Shown here one piece after another: positions 1 through 46,033 of a stretch of DNA of 46,033 nucleotides (positions within the stretch are counted from its first letter, which is position 1; each line of letters starts with the position of its first letter). The stretch is taken from the NCBI GenBank assembly GCA_964549075.1, contig CAZJUB010000008.1, forward strand, positions 23,077 to 69,109. Direction: 5' to 3'. Origin of the DNA: an uncultured archaeon (GTDB taxonomy: Archaea > Asgardarchaeota > Heimdallarchaeia > Heimdallarchaeales > Heimdallarchaeaceae). Both the position numbers and the translations under genes were made by a program. The notes beneath the pieces were generated by a model. It was not told where the DNA came from and ran no database searches. It saw nothing but the letters and a program-made list of their open reading frames with translations.

Positions 1-767
1 AGTTCTTCTTTGACTTCGTCATCTTCATCAACAGCTACTTCTGCACGAATATCTGCATACCTCTGCTTCAATGTATTTGTTTGTATATCATACAGTCTCT
101 TTGCACCTTCGATGGACAAGTCTAAACACTCATCAAACTGCTCTAATGTGAATACACCATCTAATTGTAAAAGAGAGATTTCATTCAATGTAGGACAATA
201 ACCTAAAGGCATATCCCCTGAACCTTTCTGATCTTCCAAGTCAAATAAATCAAGTACTACTATATCATTAGCAAGACCTGAAGCAACAGCGGCAATTATT
301 CCTCGCATTGGGACACCAGCATCTGCTAAAGCAACTGATGCTGCAGTCAAACTAGCGCATCTAGTTCCACCATCTGCTTGAATCACTTGAATATAAATAT
401 CAATTGTAGTTCTTGGATATTTATCTGTTAATACCACGGAGGTAAGTGCATCAGATAGAAGCATTGAAATTTCCTTTTCTCTTCTTGAAGGAGCTGGACT
501 CTTTCTGTCATTAACAGAAAAAGTCGACATCCGATAAAAGCATTGAATTAAAGCTCTATCTGGTAGTGCTCTATGCTTAGGATGTAGTTCTCTTGGTCCA
601 TAAACCGCAGCAATTATAATATTTTTACCCATGCGAATTTCTGCTGAACCATCAGCGTTCTTAACAACGCCTATTTTTATTTCTGTAGGACGTAATTCAT
701 CTTTTAAACGTCCGTCTACTCGTTTACCTTTTTCATCAATAAGTTGGACGGTTCCATCACCTGCCAT
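1..767 (-). CDS. rrp41: Exosome subunit Rrp41 (RNase PH fold), 3' end runs off the window
   Basis: Not in the ORF track. Minus-strand ATG at 767 reads MAGDGTVQLIDEKGKRVDGRLKDELRP, with VYGPRELHP, ADGGTRCASLTAAS and GDMP motifs. Directly downstream of rrp4, no stop before position 1. Confidence 0.95.
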   Translation of the reverse strand, partial: MAGDGTVQLIDEKGKRVDGRLKDELRPTEIKIGVVKNADGSAEIRMGKNIIIAAVYGPRELHPKHRALPDRALIQCFYRMSTFSVNDRKSPAPSRREKEISMLLSDALTSVVLTDKYPRTTIDIYIQVIQADGGTRCASLTAASVALADAGVPMRGIIAAVASGLANDIVVLDLFDLEDQKGSGDMPLGYCPTLNEISLLQLDGVFTLEQFDECLDLSIEGAKRLYDIQTNTLKQRYADIRAEVAVDEDDEVKEE

Positions 768-770
768 ACT

Positions 771-1481
771 TTACACCTCATTTTCTTCTTGATTATTTGA
801 AAGCATCTCTCGTATTCTATCTGTCAAACCTTGTGTATGAGCTTCTAGCTCAATTTTTTTGATAGTATCAATTGCTTTTAATTCGTCTTCTACTTTCTTT
901 CCTTGTACCCAGATTCTTCCGTTTTGACCTGTTATTATTTGAGTTCGTGTAAGTCTTTTTACCATGTTTATCATAGTACCTTTCTTTCCAATAACTCGAG
1001 GTATATGAGCAGCTTCTATCTCAACTAATCGACCACCTCTAAGTTTTCCCAATCCCCTTTCATTTGTTATTATTTGAGGATCTCTTGTTCTGTCAAAACT
1101 TATAATCTTTGTAAGAATTATATCTCCTACATTAAAGATTCTTCTAGCATCGTCTTTTACAGGATCAAATCTTTTCTCAGTTGCATTATTCGCGCTTAAA
1201 ACTGCTGAATATGGTGAGCCAACATCTACAATCCAATTTGTTAAACCCACTTCTACAACTTTTCCTATAACTAAATCACCAGGTCGTGGAAGGTATTTAC
1301 CTTTGAGAGCTTTTACTTGTATATAATCGCCCCTATCTTGGAATAATCCTACAATTGTAGAATAGTATAAATTACCTCTTCGGATTACTCCATCTCCATA
1401 TTTCAGAGTACCTTCAGCTAGTAAATCACCCGGTATAACTATCTCATGATTCTTTACTTTAACTTCAGACATTTGTATCAC
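771..1481 (-). CDS. rrp4: Exosome RNA-binding cap subunit Rrp4 (S1+KH)
   Basis: VIPGD N-terminus, YLPRPGDLVIG, KH motif RVIGKKG, GQNGRIW. Lies between SBDS and rrp41. Start may be 1472. Confidence 0.95.
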   Translation of the reverse strand: MIQMSEVKVKNHEIVIPGDLLAEGTLKYGDGVIRRGNLYYSTIVGLFQDRGDYIQVKALKGKYLPRPGDLVIGKVVEVGLTNWIVDVGSPYSAVLSANNATEKRFDPVKDDARRIFNVGDIILTKIISFDRTRDPQIITNERGLGKLRGGRLVEIEAAHIPRVIGKKGTMINMVKRLTRTQIITGQNGRIWVQGKKVEDELKAIDTIKKIELEAHTQGLTDRIREMLSNNQEENEV

Positions 1482-1497
1482 AGCTTGTATTTCTAAT

Positions 1498-2241
1498 CTA
1501 TTCTGCGAGTCTTTCTATTACTTTGACTTGTGCTTTTCCTTTAGTTCGCGAAGTTACTTCTTCTAAGAAATCAGCTTGTGTACCAGAAGGGATTTGAACT
1601 AAAACAGCTAAACTCCCGTCAGAAAGCCATTCTTCTTGAATTAATTCCCCAGCTGAGCGTATAGTTCCATAAAGGGGCCCTGTATAACTTGGCGGGATTT
1701 TTAATGCTAATTTTACAGATTCTAATCGAATTGGCATAACAGGTTTAAGCATATTAATAATTTCCAAAGCCTGAGTTTTCACTTCTTCTTTATAATCTAT
1801 ATTTACACCTAATTCAAGTATAGCATTTTCTATTCTATCTTTAGGTATAGGTACATTTTCTCTTGGATTTATACAATGAATGTGAATAAAGTCAACTATT
1901 TCCATTCTTTTATCTTTTAATATCTCATTTCTTTGTTCTGCAGTTAACTGTAGTTGACCTTCTTTCAAAATCTTAATAGCTATTTCTCTTTCTGTTAACC
2001 CTTCAAAAGCTAGTTCTAAATCATCATTAGTAGCTTTTGCTCCGCGAGACAAATTCTCATAAACAACAAATGACTCAAAAATATCATCTATTTCTACTTC
2101 TTCACCTTGTAGAAATAACCACGCAGGACGAGGATTAACTAATAACTCATATCTCCTCCCATGTTTTTCATAACGAACGATAGACTTACCTCTAAGGTCT
2201 ATACGCCTATCTATTGTAACGCCTCTAAAATCTTGGCTCAT
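1498..2241 (-). CDS. sdo1: Ribosome maturation factor SBDS/Sdo1
   Basis: ILKEGQLQLTAEQR, INPRENVPIP..RIENA, EEWLSDGS motifs. Canonical position upstream of rrp4. Confidence 0.95.
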   Translation of the reverse strand: MSQDFRGVTIDRRIDLRGKSIVRYEKHGRRYELLVNPRPAWLFLQGEEVEIDDIFESFVVYENLSRGAKATNDDLELAFEGLTEREIAIKILKEGQLQLTAEQRNEILKDKRMEIVDFIHIHCINPRENVPIPKDRIENAILELGVNIDYKEEVKTQALEIINMLKPVMPIRLESVKLALKIPPSYTGPLYGTIRSAGELIQEEWLSDGSLAVLVQIPSGTQADFLEEVTSRTKGKAQVKVIERLAE

Positions 2242-2371
2242 GTTTTCTCACACTCGAGTATCAAAGTAACATCGCAATTTTTGAGAACATTAAAAGCCAG
2301 ATTTATAAGATTTTTCAAGATAGAGAACAATATTAGAATATAATGACTTATCTAATAAGATGTGTTGAAAC

Positions 2372-2884
2372 ATGTATAATATCCTAATCACAGGTTATCC
2401 TCAAGTAGGTAAAACCTCTTTAATTAATAATATCATCAGAAAACTCGAAAAAACTAATATCGGTATGTTCACAAATGAAATTAGAAAAGAAGGGAGACGT
2501 GTAGGATTTAAAATAGAGACACTCTCAGGATTAGAGTATATTCTTGCTTCAAAAGATAACCTTACTAGTAAATATAGGGTAGCGAATTATGGAGTATATT
2601 TGGAAAACATAGACACTGTGATTAAACATTTAGAACTAAATATGCAAGAATCAAACCCAGAAGTCATAATTATTGATGAAATTGGAAAAATGGAACTTTT
2701 TTCAAAAACGTTTATGAGATTTCTTGAAAGATGTTTGGATTCAAAAAAAGTATTAGGAACTATTATGATGAAAGATAATGCTTATACAAAGCAAATTAAA
2801 GGGAGATCAGACACACTTGTATTCCACTTAACTAGGGACAATCAAAAAATGATAGAAGAGAAAATTATGGAGTGTTTCAAATAA
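2372..2884 (+). CDS. THEP1-family NTPase (NTPase_1)
   Basis: ITGYPQVGKTS Walker A, EGRRVGF, IIIDEIGKME Walker B. Confidence 0.9.
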   Translation: MYNILITGYPQVGKTSLINNIIRKLEKTNIGMFTNEIRKEGRRVGFKIETLSGLEYILASKDNLTSKYRVANYGVYLENIDTVIKHLELNMQESNPEVIIIDEIGKMELFSKTFMRFLERCLDSKKVLGTIMMKDNAYTKQIKGRSDTLVFHLTRDNQKMIEEKIMECFK

Positions 2885-3729
2885 TGCCAGAAGGACCAGA
2901 GGTAGAATATACTCTACAAACTTTGAAAGAACTAGAAGGACTAGTAATTGAATCAATTAAGCTTACAAGACTCTCCCAAAAATATCAAAGATACAAAGGA
3001 AAACAAAAAGAATTTTTATGTTTTTCAAAAAAAGTTTTGAGTAAAATAGAAAGACACGGAAAATTTCTAGTTTGGATTTTTAATAACAATAAAGTAATTC
3101 TTAATCATTTAGGAATGTCAGGAAAGTGGATAATCACCAGTAAAAATAAAATTAAAAATATTAAACATGCCAAAGTTATAATTAATTTTGAAGGAGAAGA
3201 GATTATAACTGTATTTGACGACATAAGAAACTTTGGTCAATTTCGCATTTTCGAGAACTATGATGAGGTAATGAATTACAAACCCATTAAAAAACTTGGT
3301 CTGAATGGCTTGGAATTGCCTTTTCCTAGTTCAGAGTTCTATAAAATCTTAAAACAAAAAAGAAATTTGAATAAAGCAATAGGACAGGTGCTTCTAGATC
3401 AGACTGTTGTAGCTGGTGTGGGGAATATCTATAAATCAGAGTCACTTTTTCTGGCGAAGATAAATCCCCTTAGATCTGTTAAGAGTCTTCAATCGGAAGA
3501 GATTGAAAAAATAGGTAGTGCAATTTCTGAGATTCTGCAGAGAGCTGTAAAAAGCATGGGTAGTACCATCAATGATTACAGAAACCCATATGGTGAAGAA
3601 GGAGAAGCACAAAAATGGCATAAGGTGTATGGTAAAGAGGGAAAAGATTGTATGATTTGTGGTAATAAAATTATGCGAATAGTACAAAATAAAAGAAGTA
3701 CATTTTATTGTGAGAGATGTCAACAATAG
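2884..3729 (+). CDS. mutM: Fpg/Nei-family DNA glycosylase/AP lyase
   Basis: True start is ATG 2884, overlapping the upstream stop (TAATG), giving the catalytic N-terminus PEGPE. Also HGK, HLGMSG, H2TH GVGNIY and the C-terminal Zn finger CMIC...CERC. Confidence 0.92.
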   Translation: MPEGPEVEYTLQTLKELEGLVIESIKLTRLSQKYQRYKGKQKEFLCFSKKVLSKIERHGKFLVWIFNNNKVILNHLGMSGKWIITSKNKIKNIKHAKVIINFEGEEIITVFDDIRNFGQFRIFENYDEVMNYKPIKKLGLNGLELPFPSSEFYKILKQKRNLNKAIGQVLLDQTVVAGVGNIYKSESLFLAKINPLRSVKSLQSEEIEKIGSAISEILQRAVKSMGSTINDYRNPYGEEGEAQKWHKVYGKEGKDCMICGNKIMRIVQNKRSTFYCERCQQ

Positions 3730-3764
3730 GTTAGAGTTTTTTCCAAAAAAGATTTATTGTTAAG

Positions 3765-5774
3765 ATGAAAAAAGAAAATATGCATCTAAATGAGCTGATA
3801 AACAAGATAGCAGAAGAATTATCCGGAGAGAGAACTAAAAAATTAACAGGAAAACTATCTCAATATCACAGAATCCAAGCAAGTACTGAATTTTTAACAG
3901 CTATTAAATTGATAAGAGATGAATTAGAGAAACTTGGAGACACTAATTTTCAAATACATGAGTATATAGCTGATGGTACAAAAAGATATTATGATTGGAA
4001 CACACCCATTTCTTGGGACATAGAAGATGGATCTCTATTATTGGTAGAACCAGTCAAAAAAAATCTTTGTAGTTTTTCAGAAATACCAGAAAGTATTTGT
4101 ACACATTCCAAACCTACAGATATTTTAGCAGAAGTTATTCATGTTGGAGAAGGAAAACGAGAAGATTTCGAAAATGTTGATGTTAATGGAAGAATAGTCT
4201 TAACTACAGCAAGTCCGAGAACAATGATTGAGAGATTATATGAAAATGGAGCTATTGGTATTATAGCATATCCTTCAGAACAAAGAGCGAAAGGATTTTC
4301 TGAAATGGTACAATATGTAGGTTTATGGCCAAATGCAGAAAATGTAGACAAGTCTTCTTTCGGTTTTTCTCTATCCAGAAAACAAGCATTGGAAATCATT
4401 AGTTATTTAAAAGAAGGCAAGAAAGTAACAGTACAAGCTAAAATCAAAGCTAATCTTTACAATGGTAAAATGCATGTACTGTCTACAGAATTAGTGGGTA
4501 ACACAAAGCCTGAAGAGGAAATCATAGTTATAGCACACATTTGCCATCCTGCACCTTCTGCCAATGATAATGCATCAGGAAGCGCTCTACTGTTAGAGAT
4601 TTATAAAACCTTGAAAGCTTTAATAGATAAGAAAATAATCAAACAACCAGATAGAACAATTAGGTTCTTATGGGTTCCTGAATTTAATGGTACAATACCG
4701 TGGATACAGGAAAACATTAAATCAAATTCATTCTCACCTATAATTTGTATTAATCTTGATATGGTTGGAGAGCATCCAGCTTTAATTGGGTATCCTTTTA
4801 CTGTAAACAAATCAAGCGTATCAACACCAACTTACTTTAATGACCTGATTCTAAAAGTCATAGATGAAATCAAAGATAATAATAATGTAGTGGAACAAAG
4901 TGGTTGGCAGTATCCATGGAACTTCAGAATCAAACCTTTTGCTGGAGGTTCAGATCATTTACTTTTCAATGATGAACCTTTACGAATTCCGTCTGTAATG
5001 TTTGGGCATTCTGATATTTTTCACCATACAAATCTTGATACAATTGAAAAAGTTGATTCAACAACTTTGAAAAGAGTAGGATGTACAGCTTTATCTTGTA
5101 CAATAATAAGCTCCTATATCAAAGATTATTCAGAAGAAATTCAAAGAATTTACATCGAAGGATTACAGAAGAGAAAAGGTAGTTTTCTGGAGATGTGCTT
5201 ATTCGAACTCAATATTTTAAAAGATGTTGAAGATAGTATAAACAAGGATTTGAAATTGGTCATATTATTAGAAACAATAGAAACTTTCGAGAAAAATGAG
5301 AAGAAAAGGATAGGAGAAATAGAGCGATTATTTGGAAAGATAAATAATGAACTAATCAAAGGAATTGAAAGTGATTTACAGGAATTTAAGAAATTTATAT
5401 ACAAACTTACAAAGAGTGTAAAAGAGCCAAATCTAAAGCAAGATATTTCAGAATCATTAAATAAAATCCCTATTCGTAAATGGGAAGGACCATTCAATAA
5501 TTCAATCATTTACAAAACATTATATGATCCAGAATCTCTTCAAGAAACAACAAATCTATCTGAAGAAAAAATCATAGAAATAAAAGCATTATCAAAGGTT
5601 TTAATGGAGAATTATGGCGGTCTTACTTTTGAGATAGTGAACCTCATAGATAATAAAAGAAATGTAAAAGAAATTCTTAGTGGTTTAACAATGATAAATT
5701 GGAAATTAATAGAACCAAAGAATCTTATAAGTTTTCTTGAAATGCTTGAAAATCTTCAGTTAATAGAATTTTAA
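3765..5774 (+). CDS. M28-family zinc peptidase with PA domain (DUF4910-like)
   Basis: AHICHP..ANDNASG, WVPE, NLDMVG, GSDH, FHHT metal-binding motifs. Confidence 0.85.
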   Translation: MKKENMHLNELINKIAEELSGERTKKLTGKLSQYHRIQASTEFLTAIKLIRDELEKLGDTNFQIHEYIADGTKRYYDWNTPISWDIEDGSLLLVEPVKKNLCSFSEIPESICTHSKPTDILAEVIHVGEGKREDFENVDVNGRIVLTTASPRTMIERLYENGAIGIIAYPSEQRAKGFSEMVQYVGLWPNAENVDKSSFGFSLSRKQALEIISYLKEGKKVTVQAKIKANLYNGKMHVLSTELVGNTKPEEEIIVIAHICHPAPSANDNASGSALLLEIYKTLKALIDKKIIKQPDRTIRFLWVPEFNGTIPWIQENIKSNSFSPIICINLDMVGEHPALIGYPFTVNKSSVSTPTYFNDLILKVIDEIKDNNNVVEQSGWQYPWNFRIKPFAGGSDHLLFNDEPLRIPSVMFGHSDIFHHTNLDTIEKVDSTTLKRVGCTALSCTIISSYIKDYSEEIQRIYIEGLQKRKGSFLEMCLFELNILKDVEDSINKDLKLVILLETIETFEKNEKKRIGEIERLFGKINNELIKGIESDLQEFKKFIYKLTKSVKEPNLKQDISESLNKIPIRKWEGPFNNSIIYKTLYDPESLQETTNLSEEKIIEIKALSKVLMENYGGLTFEIVNLIDNKRNVKEILSGLTMINWKLIEPKNLISFLEMLENLQLIEF

Positions 5775-5863
5775 ACTATTTTAATTTTAAGTCTGAGATT
5801 TAGAATCCTAGCCTTTAGCAATGGTTTTATATAAATAAATAACATAATGACAAGTAGATTTAG

Positions 5864-6751
5864 ATGACAAAAGATGAAGTAAAATCTCTAGTGAATTCTG
5901 TCAATATGATTAAAAACATGGTTGAAAGTATAGTTGCAGCTGTACAAGAAAGATTCAAAGATTATGATGATGTAGTAGTCTCACTTAAAGAAAGAATTCA
6001 AAACCTGGAGGAAAGAGCACAAAGTACAGGACCAAGTGCACAAACGATCACCTCAGGTTCATTTGAACAAATAACTAAACTTGAAAAGCGATTAGATAGT
6101 TTAAATGAAAGAATTCTTCTAATAGAAGCTGCAAGAAGTGTGCACAAAGAAGCAGCAGTTGAACCTACAGAAGTTCAGGCATTTAAAGAAGCAACTGTTG
6201 AGGAAACCAAATCCAAAACAATAGAAATGCCTTCAGCTCCTGCTGCACCACCACCAACACCAGAGATTGTATCTCTTGAGCCAGAACCAAGACCAGTTCC
6301 TGAAGAGCCATCCCCTCCAACAGTTGAAGCTCCTTCTATTCCCACTCCAACACCTCCTCCCGCAACAAGAATTTATACGCCTACACCAGCACCAGCACCT
6401 GAACCAACACCGGTTCCTGCAACAACACCTGAACCAACTACAGAACCCACTCCAATAATCCCTTCACAAATTCCAACACCTTCAGCCATACCTAAACCAG
6501 CTACACAAGTAACAGAAACTGGAGAACGAGATGTAAGTCCAATATCTAAGGAAGTAACTGGAGCAATACCAGCACCACCTAAACAAGAAGATGCTGTACC
6601 TACAACCGACACATTTCAAACGCCTGTAGCAAAACCAGCCCCCGAGCCAATAGCTCCAGAAGAGAAAAAATCTGCAGAATTATTTGGTGAGGCTGTAAGT
6701 GGTGACAAAGCAGAATTACTAAAAGCTTTAAAGAAATTGGAAGATTTGTAG
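5864..6751 (+). CDS. Hypothetical protein: N-terminal coiled coil, long Pro/Thr/Glu-rich disordered region, C-terminal amphipathic helix
   Basis: Heptad-like LKERIQNLEER / LEKRLDSLNERI, Pro-rich middle containing PSAP, ends DKAELLKALKKLEDL. No signal peptide or TM segment. Confidence 0.75.
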   Translation: MTKDEVKSLVNSVNMIKNMVESIVAAVQERFKDYDDVVVSLKERIQNLEERAQSTGPSAQTITSGSFEQITKLEKRLDSLNERILLIEAARSVHKEAAVEPTEVQAFKEATVEETKSKTIEMPSAPAAPPPTPEIVSLEPEPRPVPEEPSPPTVEAPSIPTPTPPPATRIYTPTPAPAPEPTPVPATTPEPTTEPTPIIPSQIPTPSAIPKPATQVTETGERDVSPISKEVTGAIPAPPKQEDAVPTTDTFQTPVAKPAPEPIAPEEKKSAELFGEAVSGDKAELLKALKKLEDL

Positions 6752-6791
6752 TAATAAAGACAAATTTGATAAAGAGCTCACAAACAGTTGT

Positions 6792-7835
6792 TTGATGGCT
6801 CTCAATTTATTACCTATAGTTATATACATACTGGCATTTTTTACACCTTTACTTATAATATTTGTAGGTATGCCTTTTCAAATCCGATTTATGCTAAAAA
6901 AAGGCATTTTTGGCGTAGATGTACATAAAAAGGAAAAGCCGAAAATTGCTGAAATGGGAGGGATTATATTGTTAATTGCGATAATTATCACATCAATATT
7001 AACAATTATTCTAATTGACGATCCGGCTGACAAACTATCTGTTGGTATTTTTTGCATTTCTGTTACAATTGCTGGGATCATTGGCATAATAGATGATATT
7101 TTCAACTTAAGTGCTCTACTAAAACCATTTCTACTCTTATTTGGTTCAATTCCTATTATTGCTTCGGGAAGGTATGAAACAAAACCAATGTTACCTTTTG
7201 TGGGAGAAACTAGATTAAATATTGTCTATTTTATTCTATTACCCTTTATAATATCAGTACCTGCTAATTCAGTAAATATGCTTGACGTTTTTAATGGTTC
7301 CATGGCAACAACCGTCATACTTGTTCTTATTACGATATTCTTTGCGAATATGATTGTCTTTCAAGATAACTTTAGCAATCTTAATTTAACAGACATTTTT
7401 GTTTTCATCATGTTAGGAACATTAATCGCCTATTGGTTTTTCAACCGTTATCCAGCAAAAACATTTGGTGGAGATACAGGGAGTTTAACAGTAGGTGCCT
7501 CATTAGGCGTAATAGCTGTTATGGGCAGATTAGAGATTGTAGTTATAATCGCAATGATTCCATTCATAATGAATTCGTTTGGAATAATAAGCAGTGTAAA
7601 GGGACTATTTGAGAGAAGACAAATGGCACGGCCAACCAAGATGACAAAAGACTGGAAAATTGAATCAACTGGTGATCCAAAAGCACCTATCACACTCGTA
7701 GGATTAGTTGTTCAAGAAGGGCCATTACATGAAAGAGACGTTGTTAAAACATTCAATATTCTTACCTTAGTAAGTGGAGTTTTTGCTATAATAACAGCGA
7801 TTTTAATAAGAGTAGCTGTGGGGGTAACTTCATGA
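6792..7835 (+). CDS. aglH: UDP-GlcNAc:dolichyl-phosphate GlcNAc-1-phosphate transferase (MraY/GPT family; AglH/Alg7-like)
   Basis: Polytopic membrane protein with GVDVHK..KPKIAEMGG, GIIDD, NMLDVFNG, NRYPAKTFGGDTG. Confidence 0.85.
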   Translation: MMALNLLPIVIYILAFFTPLLIIFVGMPFQIRFMLKKGIFGVDVHKKEKPKIAEMGGIILLIAIIITSILTIILIDDPADKLSVGIFCISVTIAGIIGIIDDIFNLSALLKPFLLLFGSIPIIASGRYETKPMLPFVGETRLNIVYFILLPFIISVPANSVNMLDVFNGSMATTVILVLITIFFANMIVFQDNFSNLNLTDIFVFIMLGTLIAYWFFNRYPAKTFGGDTGSLTVGASLGVIAVMGRLEIVVIIAMIPFIMNSFGIISSVKGLFERRQMARPTKMTKDWKIESTGDPKAPITLVGLVVQEGPLHERDVVKTFNILTLVSGVFAIITAILIRVAVGVTS

Positions 7836-8164
7836 GTCTGCTAGAATCAACATCTAAATTCTTTAGAGATATTGGTGCAGGAATTGTAAGATATTTACAT
7901 CTTACACCAAGATTGTGGAAGATAATAGGATTGGAATCGTTCATCTTTGCAACATTTGTTGGTATTTGTGCAATTATTAGTGAAGGTATTATGCTACTTC
8001 CATCTCCCACAGAACCAGGCTGGTTAATATTTGTATATGCAGCATTAAAGGTTGGACTAAGTCTTCTTCTTGTAGGAATATGGTTGATAGTCTGGTATTT
8101 CCTTACTAAGAGACTAATGAAAAACGATGGAAGTAATAAAATTAAAAATGAAGAGAATGATTAA
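7832..8164 (+). CDS. Small two-TM membrane protein
   Basis: ATGA overlap with the aglH stop. Two hydrophobic helices. Confidence 0.7.
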   Translation: MSLLESTSKFFRDIGAGIVRYLHLTPRLWKIIGLESFIFATFVGICAIISEGIMLLPSPTEPGWLIFVYAALKVGLSLLLVGIWLIVWYFLTKRLMKNDGSNKIKNEEND

Positions 8165-8817
8165 GCTCTAGTTTCTAGAAGATACAACCTTTTCTTCAAA
8201 TTGAAATACTTTTTAGCAAATTCATGACTTGGAATCTCATAATCTTCAAATTGCTGTTCAATTGCAAAAAGCTCATTTTCAACGGTTAATATCTCATCTT
8301 CAAGATGAATTTTCTTTTCTTGCTGAAGAGCTCTTCTTGAAATGTCAGCGAATCTTTTAATCTTGATATCTGCTAAATCTTTCTTTTTCTGTTCAAGAAT
8401 CAAAGATAATTGTTCTTCTTGTGCTATTATAGGGTCTAAGTGAGTTTGCGGATCAATTCTTTGTGGTTGTTCAGCTGTAGTACGTACAGGAACTTTTGAG
8501 AAAAGTCTCATCATTTCCACAATTACTTGAAATAGATGATAACTTGGTCTCCATCGAGCTAACATTCTCATTTCTAACACTTTATCCTGTGTTAAATTTG
8601 GATGAGTTATGGGGCTTAAAACACGCACAATTGGTGAAGTCGATGGAAAATCATTTGGAAGTACTATCAAAACTTCAATAAACATTTCCCCGTCAGCTGT
8701 TATTGCAGGTACAACACCCCTCCATCTTGTTAAATCTCCTTCTATTGGTTCAAAAGCGTATGCTCTTTCCATAACAAGGCTATATTCTTTTGCTAAGATA
8801 TCATCTGGAACAGGCAT
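8161..8817 (-). CDS. UEV (inactive E2-like) + coiled coil + steadiness-box/Mod(r)-like protein, ESCRT-I Vps23/Vps37-like
   Basis: E2 motifs W-G, PNDFP..SP, HPN and W-P. Catalytic Cys position holds Glu and the protein has no Cys. C-terminus QFEDYEIPSHEFAKKYFNLKKRLY resembles the Vps23/Vps37 helical hairpin. Confidence 0.8.
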   Translation of the reverse strand: MPVPDDILAKEYSLVMERAYAFEPIEGDLTRWRGVVPAITADGEMFIEVLIVLPNDFPSTSPIVRVLSPITHPNLTQDKVLEMRMLARWRPSYHLFQVIVEMMRLFSKVPVRTTAEQPQRIDPQTHLDPIIAQEEQLSLILEQKKKDLADIKIKRFADISRRALQQEKKIHLEDEILTVENELFAIEQQFEDYEIPSHEFAKKYFNLKKRLYLLETRA

Positions 8818-8937
8818 TATTAATTTACTCCTTTTGATAATTTATTTCACAACGACTTATTTATACGTTCGCTTTTTCAAGGTAATTAATTATATCTCAT
8901 CTCTAGATTTTTAAATATAGTAATGAGCCTATAGATA

Positions 8938-10800
8938 ATGACTCGAGTTGCTGTAATAGACCAAGAGAAATGCAGACCTGACAAATGTGGAAAATTGTGT
9001 TACAAGGTTTGTCCCTCAGTTAGAGCTGGGAGAGAAACAATCACATTTGATCCTCCATCAAATAAAGCAGTGATACATGAGCCACTTTGTTCAGGAGTAG
9101 GAATATGTGTTAAGAAGTGTCCTTTCCATTGTATAACTGTTGTAAATCTTCCGGAAGAATTGGATTCAGAAGTAACTCATAGATATGGTATCAATGGATT
9201 TAAGTTACACAGATTACCTATGCCAAAATTAGGTCAAGTAACAGGTTTAGTTGGTCAAAACGGTTCAGGTAAAACTACAACACTAAATATTTTACAAGGA
9301 AATCTTAAACCCAATCTAGGCAGATTTGATAATCCACCAGAATGGGATGAAGTCATTGAAAATTACAGAGGTACAGAAATTCAGAGTTATTTTGAAAAAT
9401 TAGCTAATAATAATCTAAGAACGATACTCAAACCGCAGAATGTAGACAAATTACCACGTGTCACAAAAGGAAAAGTATCAGAATTATTAGAAAAAGTTGA
9501 TGAGAAAGGAATTAAAAATGAAGTAAAAGAGATATTCTCGCTTTCTAAAGTTTGGGATAGAGAAATCAAAAATTTAAGTGGAGGAGAACTTCAAAGATTA
9601 GCTATTGCAGCAGCTATTACTCGGGAAGCTGAAGTATATCTTTTTGATGAACCTACATCTTATTTAGATGTACAAGAGAGAGTAAAAATTTCTCGCTACA
9701 TTAATGAACTCAAATCACCAAATCAGACTATCATTGTAGTTGAACACGATCTTGCGATGCTAGATTATTTGAGCGATCAGGTTCACATGTTTTATGGAGA
9801 TGCAGGAGTATATGGAATTGTTAGTCATCCTTATTCAGTTAGAGAAGGAATAAATATCTTTCTTGATGGTTATATTCCATCAGAAAATATGCGTTTTCGA
9901 CCAGAACCTATTATCTTTAAAAAAGCAATTATGGAAGACAGGTATATTTCCAGTAGATTAGCTATAAGGTATGGGGATATAACTAAAGAATTTGATTCTT
10001 TTGAATTAGCTGTAAAAGGAGGAGAACTCTATAAAGGCGAAGTTGTAGGTATTATTGGACCAAATGGTATTGGAAAAACAACTTTTGTAAAAATACTAGC
10101 AGGAATTTTGGAACCCACAACCATTTCACAAGAAACAGAACTGCTTGCTAAGATGAGTAAAAAGGAGAAAATAAAGGAAAATCCTGAAGCAATCGAAGAA
10201 AAAAAGGAAATAAAAGAGAGATTAATTGTTAGTCATAAACCTCAGTATCTTTATACAGAATCAGAACAAACAGTTTCTGGATATTTGACAGAAGTTAATC
10301 CAGTAATGTTGAGTAGTGGTTGGCATAAATCCGAAATCATAGACCCCCTAAAGTTCTCAAAATTACTAGATTCTAAACTCTGTGACTTATCAGGAGGAGA
10401 ATTACAAAAAGTATCTATTGCTGCCTGTTTAGGAAGGAGAGCACACTTGTATCTTCTTGATGAGCCTTCTGCATATATATCATCGGAAGATAGAGTTAAT
10501 GTAGCTAGAGTCATTAAACGAGCTGTATCACACTATGAGTTTCCTGCTATTGTTGTTGAACATGATGTAATGATGCTCAATTTTACTTCTGATAGAATCA
10601 TGGTTTTCGATGGAAAGCCAGGAGAAATTGGTCGAGCAAGAAGAATTGGATCTTTGCAGAATGGAATGAATGATTTTTTGAAAAAAATGGACATAACATT
10701 TAGACAAGATCCTAGAACCTTACGTCCGCGTGTTAATAAAAAAGATTCTCAATTAGATAAGAAACAGAAGGCAGAAGGAAGATATTTTGTTACTGCATAA
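8938..10800 (+). CDS. rli1: Ribosome recycling ATPase ABCE1/Rli1
   Basis: N-terminal FeS domain, HRYGINGFKLHRLP, two NBDs with LSGGELQ, and C-terminal RPRVNK..SQLD. Confidence 0.97.
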   Translation: MTRVAVIDQEKCRPDKCGKLCYKVCPSVRAGRETITFDPPSNKAVIHEPLCSGVGICVKKCPFHCITVVNLPEELDSEVTHRYGINGFKLHRLPMPKLGQVTGLVGQNGSGKTTTLNILQGNLKPNLGRFDNPPEWDEVIENYRGTEIQSYFEKLANNNLRTILKPQNVDKLPRVTKGKVSELLEKVDEKGIKNEVKEIFSLSKVWDREIKNLSGGELQRLAIAAAITREAEVYLFDEPTSYLDVQERVKISRYINELKSPNQTIIVVEHDLAMLDYLSDQVHMFYGDAGVYGIVSHPYSVREGINIFLDGYIPSENMRFRPEPIIFKKAIMEDRYISSRLAIRYGDITKEFDSFELAVKGGELYKGEVVGIIGPNGIGKTTFVKILAGILEPTTISQETELLAKMSKKEKIKENPEAIEEKKEIKERLIVSHKPQYLYTESEQTVSGYLTEVNPVMLSSGWHKSEIIDPLKFSKLLDSKLCDLSGGELQKVSIAACLGRRAHLYLLDEPSAYISSEDRVNVARVIKRAVSHYEFPAIVVEHDVMMLNFTSDRIMVFDGKPGEIGRARRIGSLQNGMNDFLKKMDITFRQDPRTLRPRVNKKDSQLDKKQKAEGRYFVTA

Positions 10801-10883
10801 TTTTAGTTATTTTCATATACTAAAAGTAAAATCTATCCATAGCTGAGTATAAAAACCCAAAAAGTAAAAGAATGGAGGGAACA

Positions 10884-11321
10884 TTACTCAGTTTTTAAAT
10901 GTTCAAACCACTCTGGAAGTTTTATTTCATCGATAGGAGTACTATCACCTGGCAAGTATGGTTTAATGTCTAAAACAGGCGTTCCATCAATGGCATCTAT
11001 TTTATCTATGAATAATTTATTATTTTTCACTTTTAACAACCTTACTTTTGTTAGACCAATAGGATTTGGTCTTGCAGGACTTCGGCAAGAAAAGACTCCA
11101 GTTTCAACTGATTTAGCCAATCTAGGAGGTGTTGCGAGTAAGTTTGATCTATCTTGAGGATTATCTCTCATTGAGATCCACCACAACACATAAACATGAC
11201 TAAATTTTTCTATATGTCTTAATCCAGCAGTATAAGGTTGATAAATTTCTATATAACAAGCTTCCTTTTCGATTCTTACAGCACCAATTTGATAAATTCC
11301 AAAAGACGGCATAATATTCAA
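10884..11321 (-). CDS. tsaA: TsaA/TrmO SAM-binding tRNA m6t6A37 methyltransferase domain
   Basis: GVFSCRSPARPNPIG and DAIDGTPVLDIKPY. Confidence 0.9.
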   Translation of the reverse strand: MNIMPSFGIYQIGAVRIEKEACYIEIYQPYTAGLRHIEKFSHVYVLWWISMRDNPQDRSNLLATPPRLAKSVETGVFSCRSPARPNPIGLTKVRLLKVKNNKLFIDKIDAIDGTPVLDIKPYLPGDSTPIDEIKLPEWFEHLKTE

Positions 11322-11386
11322 AGTTCATTAAGTTACGCTTCTTTTGAACTTTTCTTTTTATTTAATATTCTGATGACAACGAAATA

Positions 11387-12061
11387 TTATAGAAAACTAT
11401 CTAATGTAGAACACTCTTTTTTTGATTGGTGTTCTATTTTCTTCAAAAATTTACCTTCTATTTTCATTTCTGCTTTTTCTATTGCATATTTTGGAATAAA
11501 CTTATGAAATAGCTTGGGATTCAGTCTTTGCTCTAAAAATTGAGTTTCATAATATTTTTCCCAAAGAAGATCACCTTCATCAAGGATTAAATCTTCAGGA
11601 AGTTTTTGAGTTATATTTCTAGCTGCAAAATCACGTACAGAATTTATTATATCTTCCCTAGAACTACCACTAAAGTTTGGGAAGTGGGGTATATCTCTTC
11701 TATTTGAAACTACAGCAAAATCACTACTTGAAAATATAACAATAATAAATTGATCAAACCTTTTAGCTATTGTTTTTGCAATAAAATAAACAGAATTGTG
11801 TTCAGGTTTACAACTTCCAACTAATATCATCTCTTGATAAGGTTGTAATCTCAAATATGCAGAAAGTAAATGAATCTCTCTTAAAACTTGATTTGCTCTT
11901 TTTTTTATTTGTTTACCAAAAACACTACAACCTGTAGTTATTTCATAAGGTTGTGATTTCATTAACAAGAGAGCTTTTTCAATAAAATCAACTGTTGTAT
12001 CTTTATGATATTTGGCAGCTTCAACATATTCACTAGCAGATAAATTGCAAACCCAAGACAT
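11387..12061 (-). CDS. DUF4130 / TIGR03915-like putative DNA metabolism protein
   Basis: V.REIH.L.AYLR, PEHN, RF, LWEKYY...RLNPKL..KFIPK motifs. 1 bp downstream of the radical SAM gene. Confidence 0.8.
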   Translation of the reverse strand: MSWVCNLSASEYVEAAKYHKDTTVDFIEKALLLMKSQPYEITTGCSVFGKQIKKRANQVLREIHLLSAYLRLQPYQEMILVGSCKPEHNSVYFIAKTIAKRFDQFIIVIFSSSDFAVVSNRRDIPHFPNFSGSSREDIINSVRDFAARNITQKLPEDLILDEGDLLWEKYYETQFLEQRLNPKLFHKFIPKYAIEKAEMKIEGKFLKKIEHQSKKECSTLDSFL

Positions 12062-12062
12062 T

Positions 12063-13238
12063 TTAATCGTTCTCCTCCTTTTTCTGAAAATCTGCTAAAG
12101 TGAGCTGCTTTTTCTCTCCTATTTTAAGAAAAGGTAAAGCACGTTTTAAGACCACACCAATAGTCTTTAGTTGTTCATTTTTATGTATCAAAACGCCTTT
12201 ATTTCTTAAGTTAATAATTCTCGTAGCAGAAGTATGCCCTACTCCGGGAACACGCATTAAATCTCTATAGGTTGCATTATTTATATCAACAGGGAAAAAC
12301 TCAGAATTTTCTCTAGCTATAGTCACTTTCGGGTCTTCTTTTAATGGAATAAATCCCGTATCATTTACCACTGAAATAAGTTCATCCGGAGAAAATTTGT
12401 ATATTCTCCTTAACCAGTCAATCTGATATAATCTATGCTCTCTTAGGAAAAAATCTCGAGGGAAAGATCTTGGTTTCAGCTCTAAAGGTAAACAAGTAGA
12501 ATAATATTGTCTTCTAAAATTCCAATCTTCATCATAAAATTTAAAGACAGCTTCCAAAATCTCCTTGTCCGTCTCTTCAGCAGCACCTATAACATACTGT
12601 GTTGTATAACCAGCTGGTATATGACCTGTTTTGTTCATATCAGGCAGTAATTTCGTTACTTTGATTATATCATTAGTATAATCCTTGGTTGAACAGGTTT
12701 CATTGAAACGAGTTTTATTAGGTAGTTCGACATTTAAACTCACACGATCAGCTAGTTCTGCAATTCTATACAACTCATCTTTACCAATTCCTGGTAAGAC
12801 TTTTGCATGAATATATCCATCAAAATTATACTTATACCTGAGTAAATGAAGAGTTTCATGAATTATTTCTGCTTGACAATTTGCACTTTTACCGACACCA
12901 GAACTAAGAAATAAACCTTCAATGTAATTTCTCAGATAGAATGCAATCGTTAATTTAGCTAATTCTTCAGGCTCAAAAGAGGTTATAGTTTGTTTTATCT
13001 TTGTTTTATTTTTAGTGGAATTTACACAATATTTACAGTCATGAATGCATCGGTTTGTTACTAGAACCTTCAGAAGACTAATACACCTACCATCAGGGAG
13101 AAAAGAATGACATACTCCAGTTGTAACACTTTTCCCTATAGAACCAGGAGTATGAGCACGAGGTGATGCCGTGGATGCACAAAGATCGTATTTTGCTGCT
13201 TCTCCCAATATACGCAATTTTTCAAGTATACCGGGCAA
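12063..13238 (-). CDS. Putative DNA modification/repair radical SAM protein with HhH domain (TIGR03916-like)
   Basis: EKLRIL..AAKYD, GVCHSF.PDGRCISLLK, CIHDCKYC, NYIEGLFLSSG, REHRLYQ.DWL, HhH RVPGVG. TTG start. Confidence 0.92.
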   Translation of the reverse strand: MPGILEKLRILGEAAKYDLCASTASPRAHTPGSIGKSVTTGVCHSFLPDGRCISLLKVLVTNRCIHDCKYCVNSTKNKTKIKQTITSFEPEELAKLTIAFYLRNYIEGLFLSSGVGKSANCQAEIIHETLHLLRYKYNFDGYIHAKVLPGIGKDELYRIAELADRVSLNVELPNKTRFNETCSTKDYTNDIIKVTKLLPDMNKTGHIPAGYTTQYVIGAAEETDKEILEAVFKFYDEDWNFRRQYYSTCLPLELKPRSFPRDFFLREHRLYQIDWLRRIYKFSPDELISVVNDTGFIPLKEDPKVTIARENSEFFPVDINNATYRDLMRVPGVGHTSATRIINLRNKGVLIHKNEQLKTIGVVLKRALPFLKIGEKKQLTLADFQKKEEND

Positions 13239-13314
13239 TAGTATTCACTATAGAATCTCATTTTTATATAAAAACCCCAAAAATAATTGAATAAAAAATA
13301 ATCAAAATCACAAC

Positions 13315-13322
13315 TTTTAAAA
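13315..13322 (+). promoter_or_regulatory. Candidate TATA box for rpl15e
   Basis: TTTTAAAA about 23 nt upstream of the GC-rich leader hairpin. Confidence 0.4.
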
Positions 13323-13344
13323 CTAATCCATTGTTTGGAAACAT

Positions 13345-13378
13345 ACCGACGAGATGTCCTCACGGGAATCGTAGGTGA
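13345..13378 (+). promoter_or_regulatory. Structured 5' leader of eL15 overlapping the Shine-Dalgarno
   Basis: ACC-G-ACGA pairs with TCGT-A-GGT, with inner TCCT/GGGA. SD GGTGA (13374-13378) lies partly within the 3' strand. Confidence 0.5.
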
Positions 13379-13383
13379 TCAAT

Positions 13384-14013
13384 ATGACTAAGAGTATGTA
13401 TAAATATATCGGAGATTTTTGGAAAAACCGCAACACTCCAGAATTTAAAGCTCTGATGAGACAGAGAGTAATACAATGGCGTAGAGAGGGAGCTACTGAG
13501 CGTGTGGAAAGACCTACTAGATTAGATAGAGCTAGAGCTTTAGGTTATAAAGCTAAACAAGGATATGTAATTGTTAGAGCTAAGGTCAGAAGAGGGGGAA
13601 GAAGAAAGCAAAGACCAGTTAGAGGAAGAAAATCTCGCAATATGGGTGTTAACAAAATTACTCCCAAGAAAAGTATCAAACTGATAGCAGAAGAACGTGT
13701 TGCTAGAAAGTATAGTAACCTTGAAGTCTTGAATTCCTATTGGGTTGGTCAAGATGGAAGACATAAATTCTTTGAAGTAATCCTAGTAGATCCACAACAT
13801 CCAGCTATAGCTAAGGATCCACGTACAAGTTGGATATCCATTAGAGAGCATCGTGGAGATGAAGTCTTTTATTTGAAGAATCCTGTTCATAGGGGAAGAG
13901 TACATCGTGGTTTAACTAGTGCTGGAAGAAAATCAAGAGGACTTCGTAACAAAGGGTATGGAACAGAAAAAGTCAGACCTTCTCTTCGAAGTCATGGTAG
14001 AAGAGGAAATTAA
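13384..14013 (+). CDS. rpl15e: 50S ribosomal protein eL15
   Basis: [42 protein letters not shown] 13384 follows SD GGTGA. Confidence 0.97.
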
Positions 14014-14041
14014 CCTCTTTCTTTTCATTTCTTTAAATTAG

Positions 14042-14500
14042 ATGGTTAATATGACTATATCTTTTACAAAATTAGATTTTAGTTTCTTAGTACATTCCAC
14101 AGAGGATTTTGACAAGAATATGGTAGCAATAGCAAACTTGATTCCGGAAGAGATGATAAAAAATACTAAAATAATCGTAGAAGAGTTAGAAGGGGGGTAT
14201 AATAATCCGATTCAATATGTTTTCATAGAATTTAAGAAATCTGAAGAAATAGAGAAAATCCTTGAAAATCTAGTTAGTCAAATAACACAAGAACAAAAAA
14301 ATCAACTAAATACAGAGTTCGAAAATCGATTTGATTTTGATGGAAAAACCTTTTTCTTAAGAATTGATAAAGAAGGAATTTTTAAGAATAAATTAGATAT
14401 AGCTACTTCTGATAATGTTATTAAAATTGCAATAAAAACGGTTTCATATGTTAAAAATGTGGATTTTAAAGGATTTTTAAAGGAAAAAGGAATTTTGTAA
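14042..14500 (+). CDS. DUF54/COG1325 predicted RNA-binding protein
   Basis: VHSTED..K, EGGYNNPI, FFLRIDK motifs. Usual neighbour of rpl15e. Confidence 0.8.
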   Translation: MVNMTISFTKLDFSFLVHSTEDFDKNMVAIANLIPEEMIKNTKIIVEELEGGYNNPIQYVFIEFKKSEEIEKILENLVSQITQEQKNQLNTEFENRFDFDGKTFFLRIDKEGIFKNKLDIATSDNVIKIAIKTVSYVKNVDFKGFLKEKGIL

Positions 14501-14554
14501 AATTCCTTTAGTCATTTTGATTATATTTATAAGATTTGAATATAATTTGATTTT

Positions 14555-17026
14555 ATGAAAAAGAAATTAATTTTAATTTTTTTAACAACTTTATTTATTA
14601 CTACAAGTTTGATATCCGGAGAATCAGTTTTGTCTTTTCAACATGATTTTAATGATAATGAATTTGCATTAAATGTTAATGGTAGTGGTGCCTTTGAGCA
14701 CATATATGGTCCTCCTGGTCATGTTGCTTTAGCAGTTAGTGAGGAGGATAATTTAATCTTTACAAATGCTCCTGAAGGATTAGCACTAATTCAGAGGGAT
14801 GACTTATCTAATATGACTATATATAAAGATGAGATAGGTTTAACTGATGTACAGATACAAAACTTGGAGATAGATAAAGAACTTAAGCTACTGTATATTG
14901 GCTCCGTTCAAGGTGTGGATATTTTAAACTACTCAGATACACCTTTAACAGTTACTCCGATTTTAACAAATGTTGCCACGAATTTTGAGTTAGGAGACTT
15001 CATTGATGTAGATCCATTTACACATTATGCATGGATTGTAACTCAATCACATGGTTTGATTGTTTATGATCCAATTAATGATAGACAAGTGGATATTAGT
15101 GGTTATAATCCTCCTGCTGCAAGCGTAAAAATGCTTACAGTTGATGTAAATTCTTCTGAAGCATTTGCATATATCGGAACTTCTGTAGGAGTATATAGAA
15201 TAGATATTTCAGAGAATACCACAAAATGGTATACTACAAGTCAAGGTCTTCCTAATGATTATTCTAAACTTGTAAAATATTATCCTTCATTAGGGAAAAC
15301 CTTTGTTGCTACATTTGATGAAGGTACTGGAGTGTGTGATGGTATAAGTGTTATCTTTACTGATAATGATACAATTATGACATTTCCTTATACTCAAACA
15401 CCTTATTATTCAAGATCAGTATTGGATTTAGTGTGTGACACTGAGAGAGAATTAGGATTCATTGTATCCCCATATGCTACAAATGCTGAATCAGGGCTAC
15501 TAGTTTTTAATACTACAAGTATGGAAGGTATAGCTAAATCGACATATGGTGCCTTACCAGGAGGTTTTTCAGTTCCAACTGTAACTGGTGCGCCTTACTT
15601 AATTGAAGGTATGTTAGCAACTATTAGATTGGACTCAATTACTGGTGATTTTATTATAGGCACTGTTCAGAGAATTCAAAAAATGAACTATGCTCCACCT
15701 ACAACTGCAATAACAGAGCAAACGCAAATTTTAGGATTATCACATAATATGGCTACTGACATCAATTATGATCCGATTGATGGATATGCTTATGTCTCAA
15801 CTCTATTAGGATTAGATAGAATCGATGTTACAGATCCAGCAAGATTGAATCCCCTTTCTGTTGAACACATAATAACTGGTATTGGAGGAGCGGGGGGAGA
15901 CACAGCGGGAGAATTACTAGTAAACTCACGAGTAATTTATCATCACAGATATCGATATGATATTGATCTGAGTACTATTGATAATATGGAATCGGTACTC
16001 CCATTGACTGAGTATAGATATGTAGCTGATATTTCCTCGTCTTATAATGAAAGCTTGATTTATTATTCTATTGCCGCTCAAAACGCAGGTATCGGTGGAA
16101 ACGGTTCTATGATAATCTACAATTGGGAAACAGGTTTTTATCATGTAGAAAATTTCACTCAAGATGTAACTGCACTAGAAGTTAATTCGATTCTACAAGA
16201 TCCAGATAGAGATGTTCTCTATGTTGGAACCAACACTGGATTAATTCTTTATAACCTTACTACTTTATCAGAAATTAAGAGATTTGGTGAAGTAGAAAAT
16301 TGGGAAATTCAATCTTTAGAGTGGGTAGAAGGAAAATTATGGATTGGAATGGAACCTTATCCGAACATAAGAATATTCGATCCTTTGACAGAAACCTTTG
16401 AAGGTTTTAGTTTAGCCAATTTAATACTTTATCCATCTATCAACGATATTCATTATGTGTCTGCTACTCAAGAGATCTATATTCTTGCTAATTCAGGTCT
16501 ATACGCATATAATATGACAAATGGAGAACTAAAATATGAAGATGAATCAGATGGTTTATCTACATTATTCGTTAGAAGAATGGCTTATATTCCAACTACA
16601 CATGAAGCATGGATAGGATCATTCCAAGGGATAAATATCTACGACCCCTATTACGACGATACCCCTCCTTCAATGTTAGCAGTTTTTCCGAGCTCACCAT
16701 TCTCAGGTTTAATCAATATTGAAATTACTGGATATGATTACGCAGGAGTAAAAGAAGTCAAACTAACCATGAAGAATAGTACTTGGAGCAATTCGTGGAT
16801 GGCTGGTGGTGATTACTTACAAGTAGAAATAAATACACCTGCATATTCAAATGGAAATTATGATTTTGAGATAAATGTTACAGATTCTAATGATTTAGTT
16901 TCTACAAGCACTGTGAGTCACAGTATATTCAATCCAATAGTTAAAGAATTACCTGAAATAATAGGTCTAATATCAGTTCCATTTTTAGTCGGAACAGTAG
17001 TAATCGTTCTAAGAAAGAAGAAGTAA
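14555..17026 (+). CDS. Cell-surface beta-propeller protein with Ig-like stalk and C-terminal membrane anchor
   Basis: Signal peptide MKKKLILIF, repeated blades (YIGT..G, SQGLPND, SDGLST), many N-x-S/T sequons, DDTPP..Ig-like domain, TM segment followed by RKKK. Confidence 0.8.
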   Translation: MKKKLILIFLTTLFITTSLISGESVLSFQHDFNDNEFALNVNGSGAFEHIYGPPGHVALAVSEEDNLIFTNAPEGLALIQRDDLSNMTIYKDEIGLTDVQIQNLEIDKELKLLYIGSVQGVDILNYSDTPLTVTPILTNVATNFELGDFIDVDPFTHYAWIVTQSHGLIVYDPINDRQVDISGYNPPAASVKMLTVDVNSSEAFAYIGTSVGVYRIDISENTTKWYTTSQGLPNDYSKLVKYYPSLGKTFVATFDEGTGVCDGISVIFTDNDTIMTFPYTQTPYYSRSVLDLVCDTERELGFIVSPYATNAESGLLVFNTTSMEGIAKSTYGALPGGFSVPTVTGAPYLIEGMLATIRLDSITGDFIIGTVQRIQKMNYAPPTTAITEQTQILGLSHNMATDINYDPIDGYAYVSTLLGLDRIDVTDPARLNPLSVEHIITGIGGAGGDTAGELLVNSRVIYHHRYRYDIDLSTIDNMESVLPLTEYRYVADISSSYNESLIYYSIAAQNAGIGGNGSMIIYNWETGFYHVENFTQDVTALEVNSILQDPDRDVLYVGTNTGLILYNLTTLSEIKRFGEVENWEIQSLEWVEGKLWIGMEPYPNIRIFDPLTETFEGFSLANLILYPSINDIHYVSATQEIYILANSGLYAYNMTNGELKYEDESDGLSTLFVRRMAYIPTTHEAWIGSFQGINIYDPYYDDTPPSMLAVFPSSPFSGLINIEITGYDYAGVKEVKLTMKNSTWSNSWMAGGDYLQVEINTPAYSNGNYDFEINVTDSNDLVSTSTVSHSIFNPIVKELPEIIGLISVPFLVGTVVIVLRKKK

Positions 17027-17100
17027 AATATTCTTCTTTTTATTTTTTTATCATATTTTTAGTATTGGAATTCGGATAAGCAAATTCAATCTAAATGACA

Positions 17101-17114
17101 AAAAGCTTTTAAAA
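17101..17114 (+). promoter_or_regulatory. Candidate BRE-TATA promoter
   Basis: AAAAG followed by CTTTTAAAA upstream of a structured element and ileS. Confidence 0.45.
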
Positions 17115-17135
17115 TGTAGCCAATCACTTGGGATT

Positions 17136-17214
17136 GGCACTGAGGTATTAGGATGGATCGCGAAATTCGCTAAAATGAAATTCTTTTTTAAATATCCCCA
17201 TAGAGTGCCTTATA
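17136..17214 (+). ncRNA. Candidate structured RNA (H/ACA-like hairpin or ileS leader)
   Basis: GGCACT (17136-41) pairs with AGTGCC (17204-09). Inner GGAT/ATCC and GCGA/TCGC stems, with an ANA triplet after the stem. Confidence 0.3.
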
Positions 17215-17247
17215 AAGTTCCCAAAAGTCATTTTGGAGTAGATTATT

Positions 17248-20200
17248 GTGGATAAGAAAAAACAAGTATTCAAACCAGTTAAGACTTTACCTTCATTTTC
17301 TGATGAAGAAGAAAAAATATTAGAATTTTGGGAGAAAAATGATGTTTTCAAAAAATTAAGAGAGATGAGAAAGGGTAATCCACTCTTTCGTTGGTTGGAA
17401 GGTCCTCCAACTGCAAATGGTCTTCCTCACATTGGACATGCTTTAACAAGAGCTATCAAAGATGTATTCCTAAGACACAAGTCGATGCACGGATTTAATG
17501 TCGTTCCTTGGGTTGCAGGATGGGATTGTCACGGTCTTCCTGTAGAACTAGAAGTAGAGAGAACCCTTGGATTTACTGAAAAAAGTCAGATAGAGGAATT
17601 TGGTTTAAGTAAATTCAATGCAGAATGTAGAAAATCTGTTTTCAAATATGTAAAGGAATGGCAAGAAATGTCCAGACGCATAGGATTCTGGTTAGATTTT
17701 GAAAATAGATATGCCACATTAGATGAAAATTATATAGAAAGCGTTTGGTGGTCTATAAAGGAGATATATAACAAAGACTTACTTTATTTGGGATATAAAG
17801 TAGTGCCTTATTGTCCTAGATGCGGAACGCCTTTGTCTTCACATGAAGTTGGACAAGGAATGATGGAAACTACAGATCCTTCAGTATATGTAAAGTTCAA
17901 AGCTTTAAACTTTGAAGACACATATTATTTAGCATGGACAACAACTCCATGGACTTTGATATCCAATGTTTGTTTGACAGTTCACCCAGAAATTGATTAT
18001 GTACAAGTGGAATATAATGGAGAAAAACTTATCTTAGCTGAGTCAATAGCTAAAGAGCTTCTAGATGACTATAAGGTTTTACAGAAATTCAAAGGTAAAG
18101 ATCTTGAGTATAAAAAATATGAACAACTATTTCCATATATTATACCAAAAGAAGATGCATTCTATGTTACGTTAGCTGACTATGTTACAATTGATGAAGG
18201 TACTGGAATAGTTCATTCAGCTCCAGCATTTGGAGAAGATGATGCACAAATTGGAAAGAAATATGGTTTACCAGTAATGAATCCAGTTTTAGAAGATGGC
18301 ACATTTTCTAAGGAAATCAAGGATTTTGCCGGTTTGTTTGTCAAGGATGCAGATTCCAAGATAATGGAAAACTTGAAGAACAGAGGATTGCTTTTCAAAA
18401 AAGGAGTCTATAAACATACTTATCCATTTTGTTATAGATGTGATGGGCCTTTATTATACTATTCTACTGAAACTTGGTACATTGAAATGTCTAAACTGCG
18501 CAAAAATCTTGTTGCTAACAATGAACAGATAAGATGGCAACCAACTCACCTTAAACACGGGAGGTTCGGTAATTTCATAAGTGAAGCAAGAGATTGGGCT
18601 TTATCTCGAAATAGATATTGGGGTACACCTCTACCTATATGGATTTGTGAGAATAATCACTTAACTGTTGTAGGTAGCTTAAAAGAATTAAAAGAACTTT
18701 ATAGAAAACCTTTAACTGAGGATTTCAGTTTACATAGACCTTGGGTAGACGAAATTACATTTAATTGTCCAGAATGTCAAAAAACTAGTACAAGAGTACC
18801 TTATGTTATTGATTGTTGGTATGATGCTGGAAGTGCATCTTTTGCCCAATATCATTATCCCTTTGAGAATAAAGAACTTTTCCAGAAACACTTTCCATTT
18901 GATTTCATAACAGAAGCGATTGATCAAACAAGAGGTTGGTTCTATACACTATTAGCTATAAGCACTATACTTTTCGATAAACCAGCTTACAAAAATTGTT
19001 TATCAATGGGACATACGCTTGATGATAAAGGTAAAAAAATGAGTAAAAGTAAAGGGAATATGATAAGAGCAGATGATGTAATTCCAAAATACGGAGCAGA
19101 TGCAGTAAGGTGGTTCCTATATTCCTATCCTACTTGGAACAGTGTTCGAGTAGATCCAACACAAATTTATGAAACTATGAAGAAATTTATACTAACACTC
19201 TGGAATAGTTACAGTTTCTTTGTTTCTAATGCTAACGTAGATGGATTTAATACAACAACATTTGATGTCCCATTAAAAGAAAGGTCAGAACTTGATAAAT
19301 GGTTGATTAGCGAAGTAAATTACCTTTCAAAGTCTATTGATGATGCTCTTGATAATATGACTGTACATATAGCTGTTCAAGCTTTTGAAAACTTTGTTAT
19401 TGATAAATTCAGTAACTGGTATTTACGTCAATCTAGACGAAGATTTTGGAAAAATCAACTGGATCAAGATAAAAAATCAGCTTATATTACAACTTATGAA
19501 GTATTAAATATTCTTTCAAAGCTTTTAGCGCCATTTATACCATTCATAGCTGAACAAATGTACCAAAATCTTGTAAAAAGAATAGATTCAGATGCAGCTT
19601 TAAGCATACATCTCCTCTCATATCCAAAAATGGATAAAAATCAGATTGATTCACAGTTATCTACAGAAATGAATAAAGTACTTGCACTTGTAATCGCAGG
19701 AAGAAGTATAAGATCAGAAGCAAACATTAAACTTAGGCAACCACTTTCAGAGCTTATATTGATATCACCTTTAGGAGAGAAGGATTTGATATCAAGATAT
19801 GAAGAAGTATTCAAAGAAGAGCTTAATGTTAAACATGTTACCTTGAAGAAAAGTTCTGATGAATTGGTTAACTATGTCATAAAACCAAATTTCAAGGTTT
19901 TGGCTCCGAAGGTAAGATCAGCTGTAAAGGATATCAGTAACAAACTTGAGAATCTATCACCTGAAAAAACAAGAGAATATGTTGAACTCTTAGCTAAGGG
20001 AGAAGATATAAAACTTGATGTACAAGAAGAAGAATTCAAACTCTCTCCAGACGATGTGGAATACAGAATAGATGTTCAAGAAGGATTTTCTGGAGCAGAA
20101 TCAGAAGGATATCTGATTCTCTTCAATTCGACAATAACTGAAGATTTGAAGAAAGAAGGGTATATACGTGACATAATAAGAAGAGTTCAAACTATGAGAA

Positions 20201-20406
20201 AAGAGCTTGATTTAGAATACACACAGAACATAGAGCTTTCTATAGATGCAGATGTTTTTGGTTCTCAGGCAATTAGTGAATTTAAGGAATATATTAAAGA
20301 AGAAACCTTGGCTACAAAACTTTCTTTACAAAAACCAAAGAATGGATTGGTTAAAAATTGGGAATTTGATGATTTTAAGGTTATAATAGGTATTAATCCA
20401 TTATAA
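17248..20406 (+). CDS. ileS: Isoleucine--tRNA ligase (archaeal/eukaryotic type)
   Basis: EGPPTANGLPHIGH, GWDCHGLP, AWTTTPWTL, GTGIVH, DW.LSRNRYWGTP, KMSKS. GTG start. Confidence 0.97.
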   Translation: MDKKKQVFKPVKTLPSFSDEEEKILEFWEKNDVFKKLREMRKGNPLFRWLEGPPTANGLPHIGHALTRAIKDVFLRHKSMHGFNVVPWVAGWDCHGLPVELEVERTLGFTEKSQIEEFGLSKFNAECRKSVFKYVKEWQEMSRRIGFWLDFENRYATLDENYIESVWWSIKEIYNKDLLYLGYKVVPYCPRCGTPLSSHEVGQGMMETTDPSVYVKFKALNFEDTYYLAWTTTPWTLISNVCLTVHPEIDYVQVEYNGEKLILAESIAKELLDDYKVLQKFKGKDLEYKKYEQLFPYIIPKEDAFYVTLADYVTIDEGTGIVHSAPAFGEDDAQIGKKYGLPVMNPVLEDGTFSKEIKDFAGLFVKDADSKIMENLKNRGLLFKKGVYKHTYPFCYRCDGPLLYYSTETWYIEMSKLRKNLVANNEQIRWQPTHLKHGRFGNFISEARDWALSRNRYWGTPLPIWICENNHLTVVGSLKELKELYRKPLTEDFSLHRPWVDEITFNCPECQKTSTRVPYVIDCWYDAGSASFAQYHYPFENKELFQKHFPFDFITEAIDQTRGWFYTLLAISTILFDKPAYKNCLSMGHTLDDKGKKMSKSKGNMIRADDVIPKYGADAVRWFLYSYPTWNSVRVDPTQIYETMKKFILTLWNSYSFFVSNANVDGFNTTTFDVPLKERSELDKWLISEVNYLSKSIDDALDNMTVHIAVQAFENFVIDKFSNWYLRQSRRRFWKNQLDQDKKSAYITTYEVLNILSKLLAPFIPFIAEQMYQNLVKRIDSDAALSIHLLSYPKMDKNQIDSQLSTEMNKVLALVIAGRSIRSEANIKLRQPLSELILISPLGEKDLISRYEEVFKEELNVKHVTLKKSSDELVNYVIKPNFKVLAPKVRSAVKDISNKLENLSPEKTREYVELLAKGEDIKLDVQEEEFKLSPDDVEYRIDVQEGFSGAESEGYLILFNSTITEDLKKEGYIRDIIRRVQTMRKELDLEYTQNIELSIDADVFGSQAISEFKEYIKEETLATKLSLQKPKNGLVKNWEFDDFKVIIGINPL

Positions 20407-20480
20407 TCCAATCATTTTTCATTTTTCTTTTTCTACTCAAACAGAGTAATAAATAAAAACCAGATAATATAGATACTAAT

Positions 20481-20538
20481 TGGCGATGATTTAACCGTCC
20501 CAGTCAGATCTATGAAGAACTCACGACGAAATGAGCCA
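20481..20538 (+). ncRNA. Box C/D sRNA (predicted guide for LSU rRNA Gm2251-equivalent)
   Basis: Terminal TGGC/GCCA, box C GCGATGA, D' CAGA, C' ATGAAGA, D ATGA. Both guides complement conserved LSU rRNA sequence. Followed by a T tract. Confidence 0.8.
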
Positions 20539-20618
20539 CCATTTTTCATTAATTTCTAAAATATAGAAGAAAGTCTAAAAGCTAAAATCTTATTTAGTAT
20601 TCAATATTCGAGATAAAT

Positions 20619-22193
20619 GTGAGAAGCTCAGATACTAGCCATTTTACTGTCTTATATCATCAACCAGGTCATCTTAGACCTGTAAATATAATAAGAGAGA
20701 TTGGGGAATATGTTTTTACAGGAAGTCAAGACGGTAGAGTATGTATCTGGGATAACAAGATGCAAAGGGAGTTAGGTTGTATATATGCCCATAATGCACC
20801 AATTGTCGACATACAATGTACTACAGATGAAAAATATCTGATAACAGCTGCTCAAGAACTCATGCTTAAAATCTGGTTTATGAATAATTTTAATTTGGCG
20901 GATTCAGTAAAAGGCCATATTTCTACTATGATAGGAGCAAAAGGAGTAGAAAATCATATTATCAGTGCTAGTAAGGATTTGCAACTTAAAAAATGGGAAG
21001 TAATAGAAAATAAATTGAAACTAGTTACAAAGAAACGTGTCATCTCTATGGATAAAATTTTTGCAGATAAAAATAGACTATTAATTTCAGATACTGAAGG
21101 TGATAAAATCATTTTAAATTCTAATAATTTCAACCAAATTACATCTTTATTTGTAAATGATTCTAAGGTCTTGAGAGCCATTAGAAAAGCATCAAAATAC
21201 GTAGAGGAATTTGCGAAAAAGGATCCTCATGCACTTCTATTTAATATTTCTAGAAAGAATGGATTTCCCGTATTAGCTTTCAAAACAACTCCAGAATATT
21301 ATCTACTAGGGCACGAGTTTGGATTTGTATCAATCTGGAACAAAAAAACACTGAAGTTGTTTAAAGCTTTTTTTGTCCATGGCAAGCACATAACTGGTAT
21401 AGAGAAACACGGAGATTATCTCTTCTCAACTTCTCTTGATTCTTCTATTGCTAAATTTGATATTCAAAAACAGAGACCTATTAAAGTTATTAATTTACCC
21501 AACAGGCCTTATTCGTTGTTAAAAACGACTAGTAATGACTTAATAGTAGGTTTAGAAAGCGGAGATATTTTACTTTATAATACTAATCTAGAGATTAAAG
21601 GAAAACACAGAGGTATAAAATTAATTACAAGTGCAGAAATTACACCTTCCAAACTCGTTTTAGCTTATAATTCTGGAGAAATTAACTTAATTAATAATTC
21701 AAATTTAGAACTTATTTTAAGTAAGAAATTACATGAAAAACCCATTCTTGGTGTATTTTATTTCGAGAACAATATAATTTCTGTTGGTGATGATGGCAAA
21801 ATTCTGGTTTTGGATGAAAATCTTGAGATATTAAAAAGGATAGAGTTTTATGATAAAAAAACCACTGTTAGGAGGGTGAAACAATATATCACTTTGACAC
21901 CAAATCATGTTTTCGATTTAAGAAAAGAAGAAGTCATCAAAGGGGAGATTTCTAGTGCAACTGATAAGGAATTAAAAGAGATTGAAGCTTTTAAAGTATC
22001 TTTAATTAAAGGTGATGCTTTGATTAAGATTCAACAAGAGATTTTGAACAATGAATATACAGCAGACACAAAGAATTACCACACTCAAGAAATTATAGAT
22101 TCCCTACTAACACTATCTAAAGCTTCTGAAAAATCATATTATAAACAAACTTCTGATTTTACTGTGTTATCAAATGATATCATAAAACATTAA
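20619..22193 (+). CDS. WD40-repeat protein
   Basis: TGSQDGRVCIWD, AH..., ELMLKIW, GH...SASKDLQLKKWE, SVGDDGKI repeats. No signal peptide. Confidence 0.85.
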   Translation: MRSSDTSHFTVLYHQPGHLRPVNIIREIGEYVFTGSQDGRVCIWDNKMQRELGCIYAHNAPIVDIQCTTDEKYLITAAQELMLKIWFMNNFNLADSVKGHISTMIGAKGVENHIISASKDLQLKKWEVIENKLKLVTKKRVISMDKIFADKNRLLISDTEGDKIILNSNNFNQITSLFVNDSKVLRAIRKASKYVEEFAKKDPHALLFNISRKNGFPVLAFKTTPEYYLLGHEFGFVSIWNKKTLKLFKAFFVHGKHITGIEKHGDYLFSTSLDSSIAKFDIQKQRPIKVINLPNRPYSLLKTTSNDLIVGLESGDILLYNTNLEIKGKHRGIKLITSAEITPSKLVLAYNSGEINLINNSNLELILSKKLHEKPILGVFYFENNIISVGDDGKILVLDENLEILKRIEFYDKKTTVRRVKQYITLTPNHVFDLRKEEVIKGEISSATDKELKEIEAFKVSLIKGDALIKIQQEILNNEYTADTKNYHTQEIIDSLLTLSKASEKSYYKQTSDFTVLSNDIIKH

Positions 22194-22198
22194 AAAAA

Positions 22199-22690
22199 CT
22201 ATTTTTCTGTTTTTGGTTGATATTTCTCAAAAACAACATCAGATGAATCTAACCATCCTGAACGTAAAATCGGATCAGTATAATCTTCAATATAGACAAC
22301 ACGTTTTATTCCTGCATTTATTATTGCCATTGTACAATTTCCACAAGGTCGTGTTGTCGAATAAAGAGTTGTTCCTTCTGAACTAATACCTGCAGTTGCA
22401 GCTTGTAATATTGCATTAAGCTCCGCATGTACTGCTGGACATATCTCATTTTTTTCGCCTGACTCTTCGTAAAGCTTCGTGCAAGTATCTTTTGTGCAAT
22501 GGATGATTCCTCTTGGTACACCATTATACCCCGTCGAAATAATCTGATGTTTTTCATTTACTAAAACTGCTCCAACTTGCCTCCTGATGCAATTAGATCT
22601 AGTTTTCGCAATTTCAGCAATGTTCATGAAATATTCATCCCAAGATGGCCTAATTATTTTGTAAGGAATATCAGTATTTTGGTTAGTCAT
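22199..22690 (-). CDS. dCMP deaminase (ComEB family)
   Basis: RPSWDEYFM, RSNCIRRQVGA, TGYNG, HAE, PCGNC. Confidence 0.93.
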   Translation of the reverse strand: MTNQNTDIPYKIIRPSWDEYFMNIAEIAKTRSNCIRRQVGAVLVNEKHQIISTGYNGVPRGIIHCTKDTCTKLYEESGEKNEICPAVHAELNAILQAATAGISSEGTTLYSTTRPCGNCTMAIINAGIKRVVYIEDYTDPILRSGWLDSSDVVFEKYQPKTEK

Positions 22691-22735
22691 AATTAATCGT
22701 TTTCCTATTAAAATAGTTCAAATTAGAGTATAAAA

Positions 22736-23062
22736 TTATTTTGTGTTAAGTATTTTTTTAGCTTTGTTTATAGTTCCGCTAACATTCAGAACTTGGAATA
22801 ATATGGTATTTTCTTTAATTTTTGATATGAAAGCTAATACAGTAAGCAATTGAGGGAGAGAAGTATGAGAACAACGGACAATGCCAGTTTTTTCTGTTTT
22901 ATTATAATCTTCAAAATAAAGTCCAGAACCAGCTGATCCATATAGACCAAATAGTGTCTGATATGTTTGCCATATTGAATTTCTCACATTAAATTCTTCT
23001 AGTTCTTCAAGTTCTGAGATAATTCGAAAAACTACATATCTATCTCTTTTATAAGTCACCAT
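22736..23062 (-). CDS. rnp2: RNase P protein Pop5/Rpp14
   Basis: KRDRYVVF, LFGLYG, GIVRC.H, VSGTINKA. Adjacent to rpp30. Confidence 0.88.
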   Translation of the reverse strand: MVTYKRDRYVVFRIISELEELEEFNVRNSIWQTYQTLFGLYGSAGSGLYFEDYNKTEKTGIVRCSHTSLPQLLTVLAFISKIKENTILFQVLNVSGTINKAKKILNTK

Positions 23063-23065
23063 AAC

Positions 23066-23908
23066 TCAACCCTCACGTATTCCTTTAACAATATAGGATT
23101 TATGTAGTTTTGCAGCATTGTTAAAAATAACTTCAAGTTGTTTTTCGAAAACACTGTTTTTCGTTTTATTGTAAGAACAGTCAAGTAAACTCCCCAAGAG
23201 TCGCATCTGAGAACCAGATCTTAATTCTAAAGGTGATTTAGCCTTCATGGTAAATATAAAAGGAGCTTTAGTTGAGTTTATTATTTTCATTAATTTCTTT
23301 CCTTTTCTGAAAACCTCACTTATAGCCTTATCATCTGGAGCATTGATTAATGACGAGAGAACAATTTCAAATCGTTTATTATTTTGCTTCACCACAGAAC
23401 ATAATGATTGATCAATATATTCAGAATTATCAAGAATTTCTACAGTAATATAGTCTAATCTTTCGTCTTGAGCAGCCCATTTCAAAGTATTTTTGTTCTT
23501 GGAATATAAAGAGATTATATCGTACTGATTTCTAATCGAACTCAATTGTTTCTTAATTTTATCTACAGAATCCTCGCAAATTGTTTTGCGAGTTGTTACA
23601 ATAAATTTAAGCTCTTTATCTGAGTTAAGAAAATAAGAAATGTTCTTATTCAGTTTCTCTGAATCACCTTCTTGAAATTTGAATAAGTCATAAATCGAAA
23701 TTGGTGATATAAAAGTGAACTTTTCGGAAACAGCAGATTCTAAAAGCAATTTTCGTTTCTTTATACTCACAGCATCTAAAACAATTACAGATATGTTTAG
23801 TTTATTAGCAATTTCAAGATAATTATCAATCTGATCTAAATCATTCAAAGAGATATAATTTTCACATGTAAGAAAATTATTACCTTTGGAAATCTGTTTG
23901 TGTGACAT
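23066..23908 (-). CDS. rnp3: RNase P protein Rpp30 (divergent)
   Basis: KWAAQDERLD, RFEI, AKSPLELRS, C-terminal IVKGIR. Synteny with pop5. Confidence 0.78.
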   Translation of the reverse strand: MSHKQISKGNNFLTCENYISLNDLDQIDNYLEIANKLNISVIVLDAVSIKKRKLLLESAVSEKFTFISPISIYDLFKFQEGDSEKLNKNISYFLNSDKELKFIVTTRKTICEDSVDKIKKQLSSIRNQYDIISLYSKNKNTLKWAAQDERLDYITVEILDNSEYIDQSLCSVVKQNNKRFEIVLSSLINAPDDKAISEVFRKGKKLMKIINSTKAPFIFTMKAKSPLELRSGSQMRLLGSLLDCSYNKTKNSVFEKQLEVIFNNAAKLHKSYIVKGIREG

Positions 23909-24099
23909 ATTATATCTCCTTTAAGTATATTTTTTTTGAAAATCATCTTCAAAAATCTTCCTTATTTGGAGAAGCTTCTGTTGACAAAGAGACAAAAGTT
24001 AATAAAGTCGTCTTAAAAGTTTCAATAAAACATAGTAACGCTACTTTGTTTAAATAGATATTACAATTATTACCAATAAGATACAAGGAGAAACATAAG

Positions 24100-24621
24100 A
24101 TGGGTCTATACGAAAGAATTTGGAAAGACGAAAAAAATAGAACTCTTTTACTAAGTACCATTATTCTGTTAGCATCCTTAATTCTAGCGCTAGTTTTTGC
24201 TAGTTGGGAATATGGGACCGCACCAAAGTGGTTACAAGGGTTATATATTGAACAAATTTCAGGTGAGGCAGTCAGTTATAATGTTGGTCTTACTATTTTA
24301 ACTGGAGTTCTTGTATCGATATTCTACTTCTTCCTATTAATTGCTTTAGCTACATTAAGTGAAATTCGAGCAAACCTTCCTTCTTGGGGATCCTTTATTC
24401 TCCCTGTTATAGTCTCAATAAGCGCAACTTGGATAATAACATCCATCGGTTATAATGCTGCAGGAGTTTCTAACTATAATACTGCTATGCAATGGACAGT
24501 TTTTGGAATACTCATTGGTGTAATCTTTCTTTCAATCTTCTATATTTTCTTAACTGAACCAAAAGAGGACGAAGAAGAAAAGAAGATAGATAAGAAAAAT
24601 AAGACTAAGCAAAAAGCATAA
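24100..24621 (+). CDS. Four-TM membrane protein of unknown function
   Basis: Four hydrophobic segments and a charged C-terminal tail. Confidence 0.7.
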   Translation: MGLYERIWKDEKNRTLLLSTIILLASLILALVFASWEYGTAPKWLQGLYIEQISGEAVSYNVGLTILTGVLVSIFYFFLLIALATLSEIRANLPSWGSFILPVIVSISATWIITSIGYNAAGVSNYNTAMQWTVFGILIGVIFLSIFYIFLTEPKEDEEEKKIDKKNKTKQKA

Positions 24622-24648
24622 TTTTAGGGTTTTATCCTTAAATTATAT

Positions 24649-25056
24649 TTAGCTTGGACTCACTTCAGAAACGAGTTCTTCTAAGGATTTTGCACCTTCT
24701 TTTGAAATTTTCAAATTAATCTGATAAGAACTTTCAGATATGGTGTTTCCTCTAACAGATTTTTTTATACGTCTACCTTTTCTATTAACCTTATAACCTA
24801 TTCCACCTTTTAGAAAATATTTTCTTCTTCCAGAGCCTTGTATACTAGCTCTGTGTGGGAAACCATCTCTGTCAGATCCTCCTGTAATAATAAATTCCCA
24901 AGAAGGTAGACCAATTAGATTACCATCTACTTTGCTGCCAATCTTTAACCCAATAATTGAGTTTGCTTGGTTATCTCTGATGATTTTTGTGTGACATTTA
25001 CCTTTTTTGTCACCTATATTTAGTTTGAATTCAAGTTGTCCTGACTTTTGTGACAT
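24649..25056 (-). CDS. rps6e: 30S ribosomal protein eS6
   Basis: ITGGSDRDGFP, GRRIKKSVRGNTI, QINLK. Confidence 0.96.
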   Translation of the reverse strand: MSQKSGQLEFKLNIGDKKGKCHTKIIRDNQANSIIGLKIGSKVDGNLIGLPSWEFIITGGSDRDGFPHRASIQGSGRRKYFLKGGIGYKVNRKGRRIKKSVRGNTISESSYQINLKISKEGAKSLEELVSEVSPS

Positions 25057-25290
25057 TTTTTACACTCCATTGTTATAAGGTTCTATAAATTCGATTATTA
25101 TTCTATAGCCAATTGATTTATTTTTAACAGTTTTTATCATTAACTAAATGTGAGTACTAAAAATTATCTAAAAGTTTTTTAAAAAAAGACAGATTTCACT
25201 TTATTCAATTACCAAAATATGAGTAAGAATATTCAGCGAAGTTTAAATACTCAATAGCTAAAATATACTCTAACCAAGAAAGGTGCTGTT

Positions 25291-26238
25291 ATGTCTCCGC
25301 AACCGATCAACGTTACTACAAGTTCTGAGCCCTCACTTCCAAGATGTCCCGACTGTAACTCTACAAAATTAACTTTTGATTCTACAAGAGGAGAAGTAAG
25401 TTGTGGTAGCTGTGGTCTTGTAGTTGAAGACTCATATATTGATCAAACGGCAGAATGGAGAGCATACTCAAAAGAACAGCATGTTAAACGAGCTAGAACT
25501 GGAACACCAAAAAATCTTCTAACTTATGATCATTATGGTACATTAATTGATTATTCAAATAAAGATATTTTTGGTAACTCTTTATCTCCAGAAAAAGCTA
25601 GTCAGATGTTTAGACTTCGAACCTTACAAAGAAGAGCGGTTCTACAGTATGGAACTGAAAGGAATCTTCTTCGAGCTTTAAACGAAATTAAAAGAATTAG
25701 TAGTCAGTTAAATCTTACAATCAAAGTCAGAGAGACTGCTGCTATAATTTACAGAAAAATCTTAAAGACAGGTTTAGTTCGAGGTAGGTCAACAGAAGCA
25801 CTTGTATCTGCTGCATTATACCTGTCTTGTAGACTACACAAACAACCTGCTACGTTAGAAGATGTAGCAGATAAAACACGTCTCAGTAAAAAGAAACTAG
25901 CAAAAAATTTCAGATTGTTATTAAAGCATCTCGATTTAAAGATGCCTTTAGCAAGTCCTGAAAGTAGTATTGCAAAATTCGCATCACTATTGAATTTTCA
26001 CACAAAAATATTAAATGATGCACAAATCATTCTTTCTCAAGCAAAAGCAGCAAAAATAACTGCAGGTAAAAATCCAAATTCTTTAGCTGCTGCAGCGCTT
26101 TACATTGCTGCTCTGCAAAACAAAACAAAGTGTCCTCAAAATGAGATAGCTAGAATTTGTCAAATTACTGAAGTAACCTTAAGAAATAGATACAAAGAGT
26201 TCATACGTGTTTTGAACTTAAAAGTTAGTCTGAACTAA
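25291..26238 (+). CDS. tfb: Transcription initiation factor IIB (TFB)
   Basis: Zn ribbon CPDC...CGSCG, EWRAY, ERNL, RGRS, GKNP...AAA.LYIA, TEVTLRNRYKE. Confidence 0.95.
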   Translation: MSPQPINVTTSSEPSLPRCPDCNSTKLTFDSTRGEVSCGSCGLVVEDSYIDQTAEWRAYSKEQHVKRARTGTPKNLLTYDHYGTLIDYSNKDIFGNSLSPEKASQMFRLRTLQRRAVLQYGTERNLLRALNEIKRISSQLNLTIKVRETAAIIYRKILKTGLVRGRSTEALVSAALYLSCRLHKQPATLEDVADKTRLSKKKLAKNFRLLLKHLDLKMPLASPESSIAKFASLLNFHTKILNDAQIILSQAKAAKITAGKNPNSLAAAALYIAALQNKTKCPQNEIARICQITEVTLRNRYKEFIRVLNLKVSLN

Positions 26239-26239
26239 A

Positions 26240-26647
26240 TTACTTCGAGACTTTTTCAATTGTAATTCCTTTTACTTCTGCAATAGATTCTAGAATTTCT
26301 TTGATTTCATCTATATCTTTCGTTAGATCCTTTTCTTGCAGAAATCCTTCCCAGAAACACCTATTTTCTACTAAACAAAGACCTGTACTATAAATGACTT
26401 TAGTGGAAAATTCTGAAACTTTTGTCATTATTTTAGCAACAATCTCTGGTGTCAAGGGGTAAATTTGTATGCTCAATTGGTAAACATCTGAAACCACAGG
26501 AAAGAAATAAATTGCCCGAGCATTCATTGAATAAATACTAAGTATATTGCTGGATTTAGTTATTTCTGAAAGTGCAGTTTTCACTTGGTCCTCAACAACA
26601 ATATTTTCAGTCGAATTGTAAATAGATGAATAGGTTAGTTCTTCCAT
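26240..26647 (-). CDS. Hypothetical protein (possible ACT/ferredoxin-like fold)
   Basis: Fills the gap. ATG 26647 follows SD GGTGA. Alternating beta/alpha pattern with YSTGLC...C.WEG. Confidence 0.6.
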   Translation of the reverse strand: MEELTYSSIYNSTENIVVEDQVKTALSEITKSSNILSIYSMNARAIYFFPVVSDVYQLSIQIYPLTPEIVAKIMTKVSEFSTKVIYSTGLCLVENRCFWEGFLQEKDLTKDIDEIKEILESIAEVKGITIEKVSK

Positions 26648-26798
26648 TTTTTTCACCGGATTGAATTCTAAATGAATTAACCATCTTGTATATTTATTAG
26701 AATAATTGTACTAAATGCATTTAAATTCTTGCATTATCTAGATGAAAAATTATCCTTTAACCGAAAGAAACTAATAAACATCGGTTTTATTATGACCA

Positions 26799-27365
26799 AT
26801 GGAGACTTATTTTATAACCCACAATCCACATAAATTTGAAGAAGCTTCAGATTTAGCTAAAAGTTACAATTTAGCTGTCCATTGGAAGAATATAGAATAT
26901 GAAGAAATTCAAGAAAACACTCTTGAGACAATTGCACAAAAGAGCTGTGAAACGTTACTAGAGAGAAATGTAGAATTATCTGATATGAACTTTTTCCTTG
27001 AAGATGCAGGATTGTTTATCAATACACTAAATAGCTTTCCGGGACCTTATTCTTCTTATGTTTTCAAAACAATAGGAAATGATGGCATTTTAAAACTCAT
27101 GGAGGATATAGATGACAGAAAAGCACTTTTTAAATCAATTATCGCATTTTACTCCAATAATGAAATAAAATTGTATAGTGGAATAACAAAAGGAGAGATA
27201 ATTTTTTCTAAAAAAGGCAAAGGAGGATTTGGTTTTGATCCTATTTTTAAACCAGAAGACTGTAACCAGACCTTCGCAGAAATGACGCTAACAACCAAGA
27301 ATTTATATTCTCATCGTCAAAAGTCACTCCGTGAATTATTCACCTCGTTAACCGCCTTCGCTTAA
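26799..27365 (+). CDS. rdgB: Non-canonical purine NTP pyrophosphatase (RdgB/HAM1)
   Basis: THNPHK..E, EIQ, EDAGL, FPGPYS, GFGFDPIF, KN..SHR. Confidence 0.95.
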   Translation: METYFITHNPHKFEEASDLAKSYNLAVHWKNIEYEEIQENTLETIAQKSCETLLERNVELSDMNFFLEDAGLFINTLNSFPGPYSSYVFKTIGNDGILKLMEDIDDRKALFKSIIAFYSNNEIKLYSGITKGEIIFSKKGKGGFGFDPIFKPEDCNQTFAEMTLTTKNLYSHRQKSLRELFTSLTAFA

Positions 27366-27386
27366 AATGTAAAACTGGTGAAATAA

Positions 27387-27839
27387 ATGGCAAGAATCCA
27401 TGCAAGAAGAAGAGGTCAAGCAAGTTCAACTAGACCATATAGAAATCAACCTCCAGAATGGATGATTCATGATAAGGAATTCATAATAAAGAAAATAGAA
27501 GAATTACGACGACAAGGTCAATCAACTGCGATGATTGGAGTTTTCTTAAGAGATCAGTATGGTATTCCGAATGTTAAAGAAATTTTAGGAGTTAAAATTT
27601 CAGCAATAGTTGAAGAACTAGATCTAAAATCAAAATATCCAGAAGACTTAGTTAATCTGGTTAGAAAAGCAACTAATCTTAGAAGACATTTAGAGGATAA
27701 TAAAAAAGATCTTCACAGTAAACGAGGTTTACAACTAATAGAATCTAAAATTAGACGTTTAGTTAAATATTACAAAAAGAAAGGTATCTTTCCAACTAAT
27801 TGGAAATATGATCCAAAAACAGCTGGTCTTCTTTTATAA
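27387..27839 (+). CDS. rps15: 30S ribosomal protein uS15
   Basis: MARIHARRRG.ASSTRP, LRDQYGIP, PEDL, LIESKIRRLVKYYK. Confidence 0.97.
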   Translation: MARIHARRRGQASSTRPYRNQPPEWMIHDKEFIIKKIEELRRQGQSTAMIGVFLRDQYGIPNVKEILGVKISAIVEELDLKSKYPEDLVNLVRKATNLRRHLEDNKKDLHSKRGLQLIESKIRRLVKYYKKKGIFPTNWKYDPKTAGLLL

Positions 27840-27898
27840 GATACGATATTCTTTTATTTTTTCATTTCCTTCTTATTTTATAGAATAGTGATTAGCTA

Positions 27899-29374
27899 AT
27901 GTCAAAAGAAGAATTTCCTTTCGATAATTACTCAAAACTAAAAGAAAAGTCTGTCGAAGTATCAGATTTGTTAGCAAGAAGTGAGAAAACTATAGCAATA
28001 ATAGCAAAAGCACATCCCGATAACATAAGTGCAACTGGTATTATACTCTCTTGTCTTAGAAAATTGGAGAAGGGAAGCCATGCCATTATCTTGGATTATT
28101 TAGAAGACATTGAAAAAAGAATAAAAAACGCTGATTATTCGATTTTTATATTCATAGGATTCGAGATTAAAGAATTACCTGAAAAAATATTAAAAGATGA
28201 AAATAACCAAATTATTATAATTGAACATAAATTCAAGATAGATAAAAGAGTCAAAATTCCTTGGGAAAGATTTCACATCTTATCTCTAGATTCTTATGAA
28301 TTAGCAACTAATTTATTATCAAATTCTGGTCTAGCATATTTGATAGCTAGCGGTTTCAATAATGATTATTACGAATATGCAGGATTAGCAATTTTAGGAG
28401 GATTATCGAAGAAGCAAATTGATCAAAAAAGTCAAAAACTAATCGGAATAAATTTGCTTATTTTAGAAGAAGGAAAGGAAAATAAAGTTCTGAGAGAAAC
28501 AACTGGAACAAGAATTCCCGGTAGAGAAAGTCAGCCCATTCACTTAGCTTTAAAATTTTCAAATAATCCTTTTTTTCCAGGTTTAACTGGCAATGAACCT
28601 GCTTGTACATCGTTTATTTCTAAATTAGGAATCTCTATGAAGGATCAAGACGGGAATTTTAGAACAATTTCTTCTTTAACCTCTGAGGAAACAAAGAAAT
28701 TAAATGATGGTTTAATTACCCTATTAATGGGGGAAAAAGGGCAACCGTTAACCGAGATTTCCAAATTAATTGGTCCCATATATATTCAAGAATTAGAAAC
28801 TAAGAAAAATCAACTGCGTAACATAGAAGAATATCTTTGGATACTTGATGGGGCTACACAGTTGAAAAAATATGGATTAGCTCTAGCTGTAGTCCTTGGA
28901 GATCGTGAGAACATATATGATAAGCTTATGAGAGAATTGAGCAATTATCACGGGAAAGCAACAACCATAATTGAAGAAATAATTCAAAATCCAGATATTG
29001 CGGAAGAACGACCTTATTTCCGATTGATAAAAAACCAAGATTTCTTCGAATTTGAATCTGCACCTCTTGTTATCAAAGCACTTGTAGATAGTAACATTAT
29101 TCCAATTGACAAACCACTGATTTTACACATAAAAGAGAATTCTGAAAATTATTTGTTTATTCATGACTCACCAATTAACATGAAAACAGGTTATCTAGCT
29201 TTTCAAATCTTTCAAGAATTGCGAAAAGAGGAAGATTTTCAGGATTTATCAGTAAAAGGTGATATTGACTTCTTTTACACCTATATTAAAGAAGACAAAC
29301 TTGAATTGTTCTTAGAAGAATTGGAAAAAAAATTTACTTATCATTACAAAGGTAAAGGTTCAGATAAAAAATAG
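27899..29374 (+). CDS. GAN/RecJ/Cdc45-like DHH-family protein with degenerate nuclease motifs
   Basis: Position uS15-X-pcc1-eS1. Family motifs SNSGLAY, GIN..IL, GRE..P...L..S.NPF.PGLTG are present, but the DxDG and DHH motifs are lost. Confidence 0.8.
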   Translation: MSKEEFPFDNYSKLKEKSVEVSDLLARSEKTIAIIAKAHPDNISATGIILSCLRKLEKGSHAIILDYLEDIEKRIKNADYSIFIFIGFEIKELPEKILKDENNQIIIIEHKFKIDKRVKIPWERFHILSLDSYELATNLLSNSGLAYLIASGFNNDYYEYAGLAILGGLSKKQIDQKSQKLIGINLLILEEGKENKVLRETTGTRIPGRESQPIHLALKFSNNPFFPGLTGNEPACTSFISKLGISMKDQDGNFRTISSLTSEETKKLNDGLITLLMGEKGQPLTEISKLIGPIYIQELETKKNQLRNIEEYLWILDGATQLKKYGLALAVVLGDRENIYDKLMRELSNYHGKATTIIEEIIQNPDIAEERPYFRLIKNQDFFEFESAPLVIKALVDSNIIPIDKPLILHIKENSENYLFIHDSPINMKTGYLAFQIFQELRKEEDFQDLSVKGDIDFFYTYIKEDKLELFLEELEKKFTYHYKGKGSDKK

Positions 29375-29390
29375 GTAAGAGCTGTGGTAA

Positions 29391-29663
29391 ATGGTATTTA
29401 ACAAAACAACGATAACCCTTTCTATAGAATGTTCGAACGAAAATTTTGCTAATATAATCTTAAAGTCACTAGAACCTGAAAATAAGCAAATTGATGAAAA
29501 TAGTGAAATTCAAATGTTTTTGGATAAAGAGAATCTTTTCATAAAATTCTCATCCTTTTCTTCAATTTCCACCGTAAGAAATACTATTGATGATATCCTA
29601 AGTACCATAAATACAAGTGAGAGAATCTATAAGACACTAAAAAAAGACATCGAAAAACATTGA
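29391..29663 (+). CDS. pcc1: KEOPS complex subunit Pcc1
   Basis: A.II.KSLEPE and S..RNTIDD.L pattern, size and synteny. Confidence 0.8.
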   Translation: MVFNKTTITLSIECSNENFANIILKSLEPENKQIDENSEIQMFLDKENLFIKFSSFSSISTVRNTIDDILSTINTSERIYKTLKKDIEKH

Positions 29664-29755
29664 TACTTTTTTACTCTTGTTCGAGATTCTAACTAAACAT
29701 AATATTTAAAACTCAATTAAAGAAGAAGGAAAACAACATAATTGAGGTTAAGCCT

Positions 29756-30391
29756 TTGTCATCTCGAAGACCAACTAGAAAATCAAAAGCAAAAGCTAAA
29801 ATTGTAGACAAATGGAAAGAGAAATCTTGGTACGAAGTAAACGCAGCAAATTATATTGTTGAGAAATCTTTAGGTGAAACTCCCGCAAATGAGCCAGAAA
29901 AACTAATTGGTAGAGTTATTGAGATGGCTAGACTTGGAGTTGCAGAGGATATTTTCTATGATATTAATTTGAAGATAAGATTTCGAATTACAAGAGTAGA
30001 AGGTAATGTTTGTAAAACCGAATTTGATGGACACGAAATCGCAAAAGAACAGATTCGTTCTCAAATACGTAGAAACCGTTCGAAAATTGAAGCAATTCAA
30101 AATGTTATTACTAAAGATCGTGCAAGATTAAGAATTTCATCCATTGTTATTACACCGATGAGATGTGGTACTAGCACTCAAAAAATTGTTAGAAAAGCGA
30201 TTATTGACTATCTTAGTTCTAAAGCAAAAGGATTAACATTTGATGAATTCTCTAAGAGTTTAGTAAATGGTGAAATTTCTTCTGAGTTAAAAACTGAGGT
30301 ATCAAAAATATTTCCATCAGTATTAGTAGATATTAGAAAAAGCAAGGTTATAGTATTACCAGAATCAAAAGGAGTAGCAGTTTCAACTTAA
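29756..30391 (+). CDS. rps3ae: 30S ribosomal protein eS1 (S3Ae)
   Basis: DKWKEKSWY, LIGRVIE, TEF.GHE, RS.IRR.RSKI, KIFP...IRKS. TTG start with SD GAGGT. Confidence 0.95.
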   Translation: MSSRRPTRKSKAKAKIVDKWKEKSWYEVNAANYIVEKSLGETPANEPEKLIGRVIEMARLGVAEDIFYDINLKIRFRITRVEGNVCKTEFDGHEIAKEQIRSQIRRNRSKIEAIQNVITKDRARLRISSIVITPMRCGTSTQKIVRKAIIDYLSSKAKGLTFDEFSKSLVNGEISSELKTEVSKIFPSVLVDIRKSKVIVLPESKGVAVST

Positions 30392-30434
30392 TATTAAGAT
30401 TATATTCATTTTTTATATTTATTAACTGCTATTT

Positions 30435-31637
30435 TCACTTTGCCGCTGATACTATTTTTACCACATCGTTATTTTGAAGTTCATAATCTGCGCCTATTCG
30501 TCTTCCTGAAGGAGCTAAGCTAGCATGAATGAAATTTTTAGCAAAATCAGTGTGAACTTTAGCTGCTAACTCAATGGCTGTTGTTCCTTTAGGAACTAAG
30601 AATGCATCAGGTAGAACATTACCTGATTTATCTGAAAGTTTAGAAATGTCTTCAACAGGATAAACAACTATCATATTAAGTAATTCAAATACAACCTTAG
30701 TAAGAACATTCTGAACTCCTGTAGATCCATACTTATCTAGCAAATCGGTTTTTATCCTTTTAAGAAGCTGTTTCTTGCTTTCACTTAATTTCTTTTCATC
30801 AAGAATAGTAAAATCAGAATCACCTTGTGTGTATCGTATTGTTTCATTTTCATTTTCAGTTCTAAGAAAAACTTCAGCTAGAGCTGAAACAGGGAATACT
30901 TCTGTATCTAATTCTTGCTGTAATTTTTTGTAATTTTCTGCAGAGTAGGGTTGGTCAATCTTATTTGCAACTATTATAATGGGTTTTGATTTTTTTCTAA
31001 TTGTTGATATGAGAATATCTAATTTTTCATCCCATGTGTTTACATCATCATCAGTTATTCCTAGTTCTCGAATTGAAGCATCAATTTGATGTTTCTTAAT
31101 TGCAAGTCCTGTTAATTTCTCATAAAGTAGAACAGAAAAACGCAATTTCTCAGCAGCAGCCTTCTTTTTCATTACTTCATAATCCCTCATTATAATGGAT
31201 TTTATCCAAGCATCTATTTCTTGTTCAAGAAAGCTTACATCTTTTAGAGGATCCCAACTTCCTTTATCAATTTGATTACCTTCAGCATCAAGAGAGCCAC
31301 TAGCGTCTATAACATGTATTAGAACATCAGCTTGTATTAAATCGTCCAGAAACTTGTTTCCTAGTCCTCTTCCCTCTGATGCTCCTGGGACTAAACCAGC
31401 AACGTCTAAAATTTGTATTGGAAGATATCTTGTACCATCTTTACAAATTGAATTCTTTGGATTGTCTTGAACATTTAATTTTTTGCAGACACAAGGACTC
31501 TGCGCATAAGCAGTTCCTCTGTTTGGATTTACTGTAGTAAAAGGGTAGTCTCCAACTTTAGCATTTACCATTGTAAGTGCATTAAGAAAAGTGCTTTTAC
31601 CACAACTTGGTTTGCCAACAATTCCTATTAACATCAC
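30435..31637 (-). CDS. OBG-family translation-associated GTPase (archaeal YchF/Ygr210-like) with TGS domain
   Basis: GKPSCGKST, YPFTT, DVAGLVPGA..GRGLGNKFL, NKID, VLPDA, KVHTD. Confidence 0.93.
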   Translation of the reverse strand: MMLIGIVGKPSCGKSTFLNALTMVNAKVGDYPFTTVNPNRGTAYAQSPCVCKKLNVQDNPKNSICKDGTRYLPIQILDVAGLVPGASEGRGLGNKFLDDLIQADVLIHVIDASGSLDAEGNQIDKGSWDPLKDVSFLEQEIDAWIKSIIMRDYEVMKKKAAAEKLRFSVLLYEKLTGLAIKKHQIDASIRELGITDDDVNTWDEKLDILISTIRKKSKPIIIVANKIDQPYSAENYKKLQQELDTEVFPVSALAEVFLRTENENETIRYTQGDSDFTILDEKKLSESKKQLLKRIKTDLLDKYGSTGVQNVLTKVVFELLNMIVVYPVEDISKLSDKSGNVLPDAFLVPKGTTAIELAAKVHTDFAKNFIHASLAPSGRRIGADYELQNNDVVKIVSAAK

Positions 31638-31749
31638 TAGTTAGGAATCTTCTAAAAATAAAGACTTTTTGTATATACTATATTTAGAAAAAATCGGCAA
31701 GATAATACATGAACTCAATCTTTTTTAGTGTACCAAAGTTTCTTCACAT

Positions 31750-32103
31750 ATGTCCAAAAGAAGAGACTCTTTAGACAATGAAAATGAGGAAGCAGATTTT
31801 CAGGATTATTATCCAGCACTTTACAAAGAAATAGTTGAAGGTGAAGAAAGGATAATGGAAGAAGAAGTAAGAACCACAGCTGGGTCAAAAAAAATTAGAA
31901 AATTCAGAGGATATATGCCGGGTGTCATTGATTTTATTTGCAGATGTACAAGAGAAGAAGAAGCACTGGAAATCATAGACTTCATGTTAAATAAAGGGGA
32001 AATCTCAGAAAATCAAGCTAAAAAATTACGAAAACAATTAAAAGAAAAAGGATTGGACTTTTTTGGAGAACACAGAGCCCCAGGTTATTATGAGAGAGCA
32101 TGA
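31750..32103 (+). CDS. DUF2095-family protein
   Basis: YPAL..E, GY.P.VIDFI.RC..EEALEII.F...GEIS, FG....GYY. Confidence 0.8.
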   Translation: MSKRRDSLDNENEEADFQDYYPALYKEIVEGEERIMEEEVRTTAGSKKIRKFRGYMPGVIDFICRCTREEEALEIIDFMLNKGEISENQAKKLRKQLKEKGLDFFGEHRAPGYYERA

Positions 32104-32174
32104 TGAAACTTAATTTTCACTAACTTATCATAATCTATTATTCAATTTTTAAAAATTAAAAAAAAGAAAGAATA

Positions 32175-33410
32175 TTATTCTTCCTTATTATAAACTATTT
32201 CTCCATTTATGAAAGTCATTTTATTTTCAGCATAGAAGTTTTCTAGTGGATGGTTTGACCAGATAACCAAATCAGCATCTTTACCTTTTTCTAGACTCCC
32301 CAATCGATCACCAACGCCAATCATTTCTGCAGAGTTGATAGTAACAGCTTTAAGAGCTTCATTAATGGGAAGACCACATTTAACAGCCATACATGGTAAA
32401 ACTTGAAAATATTTCAATCTAGTAAAAGAATCACTTTGTATGGAGATCTTGACACCAGCTTTCCAAAGAATTCCTGGTGTTTTAAAAGATATATTACGAA
32501 GCTCAACTTTTTCAAAACCGACGAGGGAGGGACCAACAGAAACTGGAACGCCTTTCTTAGCAATATAATCAGCAATTTTATGACCTTCTGTAGCATGAAT
32601 TAATACAAGGTCAAGATCAAATTCTTCAGATAAACGAATTGCTGTAACTACATCGTAGGAGGTATGACAGTGGAAGTTCAATGGGATCTCTTTATTGAGT
32701 ACTTTAAGCAATGCTTCTTTTCCTAAATCTCGCTCTGGTTCAACAGGAATTTTATCTAATTCTCCATCATTTTCAGCTTTTTCCTTCTTCTTTTCATAGT
32801 CTTTCCATTTTTTAGCATAATTTTGAGCATCAATAAACGCTTTCCTAAATATTGCAGCAGTGCCCATTCGTGTTGAGGGTTGTTTTTTGTCTGTTCCATA
32901 TACTCGCTTTGGATTTTCTCCTAATGCAGCTTTCATTGAAGAGGGATTCTTAACAATCATTTCATCAAGAATTTTACTTTTGTTAAAGGTTTTAATTATT
33001 ATATCAGTTCCTCCGATTACATTTCCGCTACCAGGACCTGTTTGAATTGCAGTTACTCCACCAATCCTAGCTTCTTCAAGACCAGGGTCTTCAGGATTAA
33101 CAGCATCTATTGCCCTTACATATGCAGTAGTGGGATCAGTCATTTCATTTCCGTCAAATCCTGCCCAACCTATACTTCCGTCAAAAAGACCTTGATGGGT
33201 ATGAGAGTCAATGAATCCAGGCAATACACACATTCCTGTAGCATCAATTACTTCATAGCCTTCAGGAACAGGAACGTCTCCTTCAATAATACTGTCAATT
33301 TTTCCATTCTTAATGAGTATAGTACCTTTTTCAATCACTGTTTCATTTTTATCTACAGTGTAAATTTTTCCATTTTTAATTGCGTAATTCATACTAATTA
33401 CTTCTTTCAA
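32175..33410 (-). CDS. Amidohydrolase-family metallohydrolase
   Basis: PGFIDSHTH, GPGSGNVIGG, MKAALGENPKRVYG, PSTRMG, GSLEKGKDADLVIW. Start may be 33392. Confidence 0.92.
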   Translation of the reverse strand: MKEVISMNYAIKNGKIYTVDKNETVIEKGTILIKNGKIDSIIEGDVPVPEGYEVIDATGMCVLPGFIDSHTHQGLFDGSIGWAGFDGNEMTDPTTAYVRAIDAVNPEDPGLEEARIGGVTAIQTGPGSGNVIGGTDIIIKTFNKSKILDEMIVKNPSSMKAALGENPKRVYGTDKKQPSTRMGTAAIFRKAFIDAQNYAKKWKDYEKKKEKAENDGELDKIPVEPERDLGKEALLKVLNKEIPLNFHCHTSYDVVTAIRLSEEFDLDLVLIHATEGHKIADYIAKKGVPVSVGPSLVGFEKVELRNISFKTPGILWKAGVKISIQSDSFTRLKYFQVLPCMAVKCGLPINEALKAVTINSAEMIGVGDRLGSLEKGKDADLVIWSNHPLENFYAENKMTFINGEIVYNKEE

Positions 33411-33516
33411 GAGATTTTTTAAATGGATTCCTTGATAGATGAAAAGTTATATATAACAACCTCAGATAGAGGAGGGTTTAAAAATTAAAGTATCTGTTTA
33501 TCTTCAGTGAAAGCTT

Positions 33517-33858
33517 ATGACATCAGGTTTAGTAGATCGATTAAAAGAATTTGGCAAAGAAATGAAAGATTGGGATAAGAAAAAAACAAGTGTTCTTGGA
33601 GTCACAATTGTAAAACTACCCAGTAAGGGTGAGGAACCCAGCTTCGGATTGGAAATTATTCCAATTAATGAGGAAGGAATTCCCTTAAAACGAAAAGGTA
33701 AAGGTCTTTTTATTACTTCACTTGAACAATGGGAAGCATTTAAAGACATTTTTAACAACGATAAAGCCCATGATTTAATTAATAGCATTGATAAAATCAG
33801 ACAGGCAAAAATTACAGTAGTTGAAGAAACAACAGATGAAGAAGTCTTTGAAGTATAA
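33517..33858 (+). CDS. Conserved archaeal hypothetical protein, possibly PC4-like
   Basis: MKDW.KK.T...GV.IVKLP and KGL.I.S.EQWEAFK, plus an acidic tail. Confidence 0.6.
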   Translation: MTSGLVDRLKEFGKEMKDWDKKKTSVLGVTIVKLPSKGEEPSFGLEIIPINEEGIPLKRKGKGLFITSLEQWEAFKDIFNNDKAHDLINSIDKIRQAKITVVEETTDEEVFEV

Positions 33859-33882
33859 TTATTTTCAAGGTGTTAATAACAA

Positions 33883-35184
33883 ATGAAGGTGATAATACTA
33901 GCTGCAGGAGAAGGAACTAGATTACAACCTTTAACAAGTAACACTCCCAAACCACTATTGAAGGTTTTAGGAATTCCTATTCTAAAAAGATTAATAGATA
34001 GTTTTCTTAAGAATGATGTAAAATCATTTGTTATTATAACTAATTATCTTGAAGGTAAAATAAAAACATACTTAACAGAACAATTTCCTACTATAGATAT
34101 TTGTTATGTACATCAAAAGGAATTAAAAGGTACAGGAAACGCGTTCCTTTTAGCTGAATCTTTCATTAAGGAGGAATTTTTCATAGGTGTATATGGTGAT
34201 TGCCTTTATTCAGAGTCACTAATAAAACAGACTGTTGATGCAGCAAAGAATGGTATTCTTTCAGTCGGTGGAAAAATCACTGAAGACACAAAAAATTTTG
34301 GAATTATCATTGAAAAAAGCGAAAATATCCCAAAAGAGATCAGGGAAAAACCTCAAAAAGAAGAAATCCCCAAAGGTTATGCTAACACAGGTATCTATTC
34401 ACTAAGTAAGGAAATCTTCAAAATTCTCCATAATCAAGAAGACAATAAAATGATATCATCTAGAGGAGAATATGAAATTCCTGACGCAGTAAATGTTCTT
34501 TTAAAAGATGGTAAATATCAGAAAAAACTCTTAAAATTAAGAAAAAAAGACTACTGGTTTGACCTCGGACGTCCTTGGTCGCTTCTTGAGGCAACTGAAG
34601 AATTACTCTCACAAATTGAACAGAAAATAGATGGCACCATAGAAGAAGGAGTACACATTAAAGGAAAAGTTGTTTTAAGGAAGGGGGCTATATTAAGAAG
34701 TGGTACGTATGTTGAAGGACCTGTGTTTTTTGATGAAGGAGCAGATATTGGTCCTAATTGTTATATTCGGAAGTTTTCCTACTTCGGAAAGAATTCCAGA
34801 ATAGGTAACGGTTGTGAGGTTAAGAATTCAGTTATAGGTGACAATACTCATGCAGCTCACCTTTCTTATATTGGTGATTCTATTTTGGATGAAAATTGTA
34901 ACCTTGGTGCAGGAACCATTACAGCAAATCTTAGATTAGATAAAGGTAATATCTCTGTTATAATTAATGGAAAAAAAGAAGATAGTAAAAGACGAAAACT
35001 AGGTGCTATTATTGGAGAGGGTGTTGAAACAGGTATTGGAGTCTTAATAATGCCTGGAATTAAGATAGGGAAAGGTTCGTGGATAGGTGCAGGAACAATA
35101 GTAAATGAAAATATACCAGAAAATTCAATTTTCTTTGGAACTCAGAATTATACTCTGAAAAGGAAAAGAAATGATGCAAATTAA
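33883..35184 (+). CDS. glmU: Bifunctional sugar-1-phosphate nucleotidylyltransferase/acetyltransferase (GlmU-like)
   Basis: ILAAGEGTRL.PLT..PKPL, S.RGEYE, hexapeptide region EVKNS, HLSYIGDS, NLGAGTITANLR. Confidence 0.92.
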   Translation: MKVIILAAGEGTRLQPLTSNTPKPLLKVLGIPILKRLIDSFLKNDVKSFVIITNYLEGKIKTYLTEQFPTIDICYVHQKELKGTGNAFLLAESFIKEEFFIGVYGDCLYSESLIKQTVDAAKNGILSVGGKITEDTKNFGIIIEKSENIPKEIREKPQKEEIPKGYANTGIYSLSKEIFKILHNQEDNKMISSRGEYEIPDAVNVLLKDGKYQKKLLKLRKKDYWFDLGRPWSLLEATEELLSQIEQKIDGTIEEGVHIKGKVVLRKGAILRSGTYVEGPVFFDEGADIGPNCYIRKFSYFGKNSRIGNGCEVKNSVIGDNTHAAHLSYIGDSILDENCNLGAGTITANLRLDKGNISVIINGKKEDSKRRKLGAIIGEGVETGIGVLIMPGIKIGKGSWIGAGTIVNENIPENSIFFGTQNYTLKRKRNDAN

Positions 35185-36805
35185 AGAGCAAAATTCTATA
35201 AGAAAGGCTTGGACTTCAGGTAAAGTAAAGATTGGGTTATTGTATCCCAACACTTATCGAGTAGCTATGACAAGTTTAGGAGTACAATTGCTCTATTTTC
35301 TTTTTAATGCTTGGGAAGATATTATTTGTGAACGAATTTTCAAACCTTTAAATCAAAATATTGAACCTTATTCATTGGAGAATCAGAAAAAACCTTCTGA
35401 TTTCGATATAATAGCAATCTCATGCCAATTTGAACACGACTATATTCAAGCTACAGAATTATTGATTAGAAGTGGAATTGATCCTGATGTCAGGAAAAGA
35501 AAAAAAGAAGATCCACTTATCATCTGTGGAGGACCTTCAATAACAGCAAATCCGTTTCCAGTTTTATTTTTAGCTGATGCGTTGTTTCTCGGAGACATTG
35601 AACCAATATCAGAAAAAATGATTGATGCGTTTCTACAGCGTACAAAAAGCGAAAGAATTGAAGCATTGTCTTCTATTTCTGGAGTAATAGCCTTTGGTGA
35701 TCATTATAATGAAAAAGGTGAATGGATAGGAGAACATAAACAAAGTGTCAAGTTAGAGGATTTGTCTAGTGGATTTTACCCAATTAAACAAATAATACCG
35801 GAAGGAGTTAAAGGCACGAAAAACGAACCAATTTTTGGTAAAGCTTTCTATTTAGAAACAGATAGGGGATGTTCAGAAAGGTGCATGTTTTGCTTTGTTG
35901 GACATTGCCGATTCCCTAGAGCTGCAAGAAGTTTGGATTCCTTAATTGAAATAGTTGATAAGGCAAGTGAAGTAAATGAATTTGATAAAATAGTACTATA
36001 TGGTAGCGCAATTGCCCAATCTGATAGTTTAGAAGATTTAGTTGAGTACATTATATCCAAAAATTACGAAATCTCTTGTTCTTCCATAAGATCAGATTAT
36101 CTAACAGAAGGTGTATTAAAAGCATTAAAAAAAGGAAAACAAAGAACCCTAGCTTTAGCTCCTGAAACAGGTTATGAGGCATTGCGTAAAGCATTAAATA
36201 AACATATGACTGATGAATCAATATTTTCATCTCTACGACTAGCATGGGAAATAGGTTTCAGACAACTGAAGCTTTACATGATTTATGGTTTTCCTCAAGA
36301 ACCACCACAAACAAAAGAATTAACAGAGAATTTCATTTCAGAGATTAGAAAAAAGTATTTTCCTACAGGAAGAATCAGTATTTCTATGAACCAGTTCATT
36401 ACAAAAGCACAAACACCACTTCAATTTGCTCCTATGATAACTGTAAAAGAGTCGAAGGATGTTCAAAAATGGTATAAAAAACACTTATACCAAATAAAGA
36501 ATGTCCAATTATCTTTATATAGTTCTGAATGGTCAATAATACAAAGAATACTATCACTTAGAGGACAAGATTATTTCTCTATTATTCGAACAATAGCTGA
36601 AACAGGAAACACAATAGGGAACTGGAAGAAAATACTGAAAATATATGATAGTGATCTTGACCAAGAAGCTCTTTGGACATATTCTACATCAGATTCATTA
36701 CCATGGGACAAAATCACATTAGAACCACAAAAAAAAGCGCTTATTTCAGCTTTTAAAAGATACAATCAGTTTGTAAATTCTGAGAAGAGTATCAAGCATA
36801 GTTAA
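35171..36805 (+). CDS. Radical SAM protein with B12-binding-like N-terminal domain
   Basis: YPNTY.VAMTSLG, GGP..TANP, RGCSERCMFC, LAPETG, KLY.IYG.P, F..K..TP.Q. Confidence 0.88.
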   Translation: MMQIKEQNSIRKAWTSGKVKIGLLYPNTYRVAMTSLGVQLLYFLFNAWEDIICERIFKPLNQNIEPYSLENQKKPSDFDIIAISCQFEHDYIQATELLIRSGIDPDVRKRKKEDPLIICGGPSITANPFPVLFLADALFLGDIEPISEKMIDAFLQRTKSERIEALSSISGVIAFGDHYNEKGEWIGEHKQSVKLEDLSSGFYPIKQIIPEGVKGTKNEPIFGKAFYLETDRGCSERCMFCFVGHCRFPRAARSLDSLIEIVDKASEVNEFDKIVLYGSAIAQSDSLEDLVEYIISKNYEISCSSIRSDYLTEGVLKALKKGKQRTLALAPETGYEALRKALNKHMTDESIFSSLRLAWEIGFRQLKLYMIYGFPQEPPQTKELTENFISEIRKKYFPTGRISISMNQFITKAQTPLQFAPMITVKESKDVQKWYKKHLYQIKNVQLSLYSSEWSIIQRILSLRGQDYFSIIRTIAETGNTIGNWKKILKIYDSDLDQEALWTYSTSDSLPWDKITLEPQKKALISAFKRYNQFVNSEKSIKHS

Positions 36806-36814
36806 ATGTAAGAT

Positions 36815-37477
36815 GTGTTATTTTTGAAATTTCCAACATCAATAGAAGGAGCAAAGGAATATCAAAGAGAGATTGTAAAGCATATTATACTTTCTGATTC
36901 TTTTTCCAATACAAATATTATTGGAGCTTTTGATATAGCTTATAAAGGTGAGGAAGCTTTTGCTGCATGTGTCATTTATGATAGCTCCTTACAAACAATC
37001 ATCGAACAGAAGACCATTAAAGCTAGAATCGAGTTTCCATATATTCCAGGTTACTTATTCTTAAGAGAAGTACCTCATTTTTTGAAACTATTAGAGAAAA
37101 TAGAGAAAATACCTGAGATTGCTATAGTTGATGGCCAAGGGATAGCACACCCAAGAAGTGCAGGTTCTGCAACAATTTTTGGATTAATTACAGGCATCCC
37201 TACAATAGGTGTAGCAAAAAAACCTATGAGATACTTTACATATAGGAAGATTAAAAATAAAAATCTTGAGGAAATATATCTACACGAAAAAAAAGTAGGT
37301 TTCAGACATAGTTTTGTGAAAAAATGGAATCCAATCTATATATCTCCAGGACATAAAATTTCTCCAGAAACTGCATATAAAATTGTTAAGAATTTACTCA
37401 CGGAAAAATACAAATTACCTATACCACAATACTTAGCTCATAATTTAGCTGCTGAATATAAAAGGAAATTTTCTTAG
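36815..37477 (+). CDS. nfi: Endonuclease V
   Basis: GAFDIAY, FPYIPGYL.LRE, VDGQGIAHPR, PTIGVAK, PIYISPGH, YKLP.P. Confidence 0.93.
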   Translation: MLFLKFPTSIEGAKEYQREIVKHIILSDSFSNTNIIGAFDIAYKGEEAFAACVIYDSSLQTIIEQKTIKARIEFPYIPGYLFLREVPHFLKLLEKIEKIPEIAIVDGQGIAHPRSAGSATIFGLITGIPTIGVAKKPMRYFTYRKIKNKNLEEIYLHEKKVGFRHSFVKKWNPIYISPGHKISPETAYKIVKNLLTEKYKLPIPQYLAHNLAAEYKRKFS

Positions 37478-37963
37478 TTTTATAATTTCAGTTTCGTATT
37501 TTACATATCAGAATTAGTTTAGATTTAAGTTAATTTCGGCAAAAATCTAAACATCAAATTTTTATCTTCTTTTTTCGTTTTTGTAACTCAAATTTTTGTA
37601 AGTGATTTTGTCTATAAAAAACAAGAGAATATCCTTTGAAAATAAAGAACTGTAATGATTTTTAGATTAAAAAATTTTAATTATAATTAAAAAACACAAA
37701 AAAAATGAAAATAAATCAAAAAAACAAAGAAATAATATAACTTTATAAATTGAGCCAAAACCCTGAATTGAGCACTTAGAAAAGTTTACTGCAAAAAAAT
37801 AAACTCTATACGATAGAAACTGCTTTTTTTGTATATTTGTCTTGTGAACTCATTTTTTGTTAAAAAAGGATTGAAACTCGACATTTCACATATCTCGAGC
37901 GTTACCAATTTTGAATAAGTTTAAAAAGACTTTTTGTCGATTGATGTTTAACCAAAATAGGAA

Positions 37964-38218
37964 ATGATTTGTGTGGCAGTAACTCTAGAAGAACCCATTA
38001 TTAATCAGAATCTAATAACTGGATTACCTCCCAGTGCAGTTACAATTTATAAAATAGTTATTGGAAAAGGACCCATAACTAGTAGTGAAATAGTTGATTT
38101 ATGTAGTTTAGCACCTAGAACAGTTCGACATGGTTTGAAACTTTTAGTACGTGCAGGTTTGATACAAAAATTACCTCATCTACTTGATATGAGATCATGC
38201 AAGTTTTATGTTGATTAA
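37964..38218 (+). CDS. Small winged-HTH DNA-binding protein (MarR/TrmB/Lrs14-like)
   Basis: LPPSA..IY......GP.T..EI.....LAPRTVR.GLK.L...GLI and D.R...Y wing. Confidence 0.8.
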   Translation: MICVAVTLEEPIINQNLITGLPPSAVTIYKIVIGKGPITSSEIVDLCSLAPRTVRHGLKLLVRAGLIQKLPHLLDMRSCKFYVD

Positions 38219-38265
38219 CACATATAAAACAGATATTTTAGTAAAAAATAAAAAAGGAAGTATGG

Positions 38266-40563
38266 CTATACTTCTACATCGCTTGAATGGAATAAAACAT
38301 CTCTATTTATTGCTGATTTGAAAAGTTCAAGTAATAAGTCATTTGTTGTTCTTATTGCTATTGGAACTGAATCAGGTGTTAGGAATGCGAAAATAGCTTC
38401 ATGATTTCCATCTAGTATTCCACAGAATACATCCTTTTTGTCATAATGTTTAAGCTTTAAACCTGTAAACCGTTGAACTAAAGGTCTTAACAGAGGCTGA
38501 TGTCTTTTGTCAAAATAAGATACTAATGTGATTCTTTGTGCTTTTGTATATTGCATCATTTCTTTTAGAAGATCTTCATCCACATCAGGTGTTACAAGAA
38601 GAAGTTCATATTTTGACCTCATAGCGACATCTGTTATACTTGCTTTAATAGCCTCTTCGCCAACAATAATTGAAGTATTGTGTTGTCCTTCTAAAGAATA
38701 AGAAGAAGCTGCAGAATCTACTTGACGAAGCTCATCTTCTCTTGTATTAATTACTTGATAAAAAGTCATAGATTTTTCCATTAACGAATCTAATTGTGAT
38801 ACTAATATGTCATCCACATCTTTAATCACAGAAGCAACTTGTGAAACAAGAGTATTAATTTGGATTTCTTCACCTTCAGTAACTTGCTTAATGATCTGAT
38901 CCTTTTGTTCATCTTTATAATCTTTCAGATGCTGTTTTGTTGAAGTTAGTTGCGTTGCTAATTCATTTTGCTTCTCAGAAGTTCTTTGTTTAAATTGATC
39001 TAAAGAGGTCTGAATTTTTTCTTTGACTTCTAATGCTATTTTCTCTGCATCTTGTTTAGATTTTTCAAGTTCTTTTATTGTATCATTCTGAATCTTATCT
39101 ATAATCTGTGTTTTCTCTATATCATGAGCTTTAAAATCTTGAATAGTTTGTTCTATTGTTGAAGAAAGTCTCTCTTTTGTGGTTTCTTTAAGTTGTTCTG
39201 TTACTTCTAAACAAGAATCAAAAGAAGAAGCAGCATATTTTTCAACTTGGGTTTGTATTAGATTAATCAAATCAGTTGGTAAAAGATCAATCTTCTCAAT
39301 AGCTGAACCTGTAAGCTCATTTTTCTTTGTTCTTATAGTTGTTTCACCTGCAATTTGGAAACGATCTAATTTAGTTCTTATAGTATCTCTTACATCATTG
39401 AGAGAGAGAACATATTGGTCAATTAGTTGTAAACCATTTTCATTTAAATCATTAGCTAAGTTCCTTATAGTATCTCTTGCATCAGATAATGGAGATTCAA
39501 TTTGCTTTCTAGCTTTTCCTAGCTTTAAAACTGCTGATGTGTCGATAGAATTTAATGCTTCTGCTATTTTAGAAGACAGAAAATTTGTCTGTCTATCAAT
39601 TTGCTCTACGCTTCGTCGAAGTTCTTGAGTCTTTTTAATTTGATCAGAAAAAAGAATATTGACTTCATTTGAAAGGTCCTCAATAACATTTTTCGATTCA
39701 GAAGTCCAAGAGTTATACGCTTCTTGCCAGATTTTTTGGTAATTATCAATGAATGTTTCTTGTGTTTGGGTTACTTGAGCTACTAAATCTTTGAGAACAT
39801 TATCTAGCTCGGGAGCTAATTTTTCTAAAAACTCGCTATGGTTTTCAGTATGAGCATCTAGACCATTACAGATAATTTGCAAAAGATTTTCATGAGCTGT
39901 AGTTGTTTTTTCTTCAGTTGCTTTAGCAAGCATATCACTATTTTGTTTAGCTGAATGATGAAATTGCTTCACAAAAGCGTTCAGCTCTTGAACAAAAGTT
40001 TCCAATTTTGCAGAAAACACAAAAGGTTGGTCCATAACTCTTGACAAATAACCTTGAATTTCAGCACTGCTTTCTGCTACAAATTCAGAAGCTGTAGATT
40101 CAGCTTGTTCGCTATAATCAACATAACTTTGGTACAAAGTATCAACAACTTGTTTTATTAGTCCACTAACAACGTGAATATCAAAAACAGTTCCTTCGCC
40201 TGTTAATTCTAAAGTTCCACCGAATTTTGCTTTTTTCTGTTGGTATTCTTCTTTAGAGGCTTTTAATGCTGTAATAACACCATCTAAAGAATAGAGTGCA
40301 TCCTTCTCAATTATTATATATTCTTTGAGAAAAGGTAGCATTCCAAAATATTGAGGTGTTTTACCACCAATTTTTTTCAGAAAACCTAACTCTTCCAAAT
40401 TCTTGACAGATTGGATTAGAGTTAAAGGATCTATGCCAGTTACAACTAGTAATTCTCCAATTGTAACTTTTCCAAGACCAAGTGTTGCAGAATAAACCTT
40501 GATATCAGTTTCACTAAAACCAACACGAGTTAATAAAGGTGGGAGAATATCAATTTTTGACAT
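38266..40563 (-). CDS. TrmB-like wHTH + long helical rod + C-terminal TrmB/PLD-like domain protein
   Basis: N-terminus L.RVGFSETDIKVY...LEELGFL, long Q/E/K-rich amphipathic middle, C-terminus IIVGEEAI...SKYELLLVTP...D..EAI. Confidence 0.7.
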   Translation of the reverse strand: MSKIDILPPLLTRVGFSETDIKVYSATLGLGKVTIGELLVVTGIDPLTLIQSVKNLEELGFLKKIGGKTPQYFGMLPFLKEYIIIEKDALYSLDGVITALKASKEEYQQKKAKFGGTLELTGEGTVFDIHVVSGLIKQVVDTLYQSYVDYSEQAESTASEFVAESSAEIQGYLSRVMDQPFVFSAKLETFVQELNAFVKQFHHSAKQNSDMLAKATEEKTTTAHENLLQIICNGLDAHTENHSEFLEKLAPELDNVLKDLVAQVTQTQETFIDNYQKIWQEAYNSWTSESKNVIEDLSNEVNILFSDQIKKTQELRRSVEQIDRQTNFLSSKIAEALNSIDTSAVLKLGKARKQIESPLSDARDTIRNLANDLNENGLQLIDQYVLSLNDVRDTIRTKLDRFQIAGETTIRTKKNELTGSAIEKIDLLPTDLINLIQTQVEKYAASSFDSCLEVTEQLKETTKERLSSTIEQTIQDFKAHDIEKTQIIDKIQNDTIKELEKSKQDAEKIALEVKEKIQTSLDQFKQRTSEKQNELATQLTSTKQHLKDYKDEQKDQIIKQVTEGEEIQINTLVSQVASVIKDVDDILVSQLDSLMEKSMTFYQVINTREDELRQVDSAASSYSLEGQHNTSIIVGEEAIKASITDVAMRSKYELLLVTPDVDEDLLKEMMQYTKAQRITLVSYFDKRHQPLLRPLVQRFTGLKLKHYDKKDVFCGILDGNHEAIFAFLTPDSVPIAIRTTNDLLLELFKSAINRDVLFHSSDVEV

Positions 40564-40691
40564 TTAAATCATCCTTTCTCTTTCTTGATTTAACTAGGTA
40601 GCAGTTTACTACATAAATATTGTTACAATAAAGAAGTAAGAAGGTCTACTTAAAAAGAATATACAAAAGGCAAAGAAAAATTTTTTATTTT

Positions 40692-41345
40692 CTAATTATC
40701 TTCAAGACCAACTCTTGGACAGTAATCTAACAAAAAACATTCCTGACAATTGGGATTTTGAGCTTTACAAATAGTTCGTCCATGAGAAATCAGAAGATGG
40801 TTGATTCGACCCCACTTCTCTTGCGGGATTATCTCCATAAGATCAGTTTCAATCTTAGTAGGATCAGTATGATTTGTGAAACCTAATCTACGAGAAATGC
40901 GTTTTACATGAGTATCAACTGCAATACCTTCATGGACTTTGAACCAATCATTAAGGACTACGTTAGCAGTTTTACGTCCAACGCCAGGTAACTTTATCAA
41001 ATCCTCAATAGATGAAGGTACTTGAGAGTTATAATCACTGAGAAGAATTTTTGACACTTCTTTTATGGATTTTGCTTTGCCTCGAAACAACCCAACCTTA
41101 GAAATAGCTACCTCAATTTCCTTGAGGGTTGCATTTGCGAAATCTTGTGGTTCTGGATACTTTTGAAATAGCTTTCTTGTGATAGAATTTACTTGTTTGT
41201 CAGTACTTTGAGCACTTAGGATTGTAGCAACCAACATTTGAAATGCTGAGGAATAGTTGGTTAACCCACCTTTAAATTCTGGGTAGGTCTTTTCTAAAAG
41301 GCTCAGAATAATCCGCGTTTTCTCCTCGTTTAACTTATTCATCAC
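40692..41345 (-). CDS. nth: Endonuclease III
   Basis: LVATILSAQSTD, HhH LPGVGRKTANVVL, VDTHV.R, and FeS motif C-X6-C-X2-C-X5-C. Confidence 0.96.
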   Translation of the reverse strand: MMNKLNEEKTRIILSLLEKTYPEFKGGLTNYSSAFQMLVATILSAQSTDKQVNSITRKLFQKYPEPQDFANATLKEIEVAISKVGLFRGKAKSIKEVSKILLSDYNSQVPSSIEDLIKLPGVGRKTANVVLNDWFKVHEGIAVDTHVKRISRRLGFTNHTDPTKIETDLMEIIPQEKWGRINHLLISHGRTICKAQNPNCQECFLLDYCPRVGLEDN

Positions 41346-41464
41346 GAGATATAATAATATCCTAATTTTATATCTTTTGAAGTGTAAAGTATAGATAATT
41401 TTTGTTTTATGTTAATCTTTAAGAAGCAAGAAACATTTCAACTTTCAGAGTTTGGTGATTTTAA

Positions 41465-42019
41465 ATGAATAATTTAACTGAGAAAATAACTAGAGAACAA
41501 TGGAAGAAAATTGGATACATCATACTGAAAAGTCTAATTTTTACAGGATTATTTTCGATTCTTCATTTTCTTTATACTTTGAGTCCAAATCCATTTTTTC
41601 AAGCAATTTCTGGAAAAGATGAGTCAGTTTTCCAACATTGGAAAATGGGATTTTTTGCTTATCTCATACTAATTGGATTTGATTATCTCATTATTCGGAA
41701 GAAGGTGGAAAACAGGAATTCATTCGTATTCTCGAGATTCACAACTACACTGTTAATTCCATGGATTATTTTTGTAATATGGTATTTAGCACCAGCGTTT
41801 ATAGGAGCACCACTATCATTTGGATGGGAACTAACATGGGCGTTAATAGTAGTTTTTATAACAGGTATCTTAGGGTCTATATTAGATAAAAATCTAGAAA
41901 AAGTTGAGTTTAACTTATCAGCAAAAATAATCATTATTGGCTTAGTAATAATATCTACATTCATATTCATATGGTTCTCATTTGTAAATCCTTGGATAGA
42001 TGTATTTATGGAACCATAA
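41465..42019 (+). CDS. Membrane protein (DUF6512-like)
   Basis: Five TM segments with LHFLY and ESVFQHWK motifs and a C-terminal P...F. Confidence 0.6.
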   Translation: MNNLTEKITREQWKKIGYIILKSLIFTGLFSILHFLYTLSPNPFFQAISGKDESVFQHWKMGFFAYLILIGFDYLIIRKKVENRNSFVFSRFTTTLLIPWIIFVIWYLAPAFIGAPLSFGWELTWALIVVFITGILGSILDKNLEKVEFNLSAKIIIIGLVIISTFIFIWFSFVNPWIDVFMEP

Positions 42020-42194
42020 AAAGTTCATTAAGAAATTTTAATTTTTTTATTTTTTTTTTTTGAAAAATAGTTATTAGCACGTGTAATAGTCTGAAATTTA
42101 GTTTGAAAAAATAAAAATGCAGCCAAGCGAGAAATATCAAATAATTTAAATAGTCTCCGAGAGAATAAATAAATTGTATAAAGGGGAACTTATA

Positions 42195-42764
42195 ATGGGC
42201 GCAGGACAACGTAAAATCTTTAAAATCACCCTTCTTGGTGATGGCGCAGTTGGAAAGACAAGCCTCCGTAAGACCTATCTAGGTGAGGGTTTCAAAGATG
42301 GATATTCTATGACTATAGGCGCTGATTTTGCGGTGAAACGCCTACGAATTGATGACCAAGATTTTGTTGCACAAATTTGGGATCTTGCAGGTCAGCAAAG
42401 ATTTTCCGCTGTCAGGGAAGTTTATTATCGAGGTACATCGGGATGTCTGTTGGTCTTTGATATATCTAGACGTTCAAGTTTCGAAAATATTCCATCATGG
42501 ATTGCAGAACTACTAAAGAATAATAGTAATAGGGTTGTACCAATAGTTTTGATTGGTAATAAATCAGATCTTCGAGCATCAGCTAAAGATCCTATAATGA
42601 GAGAGCAATCTGAGGAATATGCTAGATCATTATCTCAATGGTCAGGATTTACTGTTCCATATATAGAAACTTCAGCTAAAACCGGAGAAAATGTTGATGA
42701 AGCTTTCAAAACACTTCTGAAAAACATCGTTCTTTTCTACGAGAAGTTATATGCACAACAGTAA
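42195..42764 (+). CDS. Rab-like small GTPase
   Basis: GDGAVGKTS, TIGADF, WDLAGQ, YYRG, NKSD, ETSAK. Probable start is ATG 42195. Confidence 0.93.
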   Translation: MGAGQRKIFKITLLGDGAVGKTSLRKTYLGEGFKDGYSMTIGADFAVKRLRIDDQDFVAQIWDLAGQQRFSAVREVYYRGTSGCLLVFDISRRSSFENIPSWIAELLKNNSNRVVPIVLIGNKSDLRASAKDPIMREQSEEYARSLSQWSGFTVPYIETSAKTGENVDEAFKTLLKNIVLFYEKLYAQQ

Positions 42765-42787
42765 AATTTCTTTTTTATTTCGAAAAT

Positions 42788-43573
42788 TCACTCTTCTATT
42801 TTTATGTTCATAGTTTCTTCATTAAATTCGGGATGTAGAGAGACTGTACCATCCTCTTTTACCTGTAGTATTTTCATCTGTTCCAATTCAGAGATATAAC
42901 GTCTAGTTTGTGATAATGAAACACCTAAAACAAAAGAAAGTTGTATTGGTGCTATAACTCCCATTCTTCTCAATAATGATATAATGTTGAATCTTGGATC
43001 AGTGGTCACTATTCTTTGTAAAATGTTTCTTTGAGCGTTCCATTTAACTTTATCTCGTTCCAGTTCTTGTATCTTCTCTTCTACTATTTTCTTTTCTGCT
43101 TCAATAGCTACTATTTGATCTGATAATTCATAAATTAATGACTCACGTTCTTCAAGAAGCAGTTGAAGCATTTCTTTTTCTTTCTGAAAATTTGAAGAAG
43201 AGAGAGTCTTTTCACTCCCTGCAACAGATTCTGAATCTTCTATTTTTTGTATCGCTCTATTTGTTGTTTGATAGGAGGATACTGAAAACATACTTGAAAG
43301 AAAATTGAACAATCTGAAAAATTCTGCTTTCATTTCTGAGATAATAGCTTCAGAAGAATTTTCTAATAACTCATTAACATATTCAATTGCTGGAGATAGT
43401 TCTAATTGATGATATTGTTTTGATTTAGGAGTTTTTTCAACCTTAGTACGTTTTTTGGGAGTTTTGATGTTTTCTTTTAGCTCACTGACTTCTTCAGATA
43501 GCTTTGAAATTTCTGATGCTATATCAATTAATTCGGGTTCTTCTTCCTGAGTTTTTTTATCATAATCTTCCAT
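42788..43573 (-). CDS. Coiled-coil protein with C-terminal winged-HTH
   Basis: Coiled coil LLEERESLIYEL...IQELERD, then QLSFVLGVSLSQTRRYISELEQMKIL plus a beta-wing. Confidence 0.7.
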   Translation of the reverse strand: MEDYDKKTQEEEPELIDIASEISKLSEEVSELKENIKTPKKRTKVEKTPKSKQYHQLELSPAIEYVNELLENSSEAIISEMKAEFFRLFNFLSSMFSVSSYQTTNRAIQKIEDSESVAGSEKTLSSSNFQKEKEMLQLLLEERESLIYELSDQIVAIEAEKKIVEEKIQELERDKVKWNAQRNILQRIVTTDPRFNIISLLRRMGVIAPIQLSFVLGVSLSQTRRYISELEQMKILQVKEDGTVSLHPEFNEETMNIKIEE

Positions 43574-43582
43574 TTAAATCAT

Positions 43583-44419
43583 CTATATCTTCGCTGTAGA
43601 TTCTATTTTGAATCCTTCTGCTTCAGATGGAGTAATATCTAGATTTTCACTAACAAAAGCTACTCCCATCATTTTAGTTATGGCAAAGGTATCCTTAATT
43701 CTACTACCAACGGTATTTCGTGAGAAATGGAAAATACCTTGAGCTGAATTCATAATAATTCTTTCAGCTACTGGTTCTAAAACACCTTGGGGAAGTAGAA
43801 AGAAATGTACACCTCCAATCTTAGTAAAGTGTATAATTGTATTTTTCATAAAAGATATGAGCTCAGTAGAATCTTCATCTAACCTGTCTTCCTTCATCCA
43901 CAATAAATCATCAAAAACACTAAAACAATGCTTATTTTGAGATTCTTTTACATGAAGCATTCGATCTAAAATTCTATTAACATAAGTTTTTCTTTTTACT
44001 TCTATTTTTCCTAACTTTAAAGCTGATGTCATAGAAGAGCTTGATAAATCGAACATATTTTCAAAATACCAATTCTTCCCTTCGTAGGGGCTTACATCCC
44101 AATTGTATGCCCGAAAAGAATTTTGGACATGATCATAAGGACGGCTACTATGAACATAAAAAATAACGTTATTTGCTGATTGCTGAGCCCAATTAAGTAG
44201 AATTCTCTGGATAAACAAAGTTGGTATAACTGTACCAGGAGGATAACTGACGAGGATAACCGAACCTTGTGGTATTCCTCTTCTGGTTGCTAATTCCATA
44301 CCAAGTTTCTGATCTAAGGAGCGAATTCCAGTTAATATCAAATCTCCTCTGGAATCCTCAGATGCTTGTTTTTTTCCAATTCTCTCTATTCCTCCATTAG
44401 GAGCGTCCATATTCATCAA
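43583..44419 (-). CDS. RecA/KaiC-superfamily ATPase, catalytically degenerate
   Basis: ILTGIRSLDQKL...RGIPQGSVILV start. Walker A reads YPPGTVIP, Walker B reads VFDD, and KMMG replaces KMRG. Confidence 0.75.
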   Translation of the reverse strand: MMNMDAPNGGIERIGKKQASEDSRGDLILTGIRSLDQKLGMELATRRGIPQGSVILVSYPPGTVIPTLFIQRILLNWAQQSANNVIFYVHSSRPYDHVQNSFRAYNWDVSPYEGKNWYFENMFDLSSSSMTSALKLGKIEVKRKTYVNRILDRMLHVKESQNKHCFSVFDDLLWMKEDRLDEDSTELISFMKNTIIHFTKIGGVHFFLLPQGVLEPVAERIIMNSAQGIFHFSRNTVGSRIKDTFAITKMMGVAFVSENLDITPSEAEGFKIESTAKI

Positions 44420-44440
44420 ACATCCTCATAATTAAAGAGA

Positions 44441-44956
44441 TTAAAATTGTTCTAATTCCCTTAAAGCTAATTCTAAATCGGAGATGAACTCATCTTGTAC
44501 TTTCTTTTCTTCTTCAACAACAGGCTGAGGAGTCACCACAGCCACTGGTTTAGCTTCAGGAGTAATAGCTGGTTTTGCTTCGACATCTAATATGTTTCTG
44601 ATTTTTTCAGCTGCGATTTTCATAGTTCTTCTAACCATACCTAAAGCGACACCTGTATCAGTAATTAAACATAAAACAGTACTTCCACAACTTGCTACTA
44701 AAATAAGTCCATCAGAAAATTCTGAAATTATAATGTCTAGTTCCGCCAGACCAACATTTGTTCCTTGTTGTTCACTAGCCAAGTAAACTGCACTGGCTAT
44801 CGCACCTAGTGCCTCTGTTTCAAATTCATCAAAGGCAAATCGTGATGAATAAGCTAGTGTTAATCCTGTTTTATCAGCCAATATTACGTGATTTATATTG
44901 GCATCACTTGTTATAATCTCATGAAGTATTGTATTTATTTGGTCAGCACCATACAA
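44441..44956 (-). CDS. Roadblock/LC7 (MglB-like) protein with Pro-rich linker and C-terminal helix
   Basis: ILADKTGL.LA, ALGAIASAVY, L..IISEF..G.IL, LGMVR. Probable TTG start at 44956 after SD GGTGA (the ORF track starts at 45052). Confidence 0.88.
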   Translation of the reverse strand: MYGADQINTILHEIITSDANINHVILADKTGLTLAYSSRFAFDEFETEALGAIASAVYLASEQQGTNVGLAELDIIISEFSDGLILVASCGSTVLCLITDTGVALGMVRRTMKIAAEKIRNILDVEAKPAITPEAKPVAVVTPQPVVEEEKKVQDEFISDLELALRELEQF

Positions 44957-45061
44957 GTATATCACCAAGTGTTTTAGACATTTCTTATTGTCTATTATTA
45001 TTTTAAGATATATAAAGATTACAACAGCTGTAGTCTGATATATATTTATCAAGCAACGTTT

Positions 45062-45973
45062 TTAAACTACACAGTATTTCCTTTTATCATGATCATAAGT
45101 GCTAGTAGGGAGAAAATCTTCATAATTTACTCCTCTCCCAGTAAGCTGGATAGTAGAAAGTTCTACCTCTCCCATACATATTTCAACCACAAAATCGATC
45201 GTTAGATAATTAATTCCCGAATCTACTGTGAGAAGAAAGGATTCTCTTGTAAGTTGGTTTTCTAAGAACTTTCTTGTACTTCTTAACTGGTGGTTAATAT
45301 ATAGTTCGACATACTGTCTGTACGCTGTAAAATCATTTGCTAAGAAAGAAAGAGTAAGATTAATACTGTCATAATTTGCTGAGTTGTTAAAAACTGTTGT
45401 AACTGACCTTTTTTTCATCGAGGTTGTACTCCCCATAAACCTTAATAAGTCAGGAATAACAAGAAAAGAAGCAGTATCTTGTGTAATAGTTGTAGGTTCT
45501 ATTCGCTCTATAGTTGAATAACTGTAGATGTGGATCGAGCCTGTTTCATACCACAAAGAGGTTTGTGCTTCTACCGTAAGTATGACTTCTTGCTCTTCAT
45601 CAAAGTTGTCAGGATAGGCAAAAATTTGAGTTAAATTATGTCCTAGATGATCTTGGTAGAAACGTTCAACGCTAAGCACTACTTCTGTTTCTCCAAAAGT
45701 AAAAGTAATGGTTATGCCGTTACTATCGGTTTTATCTCCAGTAGTACTAAAAAGTAAGATTAAGCAATTAAAAGCATATAATTCTTCTTGGAGGGTGAAG
45801 GATGTTTGCTGCATACAGTAGGTAGAATTGTATTCAAAAGCAATGTTGGGGATGGAGATAGAATTACTACTTTGTTGAATATGATCTGAATAAGCTGGTA
45901 GACTGCTAAACCTTAGGACAAAAAAAATCACGAATAGTAGAACTCCTAGATTTCTCAGCTTGCATTTTCTCAT
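45062..45973 (-). CDS. Secreted beta-rich protein, possibly truncated
   Basis: Basic N-terminus and hydrophobic signal peptide, N-x-S/T sequons, no C-terminal anchor. The start codon lies inside a tandem repeat. Confidence 0.6.
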   Translation of the reverse strand: MRKCKLRNLGVLLFVIFFVLRFSSLPAYSDHIQQSSNSISIPNIAFEYNSTYCMQQTSFTLQEELYAFNCLILLFSTTGDKTDSNGITITFTFGETEVVLSVERFYQDHLGHNLTQIFAYPDNFDEEQEVILTVEAQTSLWYETGSIHIYSYSTIERIEPTTITQDTASFLVIPDLLRFMGSTTSMKKRSVTTVFNNSANYDSINLTLSFLANDFTAYRQYVELYINHQLRSTRKFLENQLTRESFLLTVDSGINYLTIDFVVEICMGEVELSTIQLTGRGVNYEDFLPTSTYDHDKRKYCVV

Positions 45974-46033
45974 TATCTAGCTTGCATTTTCTCATTATCT
46001 AGCTTGCATTTTCTCATTATCTAGCTTGCATTT
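45957..46033. repeat. Perfect 22-bp tandem repeat, 3.5 copies, running off the window
   Basis: AGCTTGCATTTTCTCATTATCT at 45957, 45979 and 46001, partial at 46023. Confidence 0.95.

Follow-up and report, generated by a model that had tools for sequence, protein, structure and literature searches.

The closest parallels to the two proteins described here lie in the Myxococcus polarity module, namely the C-terminal helix of MglB for the Roadblock protein P2 and the layout of RomR for the Pro-rich protein P1. In Myxococcus xanthus, MglB carries a disordered segment (residues 131-146) followed by a D/E-rich Ct-helix (residues 147-157) that occupies the alpha5/beta2-beta3 pocket of MglA (Baranwal et al., 2019, PMC6785124). 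The helix clamps the Roadblock dimer onto an allosteric pocket of the small GTPase. The Ct-helices of archaeal MglB homologues are discussed in a further paper (PMC13408092). RomR combines a folded N-terminus with a disordered region (residues 139-370) and a C-terminal helix. This helix by itself occupies the dimer cleft of MglC, a Roadblock-fold protein, with a KD of 2.6 nM, and it is described as trimeric in solution (PMC12719032). The two Myxococcus tails have also been compared with each other: the legend of S7 Fig reports that the Glu-rich C-terminus of RomR was aligned and swapped with the MglB Ct-helix (PMC6785124). For the MIM1 motif and the MIT domain of Vps4, the Asgard comparison system is that of Lu et al. 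(2020, PMC7240154).

P1 and P2 are both encoded in a window of 46,033 nucleotides, which is the whole stretch of DNA that was analysed, and the coordinates of their parts and of the neighbouring genes are collected in Table 1. In both proteins, purifying selection acts strongly on the tail, whereas the disordered linker ahead of it evolves fast, and both terminal helices probably dock onto partner proteins. This putative docking is proposed from the architecture and conservation of the tails and by analogy. With moderate confidence, the tails are regarded as two separate, lineage-restricted tethered docking helices that represent neither one proteome-wide motif nor MIM1. A conserved peptide on a variable linker recruits partners in the case of the FtsZ C-terminal peptide, the acidic, Phe-ended tail of SSB and the tails of the archaeal ribosomal stalk. 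Acidic tails with a hydrophobic or aromatic end recall the Roadblock tail. None of these peptides is related in sequence to the tails of P1 and P2, and their hosts and pathways are different. Tethered terminal peptides are a main route by which eukaryotic trafficking and signalling proteins meet, and they are barely charted in Asgard archaea. Among open-access papers and bioRxiv preprints, no description of the P1 or P2 tail was found; the P1 tail belongs to an undescribed Pro-rich family and the P2 tail to an undescribed Roadblock/dead-KaiC/winged-helix operon.

Table 1. Position of the two proteins, their segments and the genes around P2 within the window.
Feature	Coordinates	Strand	Details and basis
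P1, Pro-rich protein	5864..6751	+	295 aa; ORF; without known family
P1 predicted helical hairpin	5870..6154	+	residues 3-97; AF2; conserved alignment columns
P1 disordered Pro/Thr/Ala/Glu-rich spacer	6155..6655	+	low pLDDT, variable columns
P1 second conserved short motif, within the spacer	6524..6580	+	ERDVSPISKEV.G.IP.PP, residues 221-239; 22-sequence alignment
P1 constrained tail	6656..6748	+	31 aa, PEEKKSAELFGEAVSGDKAELLKALKKLEDL; codon variation, conservation, AF2
Rab/Ras-family small GTPase	42174..42764	+	Pfam Ras E 4.9e-49; convergent with P2 operon
Coiled-coil protein with winged-helix-like C-terminal end	42788..43573	-	third gene of P2 operon
KaiC-fold protein	43583..44419	-	Pfam KaiC E 8.5e-7; immediately downstream of P2
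P2, Roadblock/LC7 protein	44441..44965	-	174 aa from GTG 44965; Pfam PF03259 E 1.5e-7
P2 constrained tail	44444..44512	-	23 aa, EEKKVQDEFISDLELALRELEQF; codon variation, conservation, AF2
P2 variable disordered linker	44513..44575	-	residues 131-151; pLDDT ~40 (AF2)
P2 Roadblock domain	44576..44965	-	residues 1-130; AF2 fold; PDB profile matches

Architecture and conservation of the two proteins

P1 begins with a helical hairpin, which a disordered spacer rich in Pro and Thr separates from the conserved helix at the C-terminus. All of its Pfam matches are sub-threshold and NCBIfam assigns no domain either; a Pfam match of the N-terminus to BLOC1_2 (E 5e-4; score 20.7 bits, cut-off 33.4) was taken as coiled-coil noise. 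The hairpin helices span residues 3-53 and 64-97 of the AF2 model, with pLDDT above 90 in most blocks. A Foldseek search of this model against the PDB gave 0 matches, and an ESM Atlas look-up with residues 1-100 returned scores that were all at or below 0.82. Homologues of P1 were found in Heimdallarchaeaceae-type genomes only, and every sequence inspected from the 11 matches of an exhaustive HMMER search with residues 1-100 belongs to the P1 family. The Pro/Thr-rich disordered stretch (residues 98-278; pLDDT about 40-55) differs in sequence and length among orthologues, contains repeat expansions in genus g13 and is followed by the terminal helix at residues 279-294, which is predicted with a pLDDT of about 85. 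Within the spacer, a second short motif is conserved, in which E221, R222, D223, V224, S225, P226, I227, S228, I235, P236, P238 and P239 are invariant or nearly so (n = 22).

For P2, AF2 predicts the alpha-beta-beta-alpha-beta-beta-beta-alpha fold of a Roadblock domain, with pLDDT values of 83-96 in most 10-residue blocks and lower values for residues 1-10 (73) and 41-50 (69). Profile searches of the PDB match 9jue_D (3.6e-6) and MglB (6izw_B, 4.4e-6), and Foldseek retrieves the MK-D1 Roadblock3 structure (9jue), MglB and LAMTOR2. The model has a linker at residues 131-148 with a pLDDT of about 40, and the terminal helix (residues 150-173) is predicted with a pLDDT of 62-80. The longest ORF begins at TTG 45052, a start that is probably over-extended; the database form P0001 comprises 174 aa from GTG 44965. 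Seven Roadblock genes are present in the source genome, and the six besides P2 are open frames of 115-139 aa that lack such a tail.

The gene that follows P2 encodes a KaiC-fold protein with a degenerate Walker A sequence, PPGTVIPT, from which the Lys is missing ("dead KaiC"). It adjoins the Roadblock gene P2 at 23 of 23 other loci of the genus and in families f2, f3 and f4. The third product of the operon, a coiled-coil winged-helix protein, has a weak NCBIfam match to Sul12a over residues 193-257. The Rab/Ras-family GTPase shares 97-99% identity within the genus, 88-92% with other genera of the family and at best about 69% with proteins of families f2-f4, and its gene adjoins the P2 operon in family f1 only.

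Translation of both ORFs bears out the C-termini that had been read in the first-pass annotation. P1 terminates in ...AELLKALKKLEDL and P2 in ...SDLELALRELEQF, the last residues being ...TPVAKPAPEPIAPEEKKSAELFGEAVSGDKAELLKALKKLEDL ahead of the TAG stop at 6749-6751 and ...TPEAKPVAVVTPQPVVEEEKKVQDEFISDLELALRELEQF ahead of the stop at 44441-44443. Conservation in orthologues, on which the earlier proposal depended, is equally clear, as both terminal peptides are kept and the constraint begins sharply past the variable linker. Across 24 genomes of the genus, 39 extra synonymous codon variants were counted over the last 23 codons of P2 but 0 changes of amino acid, and each of the 22 columns preceding the tail is variable, with 3-8 different residues. 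In P1, all but 2 of the 30 terminal columns are fixed among 23 genus sequences, and 51 extra codon variants occur at single-residue columns (tallied over the last 50 codons analysed). Both peptides thereby present an unusually clean evolutionary signature, in which free drift switches sharply to synonymous-only change.

Beyond the genus, the conserved core of the P1 tail corresponds to the last 16 residues, G[DE]K.ELLKALKKLE[ED][LI], with a net charge of 0. This core is retained in genera g10-g13 and in family f2, and persists where the N-terminal identity is only 36-55%; all P1 relatives with an N-terminal identity of at least 36% end in ELLKALKKLE[ED][LI]. Strong matches to the P1 tail profile were obtained in 31 of 31 genomes of family f1, in the single genome of f2 (1/1) and in 0 of 15 genomes of f3 and f4. 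For the Roadblock tail, the core across the order comprises the last 17 residues, [DE][DE]F[LI].[DE]L[EQ].AL[KR]ELE.F, with a net charge of -4 to -5. Of the 47 genomes that represent the order, 43 possess this tail, compared with 0 of 36 from the remainder of the class, and the pattern AL[KR].L..[FL] terminates 101 of 106 Roadblock homologues. Taken singly, each of the two tails is clearly more than a chance feature. At 23 and 31 residues, the P2 and P1 tails are short, synthesisable baits for partners of uncharacterised Heimdall proteins.

Comparison with MglB and RomR

The Roadblock domain of P2 is as near to MglB of M. xanthus (6izw_B) as to any solved relative, bar one Asgard Roadblock, and its Roadblock/LC7 fold is recognised by Pfam, AF2, Foldseek and PDB profiles alike. 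P2 and MglB (PDB 6IZW) further have in common about 15-20 disordered residues and a short, acidic, D/E-rich terminal helix. Such an extension, in which more than 15 residues past the fold form a disordered linker and then a terminal helix rich in D/E, is one of the features by which MglB-type proteins are described, and P2 possesses it; in addition, the P2 tail is conserved along with its family, as is reported for coupled MglB sequences (PMC6785124). The two proteins differ in that P2 has the longer tail, with 17-23 constrained residues and an invariant Phe end. They also differ in their genomic context, as P2 lacks the adjacent MglA-type GTPase with a basic alpha5 helix that is expected of an MglB-type protein, and its operon partners are instead the dead KaiC-fold protein and the coiled-coil winged-helix protein; the neighbouring GTPase gene is of the Rab/Ras family, lies on the opposite strand and is present at this position in family f1 only.

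By analogy, the Roadblock tail is probably the equivalent, in the Heimdall order, of the MglB Ct-helix, and its likely client would be either a small GTPase or one of the subunits of the conserved Roadblock/dead-KaiC/winged-helix complex. The source genome contains 39 GTPase-like ORFs. The tails permit a test for MglB-style allosteric control of small GTPases among the archaea most closely related to eukaryotes. The analogy is incomplete, since the canonical MglA-like GTPase of the source genome adjoins another, tail-less Roadblock gene (C39:5878-6771) and the neighbour of P2 is Rab-like.

P1 resembles RomR in that a long, disordered and Pro-rich region connects a folded module at the N-terminus with a helix at the C-terminus. 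However, its N-terminus is a helical hairpin, with the receiver (REC) domain absent according to Pfam, NCBIfam and AF2, and its terminal helix has 16 residues and a net charge of 0, whereas that of RomR is a Glu-rich helix of 50 residues. No sequence relationship between P1 and RomR is detectable. With neither a receiver domain nor a Glu-rich helix in P1, the RomR parallel concerns the layout only; it is an analogy and does not make P1 a member of the RomR group.

Likeness between the two tails

Anchored at the C-terminus, both tails contain the core [DE]L..AL[KR].LE.hydrophobic, in which 8 of the 13 terminal positions are kept in both families: [DE] at -12, L at -11, A at -8, L at -7, [KR] at -6, L at -4, E at -3 and a hydrophobic residue at -1. 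The leucines at -11, -7 and -4 are invariant among 22 distinct Roadblock tails and 8 distinct P1 tails, Ala -8 is likewise invariant in both tail families, and the common pattern is also present in family f2. Consistent differences between the same two sets occur at positions -10, -9, -5 and -1, the Roadblock tail ending in F and the P1 tail in I or L.

Measured by sequence searches, the likeness of the P1 tail to the P2 tail is borderline. The P1 tail retrieves P2 with phmmer at E 0.77, whereas P1 is not among the matches at E <= 10 when the P2 tail serves as the query. An hhalign comparison of P1 tails with Roadblock tails yields a probability of 28% (P 6.4e-4) in the same terminal register. 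The regular expression L..AL[KR].L[EQ].hydrophobic$, which was devised post hoc with both tails already in view, matches 2 of the 3170 ORF ends, those of P1 and P2, where the internal rate would predict 0.003. Under a position matrix derived from Roadblock tails alone, P1 tops the other 3169 ends with 0.8 bits, compared with 53 bits for P2, and about 0.15 ends as good as P1 are expected by chance. Additionally, P1 and P2 are reciprocal best matches among the C-terminal 60 residues of the 3170 ORFs (54 versus 40-45 for the next). The Smith-Waterman score of 54 over 45 x 40 residues is equalled in 3 of 5000 shuffles, and that of the 13-residue core alone in 437 of 5000. As the core alone is readily matched by shuffles, the pairwise significance stems from the linker elements TP.AKP, P.P and EEKK. 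These linker columns vary among orthologues (3-8 residues per column), and EEKK is absent both from the Roadblock tails of f2-f4 and from the P1 proteins of family f2 and genus g13.

In the 47 genomes of the order, neither tail profile retrieves the other family at E <= 1, and each profile finds only one protein per genome. A proteome-wide motif search of the source genome with strict to relaxed regular expressions did not find a third carrier, and a generic heptad pattern shows no C-terminal enrichment (32 matches versus 29 expected). The sole other end of the type L..AL..L..hydrophobic is that of a small protein (C74:8664-9014) which is all-helical and has no linker. Since the profiles do not cross-retrieve, each is confined to one protein per genome and the linker is not conserved, the tails do not constitute a reusable proteome-wide motif. 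The first-pass annotation had proposed precisely such a reusable terminal motif, preceded by a shared TPxAKP/EEKK linker, and had named a proteome-wide C-terminal search as the way to check it. The common core stands at its 8 of 13 conserved positions, while the overall resemblance is borderline at the phmmer and hhalign values above; the linker likeness is lost among orthologues, and the search leads back to P1 and P2 only, with profiles that never cross families in 47 genomes.

The conserved core nevertheless raises the prospect of a common docking site, such as a small GTPase or the Roadblock dimer, for which the tails would compete as variants of one motif. This is unlikely, albeit the strongest of the competing explanations. 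The 8 of 13 C-terminus-anchored positions, conserved in both families with f2 included, the reciprocal best matches in the proteome and the hhalign P value, which is about 7-fold better than that for Roadblock versus ESCRT-III tails (P 0.0043), favour a common site and weaken the view of two separate families. The count of 2 ends against 0.003 expected points in the same direction for a pattern defined post hoc, and the resemblance of the RomR C-terminus to the MglB Ct-helix offers a precedent for look-alike tails on two unrelated proteins (S7 Fig legend, PMC6785124). Set against this are the one-directional phmmer match, the low Roadblock-only matrix score with its chance expectation and the different terminal residues. 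The absence of cross-retrieval, the net charge of -5 versus 0 and the four differing positions likewise support two separate families. The ranges are also unlike, the Roadblock tail extending over the whole order and P1 over families f1 and f2, and most of the common positions form the hydrophobic face that any amphipathic helix would have; the core alone is also readily reached by shuffles. That the look-alike tails compete for one site as a two-input switch, built like the MglB/RomR polarity module of Myxococcus but from unrelated parts, is a distinctly unlikely extension; if true, the parts of this switch in Heimdall-group archaea would be the Roadblock/dead-KaiC/winged-helix complex and a Pro-rich hairpin scaffold. 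Direct pairing of the P1 and P2 tails as an acid-base coiled coil was also considered on paper and rejected, with the e/g positions misaligned for salt bridges and P1 absent from f3 and f4, two families that retain the Roadblock tail.

MIM1 and other possible functions of the tails

MIM1 is carried on the C-terminal helix of an ESCRT-III (Snf7-fold) subunit and fits into the groove that helices 2 and 3 of the Vps4 MIT domain form. The eukaryotic MIM1 motif follows the consensus (D/E)xxLxxRLxxL(K/R), with Arg at the central position. Both tails were initially described as MIM1-like, with a potential link of GTPase control to ESCRT through the MIT domain of Vps4. They do have the L...L..L spacing of the three leucines, and also the general character of a Leu-rich amphipathic helix at or near the C-terminus. 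The source genome encodes a single MIT-bearing Vps4 (C18:31831-32979), the Lys/Arg-rich MIT region would suit the acidic Roadblock tail, and this tail starts with [ST][DE]LE, as do the native ESCRT-III tails of the family. In hhalign, the Roadblock tails align with these native tails over 10 columns only (probability 8%, P 0.0043), in which SDLELALREL of the Roadblock tail and SDLEAELEGL of a native ESCRT-III tail are 60% identical. P1 tails, however, give no hhalign alignment with them. At 30 family-f1 loci, the native tails read [DE]LE.E[IL]..L[KR][KR][KR] with 2-6 residues beyond, so that a conserved central Glu and a basic triplet stand where P1 and P2 have Ala -8, Glu -3 and the ending E.hydrophobic-stop; the native motifs do not lie at the extreme protein end, whereas the P1 and P2 tails do. 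The charged contacts of MIM1, namely a charge before the middle Leu and a basic residue past the last one, are missing from both tails.

The proteins themselves are also unlike ESCRT-III subunits, as no match to the Snf7 fold was found in P1 and P2 is a Roadblock/LC7 protein by Pfam. The two Snf7 genes of the source genome lie beside Vps4 in an ESCRT cluster on contig C18, and the genes for P1 and P2 are both distant from it. A complex prediction for the Vps4 MIT domain (82 residues) with residues 140-174 of P2, run without controls, scored 0.13 against a mark of 0.32, a value that weighs neither in favour of binding nor against it. Of the MIM1 proposal, the leucine spacing stands and the charged positions do not, and the sequence evidence gives no support to the link with ESCRT; a role of both tails as MIM1-like ligands that tie Roadblock/GTPase regulation to ESCRT is highly improbable.

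Under the favoured reading of two separate docking helices, the terminal helix, taken as a short linear motif, would be presented by its flexible tether to a site on another protein or on its own folded module. The second of these options leads to an intramolecular latch or self-association, in which the helix would bind the Roadblock cleft or the P1 hairpin, or pair with itself, to gate or oligomerise the protein. In the single-chain AF2 models, the terminal helices (pLDDT 62-80 and about 85) are more confident than the linkers (about 40), the P1 hairpin and terminal helix could form a three-helix bundle, and the trimeric RomR helix provides a parallel for self-association (PMC12719032). High helix confidence can, however, arise without docking, and long variable tethers are more typical of partner capture in trans, which makes a latch a rather improbable explanation. 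Least probable of all, and close to negligible, is a role as membrane-targeting amphipathic helices like the C-termini of MinD or FtsA. Both tails are indeed amphipathic terminal helices on flexible tethers, but their net charge is -4 to -5 (Roadblock tail) or 0 (P1 tail), their hydrophobic face consists merely of Leu and Ala with one terminal residue, and the occurrence of a small residue, Ala, without exception at -8 hints at close packing against protein.

Constrained tails on variable linkers

The Pro-rich protein P1 and the Roadblock/LC7 protein P2 are encoded in a 3.2-Mb genome with a G+C content of 32%, the window being a portion of its contig C8. Judging by what near-identical proteins are called in public databases, the genome belongs to the Heimdallarchaeaceae. 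The tail sequences stated for them in the first-pass annotation are both correct: translation of P1 ends in ...PEEKKSAELFGEAVSGDKAELLKALKKLEDL, followed by the stop codon TAG, and that of P2 in ...EEEKKVQDEFISDLELALRELEQF. Of 41 related genomes, 38 have an orthologue of P2, and 25 have one of P1 that the full-length query finds. Among 24 genomes of the genus, the last 23 codons of P2 specify identical residues throughout, with 39 extra synonymous codon variants, and every column of the linker ahead of them differs, with 3-8 residues per column. AL[KR].L..[FL] forms the C-terminal end of 101 of 106 database homologues of P2, and the consensus of their tails is [DE][DE]F[LI].[DE]L[EQ].AL[KR]ELE.F. 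For P1, just two of the last 30 columns vary among the genus genomes, all of the 20 columns ahead of these are variable, and single-residue columns carry 51 extra codon variants within the last 50 codons analysed. Relatives with an N-terminus 36-55% identical to that of P1 retain the end G[DE]K.ELLKALKKLE[ED][LI], and a relative from family f2 ends in DDKSELMKALKQLESI. In both proteins, a tail module under constraint sits on a tether that drifts. The AF2 models agree: in P2, the Roadblock fold (residues 1-130) is followed by a linker at pLDDT ~40 (131-148) and a helix at pLDDT 62-80 (150-173), and in P1, helices 3-53 and 64-97 (pLDDT >90) precede a disordered region (98-278) and a terminal helix at pLDDT ~85 (279-294).

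A second conserved island within the disordered spacer of P1 may be a further docking or modification site. In three P1 orthologues (loci L099, L102 and L100, from genera g13 and g12), tandem peptide repeats, e.g. TPAPEPKPTPQVTAP units, have enlarged the Pro/Thr-rich spacer, and both protein ends are fixed despite this expansion. The P1 gene is flanked by genes for an M28 peptidase and a family-4 glycosyltransferase in an order conserved within the genus, where a UEV-like gene also stays nearby. The longest ORF of P2 begins at TTG 45052, and the database form comprises 174 aa from GTG 44965.

Features of the P1 and P2 loci and of two loci on other contigs of the same genome
Feature	Position	Strand	Description
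P1	5864-6751	+	295 aa; Pfam matches all sub-threshold
P1 spacer island	6524-6580	+	ERDVSPISKEV.G.IP.PP; invariant or near-invariant in 22 sequences
UEV-like gene	8161-8817	-	218 aa; ubiquitin-conjugating-enzyme/UEV-like domain (UQ_con E 1.1e-9); two genes downstream of P1
Rab/Ras-family GTPase gene	42174-42764	+	convergent with P2 operon
KaiC-fold gene	43583-44419	-	directly downstream of P2; Walker A PPGTVIPT
P2	44441-44965	-	Roadblock/LC7, Pfam E 1.5e-7
Upstream extension of P2	44966-45052	-	TTG start would add 29 hydrophobic or odd residues, absent from P2 orthologues
Gene directly upstream of P2	45062-45973	-	303 aa; N-terminal hydrophobic segment; no family match
Roadblock/MglA-like pair	C39:5878-6771		tail-less 115-aa Roadblock gene, then immediately MglA-like GTPase (P-loop VFVGPSLAGKT)
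ORF with similar end	C74:8664-9014		116 aa, all-helical, without disordered linker

Tail likeness, reuse and the MIM1 question

Counted from the stop codon, [DE] at -12, L at -11, A at -8, L at -7, [KR] at -6, L at -4, E at -3 and a hydrophobic residue at -1 are conserved in both tail families. A position-by-position comparison of 22 distinct Roadblock and 8 distinct P1 tails finds the families consistently unlike at four positions, namely -10 (Q/E in Roadblock tails, L/M in P1 tails), -9 (S/N/L and K, respectively), -5 (E/D and mostly K) and -1 (F and I/L), and the net charge is 0 in P1 tails versus -4 to -5 in Roadblock tails. Judged from the sequences, statistical support for the likeness is borderline. 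The joint pattern, which was written after seeing both tails, fits P1 and P2 only among the 3170 ORF ends of the genome (0.003 expected). A matrix derived from Roadblock tails alone ranks P1 first of the remaining 3169 ends, at 0.8 bits versus 53 for P2, with ~0.15 ends as good as P1 expected by chance. Between the two tails, phmmer yields E 0.77 in one direction and no match in reverse, and in the hhalign alignment of the two tail profiles 12 columns pair, with an identical terminal register (28% probability, P 6.4e-4). The Smith-Waterman score of the P1 and P2 ends (45 x 40 residues) is equalled by 3 of 5000 shuffles and that of the 13-residue core by 437 of 5000; because the full comparison stands out and the core alone does not, the pairwise signal can be traced to the matches TP.AKP, P.P and EEKK in the linker. 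These matches, previously noted as a linker likeness, sit in columns unconserved among orthologues and represent a compositional coincidence in this one genome. EEKK is missing in P1 of genus g13, in P1 of family f2 and in the Roadblock tails of families other than f1, the window's own.

A reusable terminal motif linked to Vps4 MIT domains had been proposed from the two ends, and each profile finds a single carrier per genome. The Roadblock-tail profile has one strong match, always the Roadblock orthologue, in each of 43 of the 47 genomes of the order (next best match anywhere E 0.0995), and none of 36 genomes from the three remaining families of the class has a match. With the P1-tail profile, one strong match each is obtained in 31 of 31 f1 genomes and in the single f2 genome, and no strong match in f3 and f4 (15 genomes). 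Neither profile retrieves the other tail family at E <= 1, and a generic heptad pattern is unenriched at the C-termini of this genome (32 observed vs 29 expected). Two tail families that are separate but have a C-terminally anchored amphipathic core in common fit the evidence better than one reusable motif, and a partner common to both tails seems unlikely. Asgard MIM1 is described in passages of PMC7240154 as a leucine-rich motif of the C-terminal helix in Vps2/24/46-class subunits, whose binding site lies between helices 2 and 3 of the MIT domain. The genome has a single MIT-bearing Vps4 gene and two ESCRT-III genes, all on contig C18 and distant from P1 and P2, and the window contains no ESCRT gene. 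Native ESCRT-III tails from 30 f1 loci read T[DS][DE]LE.E[IL]..L[KR][KR][KR], then two to six further residues. Roadblock tails have the opening [ST][DE]LE and the leucine spacing in common with them, but Ala replaces the conserved central Glu and E.F-stop the basic triplet; hhalign between the two gives P 0.0043 and 8% probability, and P1 tails produce no alignment. The MIM1/Vps4 reading fails at the charged positions. The first-pass interpretation is partly supported: both ends are conserved, putative docking-type terminal helices; the single reusable motif and the MIM1/Vps4 link are not supported.

The sole other ORF of the genome with an end of the form L..AL..L..hydrophobic lies on contig C74 (...ALGEALESLNKI), and its product is probably unrelated to either tail.

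Roadblock-type regulators and the P2 operon

By sequence profile and fold, the P2 domain is no closer to Asgard Roadblock structures and LAMTOR2 than to the MglB proteins of M. xanthus and Thermus; its NCBIfam MglB match is sub-threshold. P2 has the same layout as MglB, for which passages of PMC6785124 describe a Roadblock fold followed by disorder at 131-146 and, at 147-157, by a Ct-helix rich in D/E. This Ct-helix binds an MglA pocket of alpha5, beta2 and the beta2-beta3 loop and confers exchange-factor activity on MglB. The layout of P1 is that of RomR, but without the receiver domain and the Glu-rich helix. According to sections of PMC12719032, a long disordered region joins the folded N-terminal domain of RomR to a helix at its C-terminus, and this helix is sufficient for binding to the dimer cleft of Roadblock-fold MglC (2.6 nM). 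The Glu-rich RomR C-terminus is compared with the MglB Ct-helix in the passages of PMC6785124, and an excerpt of PMC13408092 mentions predicted Ct-helices in archaeal MglB homologues. Tethered helices are known at the C-termini of Roadblock-type regulators and of their scaffolds, and we regard the P1 and P2 tails as a variant of this kind. Their main use is as a ready-made handle for partner finding.

The genome also carries a canonical-looking Roadblock/MglA-like pair on contig C39, and the tailed P2 is therefore neither its sole nor its obvious MglB. Since its Walker A motif lacks the lysine, the KaiC-fold protein is probably a catalytically dead scaffold. Its gene accompanies the Roadblock gene across the order and is followed by a third operon gene, which encodes a coiled-coil winged-helix protein. 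This order is found at 23 of 23 other loci of the genus, and also in representatives of f1, f2 and f4; f3 shows it in part. Among the loci compared, the protein encoded directly upstream of P2 is matched in the window's own locus only. The Rab/Ras-family GTPase gene adjoins the P2 operon in f1 only; its product is 97-99% identical within the genus (24 species-level genomes) and 88-92% identical to those of other genera of the family, the identities of its neighbours being far lower (Roadblock 74-83%, KaiC-fold protein 62-72%, winged-helix protein 40-45%).

Follow-up and report, generated by a model that had tools for sequence, protein, structure and literature searches.

Between the isoleucine-tRNA ligase gene (ileS) and a WD40-repeat protein gene of a Heimdallarchaeota archaeon lies an intergenic gap of 212 nt, and the question raised by this locus was whether the gap holds an RNA gene and, if so, what that RNA would act upon. 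The gap belongs to a 46,033-nt stretch of DNA, referred to here as the window, and contains the 58-nt element TGGCGATGATTTAACCGTCCCAGTCAGATCTATGAAGAACTCACGACGAAATGAGCCA, which the original prediction had taken for an intergenic box C/D sRNA, its D' guide pointing to methylation of the P-loop of the large subunit (LSU) rRNA at Gm2251 (E. coli numbering). Comparative evidence supported the core of this reading, while the frame of one box, the degree to which the boxes were said to deviate from consensus and the idea of a lineage peculiarity all required revision. We consider it highly probable that the element is a dual-guide box C/D sRNA gene, its D' guide being predicted to address the equivalent of G2251 and its D guide the equivalent of U2460, a second target that goes beyond the original prediction. 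The sRNA is an unannotated instance of a well-known RNA class and not a new kind of RNA.

The host assembly (G000; 3.23 Mb in 217 contigs, 32% G+C, 89.7% complete) carries the window on its contig C8, and the relatives of its ileS were all labelled as Candidatus Heimdallarchaeota metagenome-assembled genomes (MAGs), AB_125 among them. The position and strand of the sRNA, its TGGC...GCCA ends and the places of its D', C' and D boxes agreed with the sequence as originally quoted (Table 1). The gene is probably transcribed from an A/T-rich promoter of its own between ileS and the WD40 gene: a block of the AATAAATAAAAA type 5' of the sRNA is kept across 16 aligned same-genus loci, and in the other genera A/T-rich blocks of differing sequence occur at an equal distance 5' of it (~22-34 nt). 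T-runs follow the sRNA in many homologues, not all. A scan for bacterial-type promoters and terminators, which is not relevant to archaea, returned nothing useful.

Table 1. The sRNA, its parts and its neighbours; all positions are those of the window.
Feature	Position	Strand	Basis or remark
ileS (isoleucine-tRNA ligase), upstream neighbour	17248..20406	+	TIGR00392, 941.8 bits (cut-off 621.4)
A/T-rich TATA-like element, putative archaeal promoter	20447..20459	+	predicted; ~22-34 nt 5' of the sRNA
Whole box C/D sRNA, 58 nt	20481..20538	+	sequence, BLAST, covariance model
Terminal stem, 5' half, UGGC	20481..20484	+	pairs with 20535-20538
C box AUGAUUU	20486..20492	+	frame set by homologues with UGU or CGU replacing GAU
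D' guide, 12 nt, AACCGUCCCAGU	20493..20504	+	pairs with own LSU 3022-3032
D' box CAGA	20505..20508	+	CUGA in 24/30 homologues
Variable D'-C' loop	20509..20511	+	lowest conservation in the alignment; 3-8 nt, 18 nt in G034
C' box AUGAAGA	20512..20518	+	RUGAUGU/A in most homologues
D guide, 12 nt, ACUCACGACGAA	20519..20530	+	best match own LSU 3603-3613
D box AUGA	20531..20534	+	ATGA in 26/30 homologues
Terminal stem, 3' half, GCCA	20535..20538	+	pairs with 20481-20484
T5 run, possible archaeal terminator	20542..20546	+	sequence; putative
WD40-repeat protein gene, downstream neighbour	20619..22193	+	generic WD40 / beta-propeller Pfam matches

The anatomy of the element is that of stem, C, 12 nt, D', 3 nt, C', 12 nt, D and stem, with a stem of 4 bp. 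The C box had originally been placed on GCGATGA, which proved to be three bases out of frame and was rejected: at that place 5 of the 30 homologues read GCTGTGA or GCCGTGA, and the essential GA is lost. These five, in the form GGC-TGT-GATTT or GGC-CGT-GATTT, decided the frame, and the C box is instead ATGATTT or GTGATTT, because a fixed 12-nt parse then finds the GA in 29 of 30 homologues. The one miss under this parse is G033, whose D' spacer is 13 nt long, the length being 12 nt in the other 29; in the host the corrected frame likewise gives a D' spacer of 12 nt and not 15.

With the frame so set, the C-box side of the terminal kink-turn could be laid out as a 3-nt bulge, G85-A86-U87 (last two digits of the window position), followed by the sheared G-A core G88-A89, the A and U of the bulge doubling as bases 1-2 of the 7-nt C box. 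The GA at 20488-89 faces the GA at 20533-34, an arrangement kept in 29/30 C boxes and 30/30 D boxes, and the G-A cores of all four boxes are present in 29-30 of the 30 homologues. Relative to the consensus RUGAUGA / CUGA, the host boxes depart at C positions 6-7 and D position 1, where U6-A1 replaces G6-C1; the kink-turn pairs thus run G-A, A-G, U.U and then U-A instead of the usual G-C. Among the homologues the pair between C-box position 6 and D-box position 1 is U-A in 27, A-U in two (G034 and G019, in which both sides have changed) and A.C in one. Since the pair is kept, or swapped on both sides, the boxes are compensated variants: in the predicted fold the odd C and D boxes compensate each other, and all four G-A cores are intact. 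The claim that all four boxes deviate from consensus was therefore an overstatement, all the more so as the D' box has the consensus form in most homologues. In the internal motif all 30 homologues retain a G-C pair joining C' position 6 to D' position 1, and the adjacent non-canonical pair (the C' A5 / D' A2 site) is U.U in 24/30, A.G in three, A.A in the host, U.A in one and G.U in one. Within the genus all four pairs of the terminal stem are invariant across 15 distinct sequences, which is why a standard-pair covariation count for the stem came up empty; coherent changes were seen in G034 (UGGCC/GGCCA) and in G019 (UCC/GGA).

As limits for an archaeal box C/D sRNA we took spacers of ~12 nt, a total length of ~50-70 nt, guide complementarity to rRNA or tRNA of 9-10 bp or more and a Watson-Crick pair at the fifth position upstream of D' or D. 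The kink-turn, the range of box variation, the D'/C' motif, the spacer and total lengths and the guide complementarity of the element were all those of this class. A four-box regular expression with 11-13-nt spacers matched three sites in the 3.2-Mb genome, the sRNA included, and none in the reversed genome. The two other sites are four-box candidates in their own right: one at G000:C7 ~9492 (-), whose D' guide has an 11-bp rRNA match with a score of 22, and one at G000:C24 ~14203 (+), with a D' guide rRNA match scoring 19, the guides of both having been scored against the host LSU and the 16S of the relative G001 together.

The distribution of the element in relatives followed the boxes and the guides. 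A BLAST search with a 78-nt query against 30 relatives produced matches in 15 of 18 same-genus genomes, covering query positions 11-72 only, that is, the element without its flanks, and there was no match in the 12 genomes of other families. A covariance model (R1) was built from 15 distinct sequences, and at the host locus it spans 20479-20541 of the window (G000:C8:43555-43617). It found the sRNA, in one copy each, in 28 of the 30 other genomes of its GTDB family (f1), representing all five genera: 22/24 within the genus and 6/6 in the four other genera. The two within-genus genomes lacking a match are 72% and 78% complete. Outside the family the model matched the one f2 genome (E = 2e-4) and gave a doubtful match in one of three f4 genomes, and nothing in the 12 f3 genomes. 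No Rfam family reached its gathering score. The conserved columns of the alignment are the boxes and the guides, the D'-C' loop and the flanks being variable. Weak second matches of the model were seen in two single-contig genomes of the genus g12, at G036:C1:2147873-2147936 (+), E = 0.0099, and G035:C1:1990534-1990597 (-), E = 0.099; they may be further C/D sRNAs whose boxes are similar.

The neighbourhood is conserved as well. The sRNA, with its boxes and guides, lies 63-111 nt 3' of ileS in 26 of 30 matches, and it lies upstream of the WD40 gene in 29/30, including three genomes in which ileS is not upstream. The WD40 / beta-propeller product is a protein of 524 aa; its gene is on the strand of the sRNA and, adjoining it in 29 of 30 genomes, is a more constant neighbour than ileS.

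Such tight linkage to the WD40 gene is what would be expected if the element were not a guide RNA at all but a conserved cis element, for instance a terminator of ileS or a leader of the WD40 gene, resembling boxes and rRNA complements by chance, and it could be added that each guide match taken singly is of only modest significance (see below). We regard this explanation as extremely improbable. It has to contend with four boxes at the canonical 12-nt spacing, with the conservation of both guides while the loop and flanks drift, with compensatory changes in both the kink-turn and the guide-target pairs, and with the occurrence across the phylum of the P-loop guide plus D' box inside C/D architectures in unrelated genomic contexts.

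We return, then, to the box C/D sRNA and to the question of what its guides pair with. The host LSU rRNA gene is the 4235-nt G000:C65:1287-5521, and its positions were converted to E. coli numbering with E. coli K-12 rrlH, using BLAST blocks and segment alignments. The D' guide ACCGTCCCAGT finds its complement in the organism's own 23S rRNA, at LSU 3022-3032 (ACUGGGGCGGU), with 10 Watson-Crick pairs and one G-U. The original prediction had extended this pairing by one further C, which is unpaired, as the host has C and not G at the equivalent of E. coli 2246; the remainder of the pairing, with its single G-U, stood. The fifth position upstream of D' forms a C-G pair with LSU G3026, the alignment counterpart of E. 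coli G2251 and exactly the nucleotide originally named. Of 13 genomes in which both RNAs were available, 12 pair the D' guide with their own LSU in 10-11 contiguous pairs that bring the fifth position to the G2251 equivalent, the exception being G033, whose 13-nt D' spacer shifts it to the G2250 equivalent. The G-U wobble falls on the G2253 equivalent in some genera and on the G2252 equivalent in others through C/U swaps, a shift that C/U drift opposite a GGGG run would be expected to give.

The host guide match was also weighed against chance. In the 4235-nt LSU the observed D' score was reached somewhere by 36 of 3000 shuffled guides and by 94 of 2998 random genomic 12-mers; for the D guide the corresponding numbers were 50/3000 and 224/2998. 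By either control, single guide matches therefore have p = ~0.01-0.07, and because they are individually modest, the case rests on conservation. On that footing, a predicted 2'-O-methylation of the G2251 equivalent in the P-loop (helix 80) is the most likely function of the D' guide.

There are signs that the D' half may have been weakened in the subclade formed by the host and three close relatives, for in these the D' box is CAGA (host) or CGGA (G001, G038 and G042), the C' box is AUGAAGA, and G001 has a C.U mismatch at D'-guide position 3. The same observations lend something to the proposal that the host RNA is mainly a chaperone of rRNA folding, or a single (D) guide, in which a drifted D'/C' leaves the D' half to pair with the P-loop with no methylation ensuing; chaperone roles and guide halves that do not methylate are among the matters discussed by Dennis et al. 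2015 (PMC4644070). We judge it quite unlikely for the host RNA, in that the D'/C' G-A cores are intact in the host as well as in G001, G038 and G042, the D'/C' changes are confined to one non-canonical pair and affect both of its sides (U.U to A.A or A.G), and the 11-bp D' guide match is fully kept in G000.

The D guide matched the host LSU best at 3603-3613, on the 5' strand of helix 89, with nine Watson-Crick and two G-U pairs, and the fifth position upstream of D is an A-U pair at U3606, the equivalent of E. coli U2460. The base three positions upstream of this target aligns with E. coli U2457, a known pseudouridine site. A scan for other targets, in which the 16S of same-genus relatives stood in for the unassembled host 16S, revealed none better for either guide among these 16S genes or 23 tRNAs. 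The helix-89 site was among the top two matches of the D guide in 12/12 genomes with the region and came first in eight. Guide positions 9-11, which lie opposite GGG, vary only between C and U, and in G019 an A-to-G change of the guide is accompanied by a U-to-C change of the helix-89 target, a compensatory pair of changes. The helix-89 U2460 equivalent is thus the most likely nucleotide to be selected by the D guide for its predicted methylation.

Another possible address for the same guide is helix 93, at U3739 of the host LSU (the E. coli U2593 equivalent), acting instead of helix 89 or besides it. Within the genus g1 the two sites pair about equally well. Helix 93 ranks first in G009, G004 and G002, is tied in G014 and comes second in G000, G031 and G034, and in the distant G052 the two sites give eight pairs each. 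Yet helix 93 falls outside the top three in five of the 12 genomes (G005, G036, G035, G033 and G019), in which the guides have changed, whereas helix 89 stays within the top two in all 12, and variation restricted to C and U at guide positions 9-11 suits the GGG of helix 89 and not the A of helix 93. A role for helix 93 is for these reasons unlikely, and we retain helix 89 as the predicted target.

The host 23S gene is 4235 nt long, compared with 3382-3578 nt for five full-length LSU genes of the same genus. An extra insertion of ~650 nt, noted at L001 (G000:C65) 3282-3839 within the LSU gene, lies between the equivalents of E. coli 1703 and 1889; it holds an open reading frame of 185 aa with a LAGLIDADG_3 domain (45.6 bits), from which the insertion is likely a homing-endonuclease intron. 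A second insertion, of ~370-390 nt (L001 ~4523-4890; own LSU ~3237-3600), lies just 5' of helix 89, is bounded by GGGGUAAC and a second ...CUGAAC repeat, and ends ~9 nt before the D-guide target. The distance from the P-loop to helix 89 is ~600-640 nt in all the family members checked versus 245 nt in E. coli, so that the insertion is a conserved intron or expansion.

How the sRNA would work can be proposed by analogy with characterised archaeal C/D sRNPs. Its ends would form the 4-bp stem and then a kink-turn made from the C box AUGAUUU and the D box AUGA, with the internal D' (CAGA) / C' (AUGAAGA) motif as a second kink element. L7Ae would bind both motifs, a Nop5 dimer would bridge them, and fibrillarin would methylate the 2'-OH of whichever target nucleotide is paired with the guide base five positions upstream of D' or D. 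On the P-loop, the D' guide would in this way select the G2251 equivalent, and the D guide, on the 5' strand of helix 89, the U2460 equivalent.

Of these proteins, L7Ae is present in the host genome, and fibrillarin and Nop5 were not found in the 89.7% complete assembly. Fibrillarin was found in 30/30 relatives and Nop5 in 5/5 of those checked, where it adjoins fibrillarin, and with the two genes adjacent a single assembly gap could likely account for both absences; a lineage devoid of the methylation machinery was rejected on the same counts. The host genome also has a fragment of a SpoU-family gene at a contig edge. As this family had matches in 14/14 control genomes, the search is uninformative with respect to a stand-alone enzyme for G2251, of the kind represented in mitochondria by Mrm1/Pet56, a SPOUT enzyme that makes Gm2251.

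In bacteria the same nucleotide, Gm2251, is the product of RlmB, likewise a stand-alone SPOUT enzyme, which PMC11542601 presents as protein-only and without a guide RNA. Guided methylation at this site was originally supposed to set the present lineage apart, but it is no peculiarity, since the guide and D' box occur in many genomes of the phylum and Dennis et al. 2015 (PMC4644070) report a prediction for "position G2520 (i.e. E. coli G2251) in three organisms", all archaea. Those sRNAs are of the same class and have the same predicted helix 80 nucleotide under the fifth-position rule; they come from thermophilic archaea, whereas ours is from a Heimdallarchaeota MAG, and the comparison is one of predicted targets. 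For the archaeon Haloarcula marismortui the sources conflict: Table 1 of PMC11542601 treats H. marismortui Gm1950 as E. coli Gm2251 and assigns it to "aFIB + sRNA", while in a table of Grosjean et al. 2008 (PMC2584109) position 1950 corresponds to E. coli C1909 and Gm2251 has no haloarchaeal counterpart. Going by these tables one of the two is in error, and given their disagreement the haloarchaeal case was not relied upon. A literature search for published Asgard C/D sRNAs found no report.

At the gathering thresholds Rfam gave no match anywhere in the window, and at E-value thresholds it gave only sub-threshold C/D families, of which sR38 and SNORD31 were the best. Pyrococcus sR38 (RF01121) has a consensus with unusual GGCGAUGAUUU ... 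AAUGAGC ends, the same C-box/D-box variant as our sRNA, which, scoring 22.8 bits where 50 is the gathering threshold, is nonetheless not a member; the guide regions, and hence the targets, differ. The eukaryotic SNORD31 / U31 family (RF00089) resembles the D' half: its consensus has UGAUGA, a spacer ending in UACCGCCCCAGU, and CUGA, so that guide, D' slot and register all agree with those of AACCGUCCCAGU-CAGA in the host. Table 1 of PMC11542601 lists a U31-type snoRNA of plants for 25S Gm2620, the counterpart of E. coli Gm2251. The sRNA scored 17.2 and 14.2 bits, far short of the gathering score of 40, and is not a member of this family either. Moreover, since the SNORD31 guide is dictated by a universal target, the slot is the only free similarity.

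Of 301 genomes searched in the phylum, 82 contain a 14-nt pattern, "P-loop guide plus CTGA", which was strongly enriched in particular families (f5, 19/21; f21, 5/5; f12, 4/5; f7, 2/2), and matches to reversed-pattern controls were mainly in f11. On inspection of 30 loci outside the family, 24 had the motif in a C/D architecture and six were chance matches. In 15 of the 24 the motif occupies the D' slot (f13, f6, f17, f12, f16, f21 and f28), and in nine, from f5 and f7, it occupies the D slot, unlike SNORD31. In several of the D'-slot loci the second guide belongs to the CGCGAC / CAUGAC type. The LSU rRNA was not found in four of five distant genomes, and pairing with a genome's own LSU outside the order was checked in G052, where the D' guide forms 10 pairs on the G2251 equivalent.

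It is tempting to go further and to see in these loci an ancient, Asgard-wide family of P-loop guides, in the D' slot in several families of the phylum and often accompanied by a CGCGAC / CACGAC-type second guide, that was the direct ancestor of eukaryotic U31/SNORD31. If true, a snoRNA family could be traced from Asgard archaea into eukaryotes. We hold such descent to be very doubtful. The recurrence of the guide and D' box in the phylum and in the SNORD31 consensus does make the question of snoRNA ancestry a testable one, though a common target largely imposes a common guide.

The sRNA family also offers a natural example of a compensated kink-turn variant, with U-A in place of G-C at the fourth pair of the terminal motif and, in the internal one, a third pair that has gone from U.U to A.A or A.G. 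A well-supported C/D guide RNA can be added to Heimdallarchaeota, which among archaea are usually placed nearest to eukaryotes. To judge from its guide, the universally important P-loop Gm is in this lineage most likely made in the eukaryotic way, by means of an RNA guide, as opposed to the RlmB of bacteria.
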